NCBI GenBank assembly: GCA_944393245.1
Contig: CALXZM010000005.1
Location: 22,393 to 86,392, forward strand
Direction: 5' to 3'
Source of the DNA: an uncultured Alphaproteobacteria bacterium
GTDB taxonomy: Bacteria > Pseudomonadota > Alphaproteobacteria > Rs-D84
Length of the DNA: 64,000 nucleotides
Part shown: piece by piece, positions 1 through 64,000 of the stretch
Numbering within the stretch: the first letter of the stretch is position 1
Layout of the letters: every line of letters starts with the position of its first letter
Translations under genes and position numbers: made by a program
Notes under the pieces: model-generated
Seen by the model: the letters and a program-made list of their open reading frames with translations, nothing else
The model's database searches: none
Told to the model about the DNA's origin: nothing

Positions 1-271
1 TGCTCAATGCCTGTTGCTGACTTTGACCGCCACTTTTTGTTGCATCAGAATTAATTTGTTTCAATAATTGGCAACTTGCATTACGAATAACTCGCCCAGA
101 ATCAGCAACTAAATCGCCAGAAATTATTTTTAACAGTGTTGTTTTCCCTGCCCCATTATCACCGATAATGGCGACTTTTTTATCTGCGCTAAATGAGTAC
201 GATAAATCTGTAAATAAATCGTCTGTACCAGAATATGCAAAACTGATATTTAATAAAGAGATAGATTTCAT
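1..271 (-). CDS. ABC-F family ATP-binding protein, N-terminus (runs off window)
   Basis: Manual translation from ATG at 271: MKSISLLNISFAYSGTDDLF...VAIIGDNGAGKTTLLKII (Walker A) ...SGGQ; short first NBD as in ABC-F proteins. Confidence 0.7.
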   Translation of the reverse strand, partial: MKSISLLNISFAYSGTDDLFTDLSYSFSADKKVAIIGDNGAGKTTLLKIISGDLVADSGRVIRNASCQLLKQINSDATKSGGQSQQQALS

Positions 272-283
272 AAGATTGCCTTT

Positions 284-352
284 TATGTAAACTTTAACTG
301 CCCCGAATATTTCGGGCACTTGATAAAAAAAATAAGTTTACATACGACTCAT
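284..352 (-). promoter_or_regulatory. Putative attenuator leader of the ABC-F gene (uORF MSRM* plus stem-loop)
   Basis: ATG AGT CGT ATG TAA at 352-338; 11-bp perfect inverted repeat 284-294/334-344 around inner hairpin 302-316, ending next to the ABC-F RBS. Confidence 0.5.
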
Positions 353-482
353 TGGCAAACCTTTGTTATATACACACCTTTATTTTATCAAGAAATACCC
401 AAGTGTCAAATTATAAAAATATGTCTATTATTATTGTTGAGTTTTTTGTTTCAAGAATATACCTTTAATATGTAATTACCAA

Positions 483-956
483 ATGGATAAAAAAATGAAA
501 GAACGTGCAAAATTCAAAGGTGTAATAAACCTGATTATCAAGGACGGCGACAAGACGTTATTGTTCTTTCGTAACGATGGCTTTTTCAGTTATGGTGGCG
601 GTTGGTGGGTAATGCCTGCCGGTCATATTGAGCAAGGAGAAACAGCCCTGGCCGCTGCAATTCGTGAAGCAAAAGAAGAACTGGATATTGATATATTGCC
701 CGAAGACATCGAGTTTTCACATATCATCAGCAATTTGGCAAGTAAAACTGAAAGTTTTGATTTCTTTTTCACTGTAAAGAAATTCTCTGGCACACTTAGA
801 AACTGCGAAGGTGATAAGTGTGTTGAGATGCGTTATATGACGCTGGATGAAGTAAACAACACAAAAAACGTTGTTTCAACAACCAGACAAGTATTAAACG
901 CAATTGCAAACGAACAAACATATTCGGAGTTAAAAGAATATAGAACCAAAGCATAA
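483..956 (+). CDS. NUDIX hydrolase
   Basis: Nudix box GHIEQGETALAAAIREAKEELDI. Confidence 0.9.
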   Translation: MDKKMKERAKFKGVINLIIKDGDKTLLFFRNDGFFSYGGGWWVMPAGHIEQGETALAAAIREAKEELDIDILPEDIEFSHIISNLASKTESFDFFFTVKKFSGTLRNCEGDKCVEMRYMTLDEVNNTKNVVSTTRQVLNAIANEQTYSELKEYRTKA

Positions 957-958
957 AA

Positions 959-1294
959 ATGGAAACATGGTCTTTTGATAATGATGAACTGTTCGAATTA
1001 GTGCGTTGCGGTCGAAAAACTGCAACATGCGCTGTATTAGACAACGAACCATTATCCAGCCCTGGTGATGTTGAACAGATTGTAAATTCAAAAGGTGAAA
1101 TAATAAAAATAAAAATCATAAATGTTGAAATTAAACGCTTTTGCGATGTAAACGAAGAATGGGCAAAGAAAGAAGGCGAAGGAGATTTCTCGCTTACTTA
1201 TTGGCAAAAAGAGCACAAAGAGTTCTTTACGAAATATTATGAAAACTTTACCCCAGAAACAAAACTAGTATGTGAGGAGTTTGTATTAATATAA
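959..1294 (+). CDS. ASCH domain protein
   Basis: GRKTAT motif and EGEGDFSLTYWQKEH. Confidence 0.85.
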   Translation: METWSFDNDELFELVRCGRKTATCAVLDNEPLSSPGDVEQIVNSKGEIIKIKIINVEIKRFCDVNEEWAKKEGEGDFSLTYWQKEHKEFFTKYYENFTPETKLVCEEFVLI

Positions 1295-1310
1295 TCAAAG
1301 GTAAAAAACA

Positions 1311-2030
1311 ATGAAACTTATATTATGTGGTGGCGGTTGGGCAGAAAAAACTGTCATACCAAATAAAGTTTTTGAAAGTTTAATTTCCCCCGACAAGCCT
1401 ATTCTGTATATTCCACAGGCGCGCGACCGTGACCCTGCAGGTTATATCACTTGTAAAACTTGGTTGCTTGGCGAATTCAAAGACATAAAGCATGGTGAAA
1501 TTGATACGCTTGAATCTTTATCTGAAGTTATTCATAAAAACTTATCTGATTATGCGGCTATTTTTATTGGTGGCGGAAATACATTTAAGTTATTAAAAGA
1601 ACTAAAAGAATCTGGCGCGTTCAACAAAATCCAAGAATACATAAACAATGGCGGTTTGGTTTATGGTTGCAGTGCTGGTGCATGCATATTTGGAAAAGAT
1701 ATAGATATATGTCTGTATGCAGACCCAAATTTAGTAGAATTAAAAGATACCAGTGGCTTTAATTCTGTATTTGGCTTTTCTTTGGCGGCACACTATACAA
1801 ATAAAAATGCAGAACGCACACAGCTGGCAACAGATTTTTTGACAGAATATTCACATAAAGAACCTGTGATTGCCCTGCCCGAAGAAGACAGTTTATATAT
1901 AAATGGCGACACGGTCGAAGTAATCGGTACCCGACCATATTATGTATTTAACCAAGGTAACCGCACCCAATTTGAACCAAATGTTAAATACAAAACAGAT
2001 GAGTTTATCAGAACTGTAAAAGCGGTATAA
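1311..2030 (+). CDS. Peptidase E (S51) family protein
   Basis: IFIGGGNTFKL, GCSAGA nucleophile elbow, conserved HY. Confidence 0.85.
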   Translation: MKLILCGGGWAEKTVIPNKVFESLISPDKPILYIPQARDRDPAGYITCKTWLLGEFKDIKHGEIDTLESLSEVIHKNLSDYAAIFIGGGNTFKLLKELKESGAFNKIQEYINNGGLVYGCSAGACIFGKDIDICLYADPNLVELKDTSGFNSVFGFSLAAHYTNKNAERTQLATDFLTEYSHKEPVIALPEEDSLYINGDTVEVIGTRPYYVFNQGNRTQFEPNVKYKTDEFIRTVKAV

Positions 2031-2469
2031 TATACTGCTCATAATACTGTCGCATATCTTCAAATGGTGTGATGGTTGGATTTAAGAGCTCTTTTGGCTC
2101 TATCCATACAACAGATATTTTCTCTGGTCTGTTTTCACAGAACATCAAATCCATATTGGTCGGCATTTTTGCAATAAAGAAATGGTGTTCTTCATTCCAC
2201 GCACCACGCTTTTCTGCACGCACTATATTAGGATGCTTAAAAGAATATGGTACAGATACAGCATTTACAACATCCGCCAAATCTGCGGCTATGCCGCCCA
2301 ATTCCTCGGTTAATTCGCGTTTCAAAGCTTTAATAAAATCTTCGCCGTCATCTAAGCGTCCGCCAATTGTGCCGAAACCGCTCCCCTCGTACTGTAATAA
2401 AGCCACGTGACCGTCAGAACGAATAGGTAAAATATAAGCAGAAAAACTTTTATCTTTAATTTTATTCAT
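2008..2469 (-). CDS. NUDIX hydrolase
   Basis: GGRLDDGEDFIKALKRELTEELG Nudix box. Confidence 0.8.
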   Translation of the reverse strand: MNKIKDKSFSAYILPIRSDGHVALLQYEGSGFGTIGGRLDDGEDFIKALKRELTEELGGIAADLADVVNAVSVPYSFKHPNIVRAEKRGAWNEEHHFFIAKMPTNMDLMFCENRPEKISVVWIEPKELLNPTITPFEDMRQYYEQYIIPLLQF

Positions 2470-2791
2470 TTTCTTCTAAGTAATTTACCTTTTTACCTGT
2501 TTTTATTGCATATTCTATCTCTGACTTAGTAGCATCACCTATATAACCACCAACATTTATAACAAAAATTTCGTCCGCCATATCTATTTTTCTTTTATGC
2601 ATATCACCAAGCATTTTTTTAGTTTCAGACAACACCCTTTCGTCCAAAAAACATTTATCATCAGATTGACTAAAAAATAAAGGCGAAAGAACTATATTCC
2701 CCTCCACAGACAGCTGTTTTTGCACACGTATAAAATCATCTTCAAACCGAGCCGAACCGCATAAAGTTATAACTTTGTATTTACCTTGCAT
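2462..2791 (-). CDS. Conserved hypothetical protein (nucleoside deoxyribosyltransferase-like fold possible)
   Basis: ITLCGSARF...HKRKIDMADEIFVINVGGYIGDATKSEIEYA pattern. Confidence 0.6.
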   Translation of the reverse strand: MQGKYKVITLCGSARFEDDFIRVQKQLSVEGNIVLSPLFFSQSDDKCFLDERVLSETKKMLGDMHKRKIDMADEIFVINVGGYIGDATKSEIEYAIKTGKKVNYLEENE

Positions 2792-2954
2792 TTAAGCCTC
2801 TTTTTATTGAATTTTAAAAAACGCTAAAATTTATTGCAAGTATGATTTTTTCATTTATTATTAAATTGAAACAGATTTTAAACGCCTTTAACGCCGGGCT
2901 TTAACTATTTAATCTCTGTAATTTCCATAAACAAATCTAATAAAAGGTTTAAAC

Positions 2955-3308
2955 ATGACTGCTTGTCGTGCGCGCCATAACATATTGACGTTAAAGTTTT
3001 TTTCGTTCATTGATGCGCTGTATCCTATGTCGATACTGGCGGTGGTTTGGTTTTATCAAGTAACAGGTTCTTATACAACTGCAGCTATGATGTTTGCCAT
3101 ACAAACAATTTCCCAAGCACTTCTAGAGATTCCAACAGGAGTTTTATCTGATAAATATAGCCGAATATTGAATTTAAGACTAAGCGCGTTTTTATGGTTT
3201 ATTTCTTACTTTTTTACCGCATTATCCGGCAGCGTATCATCATATGGAACAGCTATCCTGATTTTCGCAAGTGTTATCGGTGGCCTTGCTGGTTGGATAC
3301 GGGGATAA
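2955..3308 (+). pseudogene. Truncated MFS transporter
   Basis: LEIPTGVLSDKYSR (MFS motif A) and about 4 TM helices, stops at 117 aa. Confidence 0.7.
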
Positions 3309-3466
3309 TTCCGACCCATATATTGACATCAGGCAGAAATTTCATTCCACTAAAAATATGTTATGTAACCTGTCAGATGACTTAAAATATAACAAATCAC
3401 CCGACAGAAATATCGAAAAACTTTACAAATGTTCCAATATAACCAACACGCGCAATGAAATAAAAT

Positions 3467-5989
3467 TTAATATTCATTAGATGTGGCGCGGTTGGGAACA
3501 TTTGGCTGTGTGATTTTTTTGGCCGCATTTTTTACAAGCGTTTTTGCCCGCCATAAATCATAAGATTTTTGAAGATGTTTGGGCAACATATCTTTATCTA
3601 AACCGATAACCCGCCCGTTATCCGGCCATTTTATTTCGCGAACTCCCGATAAATCGGCATCCTTTAAGTCAACTTTTTTTGTGGTGCTAAAATACATTTT
3701 CGGGGGCAAATTTTTAGTAAAACTTAAGCTAATCTCTTCAGTTGGCCATTTTATTTCGCGAATACCCGATAAATCTTTAACCAATAAATCAGCTTTTTTT
3801 GTACCGCTAAAATCTAATACTGGGGGCAAGTTTTTACATCTAAATAAATCAATCCTTTCGCTTGGCCATTTTATTTCGCGAATATCTGATAAATCTGTCT
3901 CCTGTAAACTAACTGCTGCTATACCGCTAAAATCCAATACTGGTGGTAAGTTTTTACATTCAATTAAGCTAATCTCTTCAGTTGGCCATTTTATTTCGCG
4001 AATATCTGATAAATCAAAACGCTTTAAAAAAACTTTTTTTGTACCGCTAAAATCTAATACTGGTGGTAAGTTTTTACATTCAATTAAGCCAATCTCTTCA
4101 GTTGGCCATTTGATTTCACGAATACCCGATAAATCTGTAAAAACTAAATCAACTTCTTTTGTACTGCTAAAATCTAATACTGGTGGTAAGTTTTTATATC
4201 CCACTAACTTAATCCTTTCGGTTGGCCATTTGATTTCACGAATATCCGATAAATTTGTATCATCTAAACTAACTTCTTTTGTACTGCTAAAATCTAATAC
4301 TGGTGGTAAGTTTTTACATTCAATTAAGCTAATCTCTTCAGTTGGCCATTTGATTTCACGAATACTCGATAAATCAAAACGCTTTAAAAAAACTTCTTTT
4401 GTACCGCTAAAATCTAATACTGGTGGTAAGTTTTCACATTCATCTAAGCTAATCTCTTCAGTTGGCCATTTGATTTCACGAATATCCGATAAATTTGTAT
4501 CATCTAAACTAACTTCTTTTGTACTGCTAAAATCTAATACTGGGGGCAAGTTTTTACATCTAAATAAATCAATCCTTTCGCTTGGCCATTTTATTTCGCG
4601 AATATCTGATAAATTTGTATCATCTAAACTAACTTTTTTTGTACCGCTAAAATCTAATACTGGTGGTAAGTTTTTACATTCACTTAAGCTAATCTCTTCA
4701 GTTGGCCATTTTATTTCGCGAATATCTGATAAATTTGTATCATCTAAACTAACTTTTTTTGTACCGCTAAAATCTAATACTGGTGGTAAGTTTTTACATT
4801 CACTTAAGCTAATCTCTTCAGTTGGCCATTTTATTTCGCGAATACCCGATAAATCTATATCATGCAATACAATTTTGTTTGCGCCGCAAAAATCTGTTTT
4901 CAGAAGAAGTTTTATGTTCGTTGCATTGTAAAGATTTAAATCGCCCGTGACTTTTATATTTAAATTTACGTCGGACAAATCCATATCGTACAAGTCCAAA
5001 TCACCCCGCACAACAAAACCGTTTGGCAAATCGTATATTGAATAGTATTTTCCGTCCTGTTTTATCAAACCTATGTTTTTCATATCGTGTTTAACTACCA
5101 GTTTTTGCGCCTCGATAAAATGTTGAACTGCCGGGATATATCTTTGTACAGGTGCCTTATTCCCCTTGCCTTTACATTGATATATATCTTGGCCACGAAC
5201 TTCAAGTGTAACATGGGGCTCGCCGTCACTGTCCCTGATTGAATATATTTCTATATAGCCGTCTGTTATATCTTCATCATATGCGCCTTGACCGACGCAA
5301 TTCCCCATACATTCGCCTTCAAAATCCAATGCCCGGGGCGTAATCAATTGATATGCCTTCATACCATCCGGCAAATCCATAATGAACCGCGTCCCGGCAA
5401 GTGATTTCTTATACATCTTTTCATTTTTTACCTTCTTGGTGGCCAATTCCGCCATGTGTTCATGCCACTTTTCTGCCTGGGCCAATGTTTTTTCAAACGT
5501 GCTGTATTCATTGCTGGTCTTCAGATAATCTAAACGCACCTTGGGTGATTTCTTTTTATCTTTTTGTTCATTTTCTTTGATTGCTATGACCGTCTTGTCA
5601 ACATAACTTTCCGCCGCAGAATATAAAAAATCCCTTATTGTTATTAAATCATGGCGCATTTGCTCTGTCATCTTGGATGCATCAAACAAGTATACTTTCT
5701 GCCCCGCGTCCAACGCCCTGGTCGCCCAATCCGGCAAATCCGCACGATTTGATACAGTTGTTAAAAAGGGGTAATCTTCACTTGCTGTTAAATAAGCCCT
5801 GATTCTGTGCTTCATATACTGCGTTAAAATGGAACGAACGATGGTATCTTTGTTTTGCTCGATATAACTTGCGTCTTTCATTTTTTCCTGGGACTGGCCG
5901 TCCAAAACAATTGGCATGCCGCGATCGCCCCAAACAAGATTAATCAGGTAGTTATTAAGTTCTTTATCATTTAACAAATTAACAGACAT
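3467..5989 (-). CDS. PcfJ-like domain protein with C-terminal LRR-like tandem repeats
   Basis: LDFEGECMGNCVG...IYSIRDSDGEPHVTLEV (PcfJ-like), then 40-aa repeats; start taken as ATG 5989 after AGGGG RBS. Confidence 0.75.
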   Translation of the reverse strand: MSVNLLNDKELNNYLINLVWGDRGMPIVLDGQSQEKMKDASYIEQNKDTIVRSILTQYMKHRIRAYLTASEDYPFLTTVSNRADLPDWATRALDAGQKVYLFDASKMTEQMRHDLITIRDFLYSAAESYVDKTVIAIKENEQKDKKKSPKVRLDYLKTSNEYSTFEKTLAQAEKWHEHMAELATKKVKNEKMYKKSLAGTRFIMDLPDGMKAYQLITPRALDFEGECMGNCVGQGAYDEDITDGYIEIYSIRDSDGEPHVTLEVRGQDIYQCKGKGNKAPVQRYIPAVQHFIEAQKLVVKHDMKNIGLIKQDGKYYSIYDLPNGFVVRGDLDLYDMDLSDVNLNIKVTGDLNLYNATNIKLLLKTDFCGANKIVLHDIDLSGIREIKWPTEEISLSECKNLPPVLDFSGTKKVSLDDTNLSDIREIKWPTEEISLSECKNLPPVLDFSGTKKVSLDDTNLSDIREIKWPSERIDLFRCKNLPPVLDFSSTKEVSLDDTNLSDIREIKWPTEEISLDECENLPPVLDFSGTKEVFLKRFDLSSIREIKWPTEEISLIECKNLPPVLDFSSTKEVSLDDTNLSDIREIKWPTERIKLVGYKNLPPVLDFSSTKEVDLVFTDLSGIREIKWPTEEIGLIECKNLPPVLDFSGTKKVFLKRFDLSDIREIKWPTEEISLIECKNLPPVLDFSGIAAVSLQETDLSDIREIKWPSERIDLFRCKNLPPVLDFSGTKKADLLVKDLSGIREIKWPTEEISLSFTKNLPPKMYFSTTKKVDLKDADLSGVREIKWPDNGRVIGLDKDMLPKHLQKSYDLWRAKTLVKNAAKKITQPNVPNRATSNEY
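3620..4860. repeat. About 11 tandem 120-bp coding repeats (40 aa, DLSxIREIKWP...KNLPPVLDFS)
   Basis: GGCCATT (REIKWP) recurs every 120 bp, 11 times. Confidence 0.95.
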
Positions 5990-6154
5990 AAAAATCCCCT
6001 TGTTATCCCGTATAATTTTATCATAATCACAGGAAAAATCAATACAAACCGCCCCGCATTTTTGGGCAAGATATATAGTTGTGGGGAGTTTGGGCGGATT
6101 TGGCATAACTGGCGATATACACTGGTAATGTCGCTGTCAAAAACCGCCGGAAAC

Positions 6155-6208
6155 GGGGCAAAAACAAACCCCACAAGGTTTTTGTGGGGTTTTATTTATT
6201 CCTGGCGG
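6155..6208. repeat. Left att-like direct repeat (tRNA-Ser 3' end plus terminator)
   Basis: 46/54 identical to 29915-29968; exact 17-bp core TTATTTATTCCTGGCGG. Confidence 0.85.
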
Positions 6209-6274
6209 TGCAAGAAACCTTTTACCTTTGGCTTATGAAAGAACTGCGCCCAACACACGAACGAAAGGGTTAAA

Positions 6275-6456
6275 AACAGGGAAAAACAGGGAATTTTTGC
6301 AAAAAATGGCATTTTGGGGCAATTTTTACACAACCTAGATTAGAACACACCCGCAGAATTTCGGTATTTTTACCCTACTTCGCATAAAAATTCCCTACAA
6401 AAATAACAGGGAATTTTTTGAGTCATAACAGCCCCACCTCAGCAAACATCAGGGAA
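6275..6456. repeat. Clustered (AA)CAGGGAA motifs at the island end
   Basis: Copies at 6275, 6285, 6405, 6450; inverted AAAAATTCCCT at 6386-6396. Confidence 0.7.
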
Positions 6457-6473
6457 AATAAGCTATAAATTTA

Positions 6474-8912
6474 TCATGGCAAATATTTATCTAACTCATA
6501 TTTGAAAAAATCATCAGAGTTATTTTTATATGCAACGAAACCTTCATTATATGTTAGATTGCCAAATTCATCCACATGTAAATTTTCTAATTGATTATCC
6601 GCTTTTAACTTATTAATAATATTTAAACTAAGTCCTAGTTTTGCCAGTGATAAAATTAATACATCATTAGTGCCGTATACTAACTCGTTATATAAATCAC
6701 TTGTAATAACACCATAATCCAACATTAATTGAAAAAATCTATTTAACTTGAAACTCATAAAGTCTTGTTCCATCTTTATTTTAACAATGGATAAATTTAC
6801 AATATCAGAATGGCTTTTTGTACGAATATCAACATAATAATTTCTATTGATAGAATTTGCGCCATACCTATCACATTCACCATAGGCATTTTTTCCAATC
6901 CACAAGAAAGGATTTTGTCCTTCTTTTTTTAATATTTCCAAATATTTTGCAGTCAACGAAATCTGTTCTTTTAATGATCTCTTCCTATATTTTGCTATAA
7001 GTCTATTATAATACTTCCTCGTCTCAGTTCTAGATAAACGAACAAATTCGTTATCTATGATGTAATTCTCAAGCCCACTTATAAACAAATCATTCAATAA
7101 ATCAAATACATTTTCTAAATTCGACAACGCACCATTGTTTTGCTTATAACTATTAATTTTTTGTAGTATATATGAACATATGTCATCAGAAATGTTATAA
7201 ATAATATCCATACTTTGCTTAATCATATTTTGTTTAAACTTCTGTAATTCCGAGTTTATTGGTTCAAAAACAAAATTCTCTTGTTCTACTATTTTTTCAC
7301 ATTTTTGTCGTTCATCTATATTTAATTTAGTATCATCAAAATTATTCAGCAATGGATTTTCAAGTTCGTCTTTAAAATCAGAAACCTTTAACAACTCTAT
7401 TTTAGACCTCATATCATAAGAAAAGAATTCTCTATCCGAATTTACAAAATGAACAGATGGCAATAATTTTTCTAAATCATTTATATCTCTAGTAAGAACA
7501 GTATTTAATCGATTTACACGTCCTATCAGATTAATTAAAGAATTCTTCTTCAGAGCGTAAGCGTCCATTATAAACAAAGCTTCAAAAGGCAAATTAATTC
7601 CTTCTAGGATAACATTATTTGCTATTAAGTATTTTATTGTATCAACTCTTGCAAATTTATACTCAATATAGTCCTTTATATCATCTGGTATTTTTCCATG
7701 AATATAAACTATGCCCTTTTTCAAATATTTAGATATATAAAAATCCTCATGAACATATTTATTCAAATTGTGCACAATTTGTGTTATATCTTCATCAAAT
7801 TCAACATCTGGCAGAAAATCAAAAAAAAGCTTTGCGAATTTTTCTATTTTAATTGGAGAATACAAATAAATAAAATTTTTTTGTTTTGCACTATCACATA
7901 CATATTGCAAATAATTTTGAATATTATTTTTTACAACATAAAACTCATTAAAAAATCTATTATAAATGTTTACACTGCCATCATTCTCATATTCATAAAT
8001 CATTGGTTCTTTAATATTAAAAGGAATTCTATACTCCTTTATTTCCTGTCCTGGTAATAAAATATTGCTACTCTCTTTTAACAAAGGTGATAAATATAAA
8101 AGTTTTACATTATTATTTCTAATTTTTGATAATTTTATAAGTCTAGACAACAAAATACTACGATAATCATTTTCCAACAATTTATGAGCTTCATCTACAT
8201 ATATACAATCAAAAACTACGTCTTTATTTTTTTCTAACAATCTCAGAGCTCTTTCTTGTGTGAACACAGCGATAAAGCGCCTATCATTTTCTTCATACAT
8301 CTCGTCGTGTATCAATACTTTTATATTTTTAAACGAATTTTTTATATTTCTATAAGTTTGTAACAACAAGGATTTTGTGGGAACAACTATTACGAAACGG
8401 TTATACATACGTAAATTTTTTCTTATATGATCTATTATTAGCTGACTTTTTCCATAAGAAGTTGGTGCTATATAACTAACACATGAATTTATATCATCAA
8501 GAACACCATTCCTTGCAAAATTTTGATCTTTTGTCTCTATCATACCCGCATATGAAAAAAGATCTTTTGCGGTAATAGATATTGCTTCACTTAATATAGA
8601 CCCACGAATATGATTACAATTAAAATTAATAGCTTCCGATATCGGATACAAGCCCAAATTTACAGACAAGTCATATAATGGGACCCAATCTTTAAACAAA
8701 AGAGAATATTTTAAAATAATAAAATACGCAAATTCAAAAGATGTCTTATAACTATTATCTTTTTGATAATTCATAAACAACAATATAGCTATACTTAATA
8801 AAAACTGTTTTTCTTTGTTCGTCAATTGATTATCTGACACGAACAGTTTTTTTACACTATCATGAATAGGTTGTATAGATTTTAAATTTGCTATTTTTTG
8901 ATACTCGCTCAT
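6474..8912 (-). CDS. hamB: Hachiman HamB-like SF2 (DEAH) helicase
   Basis: APTSYGKS Walker A, DEAH, NLIGRVNR motif VI; directly downstream of a HamA-like gene. Confidence 0.75.
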   Translation of the reverse strand: MSEYQKIANLKSIQPIHDSVKKLFVSDNQLTNKEKQFLLSIAILLFMNYQKDNSYKTSFEFAYFIILKYSLLFKDWVPLYDLSVNLGLYPISEAINFNCNHIRGSILSEAISITAKDLFSYAGMIETKDQNFARNGVLDDINSCVSYIAPTSYGKSQLIIDHIRKNLRMYNRFVIVVPTKSLLLQTYRNIKNSFKNIKVLIHDEMYEENDRRFIAVFTQERALRLLEKNKDVVFDCIYVDEAHKLLENDYRSILLSRLIKLSKIRNNNVKLLYLSPLLKESSNILLPGQEIKEYRIPFNIKEPMIYEYENDGSVNIYNRFFNEFYVVKNNIQNYLQYVCDSAKQKNFIYLYSPIKIEKFAKLFFDFLPDVEFDEDITQIVHNLNKYVHEDFYISKYLKKGIVYIHGKIPDDIKDYIEYKFARVDTIKYLIANNVILEGINLPFEALFIMDAYALKKNSLINLIGRVNRLNTVLTRDINDLEKLLPSVHFVNSDREFFSYDMRSKIELLKVSDFKDELENPLLNNFDDTKLNIDERQKCEKIVEQENFVFEPINSELQKFKQNMIKQSMDIIYNISDDICSYILQKINSYKQNNGALSNLENVFDLLNDLFISGLENYIIDNEFVRLSRTETRKYYNRLIAKYRKRSLKEQISLTAKYLEILKKEGQNPFLWIGKNAYGECDRYGANSINRNYYVDIRTKSHSDIVNLSIVKIKMEQDFMSFKLNRFFQLMLDYGVITSDLYNELVYGTNDVLILSLAKLGLSLNIINKLKADNQLENLHVDEFGNLTYNEGFVAYKNNSDDFFKYELDKYLP

Positions 8913-8916
8913 ATTA

Positions 8917-9672
8917 TTAACCTAAGTATTCAATAAACATTTTATAAGTTTTTTGTGTTATACATATCACATGTATATTTTTACCCTTTAATATTCCTAA
9001 ATTTTTTACCTCTTCTACAATATTATCCGCATCAAACTGCACCCATTCCCCATCTAAAAAAATCGTACCACAAGGGACAATGTTCATATCTTCTATTTTA
9101 GGATATTTATTGTTAATAAAATCATCAGACAATTTTCTCAACACTTCCCTTAAATTTTTCTTTGTGTTAACTATTTTGGCATGATTATAAGCATTTCTCC
9201 AAGGATCATTAGATACATCTGTCGTTATTTTTTTGTTAAGATCATCAAAAGCCTCTTTAATTTTCTCTGAATGACTGACTCCTTCTCTTCCAAACAACCC
9301 AGACTTACTTTCCATAATCCACAGCTCGCCATTTAAAGAATAAACGCCATCAAATCCTTTCTTTATGCTTTTTTCTTCAGCATTTAAAAACATACACTCT
9401 TGTCTATATCCAACTAAATTTGCATACAAATGTATAAAAAATTCTGCAACCGCCCCCATTTTTGTGCGTTCTGTCCAGCCACCCATATTTCTTTTCACAG
9501 TCAATTTAATATTTTCTAGATTGTCTTCTTCACCTACACAAATTTGGCAAAGTTTTTCATCTATAAACTTTCTTAGATCGTCAGAAATATCCTCAATATC
9601 TATTACAGAAAACTTTATATCATCTTCTGAATATTCTCTCAACACAAATGGAATATTATCTGGCATGTGCAA
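8917..9672 (-). CDS. hamA: Hachiman HamA-like PD-(D/E)xK nuclease
   Basis: AEFFIHLY...KGFDGVY...WIMESK; 4-bp gap to the helicase. Confidence 0.7.
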   Translation of the reverse strand: MHMPDNIPFVLREYSEDDIKFSVIDIEDISDDLRKFIDEKLCQICVGEEDNLENIKLTVKRNMGGWTERTKMGAVAEFFIHLYANLVGYRQECMFLNAEEKSIKKGFDGVYSLNGELWIMESKSGLFGREGVSHSEKIKEAFDDLNKKITTDVSNDPWRNAYNHAKIVNTKKNLREVLRKLSDDFINNKYPKIEDMNIVPCGTIFLDGEWVQFDADNIVEEVKNLGILKGKNIHVICITQKTYKMFIEYLG

Positions 9673-9878
9673 CCCTTATACAACCAATTTAATAACAAAA
9701 ATAATACCTATAGAATGCTAACATTTATATTACAAAAGTCCATATAAAAACTTATAAATACCATTTTATAAAAACACTTTCTCTTCTAGCCACACACTAA
9801 AAAATTCTTCAACATTTCCACGAATAAAAAATTGCATATGTCCTGGATTTTGCTATGCTGAAGCAAAGGATTTTTACT

Positions 9879-10697
9879 ATGAATAACTTTGATAAGTTTT
9901 TTGATTTTACTTGGAAAAACACAAAATTCAGACAGCGCTTTAACCAGGCGCTAATGATTGCTTTTTTGGTGTGGGAATACGAAGACCCAGACATTAAAAA
10001 GGCTCTGCAAGACAATGATTTTGCCTACCTGAACAGCGCCATATCCAGCCTAATTGCACCAATTGCAGATTATGAAAGAACTTTTGCCCCACATGGATTG
10101 AATATGGTTATGCCTGGTGTTAATCTTTTGATTCAAAAGCATGACACACCATTTACACGTTATGAAAAAACCGATGTGCGCAACGCAAGCCCAGATTACA
10201 GCTTTACGCAATTTTTATCAGACTTGAACCTGACTGAGAACTTGTTCCTTGTCGGGCAAATTTTGCTAAACGTCAGCAAACTGCAAAACCTGTACAAAAT
10301 ACTGGACAATGGCACTTTAACACACGAACAAATTGCCGAACTGCACGAAGAATACAAAACGAAATACCCATCAGCGCTTATCACTACACTAATAGAAGAT
10401 GCATCATCGGGCCCGTCTTTGGCACAGCAATTACAGTATGAACACAGAGATATGAAAGTAACACTAGTCAAACCAGACACAGATAAAATAACACGTCTGG
10501 AAAGCGTATCAAGTTATATTGAAAATGGATTGATATTATTTCCAGCAGATGTCGCAAATTGGTGGCAAGATTTTTCCAGTGAACTGTTTACTTTCCCGAA
10601 CACGACTTTCAAAGACCAGTGCGATGCATTTTCACAGTGCCTTCACGTTGCGGCACCAATTGCGACAAAACCAGCCCCACGCGTGTTTGTTTTCTAA
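9879..10697 (+). CDS. Protein with a C-terminal phage terminase large-subunit nuclease-like domain, no ATPase
   Basis: IEDASSGPSLAQQL...DKITR...IENGLILFP...ELFTFP...DQCDAFSQ; AAGGA RBS before ATG 9879. Confidence 0.65.
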   Translation: MNNFDKFFDFTWKNTKFRQRFNQALMIAFLVWEYEDPDIKKALQDNDFAYLNSAISSLIAPIADYERTFAPHGLNMVMPGVNLLIQKHDTPFTRYEKTDVRNASPDYSFTQFLSDLNLTENLFLVGQILLNVSKLQNLYKILDNGTLTHEQIAELHEEYKTKYPSALITTLIEDASSGPSLAQQLQYEHRDMKVTLVKPDTDKITRLESVSSYIENGLILFPADVANWWQDFSSELFTFPNTTFKDQCDAFSQCLHVAAPIATKPAPRVFVF

Positions 10698-10698
10698 G

Positions 10699-10727
10699 TT
10701 GATAAAAAATCGCACAAGTGATAAAAT
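10699..10727 (+). promoter_or_regulatory. Sigma70-type promoter
   Basis: TTGATA-N17-TAAAAT with extended -10 TG. Confidence 0.6.
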
Positions 10728-10733
10728 ATGCAC

Positions 10734-10903
10734 GATATCAGGAGTTCTGATATTGGGGTGTAGTAACCCGTTTACGAGTGTCCGCAGTGACATAAAACCA
10801 TCCAACCGTTTGGTTGGAGGGTTGTGAATATACAGAATAAACAACACAATTCTCGTAAATTGTTACTAACCTACAACCACCAGATTTCTTGGTGGTTATT
10901 TTA
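10734..10903 (+). ncRNA. Putative structured RNA or leader upstream of the nuclease gene
   Basis: Stems 10735-41/10747-53, 10761-78/10852-68, 10801-07/10812-18 and 10875-82/10890-97 followed by ATTTT. Confidence 0.45.
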
Positions 10904-10922
10904 TAAACCAGCGGAGGAGAAA

Positions 10923-12074
10923 ATGTCCACAGCAAGAATTGTACAAAGACCAATTATCGTAGATAAATCTGGTAAAACCGTTTCACCAGAACTGGTCAAA
11001 ATGCCTAACGAGGCTTGGCTACAAAAATTGCTGCCGACCTGCCCGGATATACTGCCGGCAGCAGAAATAGACTCTAAATATTCGCAACTTTTTTATATTG
11101 CCAGTGAAGTCGCCACAGAATCCACCAAAACAGGCAAAGGTCATATTGATATTCTGTACGTATCAACAAATGGTAATTTAGTAATTGTTGAGACTAAACT
11201 ATACCGCAATCCAGAATCCAGTCGTCAAGTAATTGGACAAGTTTTGGATTATGCAGTAAGCCTGCACGACACAAAACAGTGGAATTGGGACAAGTTAGAG
11301 TCAATTTACAAAGGGAAAGATTTATACTCAGACATTAAATGCAAATACCCAGAAATAACCAGCAAAGAAAACTTTATTGAAAAAGTAAATGAATCTATCC
11401 GCCAAGCCGACTTTCTTATGATGATTGTCGGCGACGCAATCAGACCAAGTGCAGATAAAATAGCAGAATTTATCAACAGCCCAATAGATATGCATCACAG
11501 ATTGGCTCTTTGCGAACTTACAACCTATAAAATGGCAGACAAATTCTTGGTTGTTCCACGTTTAACAACTTCCACTAATATACTAGAACGGGCAGTAATT
11601 ACTCTGAAAGATTCAAAAATTATCGCAACAGAAACAAAGCAACATCAAGCCACAGAATCAGAATACAAGTACTTTCAAATCTCTATGGAAGACTTTATTT
11701 CAGACTTTACAAACAAGAACACACAGATTACCCCAGATATGTTATCCGCATTTTTTGACGCATTGCATTCGGCAGGCTTCACCACAAAAACCGCGACAAA
11801 ACAGGTTTCTATCGGTATTCCTGGCGTAGTGTCTTTATTTCAAATATCAACAGACAGCATATGGTTTACACCATCAAAATTACAAGCAACATTAAAGGGA
11901 CCAAAGGCAAAACCTGCCCTGTCCTATTTATTAGAAAGCCTGAAAGAATTTTTAATAAAGGGGCAAAACCCATACAAAGTTATGAACAAGTTCTACCGTT
12001 TGGATTTCTCGGTTATACATACTAAACGCAGAGAATTTATAGCCGCCCTTTCTAAGTTTAAGGAAATTGTATAA
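10923..12074 (+). CDS. NucS/DUF91-like PD-(D/E)xK endonuclease
   Basis: IDILYVSTNGNLVIVETKL...VIGQVLDYA; GGAGGA RBS before ATG 10923. Confidence 0.7.
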   Translation: MSTARIVQRPIIVDKSGKTVSPELVKMPNEAWLQKLLPTCPDILPAAEIDSKYSQLFYIASEVATESTKTGKGHIDILYVSTNGNLVIVETKLYRNPESSRQVIGQVLDYAVSLHDTKQWNWDKLESIYKGKDLYSDIKCKYPEITSKENFIEKVNESIRQADFLMMIVGDAIRPSADKIAEFINSPIDMHHRLALCELTTYKMADKFLVVPRLTTSTNILERAVITLKDSKIIATETKQHQATESEYKYFQISMEDFISDFTNKNTQITPDMLSAFFDALHSAGFTTKTATKQVSIGIPGVVSLFQISTDSIWFTPSKLQATLKGPKAKPALSYLLESLKEFLIKGQNPYKVMNKFYRLDFSVIHTKRREFIAALSKFKEIV

Positions 12075-12077
12075 AAC

Positions 12078-12515
12078 TTAAAAGTTATAATAAGTTGTGC
12101 CACCGATTTTATTTGTGCTGGATGATACACGGCGATTACCAATACTTCCCGTTGTATATGTTGTCGCACCTATTCTATTTGTACTTGTGTTAACACGGCT
12201 GTCACCAAAACTGCCAGAATGATAAACAGTGTTTCCAATTCTGTTTTCACTTACGTTTACACGCCTATCACCAATAGAACCGCTGGTATAAACCGTTCCG
12301 CCTATTCTATTAGAACTGGTATTTACCCTTTCATCACCAATACGACCAGTGGTATACGTCGTATTGCCAATTTTAGTTGTTGTAGTGCTAACGTAGTTTC
12401 CATCAGAATCACGCCCAGAACAGTAAACAGTATCACCAATAGTATTACAACTGACACCTGCCAAGCACGATATTGGCATACAAACCATAGCAAATAAAAA
12501 ACTTAGTTTTTTCAT
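12078..12515 (-). CDS. Secreted protein with ~20-aa beta-hairpin-like repeats
   Basis: Signal peptide MKKLSFLF...; repeats of NRIGxTVYxSGSIGDxRVN. Confidence 0.7.
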   Translation of the reverse strand: MKKLSFLFAMVCMPISCLAGVSCNTIGDTVYCSGRDSDGNYVSTTTTKIGNTTYTTGRIGDERVNTSSNRIGGTVYTSGSIGDRRVNVSENRIGNTVYHSGSFGDSRVNTSTNRIGATTYTTGSIGNRRVSSSTNKIGGTTYYNF

Positions 12516-12567
12516 ACTGTTATATATAATACAAATAACACCAATTATCAACTAATTACAAGAAGTA

Positions 12568-12670
12568 TTGATTTTTTACGAATTTTCTGGTATAATATGC
12601 ATCAACAACCGGCGGACAAATGCGTCCGTTTTTATTTTGCCCTGGCTTTTAAAAGTCGGGGCTTTTTATT
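12568..12670 (+). promoter_or_regulatory. Promoter plus two hairpin/U-tract elements before the methyltransferase
   Basis: TTGATT-N17-TATAAT (12568-12596); hairpins 12613-12628 and 12639-12662, each followed by T runs. Confidence 0.5.
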
Positions 12671-12688
12671 ACCCAAAAGGAATATCAT

Positions 12689-13564
12689 ATGAATTACAAA
12701 TACATAAACCTGTTTTCTGGTATAGGTGGTTGGGAACTTGGCTTACAAGACCTGCCAATGGAAAATGTTTTATCATGCGAAATAGATAAACACGCAAGAA
12801 ACACATTTATAACCAACTTCCCGGACCTGCCGTGTATAAAAAACAATAACTTTCCAACAGACATAAGAACATTGGACCCGTATGATATCCCTGAATTTGA
12901 TATCTTGGTCGGCAGTCCCCCTTGTCAATCTTTCAGCACAGCCGGCCTTCGGAAAGGTCTGTTAGACTCAGCAGACGACAAAGGTAATATGTTCTTTTAT
13001 GTGCTTAAAATTATCAAAGCTCGCAAACCGCGGGCTTTTATTTTAGAAAACGTAAAAGGATTGCTTACTGCCGAAGGTGGCAGAAGTTTCAGAATAATTC
13101 ACAACCTGTTTAGAAATGCTGGTTATTCGTTTCATTACAAAGTAATACGTGGAACCGACTGCGGAATTCCGCAGATAAGGCAGAGGGTCTTTATGGTTGG
13201 CTTTCGCAATGAACAAACGGAAGAATCATACTTTAAATTTCCAGAGCCTGTACCATTAAAATACACTCTAAAAGACGTGTTTAATTGTACAACGTGCGAC
13301 CGAGATATCGCCCACACTGTTATGACAACCCGACACAATAAGAATTATGGCCAGCCATTAAATTGGTCTGCATACATAATTGATGGACAAGAGCGCAGAA
13401 TCACAATGGAAGAAATGCAAAAAATAATGGGTTTTCCAGACAGTTTTGTATTTCCTGTATCAAAGAACCAAAAAATGAAACAACTAGGCAACAGCATCAT
13501 TCCAGATTGTGTTAAAATGGTCGCAACCGAGGTTCTTAAATACTTGAACAAGCACGATGTTTAA
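12689..13564 (+). CDS. DNA (cytosine-5) methyltransferase
   Basis: FSGIGG, PPCQ, ENV, QIRQRVF and QLGNS motifs. Confidence 0.95.
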   Translation: MNYKYINLFSGIGGWELGLQDLPMENVLSCEIDKHARNTFITNFPDLPCIKNNNFPTDIRTLDPYDIPEFDILVGSPPCQSFSTAGLRKGLLDSADDKGNMFFYVLKIIKARKPRAFILENVKGLLTAEGGRSFRIIHNLFRNAGYSFHYKVIRGTDCGIPQIRQRVFMVGFRNEQTEESYFKFPEPVPLKYTLKDVFNCTTCDRDIAHTVMTTRHNKNYGQPLNWSAYIIDGQERRITMEEMQKIMGFPDSFVFPVSKNQKMKQLGNSIIPDCVKMVATEVLKYLNKHDV

Positions 13565-13580
13565 TGTATCTTTTAGAACT

Positions 13581-14566
13581 ATGAAGAAGCTGATTTTTGT
13601 CATATTTGCTTTTATAACTTTATCGATACACAGCGTATCGGCATTTGAGATTTCGGATATAAAAAACTATTCTGCCATCGTCGTAAAAACGATGGTACCA
13701 GCAAAAAGACAGAAATACGAAACGGCGAAGCTCTCAGAACTATTCTTGGCGATGAAAAAATTAAGCTTGATACAGAATACGTATACATAGGCGACAAGAA
13801 GATAGAAGAAAACGGTTCTACAACTTGGTATCATTATAAATCCCCCAAGGCAAAAAAGTCTGTATATCATCTGTATTACCAGAAGAAAGAGCCTATGTAT
13901 TATGCACAAACTGGCGATACTTTGGCAGTAATCAGAACTTCTGACACAGGATTGGTGCTTTTGATAACACAAAAAGGTTCAAAAGCAGAACAAGAACTGT
14001 TTGATATTATTGGTTTTCGGCAAGCAAATAAGGAAACGTCTTGGTGGAAAAAATTATGGGGACAAAAATCAGATACCGACCAAGAAGAATACAACATAAC
14101 ATCTGATAACTTACCAATTGATGCAATAAAACCTAAAACTTGGGCACGTGTTTACTTTACCCCAGGTCTCGAATGTGAAAACAATATAATTGCTGAAATC
14201 AATCAGGCAAAGAAGATAGATATAGCAGTATATTCTATCACCAATCAGAATATAGTTGATGCGCTTGTTGTTGCAAAAGACAGGGGCGCAAAAATCAGAA
14301 TTATCACAGACAGGTTACAGTCTGCTGGTAAATATTCTTTGGTACCGTATTTGGAAGAACAAGGCTTTGATATCGTTAAGAATAAAAAGCATAAAATAAT
14401 GCATAATAAATTTGCTATTTTTGACGGGAAAAGAATAGAAAACGGCAGTTATAACTGGACAAAGAGTGCCAGTGAATCAAACGCCGAAAACTGTTCTTTC
14501 TTTGAGCAACAAGACAAAATCTACACCAATCAATTTGAATATCTTTGGGATTTGTATGATGATTAA
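13581..14566 (+). pseudogene. Signal-peptide PLD (Nuc-like) nuclease split by a 1-bp frameshift
   Basis: HNKFAIFD...NGSYNWT (single HKD); the PLD frame is open back to the A6 run at 13661-13666, where one extra A joins it to the signal-peptide ORF at 13581. Confidence 0.7.
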
Positions 14567-14653
14567 CTACATTTTGTCCAAATGGTCAAAAAGTTGTTTG
14601 TTTTTAGTGTATTTTATACTATCGTAGCTTAACGAAAAAGGAAAGTATAGATT

Positions 14654-15436
14654 ATGGATAATTACGCCGAGTACTTAAATAAAATACGCAACATAAACAT
14701 CAAATTTTTAAAAGAGATTCCAGCTGATTTAGCTCCCTGTGAGTACAACCACCATTTGTTATTGAATAAACTATCAGAAGCACGCAACGCTTATTTAACT
14801 CTGATAGACAAAGAACTGTATACCGATGCCATGTTAATAGCGGGGCATATTTTGGAAAATTGTGCAATTATCGATTATATTCAACAAGATGAAATAAAAG
14901 ATACTGGCAGAACAAAAAAACGTGCGTCAAAAGATTTGGTTCAAACTTTATATGATTTACTAGCTTTTGTTAATGAAGACACACCAGATAAAGATACTGA
15001 AGATGCAATAAACGAATTGTTAGATGGGTTAAACGAATGGGGAACATGTATTTTAAAATCAAAAGATTTAAACAACGAACAAATAGTAGAAAAATTAAAA
15101 AACGCTGAAACAAATAAAGAAAAACAGCAAATATTAAAAAATAACTATTGTTTCCCTGTAGTGGAAGATTATCTTAGACCACTCAGAAAGAATATAGCAA
15201 AATTTTATGGTCAACCAGACATAAACAATAAACTTATTTTGTTTTATGCATCTTATTGTAAAATAAAGCATTGTGGGGCAAGTATGTATACACCCATTCC
15301 CCAAGATAACAAATGCCTTCGCATGAATCCGCTCCAGTATAAAGATATTAGTGTAATAGTTGTTTTTATGTGTCTGGAATATACATATAATAAAGCGAAA
15401 GAAATATATTTAAAACAAAAAAAACAGAAATTTTAA
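14654..15436 (+). CDS. Hypothetical helical protein, DUF5677/HEPN-like
   Basis: YTDAMLIAGHILE and YASYCKIKH patterns; family call tentative. Confidence 0.45.
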   Translation: MDNYAEYLNKIRNINIKFLKEIPADLAPCEYNHHLLLNKLSEARNAYLTLIDKELYTDAMLIAGHILENCAIIDYIQQDEIKDTGRTKKRASKDLVQTLYDLLAFVNEDTPDKDTEDAINELLDGLNEWGTCILKSKDLNNEQIVEKLKNAETNKEKQQILKNNYCFPVVEDYLRPLRKNIAKFYGQPDINNKLILFYASYCKIKHCGASMYTPIPQDNKCLRMNPLQYKDISVIVVFMCLEYTYNKAKEIYLKQKKQKF

Positions 15437-15438
15437 TT

Positions 15439-16317
15439 TTACTGTTTCAAAGACAAACACAATTTCAGCTTTTTTATATTATTATCTGGCGATTTATGAT
15501 TTTGTAAATCTTCTTGTATATTACACATCATGTTTATAACAGATTGAAACTGTTGCCGTATCGGTAAAAATTGGTCTCCATTATCACCGTATCCTGTTAA
15601 AATATCCTTCGCACCAGTTCTATAATAATAATGCATATCACGAGCAGGTTCCGCATAATGTGCGGCTCCAAAATCAATCAATCCAGTTATTTTTTTTGAC
15701 TCACAATCAAATATCATATTTCCAAAATGTAAATCACAATGCGTAAAAACAGGTTCTACAGGATATTCAGAAGATATTTGTTTATATTTGTCTGCTAAAT
15801 TATCAGCACTATTTATAATATCTTTTGGTACCGCATTTCTAACATTGGAATCACAATATTTGTTAAAAGCATCTAAATTATCAATATATGTTTCAACACT
15901 CCTGTTAAGCCATACAGGATCAGATGGTGCACAATCATGAATATTACGCATAATTCTACCAATTTGTTGTAATATGTCAGATTTAGTAGTTTCATCAAAA
16001 GAATCATGCAATTCTTGGGTATATGTTATACCGTTAAGGAAACTTTCGCCAATGATATGTTTACCGTCAATACTACGCTTACTATATAATATTTCAGGTA
16101 TACGCACGCACAATTTATTAGCCAAATGTTGTAAAACATTTACTTCTTTATCTTGATCATTCATATATTCATCTTCAAGTTTTGGAATTTTAAAAACAAT
16201 TTTATCATTAACTAAACACGCATAGGCGTACTTACCGTCACCCAGAATAGAAAAATTATTTATAGATAGTTCTGGAAAAGTAGTTTGAACAACATTTTTT
16301 AACTGATTTACATCCAT
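15439..16317 (-). CDS. Aminoglycoside phosphotransferase (APH) family kinase
   Basis: HCDLHFGN Brenner motif, IDFG, VFKIP. Confidence 0.85.
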   Translation of the reverse strand: MDVNQLKNVVQTTFPELSINNFSILGDGKYAYACLVNDKIVFKIPKLEDEYMNDQDKEVNVLQHLANKLCVRIPEILYSKRSIDGKHIIGESFLNGITYTQELHDSFDETTKSDILQQIGRIMRNIHDCAPSDPVWLNRSVETYIDNLDAFNKYCDSNVRNAVPKDIINSADNLADKYKQISSEYPVEPVFTHCDLHFGNMIFDCESKKITGLIDFGAAHYAEPARDMHYYYRTGAKDILTGYGDNGDQFLPIRQQFQSVINMMCNIQEDLQNHKSPDNNIKKLKLCLSLKQ

Positions 16318-16492
16318 GCTGCTTATTATATAAAGAGCCTACAAGGAGTCAAATAAAATATCGTTCTGATTGTAAAAATGAATTTTTACAAAACATAATC
16401 AGATAACAATAAATAAACATGCAAAAGAAACTTAGCTTTTGGCTTATCTTCTGGCAAAGAACACAATTGGGATTTGTATCAAGAATAAAAAT

Positions 16493-17404
16493 TTATTCAA
16501 AATACGAAGCATCAAACTCTTTAATATCGTAGTTCTTTTTCTGCTTTGCCCCCAAATTATGTTCTCTCATTAACCTGGCTAACATCGGCCCGTCAATCAA
16601 AACGATACTATGACCGTGGGCATTTTTTGCACAAGTCTTTGCTTTATCAGCAAATGTAGACGTTGTTATAAACACACCTTTAGACATATTATTTGTAGCC
16701 AAAGCCCCAACAAAGTCTCTCATTTCTACTTCGTTAACCTTACCATCGTTGTATCGTTTTGCTTGTAAATATATCTTAGAAAGTCCTAATTCGTCTTCAT
16801 TGATTATTCCATCTATTCCGCCATCAGCGACAAATCTAGTAACTTCCCCCACTCCGTAATCCATCGCTTCCATTAAATCTATTACAATGCTCTCAAAACG
16901 TTTTGGATCTATAGATTTTAATGTGCCTAATATTTCGTCTTCTAAAGCGACGTTTATCTCGTCTATCGCATCATTTATTCTTTGTTCTGGATCAATATCA
17001 CTATTATCACAAGAAATTTGTTCCGTACGTTCTTCATGACGCTTTTTTGCGTTATCATTTGTCTTTTGCATAAAATCGGCAAAAGCTTTGTATTTCATCA
17101 AAAATTCATCATTTATTTTTTCGCCTGATGCAACAACCCTTAACCCCTCTTCTGTGATTTTATAATATCCACGACTTGGACGTTCCAACAAACCGGCTCT
17201 ATACATAAAATAAGTTGCCCAATATACCCTGCTTTTTACAACACTTTCACCAGACTTTAATACCTGACTTCTATCTTCATCTGACAAACCAAGATTGTCC
17301 GAAACTTTGTCTACAATATCTGTACCTTTAATAACCTCTTTACTCTCTGCAAAAACTTTTAGGCATGGGTTCATAAAATCTTGATAATTTGGCACACTCA
17401 TCAT
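16493..17404 (-). CDS. mrr: Mrr type IV restriction endonuclease
   Basis: N-terminal VPNYQDFM/RVYWA wHTH; DGGIDG...IYLQAKRY; KGVFITTS. Confidence 0.9.
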   Translation of the reverse strand: MMSVPNYQDFMNPCLKVFAESKEVIKGTDIVDKVSDNLGLSDEDRSQVLKSGESVVKSRVYWATYFMYRAGLLERPSRGYYKITEEGLRVVASGEKINDEFLMKYKAFADFMQKTNDNAKKRHEERTEQISCDNSDIDPEQRINDAIDEINVALEDEILGTLKSIDPKRFESIVIDLMEAMDYGVGEVTRFVADGGIDGIINEDELGLSKIYLQAKRYNDGKVNEVEMRDFVGALATNNMSKGVFITTSTFADKAKTCAKNAHGHSIVLIDGPMLARLMREHNLGAKQKKNYDIKEFDASYFE

Positions 17405-17490
17405 AAATCCTTTAACTATTTCTATAACACTGATGTAATCGTCATAGTTTAAGATATTATAACATATTTAACAACAAAATCCGCACTAAA

Positions 17491-17646
17491 TTATTTATTC
17501 CAATTTTGATAAATTAAAATAAATCTATTTAAATCGTCTTTTATTGATCACCGTTTTGGTAAATTTGTATCAAGCACATTTATAAAGTGCTCATTATGTG
17601 TTCTTTCAATCAAATGAATTAGTTCATGAACAACTACATATTCAAT
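17491..17646 (-). pseudogene. C-terminal remnant of a YgjP/DUF45-type metallopeptidase
   Basis: IEYVVVHELIHLIERTHNEHF...LPKR* (HExxH), no N-terminus, internal TGA at 17548-17550. Confidence 0.65.
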
Positions 17647-17661
17647 ATTTACGTATACAAC

Positions 17662-18343
17662 TTAACTTTCAATTGGCTCATAGCCATTTTCTGAAATATA
17701 TTCATCAAAAAATACGAAATCTGGTTTAGCTTTTAAAAAATCAATATCTGTTTTTGATAAATAAAAATCTCAGATTAACCCTGAAATTTTATAAAACTTT
17801 TCTGTTTGATCCATTTCTGCACGTATTTCGTCTGCATGTTTTATAAATCTATCAGTTGGATGTGAAAGCAATTCATAAAATGCAGCAGATTGGATTTCCT
17901 TTAATACATTTATAGATTTTTCTATATATTTATCAATTTGTTCTTTTGTTAAAACGTCACCAGTAAAATTCCCTTTGCTTTACCAAATCCATATGATCAT
18001 TTTTCACTGTTTCTGAAATTCTACGACCAAATAGCCTAACACGAGATTTTTCATCCCCTACATCAGAATAAATAGCGGGTGTTAAATCTGTTATAGGGGC
18101 GCGCCCGCTTCTGCAAGAATTAGCAACATCAACATCCATTCTATGATACTTTAATACATACATATGAAATATTGCCATGTATAATTGATGATATGAAAAT
18201 AAGGCAAGATTATAAAAACCACGTTCATAGTGATAAGCAAGATCTTCTTGGTATTTATACAAATAGTCAATAGTATCGTCAAGTGGGGGCAATAAATCCA
18301 TCAATAAATAGACAGGATTATCATTAGAATACTCAACTATCAT
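17662..18343 (-). pseudogene. Disrupted RM-associated hypothetical gene
   Basis: ORF ends KQREFYW*; another frame continues GNFTGDVLTKEQIDKYIEK... with one internal TGA, to TAA at 17662. Confidence 0.55.
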
Positions 18344-18345
18344 CG

Positions 18346-20826
18346 TTACATATCACACTTGTAAATACGGTTTATAACCTGGTTGATTTTATCTTGCATT
18401 AAATCAATCAAGCGTTTATTTGCATCAATAATTTCCTGTTCCGCTTCCAATTTTGCAACTATACGCTTCTGGTCGTCAATGGATGGCAATGGAATTGATA
18501 ATTGCGCAAAATTTGTTTTTGATATTTCTTTGAATGTTCCGCCAGATGCATTTTGTTCCATCTCGTGCTTTTTTTGTAACATAGCATAAGCAACATATTT
18601 TGCATCAACCACATCTTTATTTAATACAATTATATTTTTAAAGCCCTGATTTGTTGCCAACGGTATTTTTGCTAATCCAACTCTACCTATCGTGGCTCTG
18701 CTTGATACGACAATAGTGTCAACAGGTAATAATTTTGCAGACGAATGCTTTAAACCTTGTTCGGATATAGTTTTTACTGTGCTTTGAATAATATTAACAT
18801 CTTTATCATCTGTTACATCTGCTAAACTTATCCAGTTTATGCTGCCATCCCAAAATTCATCGTTTGTTGTTAATGGGGTTCCACCAGATTCAATATTGAA
18901 GTATTTTTTATCGCCCAATTTGACTTCGTTGTAATCTATGCCGTCAAGAAGGCAGGCAAAATATTGTCTCTCTCTCTCTAGATTTTTAATGATTTCACGC
19001 GCATGGTTGATTGCGGATTGCTTATTTTCGATTTCATCGACAATCTGTTGTTGCACATCCAACGGTGGGAGTGGGATATCGTAATTTTGCAACCAAACTG
19101 TGCTTAGATTCTTTTGCGCTATACCACCAGATGATTCAATACAATCGTGTTCAAATTTGTCTTGGTTTAACACACTGAAAAGATACCCTTTCAAAATTTT
19201 GGTTTCATCAGGTCTTAAACATGCAACGCGTTGATTCAATCCTGCAGGTAATAATTCCTTTGGCAACAAACCAACACGCCCGACATTACCCGTTAAAGAT
19301 ACAAGTAAGTCATTTTCGCGTAACATATAATTTTGTATTTCTGTTTGTTTGTCCAGAGGATAAAATTTTGGGTTATCATCAACAATTTCGCCTTTTTGCA
19401 CATTGGTTATACGCATTACACGAATACCTGTATCTGTATATAATTCACTTTTAAACGCATACCCATTTAACAATTCGCAAACATCACCCAATTTAACCAT
19501 TTCGTATTTACATTCACGGGTTTCTTTTTCGATATATTTCGCAGCGGTTAAATCATAATTGTTTTCTGCAATGCGTTCTTTGGATACAACCATTGCGCGT
19601 TCATAACCAGATACATCTTTACCATCACGGTATTCATTGATAATTTTTAATACTTCTGGTAAATCGTTTTGTTTGATTGGTGTGCGTTGTGCGCCCAGGG
19701 AAAAACCATCATTATCAACACGCACAAACAATATATCTTTATTTTGTTTTGCAAATGCGCGGTCAAAGAATAATATTGATGTTTTTACTCCGGCATATGG
19801 ATTAAATACCCCAGATGGTAATGATACAACCGCATATAAATAACCATCCAACATCATTTTACGCAATTCCTTATATGCGTTTGCTGTTTGAAATATAATA
19901 CCCTCGGGCACAACAAAGCCCGCACGACCATTGATTGTCAAATGTTCCATAAAATAGTCGGCAAACAAAACTTCACTGCGGTTTGCATTGATTGCGAAGC
20001 GTTTATGTGGTGTAATTCCACCCTTTGGCGTCATAAATGGTGGATTTGCCAAAATAACATCATATCGGTCACCCCAACGCGTATCATTGGACAATGTGTC
20101 GTATTCATAAATATTTGGTTGTTCAAATTTATGCAGATAAAGGTTAACCAAACTTAATTTTACCATTGTTGGGTCAATATCCAATCCAACAATGCTGTTT
20201 GTAACCCGTTTTAATTCGTCCGGTGTTAATTTACCGTCTGATGTAATGTGTTTATATGCGGAAATCAAAAATCCCGCCGTCCCACACGCAGGGTCCAATA
20301 TTGTATCGTCCTTGGTTGGTTTAACAACATCAACAATAAAATCAATTATATTGCGCGGTGTGCGGAATTGTCCGGCATTCTTTGCAGTCGCCATTTTATT
20401 CAACAAATATTCAAACGCATCACCAATCGTTTCAGAGTCGTCATATTTTAATTCATTAATTTCCTTTAAAAACAAAGCGAATGTTGTCGGGTCGCGAAAT
20501 GGTATCATTGCTTCTTTGAAAATACGGCGGAATAATTCAGGCACCGATTTTGCAATTTGTACCTTTTCCAAACCTGTCAAATACAGGTTCATCCGTTCTT
20601 GATTACCCTTGGTATTAACAATGGTTGAAAATGCGTATGGTTCCAAATCACCGACAAAAAAAGTGCGTTTGTCCGATAATTCCAATCCATCCAAATCCAT
20701 ATCGTCCATAAATTTATAAATCAATGCGGTTGTAATAATATCAACCTGTGTCTGTGGACTTGGAACTTTACCTACCAGTGTGTCGCAGGCATTATCAATG
20801 GTTTGTTTGGTTCTGGAATCCAACAT
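18346..20826 (-). CDS. hsdM: Fused type I HsdM-HsdS (N6-adenine MTase plus two TRDs)
   Basis: GQFRTP, DPACGTAGFL, NPPF, then two TRD/IPLP-coiled-coil units. Confidence 0.9.
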   Translation of the reverse strand: MLDSRTKQTIDNACDTLVGKVPSPQTQVDIITTALIYKFMDDMDLDGLELSDKRTFFVGDLEPYAFSTIVNTKGNQERMNLYLTGLEKVQIAKSVPELFRRIFKEAMIPFRDPTTFALFLKEINELKYDDSETIGDAFEYLLNKMATAKNAGQFRTPRNIIDFIVDVVKPTKDDTILDPACGTAGFLISAYKHITSDGKLTPDELKRVTNSIVGLDIDPTMVKLSLVNLYLHKFEQPNIYEYDTLSNDTRWGDRYDVILANPPFMTPKGGITPHKRFAINANRSEVLFADYFMEHLTINGRAGFVVPEGIIFQTANAYKELRKMMLDGYLYAVVSLPSGVFNPYAGVKTSILFFDRAFAKQNKDILFVRVDNDGFSLGAQRTPIKQNDLPEVLKIINEYRDGKDVSGYERAMVVSKERIAENNYDLTAAKYIEKETRECKYEMVKLGDVCELLNGYAFKSELYTDTGIRVMRITNVQKGEIVDDNPKFYPLDKQTEIQNYMLRENDLLVSLTGNVGRVGLLPKELLPAGLNQRVACLRPDETKILKGYLFSVLNQDKFEHDCIESSGGIAQKNLSTVWLQNYDIPLPPLDVQQQIVDEIENKQSAINHAREIIKNLERERQYFACLLDGIDYNEVKLGDKKYFNIESGGTPLTTNDEFWDGSINWISLADVTDDKDVNIIQSTVKTISEQGLKHSSAKLLPVDTIVVSSRATIGRVGLAKIPLATNQGFKNIIVLNKDVVDAKYVAYAMLQKKHEMEQNASGGTFKEISKTNFAQLSIPLPSIDDQKRIVAKLEAEQEIIDANKRLIDLMQDKINQVINRIYKCDM
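18967..18979 (-). repeat. (AG)6 simple repeat between TRD1 and TRD2
   Basis: TCTCTCTCTCTCT on + strand, encoding LERER. Confidence 0.8.
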
Positions 20827-20830
20827 TTCG

Positions 20831-23326
20831 CTACCCCATGTATTTATTCAAAACAATGTTTTCTTTGATGTATTCCGGTAAATTTTCGCGGATGTCTTTA
20901 CCCATCAACTTTAAATCCGTCATACTGAATCCAGGAATTTCAGCGTTAAGTCGCGGATATTCCTGTTTTTCTATTATATCACGAAATGTGTTATCTGTAA
21001 CATACAATTTTATAAAATTTTTAATTGAGGGCACTATTTCAGGCGCAGGTTTAACGATGGATATGTATTTATCGCATTCATCTTCTAACATTTCATCACG
21101 TGTTTTAAAGCGCGGTAATAAGCCAAATATATGTTCCAAAATTTCACGCCATGATAAACGACGATCTAGTTTGGTCGCTTTCTTTATCTTTTCCAAATTT
21201 GGATACAATTCTGGTTTGTTTTCATATTTTTCTTTAACCAAGGCCACCGCATAATCCCAATCGGAATTGTCGACCGCATTTTTTATGTCTGCATCGGCGC
21301 TAATTGTTTTTTGGAAATTGCCCCAGAATTCACGGTCAATACGCATGCCATTATCAGGTATAGCAAGTGTTTCCATTTGAACAAGCTTTGTAATTTCTTC
21401 TGATGTCAATGTTGTAAAGGTACGTGCCTGTCCAGAAGTTCCGGCATTAACACCCTTGGATAATTGTGGTAGCTTTAACTGCTGACCATAATCAAATTTT
21501 TCTTCAAAATATTCACAGTTTCCAAAAAAATCAAAAAGTTTAAAGTGTTCTTTTTCCTTTTTTATTTCGTTTTTATCAGCATCAATATACTTGAATGTAT
21601 ATTTTCTAGTTCCACGTCCTTTCATTTGTACAAAATCAGTTGGTGAAAATACCGGGCGCATAAATACTATATTTAATAAATCACTGCAGTCATAACCAGT
21701 TGTCATCATTCCAACAGTTACACATACACGAGTTTTGGACGTATCATAGCCCTCTAAAAATGTAGATTTTCCACCCAGATTATTACTATCTGTCATAAAC
21801 TGGTTCGTCATATCTTGGGCGTTTTGAACATTGCTGGTAACCTGAACCGCAAAATCACTGTTATATTTTCCAGGGAACGCCTGCATAGCAAACTCATTTA
21901 AAATTTGCGTTATCTTGGCAGCGTGCGATTGGCTAACACAAAATACTAATGTTTTTCCAATTTCACCACTAATTGGATCACGTTCTGCATTTTCTAAGAA
22001 TGCTTTGCAAAATACAGCATTTATATTTTCATTAAAAAAGCGTTTTTCAAAATCCTTTACAACAACATCGGCTTCGGCATCTTCGCCATTTTCATCAACA
22101 CCAATGGCATGATAGCCCTTTTCAGATAACATTTGTGTGGTTATATCTGTACGCGCATCAATGGCCATAGGAGCAACCAAATAACCATTTTTTATACCGT
22201 CAACCATTGAATATTTATATGTTGGCGTTCCGCTTTTACAACCAAATGTTTCATATGTATCCAGTAACAATCTGCGCTCAAGAGCTTTTGGGTCATTGAG
22301 CTTTATTTTATCAACATCCACATTTTTAATGTAATCACGCGGCGTCGCAGTTAAGCCCAATTTATACCCAATAAAATATTCAAATACAGCACGACTATTG
22401 CCGCCAATTGAACGATGTGCTTCGTCGGATATAATAAAATCAAAATCAGTTGGCGAAAACTTTTTATATTTATCGCTTGCCATCAATGTCTGAATAGTTG
22501 AAACAACAATATCCGCCTTGTGCCATTCTTCAGACTTTTCTTTATAAATAACAGTTATAAAATCGCACAAATAATCATTAAAATTTTTCCACGCTTGCTG
22601 TTCCAATTCAATACGGTCAACAAGGAATAAAACCCTGTGCGCATGTCCGGTGCGTAATAACATTTGAATTATTGCACCAGCCGTCAATGTTTTTCCCAAT
22701 CCAGTCGCCATTTCAATCAAAAATCTGTCTTTACCGTCTGCGATTGCTTGTTGCACTGCACGAATAGCACCAAGTTGATAATCACGCAATATACGCAAAC
22801 CATTATTCCAACAATATGCACCACGAGTTTCTGAATTCTGATATTCTGGAATGTCCAACAAACGCGGATTCTTCTGTAATGCTACATATTCTGGAATTAT
22901 ATTTTCTTTCATTATATCTTTGGCGCTTGGATCAAAACCACTGCGCATTTCCAAAGATTCTTGTGTTGGTATCTGTGTTATAATTTGAGGATTCCCAGAC
23001 TTAATATCCCACAAATAATAAATTTCACCATTTGATAAAATAACAAATCTTATAGTATGTTCAACCGCATAACGACGCGCCTGTTCTTTTGCGCTCAATG
23101 GATTTATGGACGGCTTTTTCGCCTCTATAATACACAAAGGGAAACCATTTGAATCCAACAGTTCGTAATCAGCAAATCCCACATCAACCTTTTGTTCAAC
23201 GTTCACGTTGCGCTTATGATCTGGGGTATCTGTCAAAAACCAACCCGCATCATGCAATTTCTGATTTATCTTCAATCGTGCGTACGCTTCATTGTCATCA
23301 CGCAGCTTATCAAATGTCATTGTCAC
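20831..23326 (-). CDS. hsdR: Type I restriction enzyme R subunit
   Basis: ADY...IIEAK nuclease, MATGLGKT, DEAHRS, QMKGRGTR. Confidence 0.92.
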   Translation of the reverse strand: MTMTFDKLRDDNEAYARLKINQKLHDAGWFLTDTPDHKRNVNVEQKVDVGFADYELLDSNGFPLCIIEAKKPSINPLSAKEQARRYAVEHTIRFVILSNGEIYYLWDIKSGNPQIITQIPTQESLEMRSGFDPSAKDIMKENIIPEYVALQKNPRLLDIPEYQNSETRGAYCWNNGLRILRDYQLGAIRAVQQAIADGKDRFLIEMATGLGKTLTAGAIIQMLLRTGHAHRVLFLVDRIELEQQAWKNFNDYLCDFITVIYKEKSEEWHKADIVVSTIQTLMASDKYKKFSPTDFDFIISDEAHRSIGGNSRAVFEYFIGYKLGLTATPRDYIKNVDVDKIKLNDPKALERRLLLDTYETFGCKSGTPTYKYSMVDGIKNGYLVAPMAIDARTDITTQMLSEKGYHAIGVDENGEDAEADVVVKDFEKRFFNENINAVFCKAFLENAERDPISGEIGKTLVFCVSQSHAAKITQILNEFAMQAFPGKYNSDFAVQVTSNVQNAQDMTNQFMTDSNNLGGKSTFLEGYDTSKTRVCVTVGMMTTGYDCSDLLNIVFMRPVFSPTDFVQMKGRGTRKYTFKYIDADKNEIKKEKEHFKLFDFFGNCEYFEEKFDYGQQLKLPQLSKGVNAGTSGQARTFTTLTSEEITKLVQMETLAIPDNGMRIDREFWGNFQKTISADADIKNAVDNSDWDYAVALVKEKYENKPELYPNLEKIKKATKLDRRLSWREILEHIFGLLPRFKTRDEMLEDECDKYISIVKPAPEIVPSIKNFIKLYVTDNTFRDIIEKQEYPRLNAEIPGFSMTDLKLMGKDIRENLPEYIKENIVLNKYMG

Positions 23327-23429
23327 AGCCTTTTACTTTGATAGGAATAATTCTAACAGGCAACACCCTAAAAATCAAGACACCGCTAAAACACAATCCA
23401 TTTTTTCACGCCTTTTATTTTACTATAAT

Positions 23430-23460
23430 CTTGACTTTCTTGGAAAGGTAAGCGTAAATG
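23430..23460 (+). promoter_or_regulatory. Island backbone motif, copy 1 (CTTGACTT-N12-AAGC..TAA.TG)
   Basis: Similar to copies at 25632 and 27032, each just upstream of a + strand gene. Confidence 0.55.
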
Positions 23461-23485
23461 CGGCAACTGATTAAAGGGGCGTTGA

Positions 23486-23695
23486 ATGAAGTATAAATCT
23501 TACGAAGATATCAAGCCAAACAAAATTTCTACCTGCAGTATGCTTTATTATTGTGCTTGTCGCATTTTAAATAAAATGGAGCATCGTATTAGGCGCCGTA
23601 ATGGTGGCTACCTGCCCTGCCGCGACAGAATCCTGCTACGTCGTCTGCACCGCAAAATTACCCAACTGACCGCAGTATATAAAAATAAAACATAA
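23486..23695 (+). CDS. Small basic hypothetical protein
   Basis: 69-aa ORF with AGGGG RBS, behind the backbone motif. Confidence 0.5.
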   Translation: MKYKSYEDIKPNKISTCSMLYYCACRILNKMEHRIRRRNGGYLPCRDRILLRRLHRKITQLTAVYKNKT

Positions 23696-23708
23696 TTAAA
23701 ATAACGCA

Positions 23709-25250
23709 TTATTTATGACTAGCTTTTAGCTGTCTCATAAAGCCCTTAAACTTTACATCTTCTTTATCTATCAAATCCTTAACCCTATTAAAGTGGTTTC
23801 GTAATTGTTTTTTTAGAGGGGCACTTTCCATAGTCTTAAATGCCCGCCTAGTATACGCCCAAAAATTTCGGCTACCTAAGTGAGTATACGTCTTATATAA
23901 AGTCTTTCTATACAGCTTTTCAGGAAACAAATTTATATCATATCCAGATTCTAGCAGCTTTAAAATCTTTCTTTGTGTCGCAAGACGCATAGACTTTATT
24001 CCTCGCTTTGATTTCCTCAAATATCTAGCATAACTACTACCTCTAATCCTAACATTTTTTCCATCAAACGTAAAACCTAGATATTGTAAAGGATCTTTTA
24101 AAATCTGCTCAGATGTAAAATCATAGCACCTGCTTTTAGATTTTTCTCCTTCAATAATAGGATGTATATATAAATGCTTACCACGCTCGCTAATAGCTTC
24201 CATCACAAATTTTGTAATTTGTTCCTTTTTATCTGCATCACATATTATCAAAATATCGTCAGAATAGCGTCGATACACAGCGCCATTTGATTTACAAAAA
24301 TCATTCATCTTTTTATCAAATGGAAGCATATAAATATTGGCCAACAAAGAAGATAAAGAAGATCCCTGAGGTATTCCAAAAGGATTCTCTTTATCCAAAA
24401 GCCCCGGATTAATCTCAAAAGCATATTTGCTTAGACCGCATATAGCATCGTCTTTTCCTGCCCACACATTTTTATATTGTTTATACCATTTCTTAAACTT
24501 TCTAAAATCTTCCTTATTTTTAAACAAGACTTTCGGAAGTAGTCGCCTATTCACAAACCTACAATCCACACATCCTTTTTCCACTGGATTAGCAGCCTCA
24601 CACAATATATAAATGGCCAACAATCTAACGTCTACGAAACTATAATTCGTCAAAGATTTATATATATTAAAATGATCTTCCGGCAAAAAAGAGTCTTCAA
24701 ATCCCAACAAATTTGCCCATTCTTTTTTTAGATTTTTATGATCTATATTGTCATAAAAACTTTTTATATCAAAAGCCAACGCGACGCAATTACAATTACG
24801 ATTTTTTATTTCATTAAAAACCTCATAAGCCGACGATATGTTATCAGAACACCTTTGCATATAGCTAGATTTTCTGTAAGCTATAACCACATCTCCTATA
24901 CCTAATTTCTTTACTTTGTCTTCATATTTTTCATACAAAATGGCAGCATAGTAAGAATATATTAAAGAATCCACATGCGAAGCATACCTTATGGGCCGTT
25001 TTTTTATTATCGAAGATTGCTCTGCATACTTCTTAGTTTTATCAATTTTTGAAATACGTCGCTCCAAAATATCATATCCAATAAAAGGGAAAAAGGCATG
25101 TTTTGCTATACGCTCTCTATCCTCCAAAAAAGAAATTAGCTTTTTTGCCTCAGGGAATAAACACTTTTTATCACATACATTCAAAGGATAATCAAAATGA
25201 GTATATTTTTTAGTATGCTTATTAAAAAAAGTGAGCCAGTCTATTGTCAT
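23709..25250 (-). CDS. DRT2 (UG2)-type defence-associated reverse transcriptase
   Basis: YTHFD, HAFFPFI, RPIRYASHVDSLIYSYY, FDIKSFYDNIDH, GIPQGS, YRRYSDD, LQYLGF; ATG 25250 preferred over TTG 25286, which lies inside the ncRNA hairpin. Confidence 0.9.
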   Translation of the reverse strand: MTIDWLTFFNKHTKKYTHFDYPLNVCDKKCLFPEAKKLISFLEDRERIAKHAFFPFIGYDILERRISKIDKTKKYAEQSSIIKKRPIRYASHVDSLIYSYYAAILYEKYEDKVKKLGIGDVVIAYRKSSYMQRCSDNISSAYEVFNEIKNRNCNCVALAFDIKSFYDNIDHKNLKKEWANLLGFEDSFLPEDHFNIYKSLTNYSFVDVRLLAIYILCEAANPVEKGCVDCRFVNRRLLPKVLFKNKEDFRKFKKWYKQYKNVWAGKDDAICGLSKYAFEINPGLLDKENPFGIPQGSSLSSLLANIYMLPFDKKMNDFCKSNGAVYRRYSDDILIICDADKKEQITKFVMEAISERGKHLYIHPIIEGEKSKSRCYDFTSEQILKDPLQYLGFTFDGKNVRIRGSSYARYLRKSKRGIKSMRLATQRKILKLLESGYDINLFPEKLYRKTLYKTYTHLGSRNFWAYTRRAFKTMESAPLKKQLRNHFNRVKDLIDKEDVKFKGFMRQLKASHK

Positions 25251-25264
25251 TATCTTTTCTAAAA

Positions 25265-25573
25265 CCAAACACCCGAAGGATGCCAAAGTCTGTGCAAACT
25301 ATAACGACATCCTTCGTAAGTCATTCATCAATCCAGATATATAGGATCCGCTTGTCCATCGGTTCCACAACACCACGGAAGGCACTTTTAATGTATTGCT
25401 ATATAATTATACCAGATTAAATCTGCTCAACTATATGGAGGCTATCATGTTTACTTCCCAAATTCTTGGACTTGACATGCTAACATCAACACTTGTCGTG
25501 CTTGTCATAACATTTGTCTTACGACCAATGCTTGACTTTCTTAATCAAGTTCCCCTATTACTAATAATAGGGC
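25265..25573 (-). ncRNA. DRT2 template ncRNA (~305 nt)
   Basis: 5' hairpin GCCCTATTA-TTAG-TAATAGGG (25573-25553); 3' hairpin CGAAGGATG/CATCCTTCG (25274-25316); long-range pair 25314-20/25518-24; same strand as and directly upstream of the RT. Confidence 0.8.
25395..25517 (+). other. neo: 123-nt cDNA repeat unit encoding a hidden neo-type endless ORF (41 aa per repeat)
   Basis: Bounded by TGT (ACA on the RNA) at 25392-94 and 25515-17; -10 at 25402, RBS GGAGG at 25437, ATG at 25447, -35 at 25502; concatemer is stop-free in one frame. Confidence 0.8.
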
Positions 25574-25631
25574 TATATGTATATAAGAACAGCACCACAG
25601 TATTTCAAGCCCCGAAAACAAATTTATTTAA

Positions 25632-25663
25632 CTTGACTTCCCGTGCTTTCCAAGCAGTAATTG
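25632..25663 (+). promoter_or_regulatory. Island backbone motif, copy 2
   Basis: 27/32 identical to 27032-27063. Confidence 0.65.
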
Positions 25664-25702
25664 GACAAACTTAAAAACACAGTAAAAACAAAGGAGTCCA
25701 AT

Positions 25703-25897
25703 ATGCCTAAATATCCTGATATAAAGGTTTATTTAACCAATCGTGATGGTAATGCTTTCGCTATACTTTCGCGGTGTAAAAATGCTCTGGTCTTGGCTGG
25801 GAAAGAAGATAAATGGTCAGAATTCTTGACCGAAGCCACCAGTGCCGATTATCAACACCTGCTTGTCACCGTTATGAAATGGTTTGAGGTTGAATAA
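25703..25897 (+). CDS. Small phage-type hypothetical protein (DGNAF motif)
   Basis: AAGGAG RBS; DGNAFAIL...ATSADYQHLL. Confidence 0.7.
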   Translation: MPKYPDIKVYLTNRDGNAFAILSRCKNALVLAGKEDKWSEFLTEATSADYQHLLVTVMKWFEVE

Positions 25898-26082
25898 TGT
25901 CATATAAAAATCCACCTAAATCAACCAGATTTCATATTGGTACATCTGGCAATCCGTTCGGGCGTATGCCCGTAATTACCAATAAAGACCTGTATCACAA
26001 CTTGCGTATTCTACGGGCATTGATTGATATTGCTATGCAACAGCTACGACAAAAGGGAACCAGTAATGCAACGGAAAGTTAA
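25897..26082 (+). CDS. DUF5681-like protein
   Basis: YKNPPKSTRFHIGTSGNPFGR matches the YxxPPxxxRFxxGxSGNPxGR pattern. Confidence 0.65.
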   Translation: MSYKNPPKSTRFHIGTSGNPFGRMPVITNKDLYHNLRILRALIDIAMQQLRQKGTSNATES

Positions 26083-26512
26083 AGACATTTTACCAAAAAC
26101 ATTTGAAGAGTTGAAAGCGTTATCACAAGATGAGCGAGCACGTTTATGGACACGGTATTCGCCCCACCCTTTTAAGCGACAAATGCGATCGCTTTGGTAC
26201 TATATTCAATGCGAACGCTTAAACCTGTGTATTGAGCCAAAGTTCATCAAGAAAATCAAAAAGTATAAAGATAACCCTGCCGAGTATGTAAATCGTGTAT
26301 TAAAGCATAGGTATAACATTGCGCCCGGCACAACTATCATCAGGCACTTTCGAAATATAGAACACAAGGTCCTGGTCAATTATGACAATACGTTTTTATA
26401 TAACGGGAAACAGTATCGTTCCCTATCCGCAATTGCGTCTGACATTTGTGGTGCGAAGACATCAGGACCACACTTTTTTGAACTGGATAAAAAGTTCTCT
26501 AACTTATTATAG
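26066..26512 (+). CDS. DUF2924-like protein
   Basis: PGTTIIRHF...HKVLV...FLYNGKQYRSLSAIASDICGAKTSGPHFF; upstream of a serine recombinase. Confidence 0.8.
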   Translation: MQRKVKDILPKTFEELKALSQDERARLWTRYSPHPFKRQMRSLWYYIQCERLNLCIEPKFIKKIKKYKDNPAEYVNRVLKHRYNIAPGTTIIRHFRNIEHKVLVNYDNTFLYNGKQYRSLSAIASDICGAKTSGPHFFELDKKFSNLL

Positions 26513-26514
26513 AC

Positions 26515-26973
26515 TTATTTACATTCAAATATGTTATATCTATAAATAGTGCTAGTGTGTGCACCCCAACCAGTCCAACTTGTTAGCTGATCTATACCTG
26601 CTCCCATACCTACTTGCAAAATTCCCCCCTCTTCAAATTGCGTTGGGAAAGATACATCTGAACGACTCAAAACATTTCCGCCTAGCTCAAATGCAATTTT
26701 TTCAATATCTTGATGTGTTGAACCTGATATATGTCCGAGTAAGGAACAAGTTTTCCCCTGGGGTAATCCAGAAGAATAAATATCAATTATATCATATTTA
26801 TATTCCGGTTTCTTTTCAAAAACAGAAAATGACAATGATTCAGAAGACACATAACCATCTAAAAAGCCCCCTTCGCTTTTTATTGTTTTTGTACCGTCAT
26901 AAGGATAAAATTTTGGTGGTACAGAGCATGCCGCAACTAACAAAACAAATAACAGACTACAAACATTTCTCAT
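26515..26973 (-). CDS. Putative lipoprotein
   Basis: Lipobox LVAAC after a hydrophobic signal. Confidence 0.65.
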   Translation of the reverse strand: MRNVCSLLFVLLVAACSVPPKFYPYDGTKTIKSEGGFLDGYVSSESLSFSVFEKKPEYKYDIIDIYSSGLPQGKTCSLLGHISGSTHQDIEKIAFELGGNVLSRSDVSFPTQFEEGGILQVGMGAGIDQLTSWTGWGAHTSTIYRYNIFECK

Positions 26974-27031
26974 ATCAAAACCTCTTCATACGGATTATAA
27001 ACCTATCAATTAAATAAAACAAGTTTTATAA

Positions 27032-27063
27032 CTTGACTTTCTGTGGTTTGTAAGCAGTAATTG
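27032..27063 (+). promoter_or_regulatory. Island backbone motif, copy 3 (upstream of the recombinase)
   Basis: CTTGACTTTCTGTGGTTTGTAAGCAGTAATTG, 22 bp before the ATG. Confidence 0.65.
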
Positions 27064-27085
27064 CAACAACAAAAAGGTGTAAAAA

Positions 27086-28669
27086 ATGTCGGTGATTAAA
27101 TGTGCTGTTTATGTCCGTAAGTCAACTGAACATGGGTTGGAACAAGAGTTTAATTCCCTGTTAAATCAGGAAGAATCTTGTAAAGCATACATTGCCTCCC
27201 AGGCATTTAATAACTGGGAATATGTTAGTACTTATACCGATGCGGCGATTTCTGGCGGAACCATGGAACGTCCCGCATTAAAGCAAATGTTGGACGATAT
27301 TTCCAAAGGGTTAATAAACACCGTTGTTGTGTACAAGGTTGACCGATTGTCTCGCTCTATCTTGGATTTTCACAATATGATGAAGTACTTTAATAAATAC
27401 AGTTGCAACTTTGTATCCACTACGCAGGCATTTGATACCAGTACTTCTATGGGTAAGTTAACGTTGAATATGTTATTATCATTTGCACAATTTGAGCGGG
27501 AAGTTGCCAGCGAACGTGTGCGTGATAAAATACGCGCCAGTAAAGCCAAGGGCTTATGGATGGGTGGTAATCCGCCATTAGGATACGATATAAAAGACAA
27601 AAAGTTGGTTATAAACGAAGCAGAAGCCCAGCAAGTAAAACAACTGTTTGAAAAGTATTTGGAGTTGCAGTCATTTGTTGATACGGCGACTTATGCCAGA
27701 CGAATTGGCATAACAACAAAACACTGGCATACAACAAAAAATAAACCTATGGGCGGACGACCGTTAAAACCGCATAATTTGCACTTAATTCTAACCAACA
27801 AAATCTATATCGGACTAATTACGCATAAGAAACTGGGTACCGCTGTTCGTGGTGAACATAGTCCGATTATATCAGAAGAGTTGTTTAACCAAGTCCAAGA
27901 AATCATAAAATCCAGAAAAAACACCCGTGAAAAGACAAGTCCATCACCAAACATATTTTCAAGCAAGGTGTTTTCGGCATCTGGCGAAAGATTTTACAAT
28001 CAAAGAAGCAATCAAAACCTGTTCTATTACGCAATTAAGGGATTCTATTTACCAGCAGTAAAACTGGACAAGATTGGCATTGATACTATATGCAACTTTT
28101 TGAACAGCGATATGAAAAATCTGCCGACACAAAATGTCAATGCTTTGAAATCCATAAATTTCTGTGATATGGACTACACGCACAAAAAAGAATTTATCGG
28201 CGCATTTGTAACCAGAATCATTTACACTAAAAATCAACTTACGTTTTATTTGAACACTAATCCCGATGACTTGGCCGGTTTTATGTCTGGTGAATATATA
28301 AACCAAAACACGCCAAAGACTGTTGATTACATAGTTTCCGGGAATCAGGTAATTATTACAGTTCCGGTTATATTACGCCCATTTGCAAACACCAGGTTTA
28401 ACAAAGGTAACGATACGATTTTAACTGTATCAGAAAACAACAACCTTATTGTCAAGGCGTTTGCAACTGCGTGGCGATATCGTGAAATGTACGAAAAATG
28501 TGGCGATTCCGATAAAATCATTGCTACAGAACACACATCACCGCGCCAGTTTTACAGATACATTGACCTGGCATATATGAACCCAGAAACCGTCAACCGC
28601 ATCTTATCTGGTCAGCAAAAAGTCAACGTGAATGAGTTATTTCAGATTGCAAAATATAATCATGTATAA
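27086..28669 (+). CDS. Large serine recombinase (integrase)
   Basis: YVRKST catalytic Ser, VVYKVDRLSRS, FAQFERE, GGNPPLGY, GEHSPII. Confidence 0.93.
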   Translation: MSVIKCAVYVRKSTEHGLEQEFNSLLNQEESCKAYIASQAFNNWEYVSTYTDAAISGGTMERPALKQMLDDISKGLINTVVVYKVDRLSRSILDFHNMMKYFNKYSCNFVSTTQAFDTSTSMGKLTLNMLLSFAQFEREVASERVRDKIRASKAKGLWMGGNPPLGYDIKDKKLVINEAEAQQVKQLFEKYLELQSFVDTATYARRIGITTKHWHTTKNKPMGGRPLKPHNLHLILTNKIYIGLITHKKLGTAVRGEHSPIISEELFNQVQEIIKSRKNTREKTSPSPNIFSSKVFSASGERFYNQRSNQNLFYYAIKGFYLPAVKLDKIGIDTICNFLNSDMKNLPTQNVNALKSINFCDMDYTHKKEFIGAFVTRIIYTKNQLTFYLNTNPDDLAGFMSGEYINQNTPKTVDYIVSGNQVIITVPVILRPFANTRFNKGNDTILTVSENNNLIVKAFATAWRYREMYEKCGDSDKIIATEHTSPRQFYRYIDLAYMNPETVNRILSGQQKVNVNELFQIAKYNHV

Positions 28670-29734
28670 TTATTTTATGTTATTTTCCTGTTCTATTCTA
28701 GCTCCACCCACAGGAGTACTAACTCCATATGCTTTACGTTTATTTAAGAAAACCTCTCTTAACACCTGATTTTCGCGTTTTATTGCATTATCTGAATCAA
28801 CAGAATCTTCTGGAACTTTAGAAAAATATTCTGACAATATTTGCCATTTCAAATCGGCTTTAGCATTTTCTATATCTTCTTTATTTTTGAAATCAATTTC
28901 ACGCCCCAGAATAATAGCAACACTTTGTTCGTTCATATGTGTGATTAAGGCCTCTATCGCTGATATTTTTCGTTTGTCCATATTAATTTTTTCATATACA
29001 TTGAAAAGTGCGTTAAATATTTTATACAAAACAAACAATATTCCTACAAAAAGCAACGCATTTGGAATTTTTACAACAACAATCGAAAGTGCTGCATACA
29101 ACCAATTCCAACCATTTTGCATGAGACTTGCATTGATAAGATTCAACTGCTCTGAAAAAAGACCTAAAGCTTCAGAGATGTTGCAAAGAGAAAAAATACC
29201 GAGAATTAATGCCAAAAGACTCGCAAAAAACATACTCCATCCATAGAACCTCATATTCTTAACGGACTCTTCTTTAAAATCTTTAACACTATTTATAATT
29301 TTTATATTTTTCTCTATTTTTGCTTTGTGCTTTTGATATTCTTCATCCAATTGCTGTGTTTTTTGGGCTATTTCTTCTTCTCGCTTTTGTCCAGTTTCTT
29401 CCAATTTAGCAATACTATTTTCTAATTCTATCTTCTTATAAGATAGCGAACCAACTGGATAGTTTCCCGTATCGTCTTGGAGTCCAATGTTTGTTTTCAA
29501 CTGTTCCTGCACGCCTTTCAATTGATTAATGTCATTACTTATCGCGTTCTCTTCCGATTTATACCTGGTCAAATTCTGTGTGGTTACAGAAATATCTGAC
29601 TGTAAGGAAGCTAATGTGTCTTGCGCTTGCGATATTTCATTTTGCAACGTCTGTTTTTCTGTCATCAATTGTTGATTTTCATCAATAAGTTGTTGCCGAT
29701 TTAATGCCAATACAGAATTTGGAACAGGGGCCAT
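28670..29734 (-). CDS. Coiled-coil plus transmembrane hypothetical protein
   Basis: Long heptad N-terminus and 2-3 hydrophobic segments. Confidence 0.6.
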   Translation of the reverse strand: MAPVPNSVLALNRQQLIDENQQLMTEKQTLQNEISQAQDTLASLQSDISVTTQNLTRYKSEENAISNDINQLKGVQEQLKTNIGLQDDTGNYPVGSLSYKKIELENSIAKLEETGQKREEEIAQKTQQLDEEYQKHKAKIEKNIKIINSVKDFKEESVKNMRFYGWSMFFASLLALILGIFSLCNISEALGLFSEQLNLINASLMQNGWNWLYAALSIVVVKIPNALLFVGILFVLYKIFNALFNVYEKINMDKRKISAIEALITHMNEQSVAIILGREIDFKNKEDIENAKADLKWQILSEYFSKVPEDSVDSDNAIKRENQVLREVFLNKRKAYGVSTPVGGARIEQENNIK

Positions 29735-29914
29735 TATTAATCCTTTTTTTTCATCTCATCCTATATAGGATTTTTTTGCCGTTTTTCAAGGAGTAACGCT
29801 CCAAAACTGGCATCTGGAATTTGGGCAAGGTATGTTCAGAGGTGATTTTTGGCGTGATTGGTACAATGGTGAGTATACACTGGTACCGTTGTGCATAAAA
29901 AAATCCCAGTTTCT

Positions 29915-29968
29915 GGGGCAAAAATAAACCCCACAAGAAATTAGTGGGAACTTATTTATTCCTGGCGG
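29915..29968. repeat. Right att-like direct repeat overlapping the tRNA-Ser 3' end
   Basis: Matches 6155-6208. Confidence 0.85.
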
Positions 29969-30053
29969 AGACGAAGGGATTCGAACCCTTGATACCCTTG
30001 CGGGTATACTACATTTCCAATGTAGCGCACTAGACCAACTATGCGACGTCTCC
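29963..30053 (-). tRNA. tRNA-Ser(GGA)
   Basis: GGAGACG/CGTCTCC acceptor stem, TTGGAAA anticodon loop, long variable arm, GTTCGAATC, encoded CCA. Confidence 0.95.
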
Positions 30054-30062
30054 GTATTCGGG

Positions 30063-30437
30063 TTATTCGGCAGACAATTCCGCCGTTTCTTCGGTTTCGG
30101 ATGGTTCAACCGGATCGGATATCAATGTATTTTCCAATTCCGCGTCAATTTCACGCAGTTTGGGATCTTCTACACCCGTTATTTCCAATGACTCGTCATC
30201 TTCGGCAACGGCAGGAACATCCTTATACGACTGGATAAATTCATGACGCAGGTTTTCAATATCCAGATTGCCTGTCGCTATTTCACGCAATGCGACAACC
30301 GTTAATTTATCGTCTTTCTTGTCCACGACCGGTTCGGCACCACCATTCAAGTCACGAACACGCTGGGATGCCAGCATTCCCAGTTCATAACGACTTTCCA
30401 CAAATGGTAAAGTATCTGAATTTGTTATACGGGCCAT
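30063..30437 (-). CDS. rpoZ: RNA polymerase omega subunit
   Basis: MARIT...SRYEL...DKLTVVALREIA. Confidence 0.9.
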   Translation of the reverse strand: MARITNSDTLPFVESRYELGMLASQRVRDLNGGAEPVVDKKDDKLTVVALREIATGNLDIENLRHEFIQSYKDVPAVAEDDESLEITGVEDPKLREIDAELENTLISDPVEPSETEETAELSAE

Positions 30438-30497
30438 TATTAAATCCTTTGTTGAAAACGTTTCTAACCACGTTATAATGCCCCAAGGGTGGTCAAA

Positions 30498-31733
30498 ATG
30501 CAAGAAAAAAATAATAAAAGTAACATAAAAACGTTATCATTGGGCTGTCGCCTGAATGCGTTAGAGGCAGAAAAAATAAAAAATATGCTGGCGGGTATGT
30601 TGCATTCTGCGATTGTTGTTAATACATGCGCCGTAACGGGCGAAGCAGAACGCCAATCTGGGCAAAGTGTGCGCAAATTGGCCAGGCAAAATCCAGACAG
30701 TCCTGTGTTCGTAACCGGATGTGCCGCCACCAGAAATCCTGAATTATTTTATCAAATTCCAAATGCGCTGGTCGTGGCAAATCATGACAAAATGAACCCC
30801 ACTGCATATATGAATGCGTTGGCCGTGGCACCATGCAATTTTAACACACAAAAAGAATTGGTTTTTCACCACAATTCCCCAATTATGTCAAAGCAATTTA
30901 TTCAGGTTCAAAACGGTTGCAATCACAGTTGCACATATTGTGTAACACGTCTGTTGCGGGGGACGGCTGTATCTTTTCCATATTCAGACATACTGAATGA
31001 TGTGCGCGATGCCATTACAAATGGTTTTAATGAAATAGTATTGACCGGTGTTGATACGGCCAGTTATGCGCACAATGGAATGCTGATTTCAGATGTATGC
31101 AAAAAACTGTTACAGGACGTTCCTGAAATTCGCAGATTGCGCATATCGTCGTTTGATCCTGCGTCACCTGAAATTTTTAAAATCATTGATTTAATACATA
31201 ATGATACGCGCATGATGCCACATATGCATTTATCCATGCAATCTGGCGCAGACGATATATTACGCGCAATGCATCGGCGGCATTCGGCTGAAACAATACG
31301 TCGAATTGTGCAATATGCTGGGGCCGATGTGACATTCAGTTGGGATATAATTTGTGGCTTTCCAGGCGAAACAGACGAATTATTTAATCAAACATTGGAT
31401 TTAATCAACACCGTGCGCCCAATTAAAATTCATGCATTTCCTTTTTCCCCGCGCCCAGGAACGGCCGCATTTGATATGCCCAATCGGGTGCCACGGCAAA
31501 AAGCCAAAGAACGTGTCCATCAAATATCATCTGTGGCGGAAAAATATCGTTTGGATTTTATGAAATCGAATATTGGTAAAACAGTATCTGTGTTGGCAGA
31601 AGAAAATAATACAGCCCGTACACCGCATGATATAGACGTATTTATTCGTGGGGGACGGATTCCTGCACGAACAATATGCGATGTAAAATTGGTGGAAATT
31701 CAGGACGATAGATATATTGGTGAAATTGTATAA
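30498..31733 (+). CDS. mtaB: tRNA methylthiotransferase (MtaB-type radical SAM)
   Basis: LGCRLN, NTCAVT, CNHSCTYC. Confidence 0.85.
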   Translation: MQEKNNKSNIKTLSLGCRLNALEAEKIKNMLAGMLHSAIVVNTCAVTGEAERQSGQSVRKLARQNPDSPVFVTGCAATRNPELFYQIPNALVVANHDKMNPTAYMNALAVAPCNFNTQKELVFHHNSPIMSKQFIQVQNGCNHSCTYCVTRLLRGTAVSFPYSDILNDVRDAITNGFNEIVLTGVDTASYAHNGMLISDVCKKLLQDVPEIRRLRISSFDPASPEIFKIIDLIHNDTRMMPHMHLSMQSGADDILRAMHRRHSAETIRRIVQYAGADVTFSWDIICGFPGETDELFNQTLDLINTVRPIKIHAFPFSPRPGTAAFDMPNRVPRQKAKERVHQISSVAEKYRLDFMKSNIGKTVSVLAEENNTARTPHDIDVFIRGGRIPARTICDVKLVEIQDDRYIGEIV

Positions 31734-31779
31734 AAAATCTGTTGGAAATATAAAATATAATTGCTAGTATCACATCATC

Positions 31780-32955
31780 ATGAAAAAGAAGTTTTTTATC
31801 CTGTTATTATCAATAATAACAACATCTGCGCATGCGGATTTTTCTACACGCGCAAAATCAGCATTTTTAATTGATTATGAATCTGGCGCGGAAATCGTTG
31901 CCAAGAATGCAGACACACTGATGCCACCATCATCCATGATAAAACTGATGACGCTGACCGTGCTGTTTGATGAAATCAAGGCAGGCAATCTGACCATGGA
32001 TGACAGATTAACGGTCAGTGAAAATGCAGATTATGAAAATCCGTTATGGTACCCAGCCAGTAAAATTTGTCTGGTGGCGGGGCAATCCATTACTGTTCGC
32101 GACGCTATTTTGGGATTAATTGTATTATCGGGTGGCGACGCGTCTGTTGTGGTGGCTGAAAACTTAGCCGGGTCCGAGGCCGCATTTACAGAAAAAATGC
32201 AGGACAAAGCGCGTTCCATAGGAATGACACAATCAACATTCGGTAATGCCAGTGGTCTGCCCAATCCAAACAATTTAATGACCAGTCGGGAATTAGCCAT
32301 TTTGGCCCAGCATATTATTTCTGATTATCCAGATATGTATCCGATGTTTGCCACCAAACGCTTTCAATTTGGTGAATATAAAAGTGATTGGTGCCGTGAA
32401 TGGGGACGCACACATACAATGAATTATAATAAATTATTATTTATTATGCCCGGGGCGGACGGATTAAAAACAGGCCATACTGATGATGGTGGTTACGGCA
32501 TGGTGGCCAGTGCAAAAATCGGCGGGCGACGTCTGATTGGTGTGATAAACGGTTTTGATGCGAAAAACCACGATGCTTTGGCGGCTGAAATGAAAAAATT
32601 GTTAGAATACGGATATTCAACAACAACAAATCACACTTTCTATAATCCAGGTGACAAGATTGCCGCCATTCCAGTATGGTATGGACGCAGCCCAAATGTA
32701 ATCGCAACCATTGCGGAACCATTCGTGATAACAGTGCCGAAATCAGATGGACTGGATGGCGTGCGTGTAATTGCGCGATACAACGATCCGTTGCCCGCAC
32801 CAGTAAAACAGGGTGATAAAATCGGCGAAATAATCGCACAAAAAGATGGCCGTGAAATTGCACGGGCCCCATTAATTGCACAAAGCACTGTTAAGAAAAC
32901 TGTTTTCTTTGGTCGGTTGATAAAAAATCTGCGCGTAATATTTGGAATAGACTGA
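31780..32955 (+). CDS. dacA: D-alanyl-D-alanine carboxypeptidase
   Basis: SMIK (SxxK), SGG, KTG motifs; signal peptide. Confidence 0.88.
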   Translation: MKKKFFILLLSIITTSAHADFSTRAKSAFLIDYESGAEIVAKNADTLMPPSSMIKLMTLTVLFDEIKAGNLTMDDRLTVSENADYENPLWYPASKICLVAGQSITVRDAILGLIVLSGGDASVVVAENLAGSEAAFTEKMQDKARSIGMTQSTFGNASGLPNPNNLMTSRELAILAQHIISDYPDMYPMFATKRFQFGEYKSDWCREWGRTHTMNYNKLLFIMPGADGLKTGHTDDGGYGMVASAKIGGRRLIGVINGFDAKNHDALAAEMKKLLEYGYSTTTNHTFYNPGDKIAAIPVWYGRSPNVIATIAEPFVITVPKSDGLDGVRVIARYNDPLPAPVKQGDKIGEIIAQKDGREIARAPLIAQSTVKKTVFFGRLIKNLRVIFGID

Positions 32956-33857
32956 TGGCACCCAGAAAACAATCAAATTCATACAATTTCCCCAACCCGA
33001 TGGACAATGATATATTGGTCGGGCATGCAGAAGTTTTGTCTGATTTTGAAAATGCATGGCGTGGGCGCGATAATCACCCAATACATCCTGTATGGATGTT
33101 GACCGGCCCCCGCGGCATTGGCAAGGCCACATTGGCATATAAAATCGCAAAAACAGTATATGGTAATGTCGGGGATTTTTTCATAATCGACATGTCCAGA
33201 AATATTGATAAAGATGGCAAACCAAAGCCAGATGGTAAAAATATATCTGTGTATACTGTGCGCGCGATGATTGAAAAAATGCAGATGTCATCTATGTCAG
33301 ATGGTTGGCGGGTTATATTAATCGATTCTGTTGATGAATTGACCACGTCTGCATCAAATGCATTATTAAAATTACTGGAAGAACCGCCCGCACAAACACT
33401 GTTTTTGTTAATCGTTCATCAATTAGCCAGTGTTTTACCAACCGTTCGTTCGCGTGCACGCGTTGAAAAAATGCGCCCATTGACATTGGCACAATTACGC
33501 GAATTATGCGAAAAATTCATGCCCGGTACGGATATCAGCGATGAAACATTGCGACTGGCCAATGGCAGTTTTGGTCGCATAGCCAATTTAAAAAAATCTG
33601 GCGGGGATGCAATATATGATGAATTGGTTGAATGTTTACGTAATCCACATGCCAACAGTGTCGATATGTTAACAATAGCAAAAAAAATTGCACCAGATAC
33701 TGCACTGCACGGGATTTTGTTGGATGTAATCGCTGGATTTGGCCTGGCGGATTTATATCCGAATGTAACACATGCAATTTCTGATATTTCACGTATTAAT
33801 CTGGAACCGGAAACGGCCATATTTAAAATAATTACACAAATAAAAAAATGTTTATAG
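32955..33857 (+). CDS. holB: DNA polymerase III delta' subunit
   Basis: GPRGIGKAT, NALLKLLEEPP, PTVRSR. Confidence 0.85.
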   Translation: MAPRKQSNSYNFPNPMDNDILVGHAEVLSDFENAWRGRDNHPIHPVWMLTGPRGIGKATLAYKIAKTVYGNVGDFFIIDMSRNIDKDGKPKPDGKNISVYTVRAMIEKMQMSSMSDGWRVILIDSVDELTTSASNALLKLLEEPPAQTLFLLIVHQLASVLPTVRSRARVEKMRPLTLAQLRELCEKFMPGTDISDETLRLANGSFGRIANLKKSGGDAIYDELVECLRNPHANSVDMLTIAKKIAPDTALHGILLDVIAGFGLADLYPNVTHAISDISRINLEPETAIFKIITQIKKCL

Positions 33858-34603
33858 ATACCCATTGCCATTTAACAGATAATTATGTGTCGGGCGATTT
33901 GGGCGACGTAATTGCGCGCGCCACCGCCGCGGGGGTTGGAATGATTATATGCCCCAGTGCCGATCCAAACGATGTAATTGCCGCAGTAAAAATTGCCGCC
34001 ACAAACCCAAACATATATGCAACAACCGGTATTCACCCAGAATATGCCGGAATTGACGCATCAGAATATTTAACTGAATCAATATTGACCAATCCACGTG
34101 TGGTTGGAATTGGTGAAATAGGATTGGATTACCACGAACGCGATGATAATCGCACCGCGCAAATACAATTATTTGAACAACAATTAGAATTGGCACGTAA
34201 ATACGGCCTGCCCGTTGCAATTCATACCCGCGACGCTGAAAACGATACTGCTGCAATATTGCGCGGGGACATACACGGGGTTATGCACTGTTTTACCAGT
34301 TCATGGAATCTGGCAAAAACTATGTTGGATCGCGGATTTTACTTTTCTGCCAGTGGAATTTTGACGTTTAAAAATGCGGCTGAAATACGCGAAACCTTTG
34401 CTAAAATCCCAATTGACCGCATTGTCATAGAAACGGACAGCCCATACTGTGCACCCGTGCCACACCGTGGGAAAGTATGTGAACCAGCCTTTGTTGTTGA
34501 TACAGCCCGTGTATTGGCCGATATCAAGGGTGTGTCAATTACAGAACTGGAACCGATTTTGGTAAAAAACACACTGAATTTATACCCAAAAATAAAATTA
34601 TAA
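33848..34603 (+). CDS. tatD: TatD family hydrolase
   Basis: DTHCH, GEIGLDY, ETDSPY. Confidence 0.9.
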   Translation: MFIDTHCHLTDNYVSGDLGDVIARATAAGVGMIICPSADPNDVIAAVKIAATNPNIYATTGIHPEYAGIDASEYLTESILTNPRVVGIGEIGLDYHERDDNRTAQIQLFEQQLELARKYGLPVAIHTRDAENDTAAILRGDIHGVMHCFTSSWNLAKTMLDRGFYFSASGILTFKNAAEIRETFAKIPIDRIVIETDSPYCAPVPHRGKVCEPAFVVDTARVLADIKGVSITELEPILVKNTLNLYPKIKL

Positions 34604-34604
34604 A

Positions 34605-34624
34605 ACGCCCAAAAATGGGCGTTG
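34605..34624. terminator. Hairpin between convergent genes
   Basis: AACGCCCA-AAAA-TGGGCGTT. Confidence 0.6.
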
Positions 34625-34625
34625 T

Positions 34626-35108
34626 TTATCTTAAACGCTGGGATAGTTTCTGTACCGTTTCACGCGTCAGCATGCTTTTTTGTTCAAATGCAAAATAAGG
34701 TGCCAAACGACGCATTTGTTTTAAATTTTGCAAATCATCCAATGCAACATATACAAACGGTATTGTTTCTTTTTTAGATACTAAATCTGTCTTTAACCCA
34801 ACCAAACGCAACATACGGGCGACATAATCTTGGGCCCACCAACGTTCGGTGTCATACTGTTTTGATTTATATTTTTTGGATATATTAGGGGTAAATGTTA
34901 CCACTGGACGCGGCCCAATATATGTATATTCTATTATTGATGAACGGTTGATATACCCAGTTAATTCATCAATACCATGCCATTTGTCCGCTATTTTATG
35001 AAATATATTGGGTGTGCCGAAATACGGATGCACCGTACCGTATTCTTCCTTGTATGCCAAAACACTGTTTTCGCTGATATGTGGCTGATATTCCGTCCAT
35101 GTTTTCAT
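34626..35108 (-). CDS. Hypothetical protein
   Basis: 160-aa ORF with AGGGG RBS. Confidence 0.55.
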   Translation of the reverse strand: MKTWTEYQPHISENSVLAYKEEYGTVHPYFGTPNIFHKIADKWHGIDELTGYINRSSIIEYTYIGPRPVVTFTPNISKKYKSKQYDTERWWAQDYVARMLRLVGLKTDLVSKKETIPFVYVALDDLQNLKQMRRLAPYFAFEQKSMLTRETVQKLSQRLR

Positions 35109-35193
35109 GACTGAACCCCTTGGTTATACTATCAGAATATCACAACGTATTAAATTTGCAATTTTTTATCTGGTGATGTAAAATAAGCGCGTT

Positions 35194-35661
35194 ATGCCAC
35201 GCAGTATTATAAAATTTGGCCAAGTTTCAGAAAACCGCAAAGCGCGGTTTAATTACTCTATTCAGGATACAATAGAGGCCGGCATTTCATTAACTGGTGC
35301 GGAATTAAAATCCGTGCGGTATGGTCTGGTTACGATTGTTGACGGGTTTGTTCAACGACGTGGAACAGATTTATATCTGGCGGGGGTGGAAATTCAGAAA
35401 CTGCCAACGGCCGCACGCATTGTTAACTTTGATGAACGTCGACCGCGTCAATTGTTGCTGCACCGGGCACAAATAAACCGTCTGATTGGGAAATTACAGG
35501 AACGTGGCGCGACAATCGTGCCGTTAAAACTGTATTTTAACAACCGCGGTAAGTTAAAGGTTTTATTGGGCGTCGGTTATGGTAAAAACAAAGTAGACAA
35601 ACGCGAAACTATAAAACGACGTGAATGGGATAAAAACAAGGCCCGAATATTAAAGGGATAA
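35194..35661 (+). CDS. smpB: SsrA-binding protein
   Basis: NRKARFNY, EAGISLTGAELKS, DKRETIKRREW. Confidence 0.95.
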   Translation: MPRSIIKFGQVSENRKARFNYSIQDTIEAGISLTGAELKSVRYGLVTIVDGFVQRRGTDLYLAGVEIQKLPTAARIVNFDERRPRQLLLHRAQINRLIGKLQERGATIVPLKLYFNNRGKLKVLLGVGYGKNKVDKRETIKRREWDKNKARILKG

Positions 35662-35664
35662 TGT

Positions 35665-36006
35665 ATGAAAAAAACATTAGATATAAACGCGCAACGCCAA
35701 TTGATTCAAGACATGATTTCAAAACGCGATTATCAGCGTGCCTTGTTTGTATTACAAAATGCAAATGATTGCGTACGCGTACGTAAAAATCTGGTGCAAT
35801 TTTACAGCATTGATGAAATAAAAAATTCTGCACACCATATAATTACAAACTATCAAATGCCACATTTTACATTTGATAAAATGCGTGTGTATATTGATGA
35901 TGATGCCAAAATAGTAAAATTATTACGGGCATCTGTTCCACAATGGCAACGTGCGGTAAATGCAATGTTCCAGGCACGCAAACGTTGGGCCATGCGTCAA
36001 AAATAA
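35665..36006 (+). CDS. Hypothetical protein
   Basis: ORF directly after smpB, followed by a hairpin terminator. Confidence 0.6.
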   Translation: MKKTLDINAQRQLIQDMISKRDYQRALFVLQNANDCVRVRKNLVQFYSIDEIKNSAHHIITNYQMPHFTFDKMRVYIDDDAKIVKLLRASVPQWQRAVNAMFQARKRWAMRQK

Positions 36007-36049
36007 AACCGCCACTTTGGCGGTTTTTTATATTTACAAATACACAAAA

Positions 36050-36568
36050 TTAATCGCGCATTGCCGGATTATTTGGTCCGTGTGCGGCACGCATTTGACG
36101 GCCCATTTCCTGCTTAACAGCACGATATTCTTCGTGGCTTATGCAACCATCGCGGTTGATATCCATCACAGGCAACGCCATTTGTAATTGTGGGCATTTG
36201 ACAGATGATACATCCAGGCACCCATTGTCAAAATCAACACGTGGGCCACGGAATTCATCACATTCCAATAACTTTGCCGCACCGAATCCCAATGCAAACA
36301 CAATCAAAACCATAATTAATTTTATCATAAAACGGCCAAATCGTGAACCACCGCGTGCACATTTGCAATCAGAACCACAATTGCAGTTCGACCCGCATTT
36401 ACATGTTGGGGTTTCTGGTGCAACAACTTTTTCCATGGTATCCGCCGCAGCCGATGTTTTTACGGTCTTTTTGGGTGCCGCCTTTGTGGTGGCAACAGTT
36501 TTTTTGGAAACCGTCTTTTTTGATGTCACAGGCTTTGTGGCTGTTTTTTTAGTTGGTTTTGTTGGCAT
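36050..36568 (-). CDS. Membrane protein with a Lys/Thr-rich N-terminus, Cys cluster and EF-hand-like motif
   Basis: CKCGSNCNCGSDCKC, one TM helix, DINRDGCISHEE. Confidence 0.65.
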   Translation of the reverse strand: MPTKPTKKTATKPVTSKKTVSKKTVATTKAAPKKTVKTSAAADTMEKVVAPETPTCKCGSNCNCGSDCKCARGGSRFGRFMIKLIMVLIVFALGFGAAKLLECDEFRGPRVDFDNGCLDVSSVKCPQLQMALPVMDINRDGCISHEEYRAVKQEMGRQMRAAHGPNNPAMRD

Positions 36569-36651
36569 TTTATCCTTCCTTTTATTTTGTTTAACGTATT
36601 GATTGTATTCAATATCGGAAAGTATGTAAAGAATAAAATTCATATTTTTGG

Positions 36652-37572
36652 TTAATTGTCCTGATTCACGGCACGTGGATGGGCATGTTCATATATATTC
36701 TGAATTTCTGCCATGTTAACCTTGGTATACAATTGGGTCGTGGATAACAATGAATGCCCCAGTAATTCCTGTAACGTTCTTAAATCCGCACCACCGGCCA
36801 ATAACGCGGTGGCGAATGTATGACGCAATGCGTGCGGCGTTACATAATCAGGCAACATTAAATAATGACGAATGTGTTCTATGACCTTTTCCGCCATGCG
36901 GGGTGACATGGGTAAACCGCGAACACTGCGAAACAGCGCATCGTTTGCATCCGCACCAAATGGACGCAATTGAATGTATTTGTCAATGGCATCTAAAACA
37001 GCCGGCAATACAGGGACAATGCGTTCCTTGGCCCCTTTGCCGATAATTCGCAATGATTCAGGACGTCCCCGAACATCAATATTTTTTAACGATAATGCTT
37101 CGGATATACGTAAACCACAACCAAATATTAACAAAACCAATGCCCAATCGCGCGCCGCAATCCATGGTTCTTTGTCATCAATATTACGAATGGCATCGTG
37201 CATATTTTCAACATCAGAAACTTCTATGGCCTTGGACAGTTTGCGCGGAACCTTTGGCGACGAAATCATGCCAATTGCATTATTGTGAATATTATGCGTT
37301 TTAGCCAAAAATTTATAAAACCCACGCAATGAAGACAGTGCACGCGCCGTCGATTTATGCGCCAAATTACGTCGCGCACGGTCCGCCATCCATGCACGAA
37401 AACATATCGTGTCGGCACGACAAAAATCCGACAACGATACATCGGCCCCAATATAATTATCGTAAAATTTTATAAAATCGCGTATATCTGTTTCATATGC
37501 GGTCGCCGTGTGCACAGAATAGTTTTTTGTCTGTGTCAAATAATCTAAAAATTCGGCGACCGCATCGTTCAT
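36652..37572 (-). CDS. xerC: Tyrosine recombinase XerC
   Basis: GLRISE, GKGAKERIVP, HALRHTFAT, LLGH...TTQLYT. Confidence 0.85.
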   Translation of the reverse strand: MNDAVAEFLDYLTQTKNYSVHTATAYETDIRDFIKFYDNYIGADVSLSDFCRADTICFRAWMADRARRNLAHKSTARALSSLRGFYKFLAKTHNIHNNAIGMISSPKVPRKLSKAIEVSDVENMHDAIRNIDDKEPWIAARDWALVLLIFGCGLRISEALSLKNIDVRGRPESLRIIGKGAKERIVPVLPAVLDAIDKYIQLRPFGADANDALFRSVRGLPMSPRMAEKVIEHIRHYLMLPDYVTPHALRHTFATALLAGGADLRTLQELLGHSLLSTTQLYTKVNMAEIQNIYEHAHPRAVNQDN

Positions 37573-37576
37573 TTTA

Positions 37577-38320
37577 TTACTTTATTTCAAATGTTGCAGA
37601 TACGGTAACGGAAACCTCGGTATCCTTGGCAACAATGCTGCCAGCGGCGGAAAAAGCCTCGGCATCGGCGACCGCCATTTTTGCAGACGCGGTCAGGAAA
37701 TTAGACGCACGTGGCTGAATTGATGACGAACCGCCAACATTATATGAAACGCTTAACATTTTTCCGGCACTGCGACCATCGCCCGCCGCCAATGCATCGG
37801 CGCGTTCACGTGCATTTTCAACCGCCGCCCCCAGGCAATCTTCTAATATTGGTTTCATAGCCTCGGCACTGGTGTACATGCGCAGATTTTCAGAATAAAC
37901 ATCTTCCTGGCCGGCGAACTGGGTCAGAATTTTTTCGATTGTTTCAATATTATCGGCGGAAACTTCGATTGCGATTGTTGTTTCAGTGCCCAACACAACG
38001 GATTTTTCCAATTCGCGATTCCATTCACTGCGTTCATACGAATTAAATTCAGTCGTCTGCATTTGCACGTCCTGGGTCTTTAAATAATTCGTTATTTCCG
38101 CAATTTTTGCAGTTGCCATTTTCATTGATGTGGCCGCTGATTTATCCAATGTGGTGACACGCAGTGTGATTGCAGTTCTGTCTTTTGGTACAGATGTTAA
38201 ACATTCACCATTAACGGATATTACACGTGGTGTATCCGGTTTGTCCAACCACCCAAACAACAGTGCCAACACGGCACCAACGCCGATTACACTGCCCGTC
38301 CAAATTAATGCGTTTTTCAT
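37577..38320 (-). CDS. SIMPL (DUF541) protein
   Basis: ISVNGE...AVENARERADALA...VSVTVSATFEI. Confidence 0.8.
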   Translation of the reverse strand: MKNALIWTGSVIGVGAVLALLFGWLDKPDTPRVISVNGECLTSVPKDRTAITLRVTTLDKSAATSMKMATAKIAEITNYLKTQDVQMQTTEFNSYERSEWNRELEKSVVLGTETTIAIEVSADNIETIEKILTQFAGQEDVYSENLRMYTSAEAMKPILEDCLGAAVENARERADALAAGDGRSAGKMLSVSYNVGGSSSIQPRASNFLTASAKMAVADAEAFSAAGSIVAKDTEVSVTVSATFEIK

Positions 38321-38355
38321 ATTTTCTTTCTCCTTTCCTGGTTTTGTTTTTTTCT

Positions 38356-39351
38356 TTATTTACCCAACATTGCACGACGAACACGTTCATACGTTTTTTC
38401 GGCAACAACCCGCGCAGATGCGGCACCATTTGCCAAAATCGGTTCCAATTCTGATGTGTTCGCCATTAATCGTTCGTATTCGGCACGCGGACCAGATAAA
38501 ACAGAATTTATTTTTTCAAATAATTCCTGCTTGGCATCGCCATATCCCATGCCGCCACGTTCAAAACGTACCCGCAAATCCGCAATTTCATCACCAGACG
38601 CAAAATGTTTGTATAATTGAAATATTGTGGATTCATCTGGATTTTTTGGTTCGGCCGGTAATTTACTGTCCGTAATTATGCGCATTATTTTTTTACGCAA
38701 TTCTGATTCAGATGCAAACAGTGGAATCACATTATCATAAGATTTACTCATTTTGCGACCGTCCAAACCAGGAATAATGCCCGTTTCAGCCCCAATCATT
38801 GGTTCCGGTAATTTAAATGTTTTTCCATATATATTGTTAAAATATCCCGCAATATCACGTGTAAATTCAACATGCTGTTTCTGGTCCGCACCAACCGGGA
38901 CAACGTCGGCATCATATAACAATATATCAGCCGCCATTAATATCGGATATGTGTACAGTCCCATATTTATCCCGGCATCAATATCCACACCCGCGGCCAG
39001 ATTTTTATCTGTGGCGGCCTTGTACGAATGGGCACGATTCATTAATCCCTTGGGCGTTACATTCATCAACATGGTGGCCAGTTGGGAAACCTGGACAATG
39101 TCGGATTGGCGGAATAAAACCGCATTATTCATGTTCAGCCCCAATGCAATCATAATGGCCGCAATTTCATATGTATGTTTGCGAATTTCATCTGGATTAT
39201 GGATTATATTCAATGCATGCAAATCCGCGATAAAAATAAATGTTTTATTTGTTTGTGACATTTCCACCAATGGCTTTAACGCCGCAACATAATTACCCAT
39301 GTGTGGGGTACCGGTGGGTTTTATCCCGGTTAAAACGATTTGCTGTGTCAT
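38356..39351 (-). CDS. trpS: Tryptophan-tRNA ligase
   Basis: HMGN, YPILMAADIL, KMSKS. Confidence 0.95.
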   Translation of the reverse strand: MTQQIVLTGIKPTGTPHMGNYVAALKPLVEMSQTNKTFIFIADLHALNIIHNPDEIRKHTYEIAAIMIALGLNMNNAVLFRQSDIVQVSQLATMLMNVTPKGLMNRAHSYKAATDKNLAAGVDIDAGINMGLYTYPILMAADILLYDADVVPVGADQKQHVEFTRDIAGYFNNIYGKTFKLPEPMIGAETGIIPGLDGRKMSKSYDNVIPLFASESELRKKIMRIITDSKLPAEPKNPDESTIFQLYKHFASGDEIADLRVRFERGGMGYGDAKQELFEKINSVLSGPRAEYERLMANTSELEPILANGAASARVVAEKTYERVRRAMLGK

Positions 39352-39408
39352 TTATCAATCCTTTTGTGTGTAATGATATATTGTTTGCGTTTCTTTTACC
39401 AGTAAAAA

Positions 39409-39434
39409 GAAATCCCGCCGGAATCGGCGGGATT
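39409..39434 (-). terminator. rpsD terminator
   Basis: AATCCCGCCG-GAAT-CGGCGGGATT with T-rich tail on - strand. Confidence 0.7.
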
Positions 39435-39453
39435 GAATTTGTTCGCGTATGTT

Positions 39454-40086
39454 TTAACGTGAATAGAATTCGACGACCAATTCCGGGAACATCTGAACAG
39501 GATATGGAACATCTTCGAACAAAGGTACGCGCGTAAATGTCGCGGTAAAGTTCGCACTGTCCACATTGATATAATCCGGCCAATTGCGTTCCGCCGATTC
39601 CAACGCCAAAACAACCAATGGCATTTGCTTTGCCTTGTCCCCAACGGTGATAACATCACCGGGTTTTACCTGGTACGATGCGATTTTAACACGTTTGCCG
39701 TTGACATAGATATGACCGTGGCTGACCAATTGACGGGCTGAAAAAACAGTCGGTGCCAATTTTGCACGATATACAACCGCATCCAAACGGCGTTCCAACA
39801 AACCAATCAAATTATCCGGCGTATCACCACGCATATTGGACGCTTCCAGATAATAAGAACGGAATTTCTTTTCGCCAATATTGCCATAGTAACCCTTTAA
39901 GGTCTGTTTTGCACGCATCTGTTTTGCGTAATCAGACGAATTGCCGCCACGTGATGTTGGACCATGCTGACCTGGCTTGTACTTGCGCTTGTTAAACGGT
40001 GATTTAGCCTGGCCCCACAGATTGACACCCAAACTGCGGCCGATTTTTAATTTTCTTGTGCTGCGCTTTGCGCCTGCTCTTGCCAT
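39454..40086 (-). CDS. rpsD: 30S ribosomal protein S4
   Basis: [32 protein letters not shown]. Confidence 0.97.
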
Positions 40087-40235
40087 AATTTATCCTTTTT
40101 CTTTTGGTTTTTCGGTGCCGGACATTTCACAGAATCCTTATCGACAATATGACCAAAAGACATACCGCTTATTCAGTTCTGGTTATCCAGCGTCGCCCAG
40201 TTTATAATGTTTTTGCCCAAAAATCAAGTTTTTTA

Positions 40236-40775
40236 TTAAAACTTTACCCGGGGTGCCACACGTTCGGCATCGTCCATTTCAAACATCTTTTCCGGGGTGA
40301 TGTTAAACATACGCGCAACAATGTTTGACGGAAATTGTTCAATCTGGGTATTCAGCCCCATAACAACATTATTATAAAACTGACGCGCGGCCTGAATTTT
40401 TGTTTCCGTATCGGTCAATTCACGCTGTAATTCCAGAAAGTTTTCATTCGCACGCAATGTCGGATAATTTTCAGACACCGCAAACAAACTTTTCAATGTT
40501 TCAGTCAAATGATTTTCCGCATCTGCACGATTTGCACCATTGGCCGCCATTGCCGCATCACGCGCCGCTGTAACCGCGGTCAGTGTTTCACGTTCATGCT
40601 TTGCTGCGCCCCGTACCGTTTCAATCAAGTTCGGAATTAAATCATATCGACGTTTTAACTGTGTATCGATTGTGGACCATGCTTCACGCACCTGGTTGCG
40701 ACGTGATACCAGACCGTTGTACACCATTATAAAATACAATAATACGACGGCAATAATTGCAATTGTAACCCACAT
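40236..40775 (-). CDS. lemA: LemA family protein
   Basis: QLKRRYDLIPNL, ENYPTLRANENF. Confidence 0.92.
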   Translation of the reverse strand: MWVTIAIIAVVLLYFIMVYNGLVSRRNQVREAWSTIDTQLKRRYDLIPNLIETVRGAAKHERETLTAVTAARDAAMAANGANRADAENHLTETLKSLFAVSENYPTLRANENFLELQRELTDTETKIQAARQFYNNVVMGLNTQIEQFPSNIVARMFNITPEKMFEMDDAERVAPRVKF

Positions 40776-40931
40776 AGAAAACTCCTTTCGTTTTATGACA
40801 GGTTTATTTTATACGCGTACTGATTAAAATCAAAGTGTTTTTTCGTTAATGGTTGCCAGTTACTTGTTAACCTAACAATAAAAAAATCCCACCAATCGGC
40901 GGGATTTTTTATAGAACAAAATTCAAACGAT

Positions 40932-41204
40932 TTAGTTCAAAGCATCTTTCAAAGCCTTGCCCGGTTTGAATTTCGGCTGAGTAGAAGCCGGGATTTTGAT
41001 TGCAGCACCCGTTTGTGGGTTGCGACCGGTTGTGGCCTTGCGCTTTGCGGTTGTAAATGTACCGAAACCGACCAAGCGAACTTCGCCCTTCTTTTTCAGA
41101 ACTTTTGTAACCGTGTTGATGAATGCATCCAGGCATGCAGCGGCTGTTGCCTTGGTTACTTCTACTTCGTTTGCGATTGCTTCTATCAATTGCTGTTTGT
41201 TCAT
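40932..41204 (-). CDS. hup: HU DNA-binding protein
   Basis: MNKQQLI, GFGTF, GRNPQTG, FKPGKALKD. Confidence 0.95.
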   Translation of the reverse strand: MNKQQLIEAIANEVEVTKATAAACLDAFINTVTKVLKKKGEVRLVGFGTFTTAKRKATTGRNPQTGAAIKIPASTQPKFKPGKALKDALN

Positions 41205-41436
41205 TTGTTTCTCCTTTCTATAAATTTATATAAGGTGTCCGGCAGTCCCAAGGCAATGTCTGTGGAATTAATATTGCGTGGATATGCGCCACTTTTTAAC
41301 AACACAATGGTGCAACATGTTATATTCCACGGACATTGCCTGTGCTGCTTGTACGAATCGTAGAGAATTCGGGCCTTTAAGTCAAGAGCATATTTAATTT
41401 TTGCAATTTTTTGTAAAAGTTGACAAAAACCGAAAA

Positions 41437-41913
41437 TTAATTGTGAACCGCATCAGAACGCACCGCACGCGCGCCAGGCGTATCACTTTCACACAAAACG
41501 TATTGCCCAGGCAGACCATCCACCGTTACTGAACGAAAATAATTCGGCGTCATAACAAACAGCGTTACTATCACCGCAACCCAAAATGTGAACTTGGTCA
41601 TTTGCCAAGGTTTCTGGAAACTGTCACGTTTGAAAGAATCCGCCAATAAATTTTGATACAATGCCCAACCCCAACTGAACATCAATAACATAATCGTCGC
41701 AAACAACGCGATTATCAGGTATTTGTGAAATGGCTGTAATGCAGTGGCAAAACCATCCCAAAATGTACTGGTCGTGGGGCATATATATAATGCATATGCG
41801 GCCGATTCTGGCGATAACGCAACCGGCGCATTCGGTGCCAATTGCAATCCGAATGAAACAACAACAACAATCGCCACCAGGCATACTATCGCAAACAGCA
41901 TCAACGGTTTCAT
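41437..41913 (-). CDS. Hypothetical membrane protein
   Basis: Three hydrophobic segments. Confidence 0.6.
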   Translation of the reverse strand: MKPLMLFAIVCLVAIVVVVSFGLQLAPNAPVALSPESAAYALYICPTTSTFWDGFATALQPFHKYLIIALFATIMLLMFSWGWALYQNLLADSFKRDSFQKPWQMTKFTFWVAVIVTLFVMTPNYFRSVTVDGLPGQYVLCESDTPGARAVRSDAVHN

Positions 41914-41959
41914 TTGTTTGATTCCTTGAAATCTTTGTTATATATTATATCACAAACAA

Positions 41960-42805
41960 TTGATTTTTTATAAACTTTTATTTACAATCATCGTCATGAT
42001 GCACAGAAAAAATAACATCGTTGTCGGATTAACAACATTCAATAATGAAATGTTGCGAATTTCTGTGCCTGTGTTGGGAAAAATACGCCAAAAATTTATG
42101 CTGGTTGTGTATAACGACAACCCAATGACAAATGTTACGCGGCGACAAATCAGGCGTATGGGGTACTGTGGCGATTTACAGGTAATAAATGCCAATGAAA
42201 ACGTTGGTGAATTACGTGCACGCATGGCGATTGTTGATGCAGTACGAACAATGAACCCAGATTGGATTATTTTTTGCGATGATGACGATTTGTTAACAAA
42301 TATTGATATACCAAATGTATCACCTGATAATTTCGCAATCATGCAAAACGCAATTGTTATAAAGCATCGCGTTGGTGATTTGTTGCACGCAATTGACAAC
42401 CCAAATGAAATTGAATGTGATGGCGAAAATATTGAATTACGTCGTCCAAATATGGCAATTGCAGGAACCCCCGTGCGGGCCAATGTTCTAATCGGCCTGG
42501 GGGATATTTTACGTAAAATTTCCGACACCATCAGTGACATAGATGACGGATTGGATTTCTGTCCACCCGTCGATGAAATAATGTGGAATTTTGTAAACAT
42601 TTATGCACGCAGTATTAATCCTGATGCGGTTCCAATATATATGGACCAAACCAGTTATATAAAAAATGATATTGACACCGCACGTATAAAGTACGGCCGC
42701 TTGGCACGCCCAACCCGTAATGCCAACGATCAATATCACCGCATAATTGATAAATATAACGCAGTGTTACACAGTGCATTGGATGTGGCGGCCCTGCGGG
42801 GCTAG
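41960..42805 (+). CDS. Glycosyltransferase family 2-like protein
   Basis: WIIFCDDDD (DxD); start uncertain (ATG ~41996 possible). Confidence 0.55.
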   Translation: MIFYKLLFTIIVMMHRKNNIVVGLTTFNNEMLRISVPVLGKIRQKFMLVVYNDNPMTNVTRRQIRRMGYCGDLQVINANENVGELRARMAIVDAVRTMNPDWIIFCDDDDLLTNIDIPNVSPDNFAIMQNAIVIKHRVGDLLHAIDNPNEIECDGENIELRRPNMAIAGTPVRANVLIGLGDILRKISDTISDIDDGLDFCPPVDEIMWNFVNIYARSINPDAVPIYMDQTSYIKNDIDTARIKYGRLARPTRNANDQYHRIIDKYNAVLHSALDVAALRG

Positions 42806-42910
42806 TATTAATATTTTTTCAATCGCTGAATTGTTGTTAAAACAAATATATAATTGAAACATCGGTACAATGTGTATAAAATTGAACCGATAAACCCAGG
42901 GAATTGTACA

Positions 42911-44968
42911 ATGAAATATAATGACATTCGTAAAACTTTCTTAGACTTCTTTGAATCCAAGGGACACAAAATTGTGCCGTCTGCATCATTAATACCAAAC
43001 GACCCAACATTGCTGTTCACGGTTGCCGGAATGGTTCCATGGAAGGGTATTTTACAGGGCACTGAACCTGCGTTTGCACCACGCGTTGCCGATGTGCAAA
43101 AATGCATTCGCGCGGGTGGTAAACATAATGATTTGGACGAAGTTGGTTTTGATGGACGCCATCATACATTCTTTGAAATGTTGGGCAATTGGTCTTTTGG
43201 CGATTATTTCAAGGCTTGCGCGATTGAAATGTCGTGGGAATTGTTGACCGATGTTTTAAAACTGGACCCCGCAAGACTGCGCGTAACAACCCACGTCAGC
43301 GATGATGAATCAACCGAAATCTGGCGACGTGTTGCCGGCAAGGAAGCAATCCGTTTGGGTGATAAAGACAACTGGTGGTCGGCGGGGGACACTGGTCCAT
43401 GTGGCCCGTGCACGGAAATATTTTATGATTTCGGGGCAGATATTGAAAACGAAGACGACCGTTGGGTTGAAATCTGGAACGACGTATTTATGCAGTACGA
43501 CCGCGATGCAAATGGAAATCTGACACCGTTGCCACAGCAAAACGTCGATACAGGCGCGGGACTGGAACGTTGGGCCGCACTGTTACAGGGCAAAATTGAT
43601 AATTATGATACCGATTTGTTTTCAAATCTGATTAATGCAATTCAGGATGTTACAGGTGTTAAAAAAACACTTGAAAATACATCTTCGTTCAAAGTAATTG
43701 CAGACCATCTGCGCGCGGTTGGTTTCGCCATTGCTGACGGCGTCATCCCCAGCAATACCGATCGTGGATACGTCATTCGTCGCATATTACGTCGCGCAAT
43801 GCGGCATGGGCAAATGTTGGGGCATCGTGGGGCATTGTTGTCAAAATTGTACCCTGCCCTGATTACAGAAATGGGTGCGGCATATCCAGAACTGGCCCGC
43901 GAAGAAAAACGCGTTGTTGAAATTATTCAAAATGAAGAAAATGCCTTTGCCGACATGTTGCAAAATGGAATCAAATTATTAGACGTTGAAATTCCTAAGG
44001 TGCAAAATGGCATATTGCCGGGTGCCGTTGCGTTTAAATTATTTGATACATACGGCTTTCCGTTGGATTTGACACAAATGATTCTGCGCGAAAAAAACAT
44101 TGACGTCGATGTGGACGCATTTGAACGCGAAATGGCCGAACAAAAGGAACGCAGTCGCGCCAATACCAAGGGTACGCGCACATTGTGGGAATCCCAAACC
44201 CAGTTACCCGCAACAGACGATGTAACAAAATATTCCCCCGATGATGCAATGGAATCCAAGGTGCTGTCAATTCTGCGCGACGGCGAATTTGTGCAAAGTG
44301 CGAACCCAGGTGATAATATAGAGGTCGCATTAGATAAAACAAATTTCTATGGTACCCAGGGTGGCCAGGTCGGCGATTCAGGCGAACTGATATCCGATGG
44401 AAAAACAGTTATGACCGTGACCGAAGCCGCCCGTGTCGATAATATCGTTATACACAAGGGAACCCTGGCCGCGCCATTGTCCATCGGTGACACAGTACAG
44501 ACAAAAATAAACACCGCCACGCGTCAGCAAACGGCACGCGCACACACGGCAACACATCTGTTACAGGCGGCGTTACGTCATGTATTAAACGAAGACGTTG
44601 AACAACGCGGATCAAAGGTTTCGCCGGATTCAGTACGATTTGACTTTTCATTTGGGCGTGCAATGACCGCAGATGAAAAACAGGCGGTTGAAGATTTGGT
44701 CAACAAATGGATTTCGGCCGATATGCCCGTATCGCACGAAGAAATGTCACTGGACGATGCAAAGAAACGTGGCGCAATGGCATTGTTTGGTGAAAAATAT
44801 GGCGACACGGTAAAGGTTATTACCGCGGGCGATGTATCATGCGAACTGTGTGGTGGAACACACGTTTATCACACCGGCGAAATAATACATGCACGTGTAA
44901 ACAAAGAAAAATCCATCAGCAGTGGTATTCGACGTATAACAATGTCAGTTGGAACATTGGCCGAATAA
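42911..44968 (+). CDS. alaS: Alanine-tRNA ligase lacking the C-Ala domain
   Basis: DPTLLFTVAGM, HHTFFEMLGN, HTATHLL, ELCGGTH. Confidence 0.95.
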   Translation: MKYNDIRKTFLDFFESKGHKIVPSASLIPNDPTLLFTVAGMVPWKGILQGTEPAFAPRVADVQKCIRAGGKHNDLDEVGFDGRHHTFFEMLGNWSFGDYFKACAIEMSWELLTDVLKLDPARLRVTTHVSDDESTEIWRRVAGKEAIRLGDKDNWWSAGDTGPCGPCTEIFYDFGADIENEDDRWVEIWNDVFMQYDRDANGNLTPLPQQNVDTGAGLERWAALLQGKIDNYDTDLFSNLINAIQDVTGVKKTLENTSSFKVIADHLRAVGFAIADGVIPSNTDRGYVIRRILRRAMRHGQMLGHRGALLSKLYPALITEMGAAYPELAREEKRVVEIIQNEENAFADMLQNGIKLLDVEIPKVQNGILPGAVAFKLFDTYGFPLDLTQMILREKNIDVDVDAFEREMAEQKERSRANTKGTRTLWESQTQLPATDDVTKYSPDDAMESKVLSILRDGEFVQSANPGDNIEVALDKTNFYGTQGGQVGDSGELISDGKTVMTVTEAARVDNIVIHKGTLAAPLSIGDTVQTKINTATRQQTARAHTATHLLQAALRHVLNEDVEQRGSKVSPDSVRFDFSFGRAMTADEKQAVEDLVNKWISADMPVSHEEMSLDDAKKRGAMALFGEKYGDTVKVITAGDVSCELCGGTHVYHTGEIIHARVNKEKSISSGIRRITMSVGTLAE

Positions 44969-44993
44969 AAAAACGGGGCATTTGGCCCCGTTT

Positions 44994-46796
44994 TTATTTT
45001 TGAACAAAATGCACACTGTATTGTGGCTTTTTATCTGCGCCCAATGACGCACGGACAACCTTGTTCGATGCGGATTGCACCGTACGTATCAGATTGTTTT
45101 TATCCTTGCGTTCGGCCTTGGTCAATTCGTCAATTGCACGTGTTATTTCAATCTGAATTTGACGTTTCATAAATCCTGTATCATCGGTTTCAAATATACC
45201 GACACTGGATACTTCGGGTGTGCCCTTCAGAAAGCCACGCTTGTCCACAGGCAATGTTACGAATATCGCACCATTGGATGCAATTTTTTTACGTGTTTTA
45301 TATACTGGGTCGTCTGTGCTGCGTTCGGTTTCGCCCTCCATCACGACAAAGCCCGTTTCAATTGTTTCAGCAATATATGGTGCCTGGCCATCGGATAATG
45401 CGATCATTTCACCGTTATGCACAACCATCATATACTTTGCACCGCCACGTTCCATCGCCATTTTACCGTTCAGCATTTCATTTATATAATCGCCATGCAT
45501 TGGAACAGAAACCTGGGGATGGACCATGTCATAAAAACGTTCAAATTCTGGACGTCCTGCGTGACCACTGGCATGCAAATGATCGGTGTCGTAAATAGTA
45601 TGCGTTTTGATGCCCATGCGCGCCAATTTGTTATACAGGTATGAAACATCCTGTTCGCGCCCTGGAATAATTATTGAACTGAACAACACAGTATCCGTCG
45701 GTTGCAGTTTCATTTCCTTTACATGGCCACGACACAGACGTGTCAACATGGCGAACTGTTCACCCTGGGACCCGGTCAGGAATATAGCCTGCTTTTCAGC
45801 GGGCAAATCCTTGATTTCACTGTGCAGGTATACGTCATCCTTGGCCAAATAGCCAAATGCAATACCCATTTCACGGAATTCAGGCAACCCAACAAACGGC
45901 ACAGGATTCGGATTACTGCGTTCCTTTATCGCGGCAACACGCCCCGCGGCATGTGCTGCGTCGGCGAACATTTTCATACGCGCAATGGAACGCGAATACC
46001 CAGTGACCAATACGCGCCCGGGGGCGTTTTTCATGATTTCAGTCAAAGTGTCGCGAACCTGAATTTCTGTTGTTTGTGGTTCTTGGCGTGATGCAGATGT
46101 CGAATCACACATACATGCCAACAAATGTGGGTCAGACCCAATTTCGCGCAAGCGCGCATAATCGGTCGGATCTTCGATTGGATTATCATCATTGAATGTC
46201 CAGTCACCTGTATGCAGCACTTTGCCTGCACCAGTTTTAATGATTAACATTTGCGCTTCGGGTACGGAATGGGAAACATGGAATGTTTCAACCTGAAACG
46301 GGGCCAAATCCAACGTCGCGCCATGATAATCAAATTCAATAATGTCTGTTTCCGGATTGAAATCTATTTCAACACCACGGAACGTTTGACGTAAAATTTC
46401 CGCAGGGAAACGCGTGCAATATATGGGCTTTCTAAATTTAGGCCATATAAATTTTAACGCGCCGATGTGATCTTCGTGTCCATGGGTCAGAACAAATCCG
46501 ACAACATCTTTCTTGCGCTTTTCCAACCATGTGGTATCGCAATACTGAACGTCGCCGGCACCAATTTCTTCCTCTAAGAAACCCATACCGCAATCAACGA
46601 CCAGATATTTACCCTTGTACTTGTATATATACATGTTCTGGCCGACGTGTTCCAACCCGCCCAGGGCCATAAAGTACAAATTTTCATCGTTTTTATCATT
46701 TTCATATTTATTCATACCAGTAATTTTTTCTGGCTTTTTTGGTGCTGGCCCGGCAACTGTTTCAGGCGCAGTCCGTTTTTCTTTTACCTTTACCAT
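44994..46796 (-). CDS. rnj: Ribonuclease J
   Basis: LGGLEHVGQN, THGHEDHIG, HASGH. Confidence 0.92.
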   Translation of the reverse strand: MVKVKEKRTAPETVAGPAPKKPEKITGMNKYENDKNDENLYFMALGGLEHVGQNMYIYKYKGKYLVVDCGMGFLEEEIGAGDVQYCDTTWLEKRKKDVVGFVLTHGHEDHIGALKFIWPKFRKPIYCTRFPAEILRQTFRGVEIDFNPETDIIEFDYHGATLDLAPFQVETFHVSHSVPEAQMLIIKTGAGKVLHTGDWTFNDDNPIEDPTDYARLREIGSDPHLLACMCDSTSASRQEPQTTEIQVRDTLTEIMKNAPGRVLVTGYSRSIARMKMFADAAHAAGRVAAIKERSNPNPVPFVGLPEFREMGIAFGYLAKDDVYLHSEIKDLPAEKQAIFLTGSQGEQFAMLTRLCRGHVKEMKLQPTDTVLFSSIIIPGREQDVSYLYNKLARMGIKTHTIYDTDHLHASGHAGRPEFERFYDMVHPQVSVPMHGDYINEMLNGKMAMERGGAKYMMVVHNGEMIALSDGQAPYIAETIETGFVVMEGETERSTDDPVYKTRKKIASNGAIFVTLPVDKRGFLKGTPEVSSVGIFETDDTGFMKRQIQIEITRAIDELTKAERKDKNNLIRTVQSASNKVVRASLGADKKPQYSVHFVQK

Positions 46797-47072
46797 ATAT
46801 AATCCTTTTTAATAGTTTTATTTATGCGCCACCACAAAATCCATTGCCAATAAAGAACATGTCTTTATTTGTAGTGAATCCGTGGTGGCGCGGCACACTT
46901 CCCCGCACGATTAATCAAAAATATAATTAAAACAACAGGGATCGTTTTTTTCGGAACGAATGTATCCGAAAATCTCTCTTACCCCGTTAATATTATTACT
47001 TTTTTAAGTAATTGCAAGGAGAAATAAAAAATACCGCCCAAATGGGCGGTTTTATTATATATCAATAAAAAT

Positions 47073-47417
47073 TTATTTTTTCCAGAAAGCAAAACCAGAA
47101 CGACGTTCGCTTTTTTCTGCGCGCTGTTTGCGATCTTCGATTGCACGGCGACGTTCTGCACGGCGTTCCTGAAAACGGCGGGCCGATTCTTCATCACGCT
47201 GAATCAGCTTTATCGTGGTAACAGATAATTTACCGTTGCGGACCTCTTCTTCAAATTCAACTATATCATTTTCATTCAAGAATCTGATACCTGCGGCCTT
47301 TAACGCACTGGAATGAACAAAAACATCGTCCATATTGCCTTCGTCATTCGGTGCATCCGGCGCAATAAAGCCGAAACATTTTTTACCATTGTACCATTTT
47401 ACTTTACCTTGACGCAT
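47073..47417 (-). CDS. Cold-shock domain protein with a basic C-terminal tail
   Basis: GKVKWYN...FGFI...DVFVH. Confidence 0.85.
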   Translation of the reverse strand: MRQGKVKWYNGKKCFGFIAPDAPNDEGNMDDVFVHSSALKAAGIRFLNENDIVEFEEEVRNGKLSVTTIKLIQRDEESARRFQERRAERRRAIEDRKQRAEKSERRSGFAFWKK

Positions 47418-47542
47418 AATGTGCCTTCCTTTCTTATGCTTGTTATACCATGAACCTGTAATAATTGTTACGAATAAAAATCCAGAAAGCAAGAAAAAAC
47501 GCCCCAGAAAAAATTGTTTGTTTTCCTGGGGCATTCAGGCAA

Positions 47543-48961
47543 TTATTTATTGGATTTTTTATAGTATCGTTGGACTTCGGTCATAACAAAGTTAAATAAT
47601 TTACCGGCCATTGTTTCAGACGGAACCGTCCAATCATGCTGAAAATACGGCATCGCTGCAACCAAAATAAAGCGCGCCATAAAATGAAAAATCTGGCTTT
47701 CTTGGGCCTGGGTTAATTTTACAGGCGCATTTTCAATACGAAATACTTCGTTTTCAATGGCCCCGTCTAATTTATCAACAATTATATCCAATATTTTTGT
47801 TGGATAATACAATTTACACGGTTTTGGAAAACCGTCAAACATGGAAACGCCGTTGCCCTGGCTGTATAACAAATTCCAACCAACACGGTCAAATAAATCT
47901 TCCAGACATTGACAAATCATCAAGTTATATTCTTTGACCCCTAATTCGTGTTCGCGAACCCCAATGGCAATATTGTTTTCAGCGTTATTTACAGACTGCT
48001 TGCTTTCTGCGCGACGTAAAATTTCATAATTGCCATGTGTTTTGCGTTCAAATTCAAAAAATGTACGAACCTGGCATATAATTTCCATGGGGACGACATG
48101 GCCACCCTTGCCAATATCAATTATCAATTTTGCATCACGATAATTACGCGGGTTTTTCATATCATAAAAATTATCACGCACAGATAATATTCTGTCCGGC
48201 ATCATGTCACATACACGTTCAATGAATGTGCGGGCCTGGGGTATCAGGTCAAACAAGCATTTTACACGCCAAACATCTTGCAGGCGCATGCGCGGACGAC
48301 GAACCTTGTCCAATTCACGAACCAATTCAACCGCAATATTTTCGTGTCCTGAACCAATTATGGACAAAACGGTTTCTGCCGGTGTTGAAATGTATCTTTC
48401 ATTTAATTTGGCACGTATTTTATCAGCAACGGCGCGTGCGGACGCTTCGCGTTCGTGGGCCGCGATAACACGGTATACTGTTTCGGCAACTTCATCCACA
48501 TATGCAGCGTAATATTTACCAGTAACCTTGTCCAGGGCACGTTCCACATTTTTCTGGGCCCCGACAATAACCGTCACAATCGATGATACGGCCAAATCAA
48601 TTTTATGCCCCGCACCACTGGTAAAAAACTGGTTACGCATGGGGTCCGCATCCAAACGATGATGCACAATATACGGCGACAATGGATTGATATCTGAAAC
48701 CTTTATCGGTTCATCAATCGCACTGTCACTGGCATAATCATATCGCATAACGGGGGCCTTTGGCGCACCAAAACATTTGCCCAGGAAATAAAACACTTCA
48801 CGAAACCATTGCATACTGTCTGAATATAATTCAGATAAATACTTAGCGGCTTCATCATTTATACGCCCAGATTTGCGTGCATCATCTATTATGCGCAAAT
48901 TTTTACGGTCGTGTTCGGCGGTTAAATCAGCAACCAAGCCTTCGGAATATGGTGTAGACAT
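47543..48961 (-). CDS. Hypothetical protein with RelA/SpoT-like nucleotidyltransferase motifs
   Basis: KNVERALDKV..KY, LQDVWR, NYRD, EIICQVRT...E...HGNYE. Confidence 0.5.
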   Translation of the reverse strand: MSTPYSEGLVADLTAEHDRKNLRIIDDARKSGRINDEAAKYLSELYSDSMQWFREVFYFLGKCFGAPKAPVMRYDYASDSAIDEPIKVSDINPLSPYIVHHRLDADPMRNQFFTSGAGHKIDLAVSSIVTVIVGAQKNVERALDKVTGKYYAAYVDEVAETVYRVIAAHEREASARAVADKIRAKLNERYISTPAETVLSIIGSGHENIAVELVRELDKVRRPRMRLQDVWRVKCLFDLIPQARTFIERVCDMMPDRILSVRDNFYDMKNPRNYRDAKLIIDIGKGGHVVPMEIICQVRTFFEFERKTHGNYEILRRAESKQSVNNAENNIAIGVREHELGVKEYNLMICQCLEDLFDRVGWNLLYSQGNGVSMFDGFPKPCKLYYPTKILDIIVDKLDGAIENEVFRIENAPVKLTQAQESQIFHFMARFILVAAMPYFQHDWTVPSETMAGKLFNFVMTEVQRYYKKSNK

Positions 48962-48971
48962 ATTTTCCCCA

Positions 48972-50450
48972 CTATTTCATTATTGGGAACAATATAACAT
49001 CGCGCAGGGTTGGTTGGTCAAATATTATGCTGGCCAAACGATCAACCCCCATTCCAACACCTGAAATCGGCGGAAATCCATGTTCCATGGCGCGCACGAA
49101 ATCATTGTCGGGGTTAAAGGCCTCTTCATCACCATCGGCGATGTTTTTAGCCTGCTCTTCAAATGCGGCCAATTGCTGGATTGGGTTAACCAATTCAGAA
49201 TATCCCTTGCACAATTCGGCACCACACACCAACAATTGATACATATCAATACGACGTACATCATCATCGTTTCTGCGCGCCAATGGTACCATATATGCCG
49301 GATAATTGTATAAGAACGTCGGATTGACGATGTTATCACGAATCTTGCGCTTGTACACATAATCCACCAATGCGGGCAATGATTTCAAATCAGCCAATTC
49401 AGACGCAGGGAACATGCCGGCATTAACTAATTTGTCGCGCAATTCATCAACACTTTCAAAATCCAATATATTACAGCCGAAAAATTCATTCATTTTAGCG
49501 GTGTAATCTATCATTTCATATTTTGAAAAGTCTAATTTAGTACCCTGATATTCTATTTGCAATGTGCCACGACACTTTTGCAACAGATATTGTATTAAAT
49601 CCCATGTAAACTGAATATTTTTATGAAAATCCCAATATGCGGCATACCATTCAACCATGGTAAATTCCTGTAAGTGCATGGCATCCATACCCTCGTTCCG
49701 GAAATCTTTGGCCACTTCGTATACGCGGTCAAAACCAGCACCGATTGCCTGCTTTAAGAACAATTCTGGTGAAATGCGCAATTGAAAATCTGCATCCAAT
49801 GCATTATGGTGTGTCGTAAACGGACGCGCAGCAGCACCACTGGCAATATTTTGCATAATTGGGGTTTCTATTTCTAAAAATCCATGATTGTTCATAAAAT
49901 CGCGCCAATGTTGTGTCATTTGAAAACGACCCAACAACGCACGACGCGTTTCAGGATTGGAAATCACATCCAAATAACGTTGACGATAACGTGTTTCCGT
50001 GTCGGTCAGACCATGAAACTTTTCCGGCAGTGGGCGTAATGCCTTGGATAAAATATCGTATTTTGCAACGCGTACAGTCAATTCACCCGCGGTCGTATGA
50101 TACAATTCACCATCTATGCCGATAAAATCACCCAAATCAACGTTGGCCTTCATAAACTTATAATCATCTTCGCCCAATTCTTCGCGGGACATAGAAAATT
50201 GAATTTCGCCGTTAATATCATAAATACGCCCAAACATCAATTTCCCCAACCAACGTAACGCCGTCACACGTCCCGCCAAACGCACATGCGCACCATCATT
50301 TAATTCCCTGGCATCAACAATTGTATGCGTGCGTTCATATTTATCTTTCCAAACAACGCCATCACGGGCACGAATGTTTTCAGCCTTTTGCAGGCGTGCC
50401 TGTAATTCATTTGTCGATATTTTCGTGGTGTTGTTTGTGTTTTCTGCCAT
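48972..50450 (-). CDS. lysS: Lysine-tRNA ligase, class II
   Basis: LPEKFHGL, RYRQRYLD, FRNEG, GMGVDRL, DVILFP. Confidence 0.95.
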   Translation of the reverse strand: MAENTNNTTKISTNELQARLQKAENIRARDGVVWKDKYERTHTIVDARELNDGAHVRLAGRVTALRWLGKLMFGRIYDINGEIQFSMSREELGEDDYKFMKANVDLGDFIGIDGELYHTTAGELTVRVAKYDILSKALRPLPEKFHGLTDTETRYRQRYLDVISNPETRRALLGRFQMTQHWRDFMNNHGFLEIETPIMQNIASGAAARPFTTHHNALDADFQLRISPELFLKQAIGAGFDRVYEVAKDFRNEGMDAMHLQEFTMVEWYAAYWDFHKNIQFTWDLIQYLLQKCRGTLQIEYQGTKLDFSKYEMIDYTAKMNEFFGCNILDFESVDELRDKLVNAGMFPASELADLKSLPALVDYVYKRKIRDNIVNPTFLYNYPAYMVPLARRNDDDVRRIDMYQLLVCGAELCKGYSELVNPIQQLAAFEEQAKNIADGDEEAFNPDNDFVRAMEHGFPPISGVGMGVDRLASIIFDQPTLRDVILFPIMK

Positions 50451-50480
50451 TGTTTTTTCCTTTGGTATATATTAAAGATT

Positions 50481-50565
50481 AAAAAACGGACGCATGAAAA
50501 GTGCGTCCGTCAATTTTTCTGATGGTCGCACCGCGTTAATTAAAAAATTTTTTCATGTTAAACAT
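50481..50565 (-). promoter_or_regulatory. Putative lysS attenuator: leader peptide MFNMKKFFN plus terminator/antiterminator
   Basis: uORF 50565-50536 with AAA AAA; terminator stem 50486-94/50502-10 plus U-run; competing segment 50520-31. Confidence 0.65.
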
Positions 50566-50672
50566 ATACGTCCCACTATTTATTGTACCCATATTGGCAC
50601 CGACCAATTTGAAATGTATTATTATCAAAAAAATTAGAAAAGTAAAGCGATAAATAAAAAGCGGATTTCAAG

Positions 50673-50814
50673 CGGTGGATTTTTATCAAACCTTGGTTAT
50701 GGCAAAGTACTTCGCCTGCGGCTCGCCTCGCAACCCTGCGGGTTCTCGCCCCCTTGCTTTAAATTCCGCAACAAAAAAAATCCACCATTCGGTGGATTTT
50801 TATCAAACCTTGGT
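50673..50814. repeat. 25-bp exact direct repeat including the tRNA-Gly 3' end
   Basis: CGGTGGATTTTTATCAAACCTTGGT at 50673-50697 and 50790-50814. Confidence 0.85.
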
Positions 50815-50887
50815 GCGAGCAAAGGGGCTCGAACCCTCGACCTCAACCTTGGCAAGGTTGCGCTCTAGCCAACTGAGCTACGCTCGC
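50811..50887 (-). tRNA. tRNA-Gly(GCC)
   Basis: GCGAGCG 5' acceptor strand, CAACC-TTGCCAA-GGTTG anticodon arm, GTTCGAG, CCA. Confidence 0.95.
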
Positions 50888-50936
50888 ACTGTGTCGCATA
50901 TTCTGACATATCTTTTGTCGCAATGCAAGTAATTTT

Positions 50937-51212
50937 TTATCGTACGTTTTGCCGCCCAAAATATTTCAGTGAATCCAATGTGTACTGGCGTCGTTCCAAT
51001 TCCAATCGTTGCCACTGAATATCAATTTCACTACGTTTCAGTTCGTTTGCCTCGTTTAATTCGTCCACGATACAATATGCCGCAAACATTGCCATCATTA
51101 TCCCCAGTGCGATAAAAAAATACCGGCCCCCAGTCAATTTTACTTTGACTGGGGCACCGATATTATTTCCAGACACTTCACGTTGTTGCGACATATTTAC
51201 AACCATTTCCAC
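50937..51212 (-). CDS. Small membrane protein
   Basis: One TM helix plus coiled coil; start uncertain. Confidence 0.55.
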   Translation of the reverse strand: MEMVVNMSQQREVSGNNIGAPVKVKLTGGRYFFIALGIMMAMFAAYCIVDELNEANELKRSEIDIQWQRLELERRQYTLDSLKYFGRQNVR

Positions 51213-52228
51213 GGTTGCACAACTTTTAACAGGCTGTACGCGGTGCGTTTATCCGTAAACGTGTGGCCACATCGCGGACAAACAATAAACGGTGATATAA
51301 CGGCCTTGGTCTTTTTGAATATGGAAATCCATATCAACAGCCCCAACAACCATACCGCTATGACCAATCCCCACGCAACATAGCCAAAGTACTGGTCAAC
51401 AGTGCCGGTTATTGCAGTTATAACCTGGACATCTGATGCGGCCAAATCATCATATATCTTGGTCGCCACTGGCCAGGACGATGGACGCCACGGATAAACA
51501 TGTTCAATGCCATAATTGGTCAACAATGTTGTACCCAGACCGCCAGTGTTTTTATCCAACTGGGTCTTTATAACATCATCAATCATATCGTCGATTTGAA
51601 CCTGTAAAACACTGGTCAACTGGGTTTCTATTTCGTCCAGTTTTTCGTTCACCAGCGCAGCGGTATTATCAACCTTGGCAATTGTGTCGTTGGCCTTGTT
51701 AATGCCTTCGTTCACCTGGTCAACGCCCTTGTTCACTTCGCCCAGTGCTTTGTCCACACCACTGGTGTCAATTCCGAACATATTGGCCAGACCACTCAAT
51801 TTACCAACTTTTTCGGTTGTTTCTGTAACCTTGCCTGTTGCTTCACTGGCCTGGGCGGTGACATCTTTGGCTTTATCGGTGGTATCAGTTACAACGTCAA
51901 CCGCGTCTTCGACCATACGAACCTTGTCAACGGCAAATGCAACCGGCTTTTCCAGATTAATTGCGTCCTTTACCCCGTCCAGTAATTTTTCATACTGTTC
52001 AACAATGTTACGCTGTAAATCAAAGAACATTGATACAACAATTGATTTCTTTATCGGTTGTGAATAAGTGTTCTTTACATACAGTGGTGCCGCAATGACC
52101 AGCGCAATCCAAATAAGCGATACAACAGCAAATATGATTTTAATGCGCGTTACAAACGATTTCTTTTTCTTTACCGTTTTTGCGCCACCTTGGTCGATTA
52201 TATCAACCTCTTTCTTTTTTCTTGGCAT
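51197..52228 (-). CDS. Membrane protein with a periplasmic coiled coil
   Basis: Two TM helices, heptad region, C-terminal CPRC. Confidence 0.65.
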   Translation of the reverse strand: MPRKKKEVDIIDQGGAKTVKKKKSFVTRIKIIFAVVSLIWIALVIAAPLYVKNTYSQPIKKSIVVSMFFDLQRNIVEQYEKLLDGVKDAINLEKPVAFAVDKVRMVEDAVDVVTDTTDKAKDVTAQASEATGKVTETTEKVGKLSGLANMFGIDTSGVDKALGEVNKGVDQVNEGINKANDTIAKVDNTAALVNEKLDEIETQLTSVLQVQIDDMIDDVIKTQLDKNTGGLGTTLLTNYGIEHVYPWRPSSWPVATKIYDDLAASDVQVITAITGTVDQYFGYVAWGLVIAVWLLGLLIWISIFKKTKAVISPFIVCPRCGHTFTDKRTAYSLLKVVQPWKWL

Positions 52229-52294
52229 AACTATCTCCTTTACTTAATTGATATTTGCAGTTTAATAAATTATAGGATTTTATTTCAACCGTTT

Positions 52295-52644
52295 TTATCG
52301 TGTATTTTCTTTAAATCGCGCAATTTCATCAGTCATCATGTCGCGCATCATTTTCAGCCCAGGTATATTTTGCTGATACGCCATAACCTGATTTACCGTA
52401 TTATGATATATCGCCGCATCATGCGCGTTATCAAACGCCGCAATTTCCGTTACAGGTAACATTTCATATTGTCTGTTCCCAGTGTTACGACATACCAACG
52501 AATATATAAACGTTAAATTTTTTACAGATTTTACCGCCGTCGCCAGATACAGCCGGTCTATGTTATTCAAAACTAACTTTGGCGCACCAGGCGTCGATTT
52601 GGTATTCATATTTATTGTTATCGTATTTCTATCGTCTGACTTCA

Positions 52645-52645
<1 letters not shown>
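52295..52645 (-). CDS. Hypothetical protein
   Basis: Overlaps the tgt stop codon; GGAG RBS. Confidence 0.6.
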
Positions 52646-53772
<1,127 letters not shown>

Positions 53773-55047
53773 TTATTTAAAATTTTCGCGCCAAACCGCG
53801 CCCAAATCAGCGGTAAAATCCGCACCCTGGGTTATAATAGAAATCGGCCCATCAAAATACCCACGTGAATATTTAATCACATCGTCCACCGTCGCCGCAT
53901 CATACATTTTATTTATCGCATAAAAATCATACAGGCGGCCATATTGTCTGTAAAAAGAAATCAATTTATCACTGCGCCCACCCGCAGATTCCAGAAAATC
54001 CGCACGCGATAATTTGCTGATGCGGCACATGCGATCCAAATCATCCGCGTTTATTTTGTTTTCTGTATATATCCGATGGGCATTTTGTGCAATTAATGCG
54101 ACACATTTTTCCACATTGGCGGCCGATGTTTCCGTGGCAAATCCATTAATCGTTAATTTTTCATTACCAAAACCAACGCATCCAAAACCATATACCAGTC
54201 CATTTTCATGACGAATGACACGATTTAATTCGCGTGTGATATAACGTTCAAAGTCCCCAACGCAATGATTTTGATATAAATCATCGTAACTGTTGCCACA
54301 TTTGTCTGTAAACAGTATGCGAATTTTCACATTTGTGTTATCTGGTTTGGAATTGTGCGCGATTGCCGGGGTATATTCAATTGCGTCATTTTCAGGCACA
54401 TCAATTGACGGCAAAAACGCAAAAGTTTTTTCAATATATTTTAACAGTTTGTCCGTGTCCTTTATTTTCCCAGATGCACAAATTATGCAATTTTTCGCAG
54501 ACAGCCGACGCGATAAAAATTCAATTATTTGATCACGATTAAATGAATTTATCAATTCAACTGTCCCCAGACTGCGTATCGAAAAAGTGGCATAATTAAA
54601 CAATGTTTTTGATAAAAAATCATCATATTGCCGAAATGGGTTATCCAATGCACGACGCAATTCGTCACAAACAACACCATGTTCAATATCTATCTTTTTC
54701 GGGTCAAATAATGAATTTTGCAATTGATCGCCGATGAAATCCACCAGTTTTTCGGTATTTTCCGCAATAATACGACCGTAAAAACTTAATCGTGCATTAC
54801 CTGTGCACGCATTACGCGTAGCACTGTAATAATCCAAATATTCTTCGGCTGATTTTCTGTCTGGGAAACGTGGGGTGCCCTTGCACAGCATATGTTCGCA
54901 GAAGTGTGTCAAACCGTATTCATTCGGTTTTTCATCACGTGAACCCGTGCGGAACAATACTTTGAACGTCACCGTTTCCAAATCCATCGGATCCAGAATT
55001 ACAGTTATACCATTTGGTAATTTATGTAATTGTGGTTCGAATTTCAT
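53773..55047 (-). CDS. M16 (pitrilysin) family peptidase
   Basis: HFCEH inverted zinc motif. Confidence 0.88.
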   Translation of the reverse strand: MKFEPQLHKLPNGITVILDPMDLETVTFKVLFRTGSRDEKPNEYGLTHFCEHMLCKGTPRFPDRKSAEEYLDYYSATRNACTGNARLSFYGRIIAENTEKLVDFIGDQLQNSLFDPKKIDIEHGVVCDELRRALDNPFRQYDDFLSKTLFNYATFSIRSLGTVELINSFNRDQIIEFLSRRLSAKNCIICASGKIKDTDKLLKYIEKTFAFLPSIDVPENDAIEYTPAIAHNSKPDNTNVKIRILFTDKCGNSYDDLYQNHCVGDFERYITRELNRVIRHENGLVYGFGCVGFGNEKLTINGFATETSAANVEKCVALIAQNAHRIYTENKINADDLDRMCRISKLSRADFLESAGGRSDKLISFYRQYGRLYDFYAINKMYDAATVDDVIKYSRGYFDGPISIITQGADFTADLGAVWRENFK

Positions 55048-56099
55048 TGCGCACCATCCTTTTTAAACAACAAACAACAATCCCCATACGAAAAAAATCT
55101 GTATTTTTCTGCAACGGCATGGGCATATGCGTTCTTCATTTCATCCAGTCCCGCAAACGCCGACACCAACATAAACAATGTTGATTTTGGTAAATGAAAA
55201 TTCGTCAGCAACACATCAACCGCACGAAAATTATAGCCCGGTGTAATAAAAATATCCGTACTGCGACAAATTGGGACTATGCGCTTGCATTGCGCAGATT
55301 CCGCTAATTTACAGTTGTCAATTGCCGCACTTTCCAGCGTACGCATGGATGTTGTTCCAACCGCAATTACGCGTTTTGCGTTGTTTATTATGTCGGCCTG
55401 TTCAGGTGTGATACAGCACCATTCGCTGTGCATTTTGTGTTCGTTCAGATTTTCGGTTTTAACCGGCATCCATGTACCCGCCCCAACATGCAGTGTTATC
55501 TTTACTATTTTTGCACCGCGGCGTTCGATTTCATCCATCAGTTCCGGCGTAAAATGCAGGCCGGCCGTCGGTGCCGCCATAGACCCCACCGGGTCGGCAT
55601 AAACCGTTTGGTACCGTTCACGGTCAGCCGTTTCAGCCGCGCGTTTCATATACGGCGGCAGTGGCATTTTTCCCACCGCATCCAACACTGCAAAAACATT
55701 GTCGCACAAAAATTCCAGTTTCAGTCCGCTGTCGTCGTTTTTGTCCAATACGCGCGCGGTTGTTTTACCGTCATCCATTGTCAATATTTCGCCAACCGGT
55801 ATTTTATTGAACTTTTTGCACAATCCCCACCAAACTTTATCATTTACCGCGGTATGCAGTGTTATTTCGTGCACCGCCCCACGTGAATCCGTCGCATCAA
55901 AGCGCGCCGGTATCACGCGTGAGTTATTAAAAACAACGACATCGCCCGGTTGCAGATAATCCACAAAGTCGCGAATATGCGCATCAGATAAACTGGTTCC
56001 ATTTACCACCAGCATACGTGACGCATCGCGCGCGGCCAACGGGTGCGACGCAATTAATTCAGCGGGCAGTTCAAAATCAAAATCAGATGTATGTAACAT
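55044..56099 (-). CDS. queA: tRNA ribosyltransferase-isomerase QueA
   Basis: PLPPY, AAPTAGLHF, TNFHLP, YRFFSYGD. Confidence 0.95.
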   Translation of the reverse strand: MLHTSDFDFELPAELIASHPLAARDASRMLVVNGTSLSDAHIRDFVDYLQPGDVVVFNNSRVIPARFDATDSRGAVHEITLHTAVNDKVWWGLCKKFNKIPVGEILTMDDGKTTARVLDKNDDSGLKLEFLCDNVFAVLDAVGKMPLPPYMKRAAETADRERYQTVYADPVGSMAAPTAGLHFTPELMDEIERRGAKIVKITLHVGAGTWMPVKTENLNEHKMHSEWCCITPEQADIINNAKRVIAVGTTSMRTLESAAIDNCKLAESAQCKRIVPICRSTDIFITPGYNFRAVDVLLTNFHLPKSTLFMLVSAFAGLDEMKNAYAHAVAEKYRFFSYGDCCLLFKKDGAQ

Positions 56100-56101
56100 T
56101 A

Positions 56102-56995
56102 TTATTTCTTAAATTCCAGGCCCTGGTCGGTATAATTTTCAGCCGTGTTTTCCCAATTGGGTTCAACCCGCACAAACAGATGCAATCGTGCGTTCACGCC
56201 CCACTGATTCTGTATATCGTGACGTGCGGCCGTACCTATTTTTTTCAACTGGGCCCCACCGCGGCCGATAACAATCTTTTTATGGGCATCATTTTGCACG
56301 GCGATTTTCTGGTATATATCCAAAACACCGTCGCTGTCCACATCAACGCGTTCCGTTACAACATTTATATGATAAGGCAATTCCTGGTGAATATACTTAT
56401 AAATCTTTTCCCGCGTCAGTTCCGACAGGTATAAATTATCCGGCACGTCCGACGCATCGTGTGCATCAAACAAATATGGACCGGCCGGCATTACGGCGGA
56501 CAACGCGTCCAGCATTTGATTCACCCCGTCATTTTTCAGCGCTGATATCATAAATATTTCACGTGGATGCGCCAATTCGTTTATTTCCGCAGTCAGCGGT
56601 AATAAATCTGGTTTGGATACGGCGTCAACCTTGTTCAATGCAACAAACAGATTTTTATGTTCGCCTATTTTTTCAACCATTTGGCGCACTGTTTCGGTCA
56701 CGCCCTTTTGCGCGTCAATAACCAGCAATATGGCGTCCGCGTCCGATGTCGCGGAAAACGCCGCACCAACCATGGCACGATCCAAACGTCGCGCCGGACG
56801 AAATATGCCGGGTGTATCAACAAATATCAGTTGACGATTACCCACCATTTTCACCGCCCGCAGATTTGTCCGCGTGGTTTGAACCTTGTGCGAAACGATT
56901 GATACTTTGCGCCCCATAATTTGATTTATCAGGGTGCTTTTACCGGCATTTGTTGGCCCGATAATTGCAATAAATCCAGAATATGTATCAGTCAT
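56102..56995 (-). CDS. era: GTPase Era
   Basis: GPTNAGKS, QTTR, DTPG, NKVD, KH domain. Confidence 0.95.
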   Translation of the reverse strand: MTDTYSGFIAIIGPTNAGKSTLINQIMGRKVSIVSHKVQTTRTNLRAVKMVGNRQLIFVDTPGIFRPARRLDRAMVGAAFSATSDADAILLVIDAQKGVTETVRQMVEKIGEHKNLFVALNKVDAVSKPDLLPLTAEINELAHPREIFMISALKNDGVNQMLDALSAVMPAGPYLFDAHDASDVPDNLYLSELTREKIYKYIHQELPYHINVVTERVDVDSDGVLDIYQKIAVQNDAHKKIVIGRGGAQLKKIGTAARHDIQNQWGVNARLHLFVRVEPNWENTAENYTDQGLEFKK

Positions 56996-57104
56996 GTACA
57001 AAACCATAGCATATCAAAAATAAAAGTGAATAAAAATCTTGCAAACAGGCAATCGTATTGTAAAATCCGTGTCGGAGAGGAATCAGTTATACAAAGGATT
57101 AATT

Positions 57105-57824
57105 ATGCAACTGACCGGACCCGAAATTTTGCGACGTATGCAAATAAAAAATAAAAACAACCCTGATGCCAAACCTGATATTATTATCAAACCATTTAAT
57201 GAAAAATGTCTGGGCAGTAACAGTTATGATCTGCATCTGGGGAATTTATTAAAAATATATCGGAAAACATTGCCACGTGGAATGAACCCGATTATTCCAT
57301 ACTGTCCCGGGAAAATGTATTCTATGCGCGATTGGTTCAATAATTATGATTCATATCTTGATTTTATTGCGCGCCCATGGGAATTTGATATACGTAATCC
57401 ACAATATATTTTGGATCCGTGTGATACCACATCACATGAAACAATTGATATAGAAATTCCAAAAAACGGCGGAATTTTATCGCCAATGATTGGCTATTTG
57501 GGACATACGGTGGAATATACCGAAACATATAATTTAGTCCCATATATTGATGGAAAATCATCGGTTGGGCGCAATTTTATATTAAATCATCATACGGCCG
57601 GCCGCGGTGACGACGGATTTTGTGGACAATGGACGTTGGAAATCAAAACAATGTATCCGACCGTTGTATACCCCAATATGCGCATTGGCCAGATTTATTA
57701 CGAAGAATTTTCTGGGGCCCGCAAACCGTATAATGAAAACCATGCCAGCCACTATAACGGACAAATGGGGCCAACCCCGGCGGCCGTTATACCAATTGAA
57801 GACGTATTGCAAAAACAACGCTAA
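57105..57824 (+). CDS. dcd: dCTP deaminase
   Basis: SYDLHLG, GKSSVGR, TAG..DDGFCGQWTLE, MRIGQ. Confidence 0.85.
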   Translation: MQLTGPEILRRMQIKNKNNPDAKPDIIIKPFNEKCLGSNSYDLHLGNLLKIYRKTLPRGMNPIIPYCPGKMYSMRDWFNNYDSYLDFIARPWEFDIRNPQYILDPCDTTSHETIDIEIPKNGGILSPMIGYLGHTVEYTETYNLVPYIDGKSSVGRNFILNHHTAGRGDDGFCGQWTLEIKTMYPTVVYPNMRIGQIYYEEFSGARKPYNENHASHYNGQMGPTPAAVIPIEDVLQKQR

Positions 57825-57849
57825 AAAAAATGGGGCAAACGCCCCATTT

Positions 57850-58773
57850 TTAAATGCTGTCGGCGTTTATCCAACGTCCGTTACGCAACAGACCTGGGGC
57901 CATGCCTTCGTTATTACGCAGGGCATCAATTACACTGCGTGCCTGGGTCGCATCCAGATTAACAATGCGAACCTTGTACATGTCGCCCTCTTGCACTACA
58001 ACGGCATTGCCGTATTTTGCCATACGGGCCGCCAATGAATCCGCACTGTCCTGGGCATAAAATGCCGCAATTTGCACACTGTATTCGCCAGCCGTTGCCG
58101 GTGCAGTTGTTGTAACAACCGTTCCAGGTACCTGGGTCGTTGTAACAACAGTTGTTGTTTCAACTGTTTGGGCCGGTTGAACCGGGGTCGCAGGCGTTGT
58201 TGCCAGTGTCGTTGCACCGATTGTTGCATTCTTTACCGCAACTGATTCGTTTGCCATAACCTGAACCTGGACCTTGGTCTGGCCATTCATGCCAATTTTC
58301 TGGGCCGCGGCCGGTGACAAGTCCATAATACGGGTGTTAACAAATGGACCACGATTATTTACGCGCACAACAACAGATTGTCCATTGTCCAAATTGGTTA
58401 CACGGGCAATTGTTGGCAATGGTAATGTTTTGCTGGTTGCGACCATCTGATTCATATCAAAAACTTCACCATTGCTGGTTTTTGTGCCATTTAATTCAGC
58501 CGGTATAATTCCCGCAATACCAGTTTGATTGTATGTCAAATCTTCTACTGGTATATATTGAACATCTTCGACCTTGTACGCACTGCCAACATAATATTTC
58601 GGCGCAGGTGCCAATAAATACGTATTGTTCAATGATTCATCAGTTGTGATTAATGTTTCTTCACCGAAACCGTCGGCCGCATAGCCGTTCATTGTGCTGG
58701 TATCAGTCGTGCTTAAATCCGTACAACCGGCCAACACCGCTGTCAGCACAGCCAAAGATATTACTTTTTTCAT
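57850..58773 (-). CDS. rlpA: RlpA lipoprotein with SPOR domain
   Basis: LAGC lipobox, TLPLPTIARVTNL, VNNRGPF, SPOR domain. Confidence 0.85.
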   Translation of the reverse strand: MKKVISLAVLTAVLAGCTDLSTTDTSTMNGYAADGFGEETLITTDESLNNTYLLAPAPKYYVGSAYKVEDVQYIPVEDLTYNQTGIAGIIPAELNGTKTSNGEVFDMNQMVATSKTLPLPTIARVTNLDNGQSVVVRVNNRGPFVNTRIMDLSPAAAQKIGMNGQTKVQVQVMANESVAVKNATIGATTLATTPATPVQPAQTVETTTVVTTTQVPGTVVTTTAPATAGEYSVQIAAFYAQDSADSLAARMAKYGNAVVVQEGDMYKVRIVNLDATQARSVIDALRNNEGMAPGLLRNGRWINADSI

Positions 58774-58843
58774 TATGGGACTCCTTACATTCTTTATGAT
58801 TAAATTTTATCATATAAAAAGTCCGCTTTCAACTTTATTTTGA

Positions 58844-60304
58844 CTATATTTTTTTATCAACCAAATATGCAATTGGCAAATAAATTACTGCAAATCCACC
58901 AATCGCCGCAAACAAAACAAATATGTTCGGTATCGGCACAAACCACAACATTGCCCCCAATACAACCGCAATAACACCAAACGCAACAATTGCGCGCGTT
59001 GTACGACCGTCCAGACGAATTAATTCACGGCGCATGCATGCCCGACGCAACAGATAATTTTTTAAATAACCACTGACCACCACGCCAACAGGTATTGCCA
59101 AATATCCAATAAAATGAAATGCAGATAAATAAATTACAATTGCCACAATCAATGATGTTATACTGGTTTTTACAGGAGTACGAACATCCTGGGACGCATA
59201 TAATGTTTTGCTGTAAATTTGACTTATCATCATGGCCGGCAAAACCAAAACCTGAATCATTATTGCCATTGCCACCGCATGTGTTGATTCGGGTGTCCAT
59301 GCCCCATATTCAAACAAATATTTTATTATTGGTTCCGCCAATACAAACAATCCAACAACGCACGGCATTATCAGCATCATTGATTTCCGCATGGAAATAT
59401 TTTGTTGACTATAAACACTGGCCATGTTTTTGTCGGCCATTGCATTTGACATCGATGATATCAAAACCGTTCCAACGGCCAATCCAATCAATGCGAATGG
59501 TAACTGAATCATTCTGTCTGAATAATACAGCCATGATACCGCCCCACTTTGAAAACTGGCCACCAATGTACCGATTATTATCGTTATCTGGTAAAAACCG
59601 TTACCAATTATACTGATGCCCAAACGTTTGAACATGCTTTTAATCGCAGGTGTCCACCGTGGCCAAACCAGACGCAACCCAAAATAATGCCGACGTATAC
59701 GCCCCCATAAAATACCAAACTGTATTATACCAGACAAAACAACAGTGAATGCCATGATATATAAAACTGTTTCAGGGGCAAACCACGCCGCAGCCAGCAA
59801 CGCAAATATCAGCATAATGTTCAATAACACCGGCATAAATGCAACCAATAAAAATCGCGAAAATGCGTTTAATATTGCAGATAAAAATGCGGAACTGCAA
59901 ATAAATATCACGTACCAAAACATAATGCGCGATATGGTGACAGTTAACTGCATCTTGCCCGGGTCATCCGCAAATCCGGGTGCCAATATCCATACAACCA
60001 ATGGCATAAATATTTCAAACAGCAACGTTATAAACAGCAATATGACCATCAGCCATGAAAATACGTTTTTGGCGAAATTTTCATCCTTGTTTTTATCCGT
60101 ATACATCGGAATAAATATTGATGACAACGCGCCTTCGCCCAACAGGTCACGGAATAAATTCGGCAATTTAAATGCCGCCAAAAATACGTCTGACAGTCGC
60201 CCCGCCCCGAAAACGTGCGCAATTAACAAGTCACGCAGGAATCCAAACACACGGCTGATTCCTGTCATAACACTTACCCCGAAAATATGTTTGCCTAGTC
60301 CCAT
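58844..60304 (-). CDS. murJ: Lipid II flippase MurJ
   Basis: SRVFGFLRD, PNLFRDLLGEGA, multiple TM helices. Confidence 0.93.
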   Translation of the reverse strand: MGLGKHIFGVSVMTGISRVFGFLRDLLIAHVFGAGRLSDVFLAAFKLPNLFRDLLGEGALSSIFIPMYTDKNKDENFAKNVFSWLMVILLFITLLFEIFMPLVVWILAPGFADDPGKMQLTVTISRIMFWYVIFICSSAFLSAILNAFSRFLLVAFMPVLLNIMLIFALLAAAWFAPETVLYIMAFTVVLSGIIQFGILWGRIRRHYFGLRLVWPRWTPAIKSMFKRLGISIIGNGFYQITIIIGTLVASFQSGAVSWLYYSDRMIQLPFALIGLAVGTVLISSMSNAMADKNMASVYSQQNISMRKSMMLIMPCVVGLFVLAEPIIKYLFEYGAWTPESTHAVAMAIMIQVLVLPAMMISQIYSKTLYASQDVRTPVKTSITSLIVAIVIYLSAFHFIGYLAIPVGVVVSGYLKNYLLRRACMRRELIRLDGRTTRAIVAFGVIAVVLGAMLWFVPIPNIFVLFAAIGGFAVIYLPIAYLVDKKI

Positions 60305-60350
60305 GGTTTGGATTATACTCTCGTTTAAGAAACAAAATCAAGGCAGGAAT

Positions 60351-61130
60351 ATGCACATATATAAAATTTTTATTTTAACGGGCGTGGCCATTATTATGGC
60401 CGGCTGTGCGGGAAATAACGAAATTGTCGCAGACCGCAGTTTACCTGAAATATACGAAACTGCGTATGCTGAATTTAACGACGAAGATTATGAACAGGCC
60501 GCCACAGAATTTTTACACGCAGAAACACAATATCCGTCCAGTCAATGGGCCGCAGATGCGTTGGTAATGGCGGCATATTCACAATACATGGATGGTGATT
60601 TTGCAGGCGCAATTATGACCGTCGACAGATTTATGCGATTCCACCCAGGACATCGTGATGTACCATATATGTTGTATCTGCGTGGGATGTGTTATTATCG
60701 CCAGGTCAGCGATGTTCGCCGCGAACCAGGCATGTCTGCATACGCATTACAGCAATTTCAACAATTGGTTGATCGGTTTCCAAAATCAAAATATGCAGAA
60801 AATGCAAAAAACAAAATTAATATCTTGAAAAACTATATCGCGGGCAAGGCCATGTATTCAGCACGCACGGATATGGCACGCGAAAACTGGCCCAGCGCAA
60901 TTTCACGTCTGCAATTAATTGTGCAAACCGCCCAGGAAACCGTCATGACACCAGAGGCATTATATCGTTTGACCGAATGCTATACCGCAATTGGGTTGCC
61001 GGAACAGGCGTACGGATATGCAGAAATGTTAAAACTGAATTTCCCAGACGATAAATGGACTAAAAAATTAGACAAGCGACCCGCTGATTTTGAATCTGGT
61101 CAAAATATAAATACAGATGACAAAAAATGA
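60351..61130 (+). CDS. bamD: Outer membrane assembly factor BamD
   Basis: AGC lipobox, TPR repeats, RFPKSKYA; true start 60351, not 59745. Confidence 0.9.
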   Translation: MHIYKIFILTGVAIIMAGCAGNNEIVADRSLPEIYETAYAEFNDEDYEQAATEFLHAETQYPSSQWAADALVMAAYSQYMDGDFAGAIMTVDRFMRFHPGHRDVPYMLYLRGMCYYRQVSDVRREPGMSAYALQQFQQLVDRFPKSKYAENAKNKINILKNYIAGKAMYSARTDMARENWPSAISRLQLIVQTAQETVMTPEALYRLTECYTAIGLPEQAYGYAEMLKLNFPDDKWTKKLDKRPADFESGQNINTDDKK

Positions 61131-61498
61131 AAAAATTGTCTGATTCTGATATAGAAAATATGGGCGGGGTGGATTTTATTCCAAACGACCGTGAAATTCG
61201 TAAAAGCGTACGTGCTGAATTAAAAATTCAACCAATGGTCGCGGAACAAAATCCACCGATGTCCCGGCATGTTGTCCTGGATTTACATCATCATACAGAA
61301 GAACAAGCATGGGCAAAAATTATGGATTTGGCCACATCAGGCGCGCGTCGCGCCACCATAATTACCGGTGCCAGTGGCATTTTGCGCCAAAAATTTCCGC
61401 AATGGGTATGCGACAGCATTTTAACACCATATGTTATATCGGCAACCCCGATAAATAACGGCAGTTTTGATGTGCTGTTTCACAAACAGAAAAACTAA
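61127..61498 (+). CDS. Smr domain protein
   Basis: LDLHH, IITG, NNGSF. Confidence 0.75.
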   Translation: MKKLSDSDIENMGGVDFIPNDREIRKSVRAELKIQPMVAEQNPPMSRHVVLDLHHHTEEQAWAKIMDLATSGARRATIITGASGILRQKFPQWVCDSILTPYVISATPINNGSFDVLFHKQKN

Positions 61499-62319
61499 TT
61501 CTGGTTTACCCAGTTTGTTGGATTAATATATTCACCATTATATTTTATGGCATAATGCAAATGTGGCCCGGTGGTAATACCACTGTCACCAGTTTTGGCC
61601 ACAACACAACCAGCACCAACGGCATCACCCTGCTTTGCCAATACACTGTCCAAATGGCAATATACTGTTTCGTATCCATTTGAATGCGATATCTTTAACC
61701 CATTACCACATGAATTATCAGTCCATACAGATTCCACCGTACCAATTGCTGGCGAATACACAGGTGTACCAACGGCCGCCGAAAAATCAATTCCACGATG
61801 AACGGACGGTTTCCCAGTTACTGGATGTGTACGCGCACCATATGGCGATGTAATATGCGTCGTCCCAACCAACGGCACCCCCAATGGGATTTCCTGATTT
61901 GCCGGTGTATTTGGATTGTTTGGTCGACAACGCGGGGTATATTGGGCGATTATACCAGATAAATTTTCCAATTGATTCTGATTATTTTGTGTCGTGTTAT
62001 TTGTTTGATTTTGGGGATGCGGAATTTGATTCAGATATTGTGTCAAATTTGCATTTGCAACATTTGTATTATTTTCCAGAATTTGTAATTCGTCCTGGAT
62101 TGTTATGCCACCATATACGCACCCAGATATGCACCGCCCAGATGCGTCATATTCGGCCTGCCACGGTTCATAACCATCTGTCAGTAAACTAACCCGTTGG
62201 GTAAAAGATAAGTCTGCAACAGTTCCAGGAAATGGTTGCGGTTGTAATAAACTGGCCCCAACAGACGGGTCGCCCACAATAATTAACAGCAAAAAAACAT
62301 ATATTCCCACACACCGCAT
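61495..62319 (-). CDS. M23 family metallopeptidase
   Basis: HRGIDF, YCHL, TGPHLHY. Confidence 0.88.
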   Translation of the reverse strand: MRCVGIYVFLLLIIVGDPSVGASLLQPQPFPGTVADLSFTQRVSLLTDGYEPWQAEYDASGRCISGCVYGGITIQDELQILENNTNVANANLTQYLNQIPHPQNQTNNTTQNNQNQLENLSGIIAQYTPRCRPNNPNTPANQEIPLGVPLVGTTHITSPYGARTHPVTGKPSVHRGIDFSAAVGTPVYSPAIGTVESVWTDNSCGNGLKISHSNGYETVYCHLDSVLAKQGDAVGAGCVVAKTGDSGITTGPHLHYAIKYNGEYINPTNWVNQN

Positions 62320-62351
62320 ATCTGGGTAATTATACCAGATTTTGTGCCAGA

Positions 62352-63518
62352 TTAAAATGCTATCTTTATATTTGCCATTATTGTATGTGCCGTGTACCCA
62401 GACCGTATGTTCAATTTATAATCCAATGCGGCATTAAAGTAATTATTTATTAATTCTATGTTTAACCCGCCATAAAACATTGCACGACGTGGCGCATCAA
62501 CGGGTATATCATAAAATTGATTATCTATTAACTGAACATGTATATTGTCTGTACCGTTGCTGATAACATCATACCCACCGCCCAGACTAAATGTCGGCCT
62601 AACAATAAAATCATTACCGGTAAAATCAAAACTAAAATCAACCCCACCAGACGTGGTTAATGTATTATACCACCAATCATCAAATGCCTGGGCCGTTGCA
62701 TCCAGATATTTATCAGCAAAAAAACGTATATAACGCACAGATACCATTGGCGTCACTGCAATGCGACCACGCATCATACGTATTCCTGTATTCATTTGCC
62801 CAGCATAAAAGTTTGTATCGTATACACTGTTGTCTGGGATTCCGGCAATATTTTTGTCTGATGTCCATCCAGCATCACCAATATTGGCACCAACATTCAC
62901 AAAGAAACCACTGCGCGCCATATATTTTACAAATGTCGATATACTGTTTCCAGTTGCATCGGTATATACCCTGTTATCGTGCGTGTCCGTCATTGTACGT
63001 GTATATTCAACCCCCAACATCAATCCATTGGTCACATAACCGTGCGCACCAACACTGAACCCCGTACTGCGTGTATTAAAATTCCCATTATAATCAGAAT
63101 CATAATCAGCAAACGCACCAAAAACACGCCCATCTAAAACTATTTTTTTATTACCCATATTACAGTTGATAAAATTCGCGGGACATGTGTCACGACGTGC
63201 AGTTATTGGCGTTTCCAGAATACCCAATGCCTGTGAAACATGATGTGTCATTTCAAACAGTGCCATGGCTGTGCTGTTAAAACCTAGTATTGATATAGTA
63301 TTTAAATATCGTTCAACATCACTGGATTGTATTTGATTTATATATGACGCTATGTCTGCGCTGGGGCCAAATTCAGAATATATGCCCGCCCACGCGTGTG
63401 CCGTGTCAATTAAATATTCCGGCATGCCCGCAAAAACATTATCGTTAATTTGGGCCCCCACAGCATTTGCCCCAAATATCAATGAAAATACAGGAAATAA
63501 AATAATTACATTTTTCAT
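62352..63518 (-). CDS. Autotransporter-like beta-barrel outer membrane protein
   Basis: Signal peptide, amphipathic beta strands, terminal Phe. Confidence 0.7.
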   Translation of the reverse strand: MKNVIILFPVFSLIFGANAVGAQINDNVFAGMPEYLIDTAHAWAGIYSEFGPSADIASYINQIQSSDVERYLNTISILGFNSTAMALFEMTHHVSQALGILETPITARRDTCPANFINCNMGNKKIVLDGRVFGAFADYDSDYNGNFNTRSTGFSVGAHGYVTNGLMLGVEYTRTMTDTHDNRVYTDATGNSISTFVKYMARSGFFVNVGANIGDAGWTSDKNIAGIPDNSVYDTNFYAGQMNTGIRMMRGRIAVTPMVSVRYIRFFADKYLDATAQAFDDWWYNTLTTSGGVDFSFDFTGNDFIVRPTFSLGGGYDVISNGTDNIHVQLIDNQFYDIPVDAPRRAMFYGGLNIELINNYFNAALDYKLNIRSGYTAHTIMANIKIAF

Positions 63519-63586
63519 AATGACGCGCCCCGTTTTTTGTTTATAATATGGGGCGAAATAAGAAAATTTAACAGGAACCATTTGCT

Positions 63587-64000
63587 ATGAACAAAGTCAA
63601 AACAGTATATGACCATATTCGCAGTAACAATATTAAAACCATATTGCTGGTGATTTGCTTTCCATTGATTTTTATCGCGCTGATATTCCTGTTCACGTGG
63701 ATTGTCGCGCCGGCGCAAACCGCGATGGAAACGGCAGTACGCGTTGCAATACCAACATTTATTGCGTGCGCGGTGTGGCTGCTGATATCGTGGGCGTTTG
63801 GCGATTCTATGATGCTGAATTCGGCACACGCGCATGAAATTTTTGATACCGATGCCCAAAACCGTGAAATTTTCCGCAGCGTTGAAAATGTAGCAATTGC
63901 AGCCGGACTGCCGCGACCACGTGTATATATCATAGATGATGATTCTATGAACGCATTTGCAACCGGGCGCACACCGCGTGACGCGTCGGTGGCGTTGACC
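63587..64000 (+). CDS. htpX: HtpX (M48) protease, N-terminal part (runs off window)
   Basis: Manual translation: MNKVKTVYDHIRSNNIKT...VENVAIAAGLPRPRVYII...NAFATGR. Confidence 0.85.
   Translation, partial: MNKVKTVYDHIRSNNIKTILLVICFPLIFIALIFLFTWIVAPAQTAMETAVRVAIPTFIACAVWLLISWAFGDSMMLNSAHAHEIFDTDAQNREIFRSVENVAIAAGLPRPRVYIIDDDSMNAFATGRTPRDASVALT

Follow-up and report, generated by a model that had tools for sequence, protein, structure and literature searches.

Can a gene that would exist only after its template has been reverse transcribed end over end be located in a genome, and where would the ends of its repeat unit lie? The question is raised by the DNA directly upstream of a reverse transcriptase (RT) gene in the window, by which we mean the whole 64,000-nucleotide stretch of an uncultured Alphaproteobacteria bacterium that was analysed. 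In the Klebsiella pneumoniae DRT2 system (KpnDRT2) and its close homologues, the neo gene is made by rolling-circle reverse transcription (Tang 2024, PMC11100668; Wilkinson 2024, PMC12039810); an antisense arrangement of permuted promoter, SD-ATG and stop-free frame constitutes the Neo logic set out in these two sources. An earlier note recognized this logic in the window and proposed a 123-nt repeat, encoding 41 aa and delimited by TGT (ACA in the RNA). The DRT2/Neo reading has stood, with its DRT2 RT, upstream non-coding RNA (ncRNA), permuted promoter, SD-ATG and antisense stop-free frame; the TGT/ACA boundaries, the 123-nt length and the 41-aa peptide fared less well.

The RT gene occupies 23709–25250 on the minus strand, with a likely ATG start at 25250 giving a protein of 513 aa; the mechanical open reading frame (ORF), from a TTG at 25286, gives 525 aa. 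The RT family is directly evident: the protein matches the PADLOC Drt2 profile PDLC03757 (E=2.2e-126) as well as PDLC02173 (E=5.5e-105), Pfam RVT_1 and, in two stretches, the DRT2 structures 9c0i and 9lje in the PDB (E~1e-64). The YxDD catalytic motif is intact and reads YSDD, with Y341, D343 and D344 invariant across 27 long-clade RTs. The nearest relatives are likewise 513 aa in length, and the window RT falls in a separate long-RT clade (513–595 aa), split from the short RTs by a branch that is fully supported in a quick tree carrying SH-aLRT support only. The window RT exceeds that of KpnDRT2 by ~90 aa and has an enlarged insertion between residues 225 and 298. Because the neighbouring minus-strand gene is a Drt2 RT by profile and structure matches, the DRT2/Neo reading holds and, judged from sequence, the locus is a DRT2 anti-phage (phage-defence) system of a distinct long-RT clade. 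When the RT was searched against 400 further genomes from its phylum, only three distant matches emerged, too few to compare; the relatives used below were taken instead from scans of genome and metagenome contigs.

Directly upstream of the RT gene and on the same strand, as in KpnDRT2, lies a predicted structured ncRNA of ~310 nt (25251–25574, minus strand), both ends of which are predictions: it would extend from a start near 25574, placed by the position of a putative promoter, to just upstream of the RT start. This promoter, read from the sequence at 25580–25608 on the minus strand, comprises TTGAAA (25608–25603), a 17-nt spacer and TATATA (25585–25580). The CTTGAAAT block at its position is kept in a four-sequence alignment, and a sigma-70 consensus scan omits the promoter because the last base of its -10 box is A. 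Upstream regions of three relatives (L006–L008) are homologous and align with the window ncRNA region. The ncRNA fold energy corresponds to z=-2.66, and the predicted fold possesses both a 5′ handle, described for DRT2 ncRNAs by Wilkinson 2024 (PMC12039810), and a folded 3′ scaffold. The 5′ handle hairpin (25552–25572, minus strand) has an 8-bp stem and a UUAG loop, and a hairpin is predicted at this position in 10/10 lineages folded individually. Further along the minus strand, a first template hairpin (25505–25537) is predicted in all 10 lineages by minimum free energy (MFE) folds, with arm sequences that differ among them. The 3′ scaffold hairpin (25275–25316, minus strand), with GAAGGAUGUC and GGCAUCCUUC as its arms and a U-rich tail after it, has nine predicted pairs, eight of which show compensatory changes across 10 sequences; a terminator-like site at 25284–25268 lies in the same region. 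RNAalifold applied over the full length of 10 divergent ncRNAs recovered only this 3′ hairpin, the middle part being poorly aligned, and per-lineage folds were used instead. A search of 23000–27500 against Rfam at E up to 1 assigned no family, its sole match being a chance hit to psRNA6, which reached 14.6 bits where the gathering score is 60.

Within this region, in the plus (cDNA) sense, the preferred repeat unit comprises 153 nt or 51 codons (25393–25545) and is stop-free in the frame of the ATG at 25447. A 5-nt direct repeat delimits it: TTAAT at 25541–25545 (Site 1, AUUAA in the RNA), at the position of ACA-1, is the proposed end of each cDNA repeat, and TTAAT at 25388–25392 (Site 2, plus strand), at the position of ACA-2, is the proposed re-annealing site. 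In the MFE fold the 5′ handle ends 6 nt before this template boundary, a distance matching Klebsiella-type loci; boundary choice has been tied to handle proximity (Wilkinson 2024, PMC12039810). The promoter boxes are permuted as in KpnDRT2 and the sequence anatomy can be observed directly: the -35 box TTGACT (25532–25537, plus strand) stands 8 nt before the unit end and the -10 box TATAAT (25402–25407, plus strand), which in frame encodes Tyr-Asn, follows the unit start after 9 nt, such that head-to-tail joining across 25545/25393 creates a promoter matching 11/12 consensus positions with a spacer of 17 nt. Beyond the -10 box, again as in KpnDRT2, come the RBS GGAGG and the ATG (25437–25449, plus strand); the RNA-sense alignment preserves their complements, CCTCC and CAT, and an SD and ATG are also present in relatives.

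The rarity of this arrangement by chance was likewise assessed directly. A test of 25251–25700 accepted a unit only if its length was a multiple of 3, a direct repeat of 3 nt or more bounded it, the promoter formed across the junction scored 11/12 or better, and it carried an SD and ATG in an open frame. Exactly two solutions came back, the 123-nt TGT unit and the 153-nt TTAAT unit, the latter overlooked in the earlier note; any solution at all appeared in one of 1000 dinucleotide-preserving shuffles. In linear form, both strands of the region yielded no sigma-70-like site, against 2.1 expected from shuffles. Of the two solutions, the sequence evidence suggests that the template unit is the 153-nt one bounded by TTAAT rather than the 123-nt one bounded by TGT. 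Assembled contigs of the public runs X18, X19, X20 and X2 show no joints over 24900–25700, contigs being unable to show rare junctions. One X20 contig departs from the window sequence left of 25443 for unrelated sequence, which is not a repeat junction.

Recurrence of the layout in relatives is a direct observation, although the lineages are related and counts across them overstate independence. A common order of -35 box, 7–9 nt, direct repeat, 8–10 nt and -10 box is found in 9/10 long-clade lineages, with a 17-nt junction spacer and a direct repeat of 3–7 nt at the same relative position in nine of the 10. The units measure 141, 147, 150, 153, 153, 156, 159, 171 and 153/159 nt, every one divisible by 3 and stop-free, and 11/11 unit translations contain no stop. 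When the reading frame was ignored and only a repeat of at least 4 nt and a promoter of at least 10/12 were demanded, the same layout, with 8 nt before and 9 nt after the junction (8|9), emerged in 7/10 lineages; beyond these settings, L009 fits 8|9 with a promoter of 9/12, its -35 box (TTGCAG) being weak, and a 7|10 layout with a repeat of 3 nt accommodates L015/L019. A stricter test, adding divisibility by 3 and an open frame with SD and ATG, found a solution in 8/10 lineages, that of L015 being a different one of 99 nt, as compared to 1/1000 shuffles and 0/10 reverse complements. As a positive control, the method locates TGT at 6|11, with units of 111–132 nt, in 22 Klebsiella-type loci. L022 lies outside the layout: a spacer of 17 nt gives it a unit of 154 nt, and with one of 16 nt the frame is not open; no model fits it. 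L023, in which the RT match is truncated and the upstream sequence unrelated, and L016, with too little upstream sequence, were unusable.

Between lineages both boundary sites covary (TTAAT, TTAT, TTTAT, TAATA, AGTTTAT, TTAAC, TAAC), and a -35 box of the CTTGAC or CTTTAC type is conserved throughout the clade. The distance from unit start to ATG takes five values of 42–57 nt and the gap between two -35-like boxes takes five values, counted by hand, of 18–36 nt; because both distances are always multiples of 3, both parts appear to be read through. L017 and L011 differ at 60/150 unit positions and retain length and frame. In the unit alignment Tyr4 and Asn5, contributed by the -10 box, are nearly invariant, and, as in KpnDRT2, the conserved residues of an otherwise poorly conserved, hydrophobic repeat peptide trace to promoter elements. 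Substitutions among close relatives are mostly non-synonymous and their counts give no hint of selection at the level of the peptide; what speaks for coding is accordingly stop avoidance and length rather than a conserved peptide. That the peptide is a strongly hydrophobic, divergent Neo, as the earlier note had it, does not distinguish it, with a GRAVY of 1.05 here vs 0.73–1.27 in Klebsiella-type units; a codon bias of Neo towards hydrophobic residues is described by Wilkinson 2024 (PMC12039810).

The strongest competitor to the TTAAT unit is a template jump at the TGT pair (25392–25394 and 25515–25517), generating 123-nt repeats of 41 codons (25395–25517, plus strand) with TTGTCA (25502–25507) as the -35 box. 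Every motif it was built on is where it was said to be, TATAAT, GGAGG (25437–25441) and ATG (25447–25449) included; in the linear genome the -35 position does read AAGGCA (25379–25384), the joined unit has one stop-free frame and five with stops, and internal TGTs do offer alternative units of 102 and 111 nt. Along with just one other solution it passes the strict test, having an open frame and an 11/12 promoter spaced at 17 nt; moreover, ACA is the motif of the characterised DRT2, and by eye a 5-bp stem could form between 25510–25514 and 25390–25394 beside ACA-1, like the published basal stem. The unit is valid in the window but unconserved. Of 11 long-clade sequences, only that of the window combines TGT boundaries with an open frame and a promoter scoring 10/12 or better; the positional homologue of the TGT pair in L008 spans 122 nt and is out of frame, and L006 and L007 lack such a homologue. 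Its repeat is just 3 nt long. TTGTCA is the 3′ arm of the first template hairpin, which also holds ACA-1, and the recurring -35 box is the complement of the 5′ arm, so that the proposed boundary would sit within a hairpin arm predicted in every lineage, ~34 nt from the 5′ handle hairpin as against ~6–7 nt in Klebsiella-type loci. Its 10|7 layout differs from both the 8|9 of the long clade and the 6|11 of the Klebsiella type, the stretch it excludes from the unit still varies solely by multiples of 3, and internal ACAs go unused in Klebsiella DRT2 in the account of Wilkinson 2024 (PMC12039810). The 123-nt TGT unit probably does not hold, and we regard it as unlikely, while ranking it above the alternatives that follow.

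A second alternative, to which we give slender odds, dispenses with translation: the long-RT clade would use its cDNA untranslated, the promoter and frame being by-products of constraints on RNA structure. Tang 2024 (PMC11100668) notes that Neo is harder to annotate in divergent DRT2 clades and raises alternative mechanisms; the poor conservation of the peptide sequence and the double duty of the -35 box as a hairpin arm are in keeping with this view. RNA structure alone, however, predicts neither length changes in multiples of 3 nor a constant 17-bp spacer, nor does it predict a single frame free of stops over 141–171 nt of AT-rich DNA together with a conserved SD-ATG.

We consider it very improbable that there is no concatemer gene and that the frame is simply a conventional gene for a small hydrophobic protein, antisense to the ncRNA and running from an ATG at 25435 or 25447 to 25674 and encoding 79 or 75 aa. 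Two observations speak for it: i) the linear frame stays open for 42 codons beyond Site 1 and is recorded by gene callers, and ii) the frame is open for at least 11 codons past the junction in 8/8 lineages examined. The claim that annotation pipelines would miss the frame therefore needs correction, as this linear ORF is on public record in a protein collection as an unnamed protein; only its repeat nature was missed. Such a gene, however, has no promoter-like site upstream in the linear sequence. It leaves unexplained why every lineage keeps the 42–57 nt before the ATG free of stops and in the frame of the -10 box, and why 17 bp and a multiple of 3 result whenever end is joined to start; the tails beyond Site 1 are short, at 11–24 codons in relatives, and finish within the ncRNA promoter. 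The unnamed 75–79-aa protein is probably an artefact of reading the template in linear form. Just as improbable is a mixture in which the RT of the window strain jumps at either TGT (123 nt) or TTAAT (153 nt): a second in-frame register might coexist there, both solutions passing the same test and differing by exactly 30 nt, with second in-frame solutions at an inner -35-like box also present in L008 (123 nt, CGTTG) and L006 (126 nt, GTT), but an in-frame offset follows anyway from a hairpin inside a coding unit, the second solutions differ in motif and layout by lineage, and the junction in Klebsiella DRT2 is uniform.

The reading we prefer, at a probability of roughly 0.62, is that of a DRT2/Neo system of the long-RT clade with TTAAT-bounded 153-nt repeats, a junction promoter and an endless frame. 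By homology to Klebsiella DRT2, a single minus-strand promoter near 25608–25580 would transcribe the ~310-nt ncRNA and the RT gene, and the RT would copy the template of the ncRNA. Round-and-round synthesis would generate tandem 153-nt repeats of 25393–25545; after second-strand synthesis every junction would set TTGACT 17 bp upstream of TATAAT and join 51 stop-free codons in frame behind GGAGG-ATG, an arrangement that joining the ends in silico reproduces. The concatemer alone would then undergo transcription and translation, yielding Neo, an endless hydrophobic repeat protein that would arrest the infected cell. Among the points against the 153-nt model are these: the flanking ACA pair conserved around characterised DRT2 templates is absent from the recurring boundaries, where the repeat is AUUAA, and the window holds the valid 123-nt TGT solution, whose promoter is equally good and which resembles the published ACA rule.

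Set beside KpnDRT2, the window shares an RT of the UG2/Drt2 type, a 5′ handle a few nucleotides from the template boundary, and a unit whose length is a multiple of 3 and which has a single stop-free frame. The long clade departs from the Klebsiella type in its proposed flanking repeat, AU-rich and 3–7 nt in place of TGT/ACA, in its units (141–171 nt vs 111–132 nt), and in its layout, mostly 8|9 as in the window, vs the 6|11 of 19 Klebsiella-type loci and three equivalent TGTTA cases. As in telomerase and DRT10, the nascent DNA end would re-anneal where a short template sequence occurs a second time, an analogy that Wilkinson 2024 (PMC12039810) draws for DRT2 with telomerase. The 153-nt repeat of the window would carry a promoter and a reading frame, unlike the repeats of telomerase and DRT10, which are a few nucleotides long and non-coding. 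Circularised insertion sequences likewise carry their -35 and -10 boxes at opposite ends and form a promoter only on joining, a comparison made in both PMC11100668 and PMC12039810; there, unlike in DRT2, the ends join by DNA excision and circularisation, with no reverse transcription and no endless frame. A search of a limited body of literature returned no paper on non-ACA boundaries or on the long-RT clade; fig. S6 and Table S1 of Tang et al. may cover the clade.

For the clade as a whole we lean, a little past even odds, towards a rule by which long-clade DRT2 RTs would build neo genes without ACA: the boundary would be any short AU-rich direct repeat at a fixed distance from the handle, with an 8|9 layout and units of 47–57 codons, and would be set by RNA architecture, not by the ACA sequence. 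Hosts of the long-RT clade include gut Alphaproteobacteria, Gastranaerophilales and others. This may be the rule in those divergent clades where Neo proved hard to annotate for Tang et al.

The rules of DRT2 so far derive from one Klebsiella system and its close relatives, and DRT2 is, to our knowledge, alone among known systems in having a gene that exists solely after reverse transcription. The window locus and its clade retain the permuted promoter, the in-frame endless ORF and the handle-adjacent boundary, with ACA replaced and the layout shifted. If this reading is true, neo genes in divergent DRT2 clades would be predictable from direct repeats and promoter layout alone; it would suggest, too, that template boundaries are set by RNA–protein architecture.

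An open reading frame on the minus strand (23709–25286) encodes a reverse transcriptase (RT) with a YSDD motif that matches Pfam RVT_1, the PADLOC Drt2 profiles (E=2.2e-126 and 5.5e-105) and the solved DRT2 proteins 9c0i and 9lje (E about 1e-64). Its start is likely the ATG at 25250, for a protein of 513 aa, as long as its nearest relatives. These relatives, from ‘Candidatus Enterousia’, other uncultured gut Alphaproteobacteria, Gastranaerophilales and similar genomes, possess RTs of 513–595 aa with 40–58% identity to the window RT; the Klebsiella-type Drt2 proteins are about 430 aa long and about 35% identical. In an unrooted tree of 51 RTs, obtained by a quick maximum-likelihood search with SH-aLRT support, one branch (SH-aLRT 100) separates 28 of the 29 proteins of at least 505 aa, together with one truncated protein, from the short RTs and one long-branch 510-aa protein. 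Compared with the solved structure, most of the additional length falls between residues 225 and 298 (about 24360–24580, minus strand), where the long-clade RTs have a bigger insertion than the solved DRT2 proteins do. Two cysteines there, C239 and C242, form a CxxC motif that does not vary among 27 long-clade sequences. For Klebsiella DRT2, a finger insertion is described as docking the 5′ handle of the template RNA (Wilkinson et al. 2024, PMC12039810).

In published DRT2 systems, a non-coding RNA (ncRNA) encoded ahead of the RT serves as template for rolling-circle copying, two ACA trinucleotides define where repeats begin and end, the joined ends restore a promoter with a 17-bp spacer, and the toxic protein Neo is encoded by a stop-free frame of 111–129 nt per unit on the strand opposite the ncRNA (Tang et al. 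2024, PMC11100668; Wilkinson et al. 2024, PMC12039810). The orientation here agrees: minus strand for the RT and ncRNA, plus strand for the frame. Judged by sequence, this is a DRT2/Neo locus belonging to a distinct clade of long RTs.

The earlier note had delimited a 123-nt unit (25395–25517) by TGT at 25392–94 and 25515–17 (ACA on the RNA), and every motif it listed lies where it was placed: TATAAT at 25402, GGAGG at 25437, ATG at 25447 and TTGTCA at 25502, with AAGGCA at the linear −35 position. Joined head to tail in silico, this unit has stops in five frames and none in the sixth, and places the −35 and −10 boxes 17 nt apart. We then put 25251–25700 to a strict test, with minima of 3 nt for the direct repeat and 11/12 for the promoter across the junction, a unit length that is a multiple of 3 and an SD-ATG frame free of stops. 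It returned exactly two solutions, the 123-nt unit and a 153-nt unit; any solution arose in 1 of 1000 dinucleotide shuffles. The permuted promoter and open frame are real and far from chance. The 153-nt unit (25393–25545; 51 codons) shares the frame of the 123-nt unit and is bounded by the 5-nt direct repeat TTAAT (25388–92 and 25541–45); its −35 box, TTGACT (25532–37), stands 8 nt from the unit end and TATAAT 9 nt from the unit start, which makes a 17-nt spacer. As the two solutions are inseparable within the window sequence alone, we compared the relatives.

Upstream regions of long-clade loci, taken from genome and metagenome contig scans, were grouped into ten lineages. A frame-blind scan, with minima of 4 nt for the direct repeat and 10/12 for the promoter across the junction, detected the same 8|9 layout in seven of them: the window (153 nt, TTAAT), L006/L007 (159 nt, TTAT), L008 (156 nt, TTTAT), L010/L086 (147 nt, TAATA), L011/12/13/17/18/21 (150 nt, AGTTTAT), L014/L090 (153 nt, TTTAT) and L020, probably with L088 (171 nt, TAAC). 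Two lineages fit less strictly: L009 (identical to L087 and L099) has a 141-nt unit, a TTAAC repeat and a weak −35 box (promoter 9/12), and L015/L019 have units of 153 and 159 nt with a 3-nt repeat at 7|10 and a perfect TTGACA and TATAAT at a 17-nt spacing. L022 did not fit at all. All fitting lineages have units divisible by 3 without a stop in the SD-ATG frame, and 11 of 11 unit translations align without a stop, although the lineages are related and counts across them overstate independence. The differing lengths of these candidate units do show several separate in-frame length changes.

A tightened test, which kept these minima and also demanded a unit divisible by 3 and an open SD-ATG frame, gave a solution in 8 of the 10 lineages, that of L015 being a different one of 99 nt; in the controls, one of 1000 shuffles gave a solution and none of 10 reverse complements did. 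For a positive control we relaxed the tightened test, lowering the repeat minimum to 3 nt and also accepting GTG starts and AAGG as an SD variant. It yielded candidates in 46 of 77 genome loci; 22 of these are Klebsiella-type, their TGT repeats in the 6|11 layout known from publications and their units 111–132 nt long, one Klebsiella locus at 117 nt among them.

Five observations lead us to prefer the 153-nt, TTAAT-bounded unit, to which we assign a probability of roughly 0.6, and make the 123-nt unit, for all that it also solves the strict test, an unlikely choice: i) the TGT unit is not conserved, being confined, with its frame open and a promoter scoring 10/12 or better, to the window (1 of 11 long-clade sequences), while the counterpart TGT pair is 122 nt apart in L008 and absent from L006/L007; ii) when each lineage is folded separately, all (10 of 10) are predicted to have a 5′ handle hairpin, then the proposed boundary 5–8 nt further on and past it a second hairpin, in whose 3′ arm the TTGTCA box and ACA-1 of the 123-nt unit fall, about 34 nt from the handle; iii) in Klebsiella-type loci the boundary is 6–7 nt from the handle; iv) the stretch that the 123-nt unit excludes varies between lineages by multiples of 3 only, as expected if it is coding, the two −35-like boxes being 18, 27, 27, 27, 30, 33, 33, 33 and 36 nt apart by manual count; and v) the two proposed boundary sites co-vary between lineages. 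The second hairpin has a 5′ arm complementary to the −35 box, and its arm sequences vary by lineage (GUCAAG, GUAAAG, UGCAAG). Nearness to the handle and a pseudoknot are the reasons suggested by Wilkinson et al. (PMC12039810) for the use of flanking rather than internal ACAs. The earlier note was right about the kind of system; the boundaries it chose are probably wrong. The strong hydrophobicity it singled out is no special trait, with a GRAVY of 1.05 here and 0.73–1.27 in four Klebsiella-type units.

Annotation pipelines, expected to miss this frame, have it on record in linear form, as a 75- or 79-aa protein without a name. Against an ordinary linear gene stand the lack of a promoter in the linear sequence, where a consensus scan of 25200–25750 found no sigma-70-like site on either strand (2.1 expected), and the 60 of 150 unit positions at which L017 and L011 differ with length and open frame kept. 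From unit start to ATG, nine lineages have 42, 45, 45, 45, 48, 54, 54, 54 or 57 nt, always a multiple of 3, so the −10 box always encodes Tyr-Asn in frame, and no stop interrupts the leader; such a leader would be explained only by read-through from a preceding repeat. The unit peptide is poorly conserved and codon changes are mostly non-synonymous; the near-invariant residues Y4, N5, M19 and L47 correspond to the −10 box, start codon and −35 box. Conserved residues of the poorly conserved Klebsiella-type Neo likewise map to promoter and start elements (Wilkinson et al., PMC12039810). Assembled contigs of public runs over the locus contain no joints, and contigs cannot show rare junctions.

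The neo frame also stays open beyond the proposed unit end (25546–25674), through the 5′ handle to the ncRNA promoter, in 8 of 8 lineages examined, for 11–24 codons in relatives and 42 in the window. This extension may be a chance feature passed on by descent, or a tail produced when the RT reaches the RNA 5′ end. A 441-nt contig of run X20 matches 25443–25674 with 11 differences and continues left of 25443 in 209 nt unrelated to the window; it may derive from a strain in which one half of the template differs, or be a chimera of the assembly.

The locus is part of a defence island that adjoins the RT (16493–23326) and comprises an Mrr-type restriction endonuclease (16493–17404), a type I methylase-specificity fusion of an N6-methylase and two specificity domains (18346–20826) and a ResIII/HsdR-type restriction helicase (20831–23326). 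The genome, of 96.6% estimated completeness, comprises 926,511 bases in 7 contigs, a small size at which to retain a multi-system island. On the other flank, beside the ncRNA promoter, plus-strand DUF5681 (weak match) and DUF2924 genes (within 25897–28669) and a large serine recombinase with Resolvase and Recombinase domains (27086–28669) adjoin, so the DRT2 cassette may be carried by an integrative element or lie at the edge of one. A promoter-like block of ~50 nt (AACTTGACTT...GCAGTAATTG), present in only two copies in the genome (25610–25705 and 27016–27063), precedes both a small-ORF operon (25703) and the serine recombinase gene. In one chicken-gut metagenome run, depth is 316–435 over 25629–25700 and 12 for the DRT2 locus, and many contigs end near 25615–25652. 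The block may come from a widespread mobile element, either as a shared regulatory sequence or as an element end.

In the set of papers searched, we met no description of a non-ACA DRT2 boundary; the long clade may already figure in fig. S6 or Table S1 of Tang et al. Among loci with short, Klebsiella-length RTs, the best solutions of L040, L042, L054, L064 and L072 use repeats other than TGT, namely ACAAT (11|6, 162 nt), TAT, CAACG, CTGC and CAAT, and 29 of the 60 short-RT loci scanned have no solution. Because of these loci, the ACA rule may hold less strictly for DRT2 as a whole than for the subgroup that has been studied.
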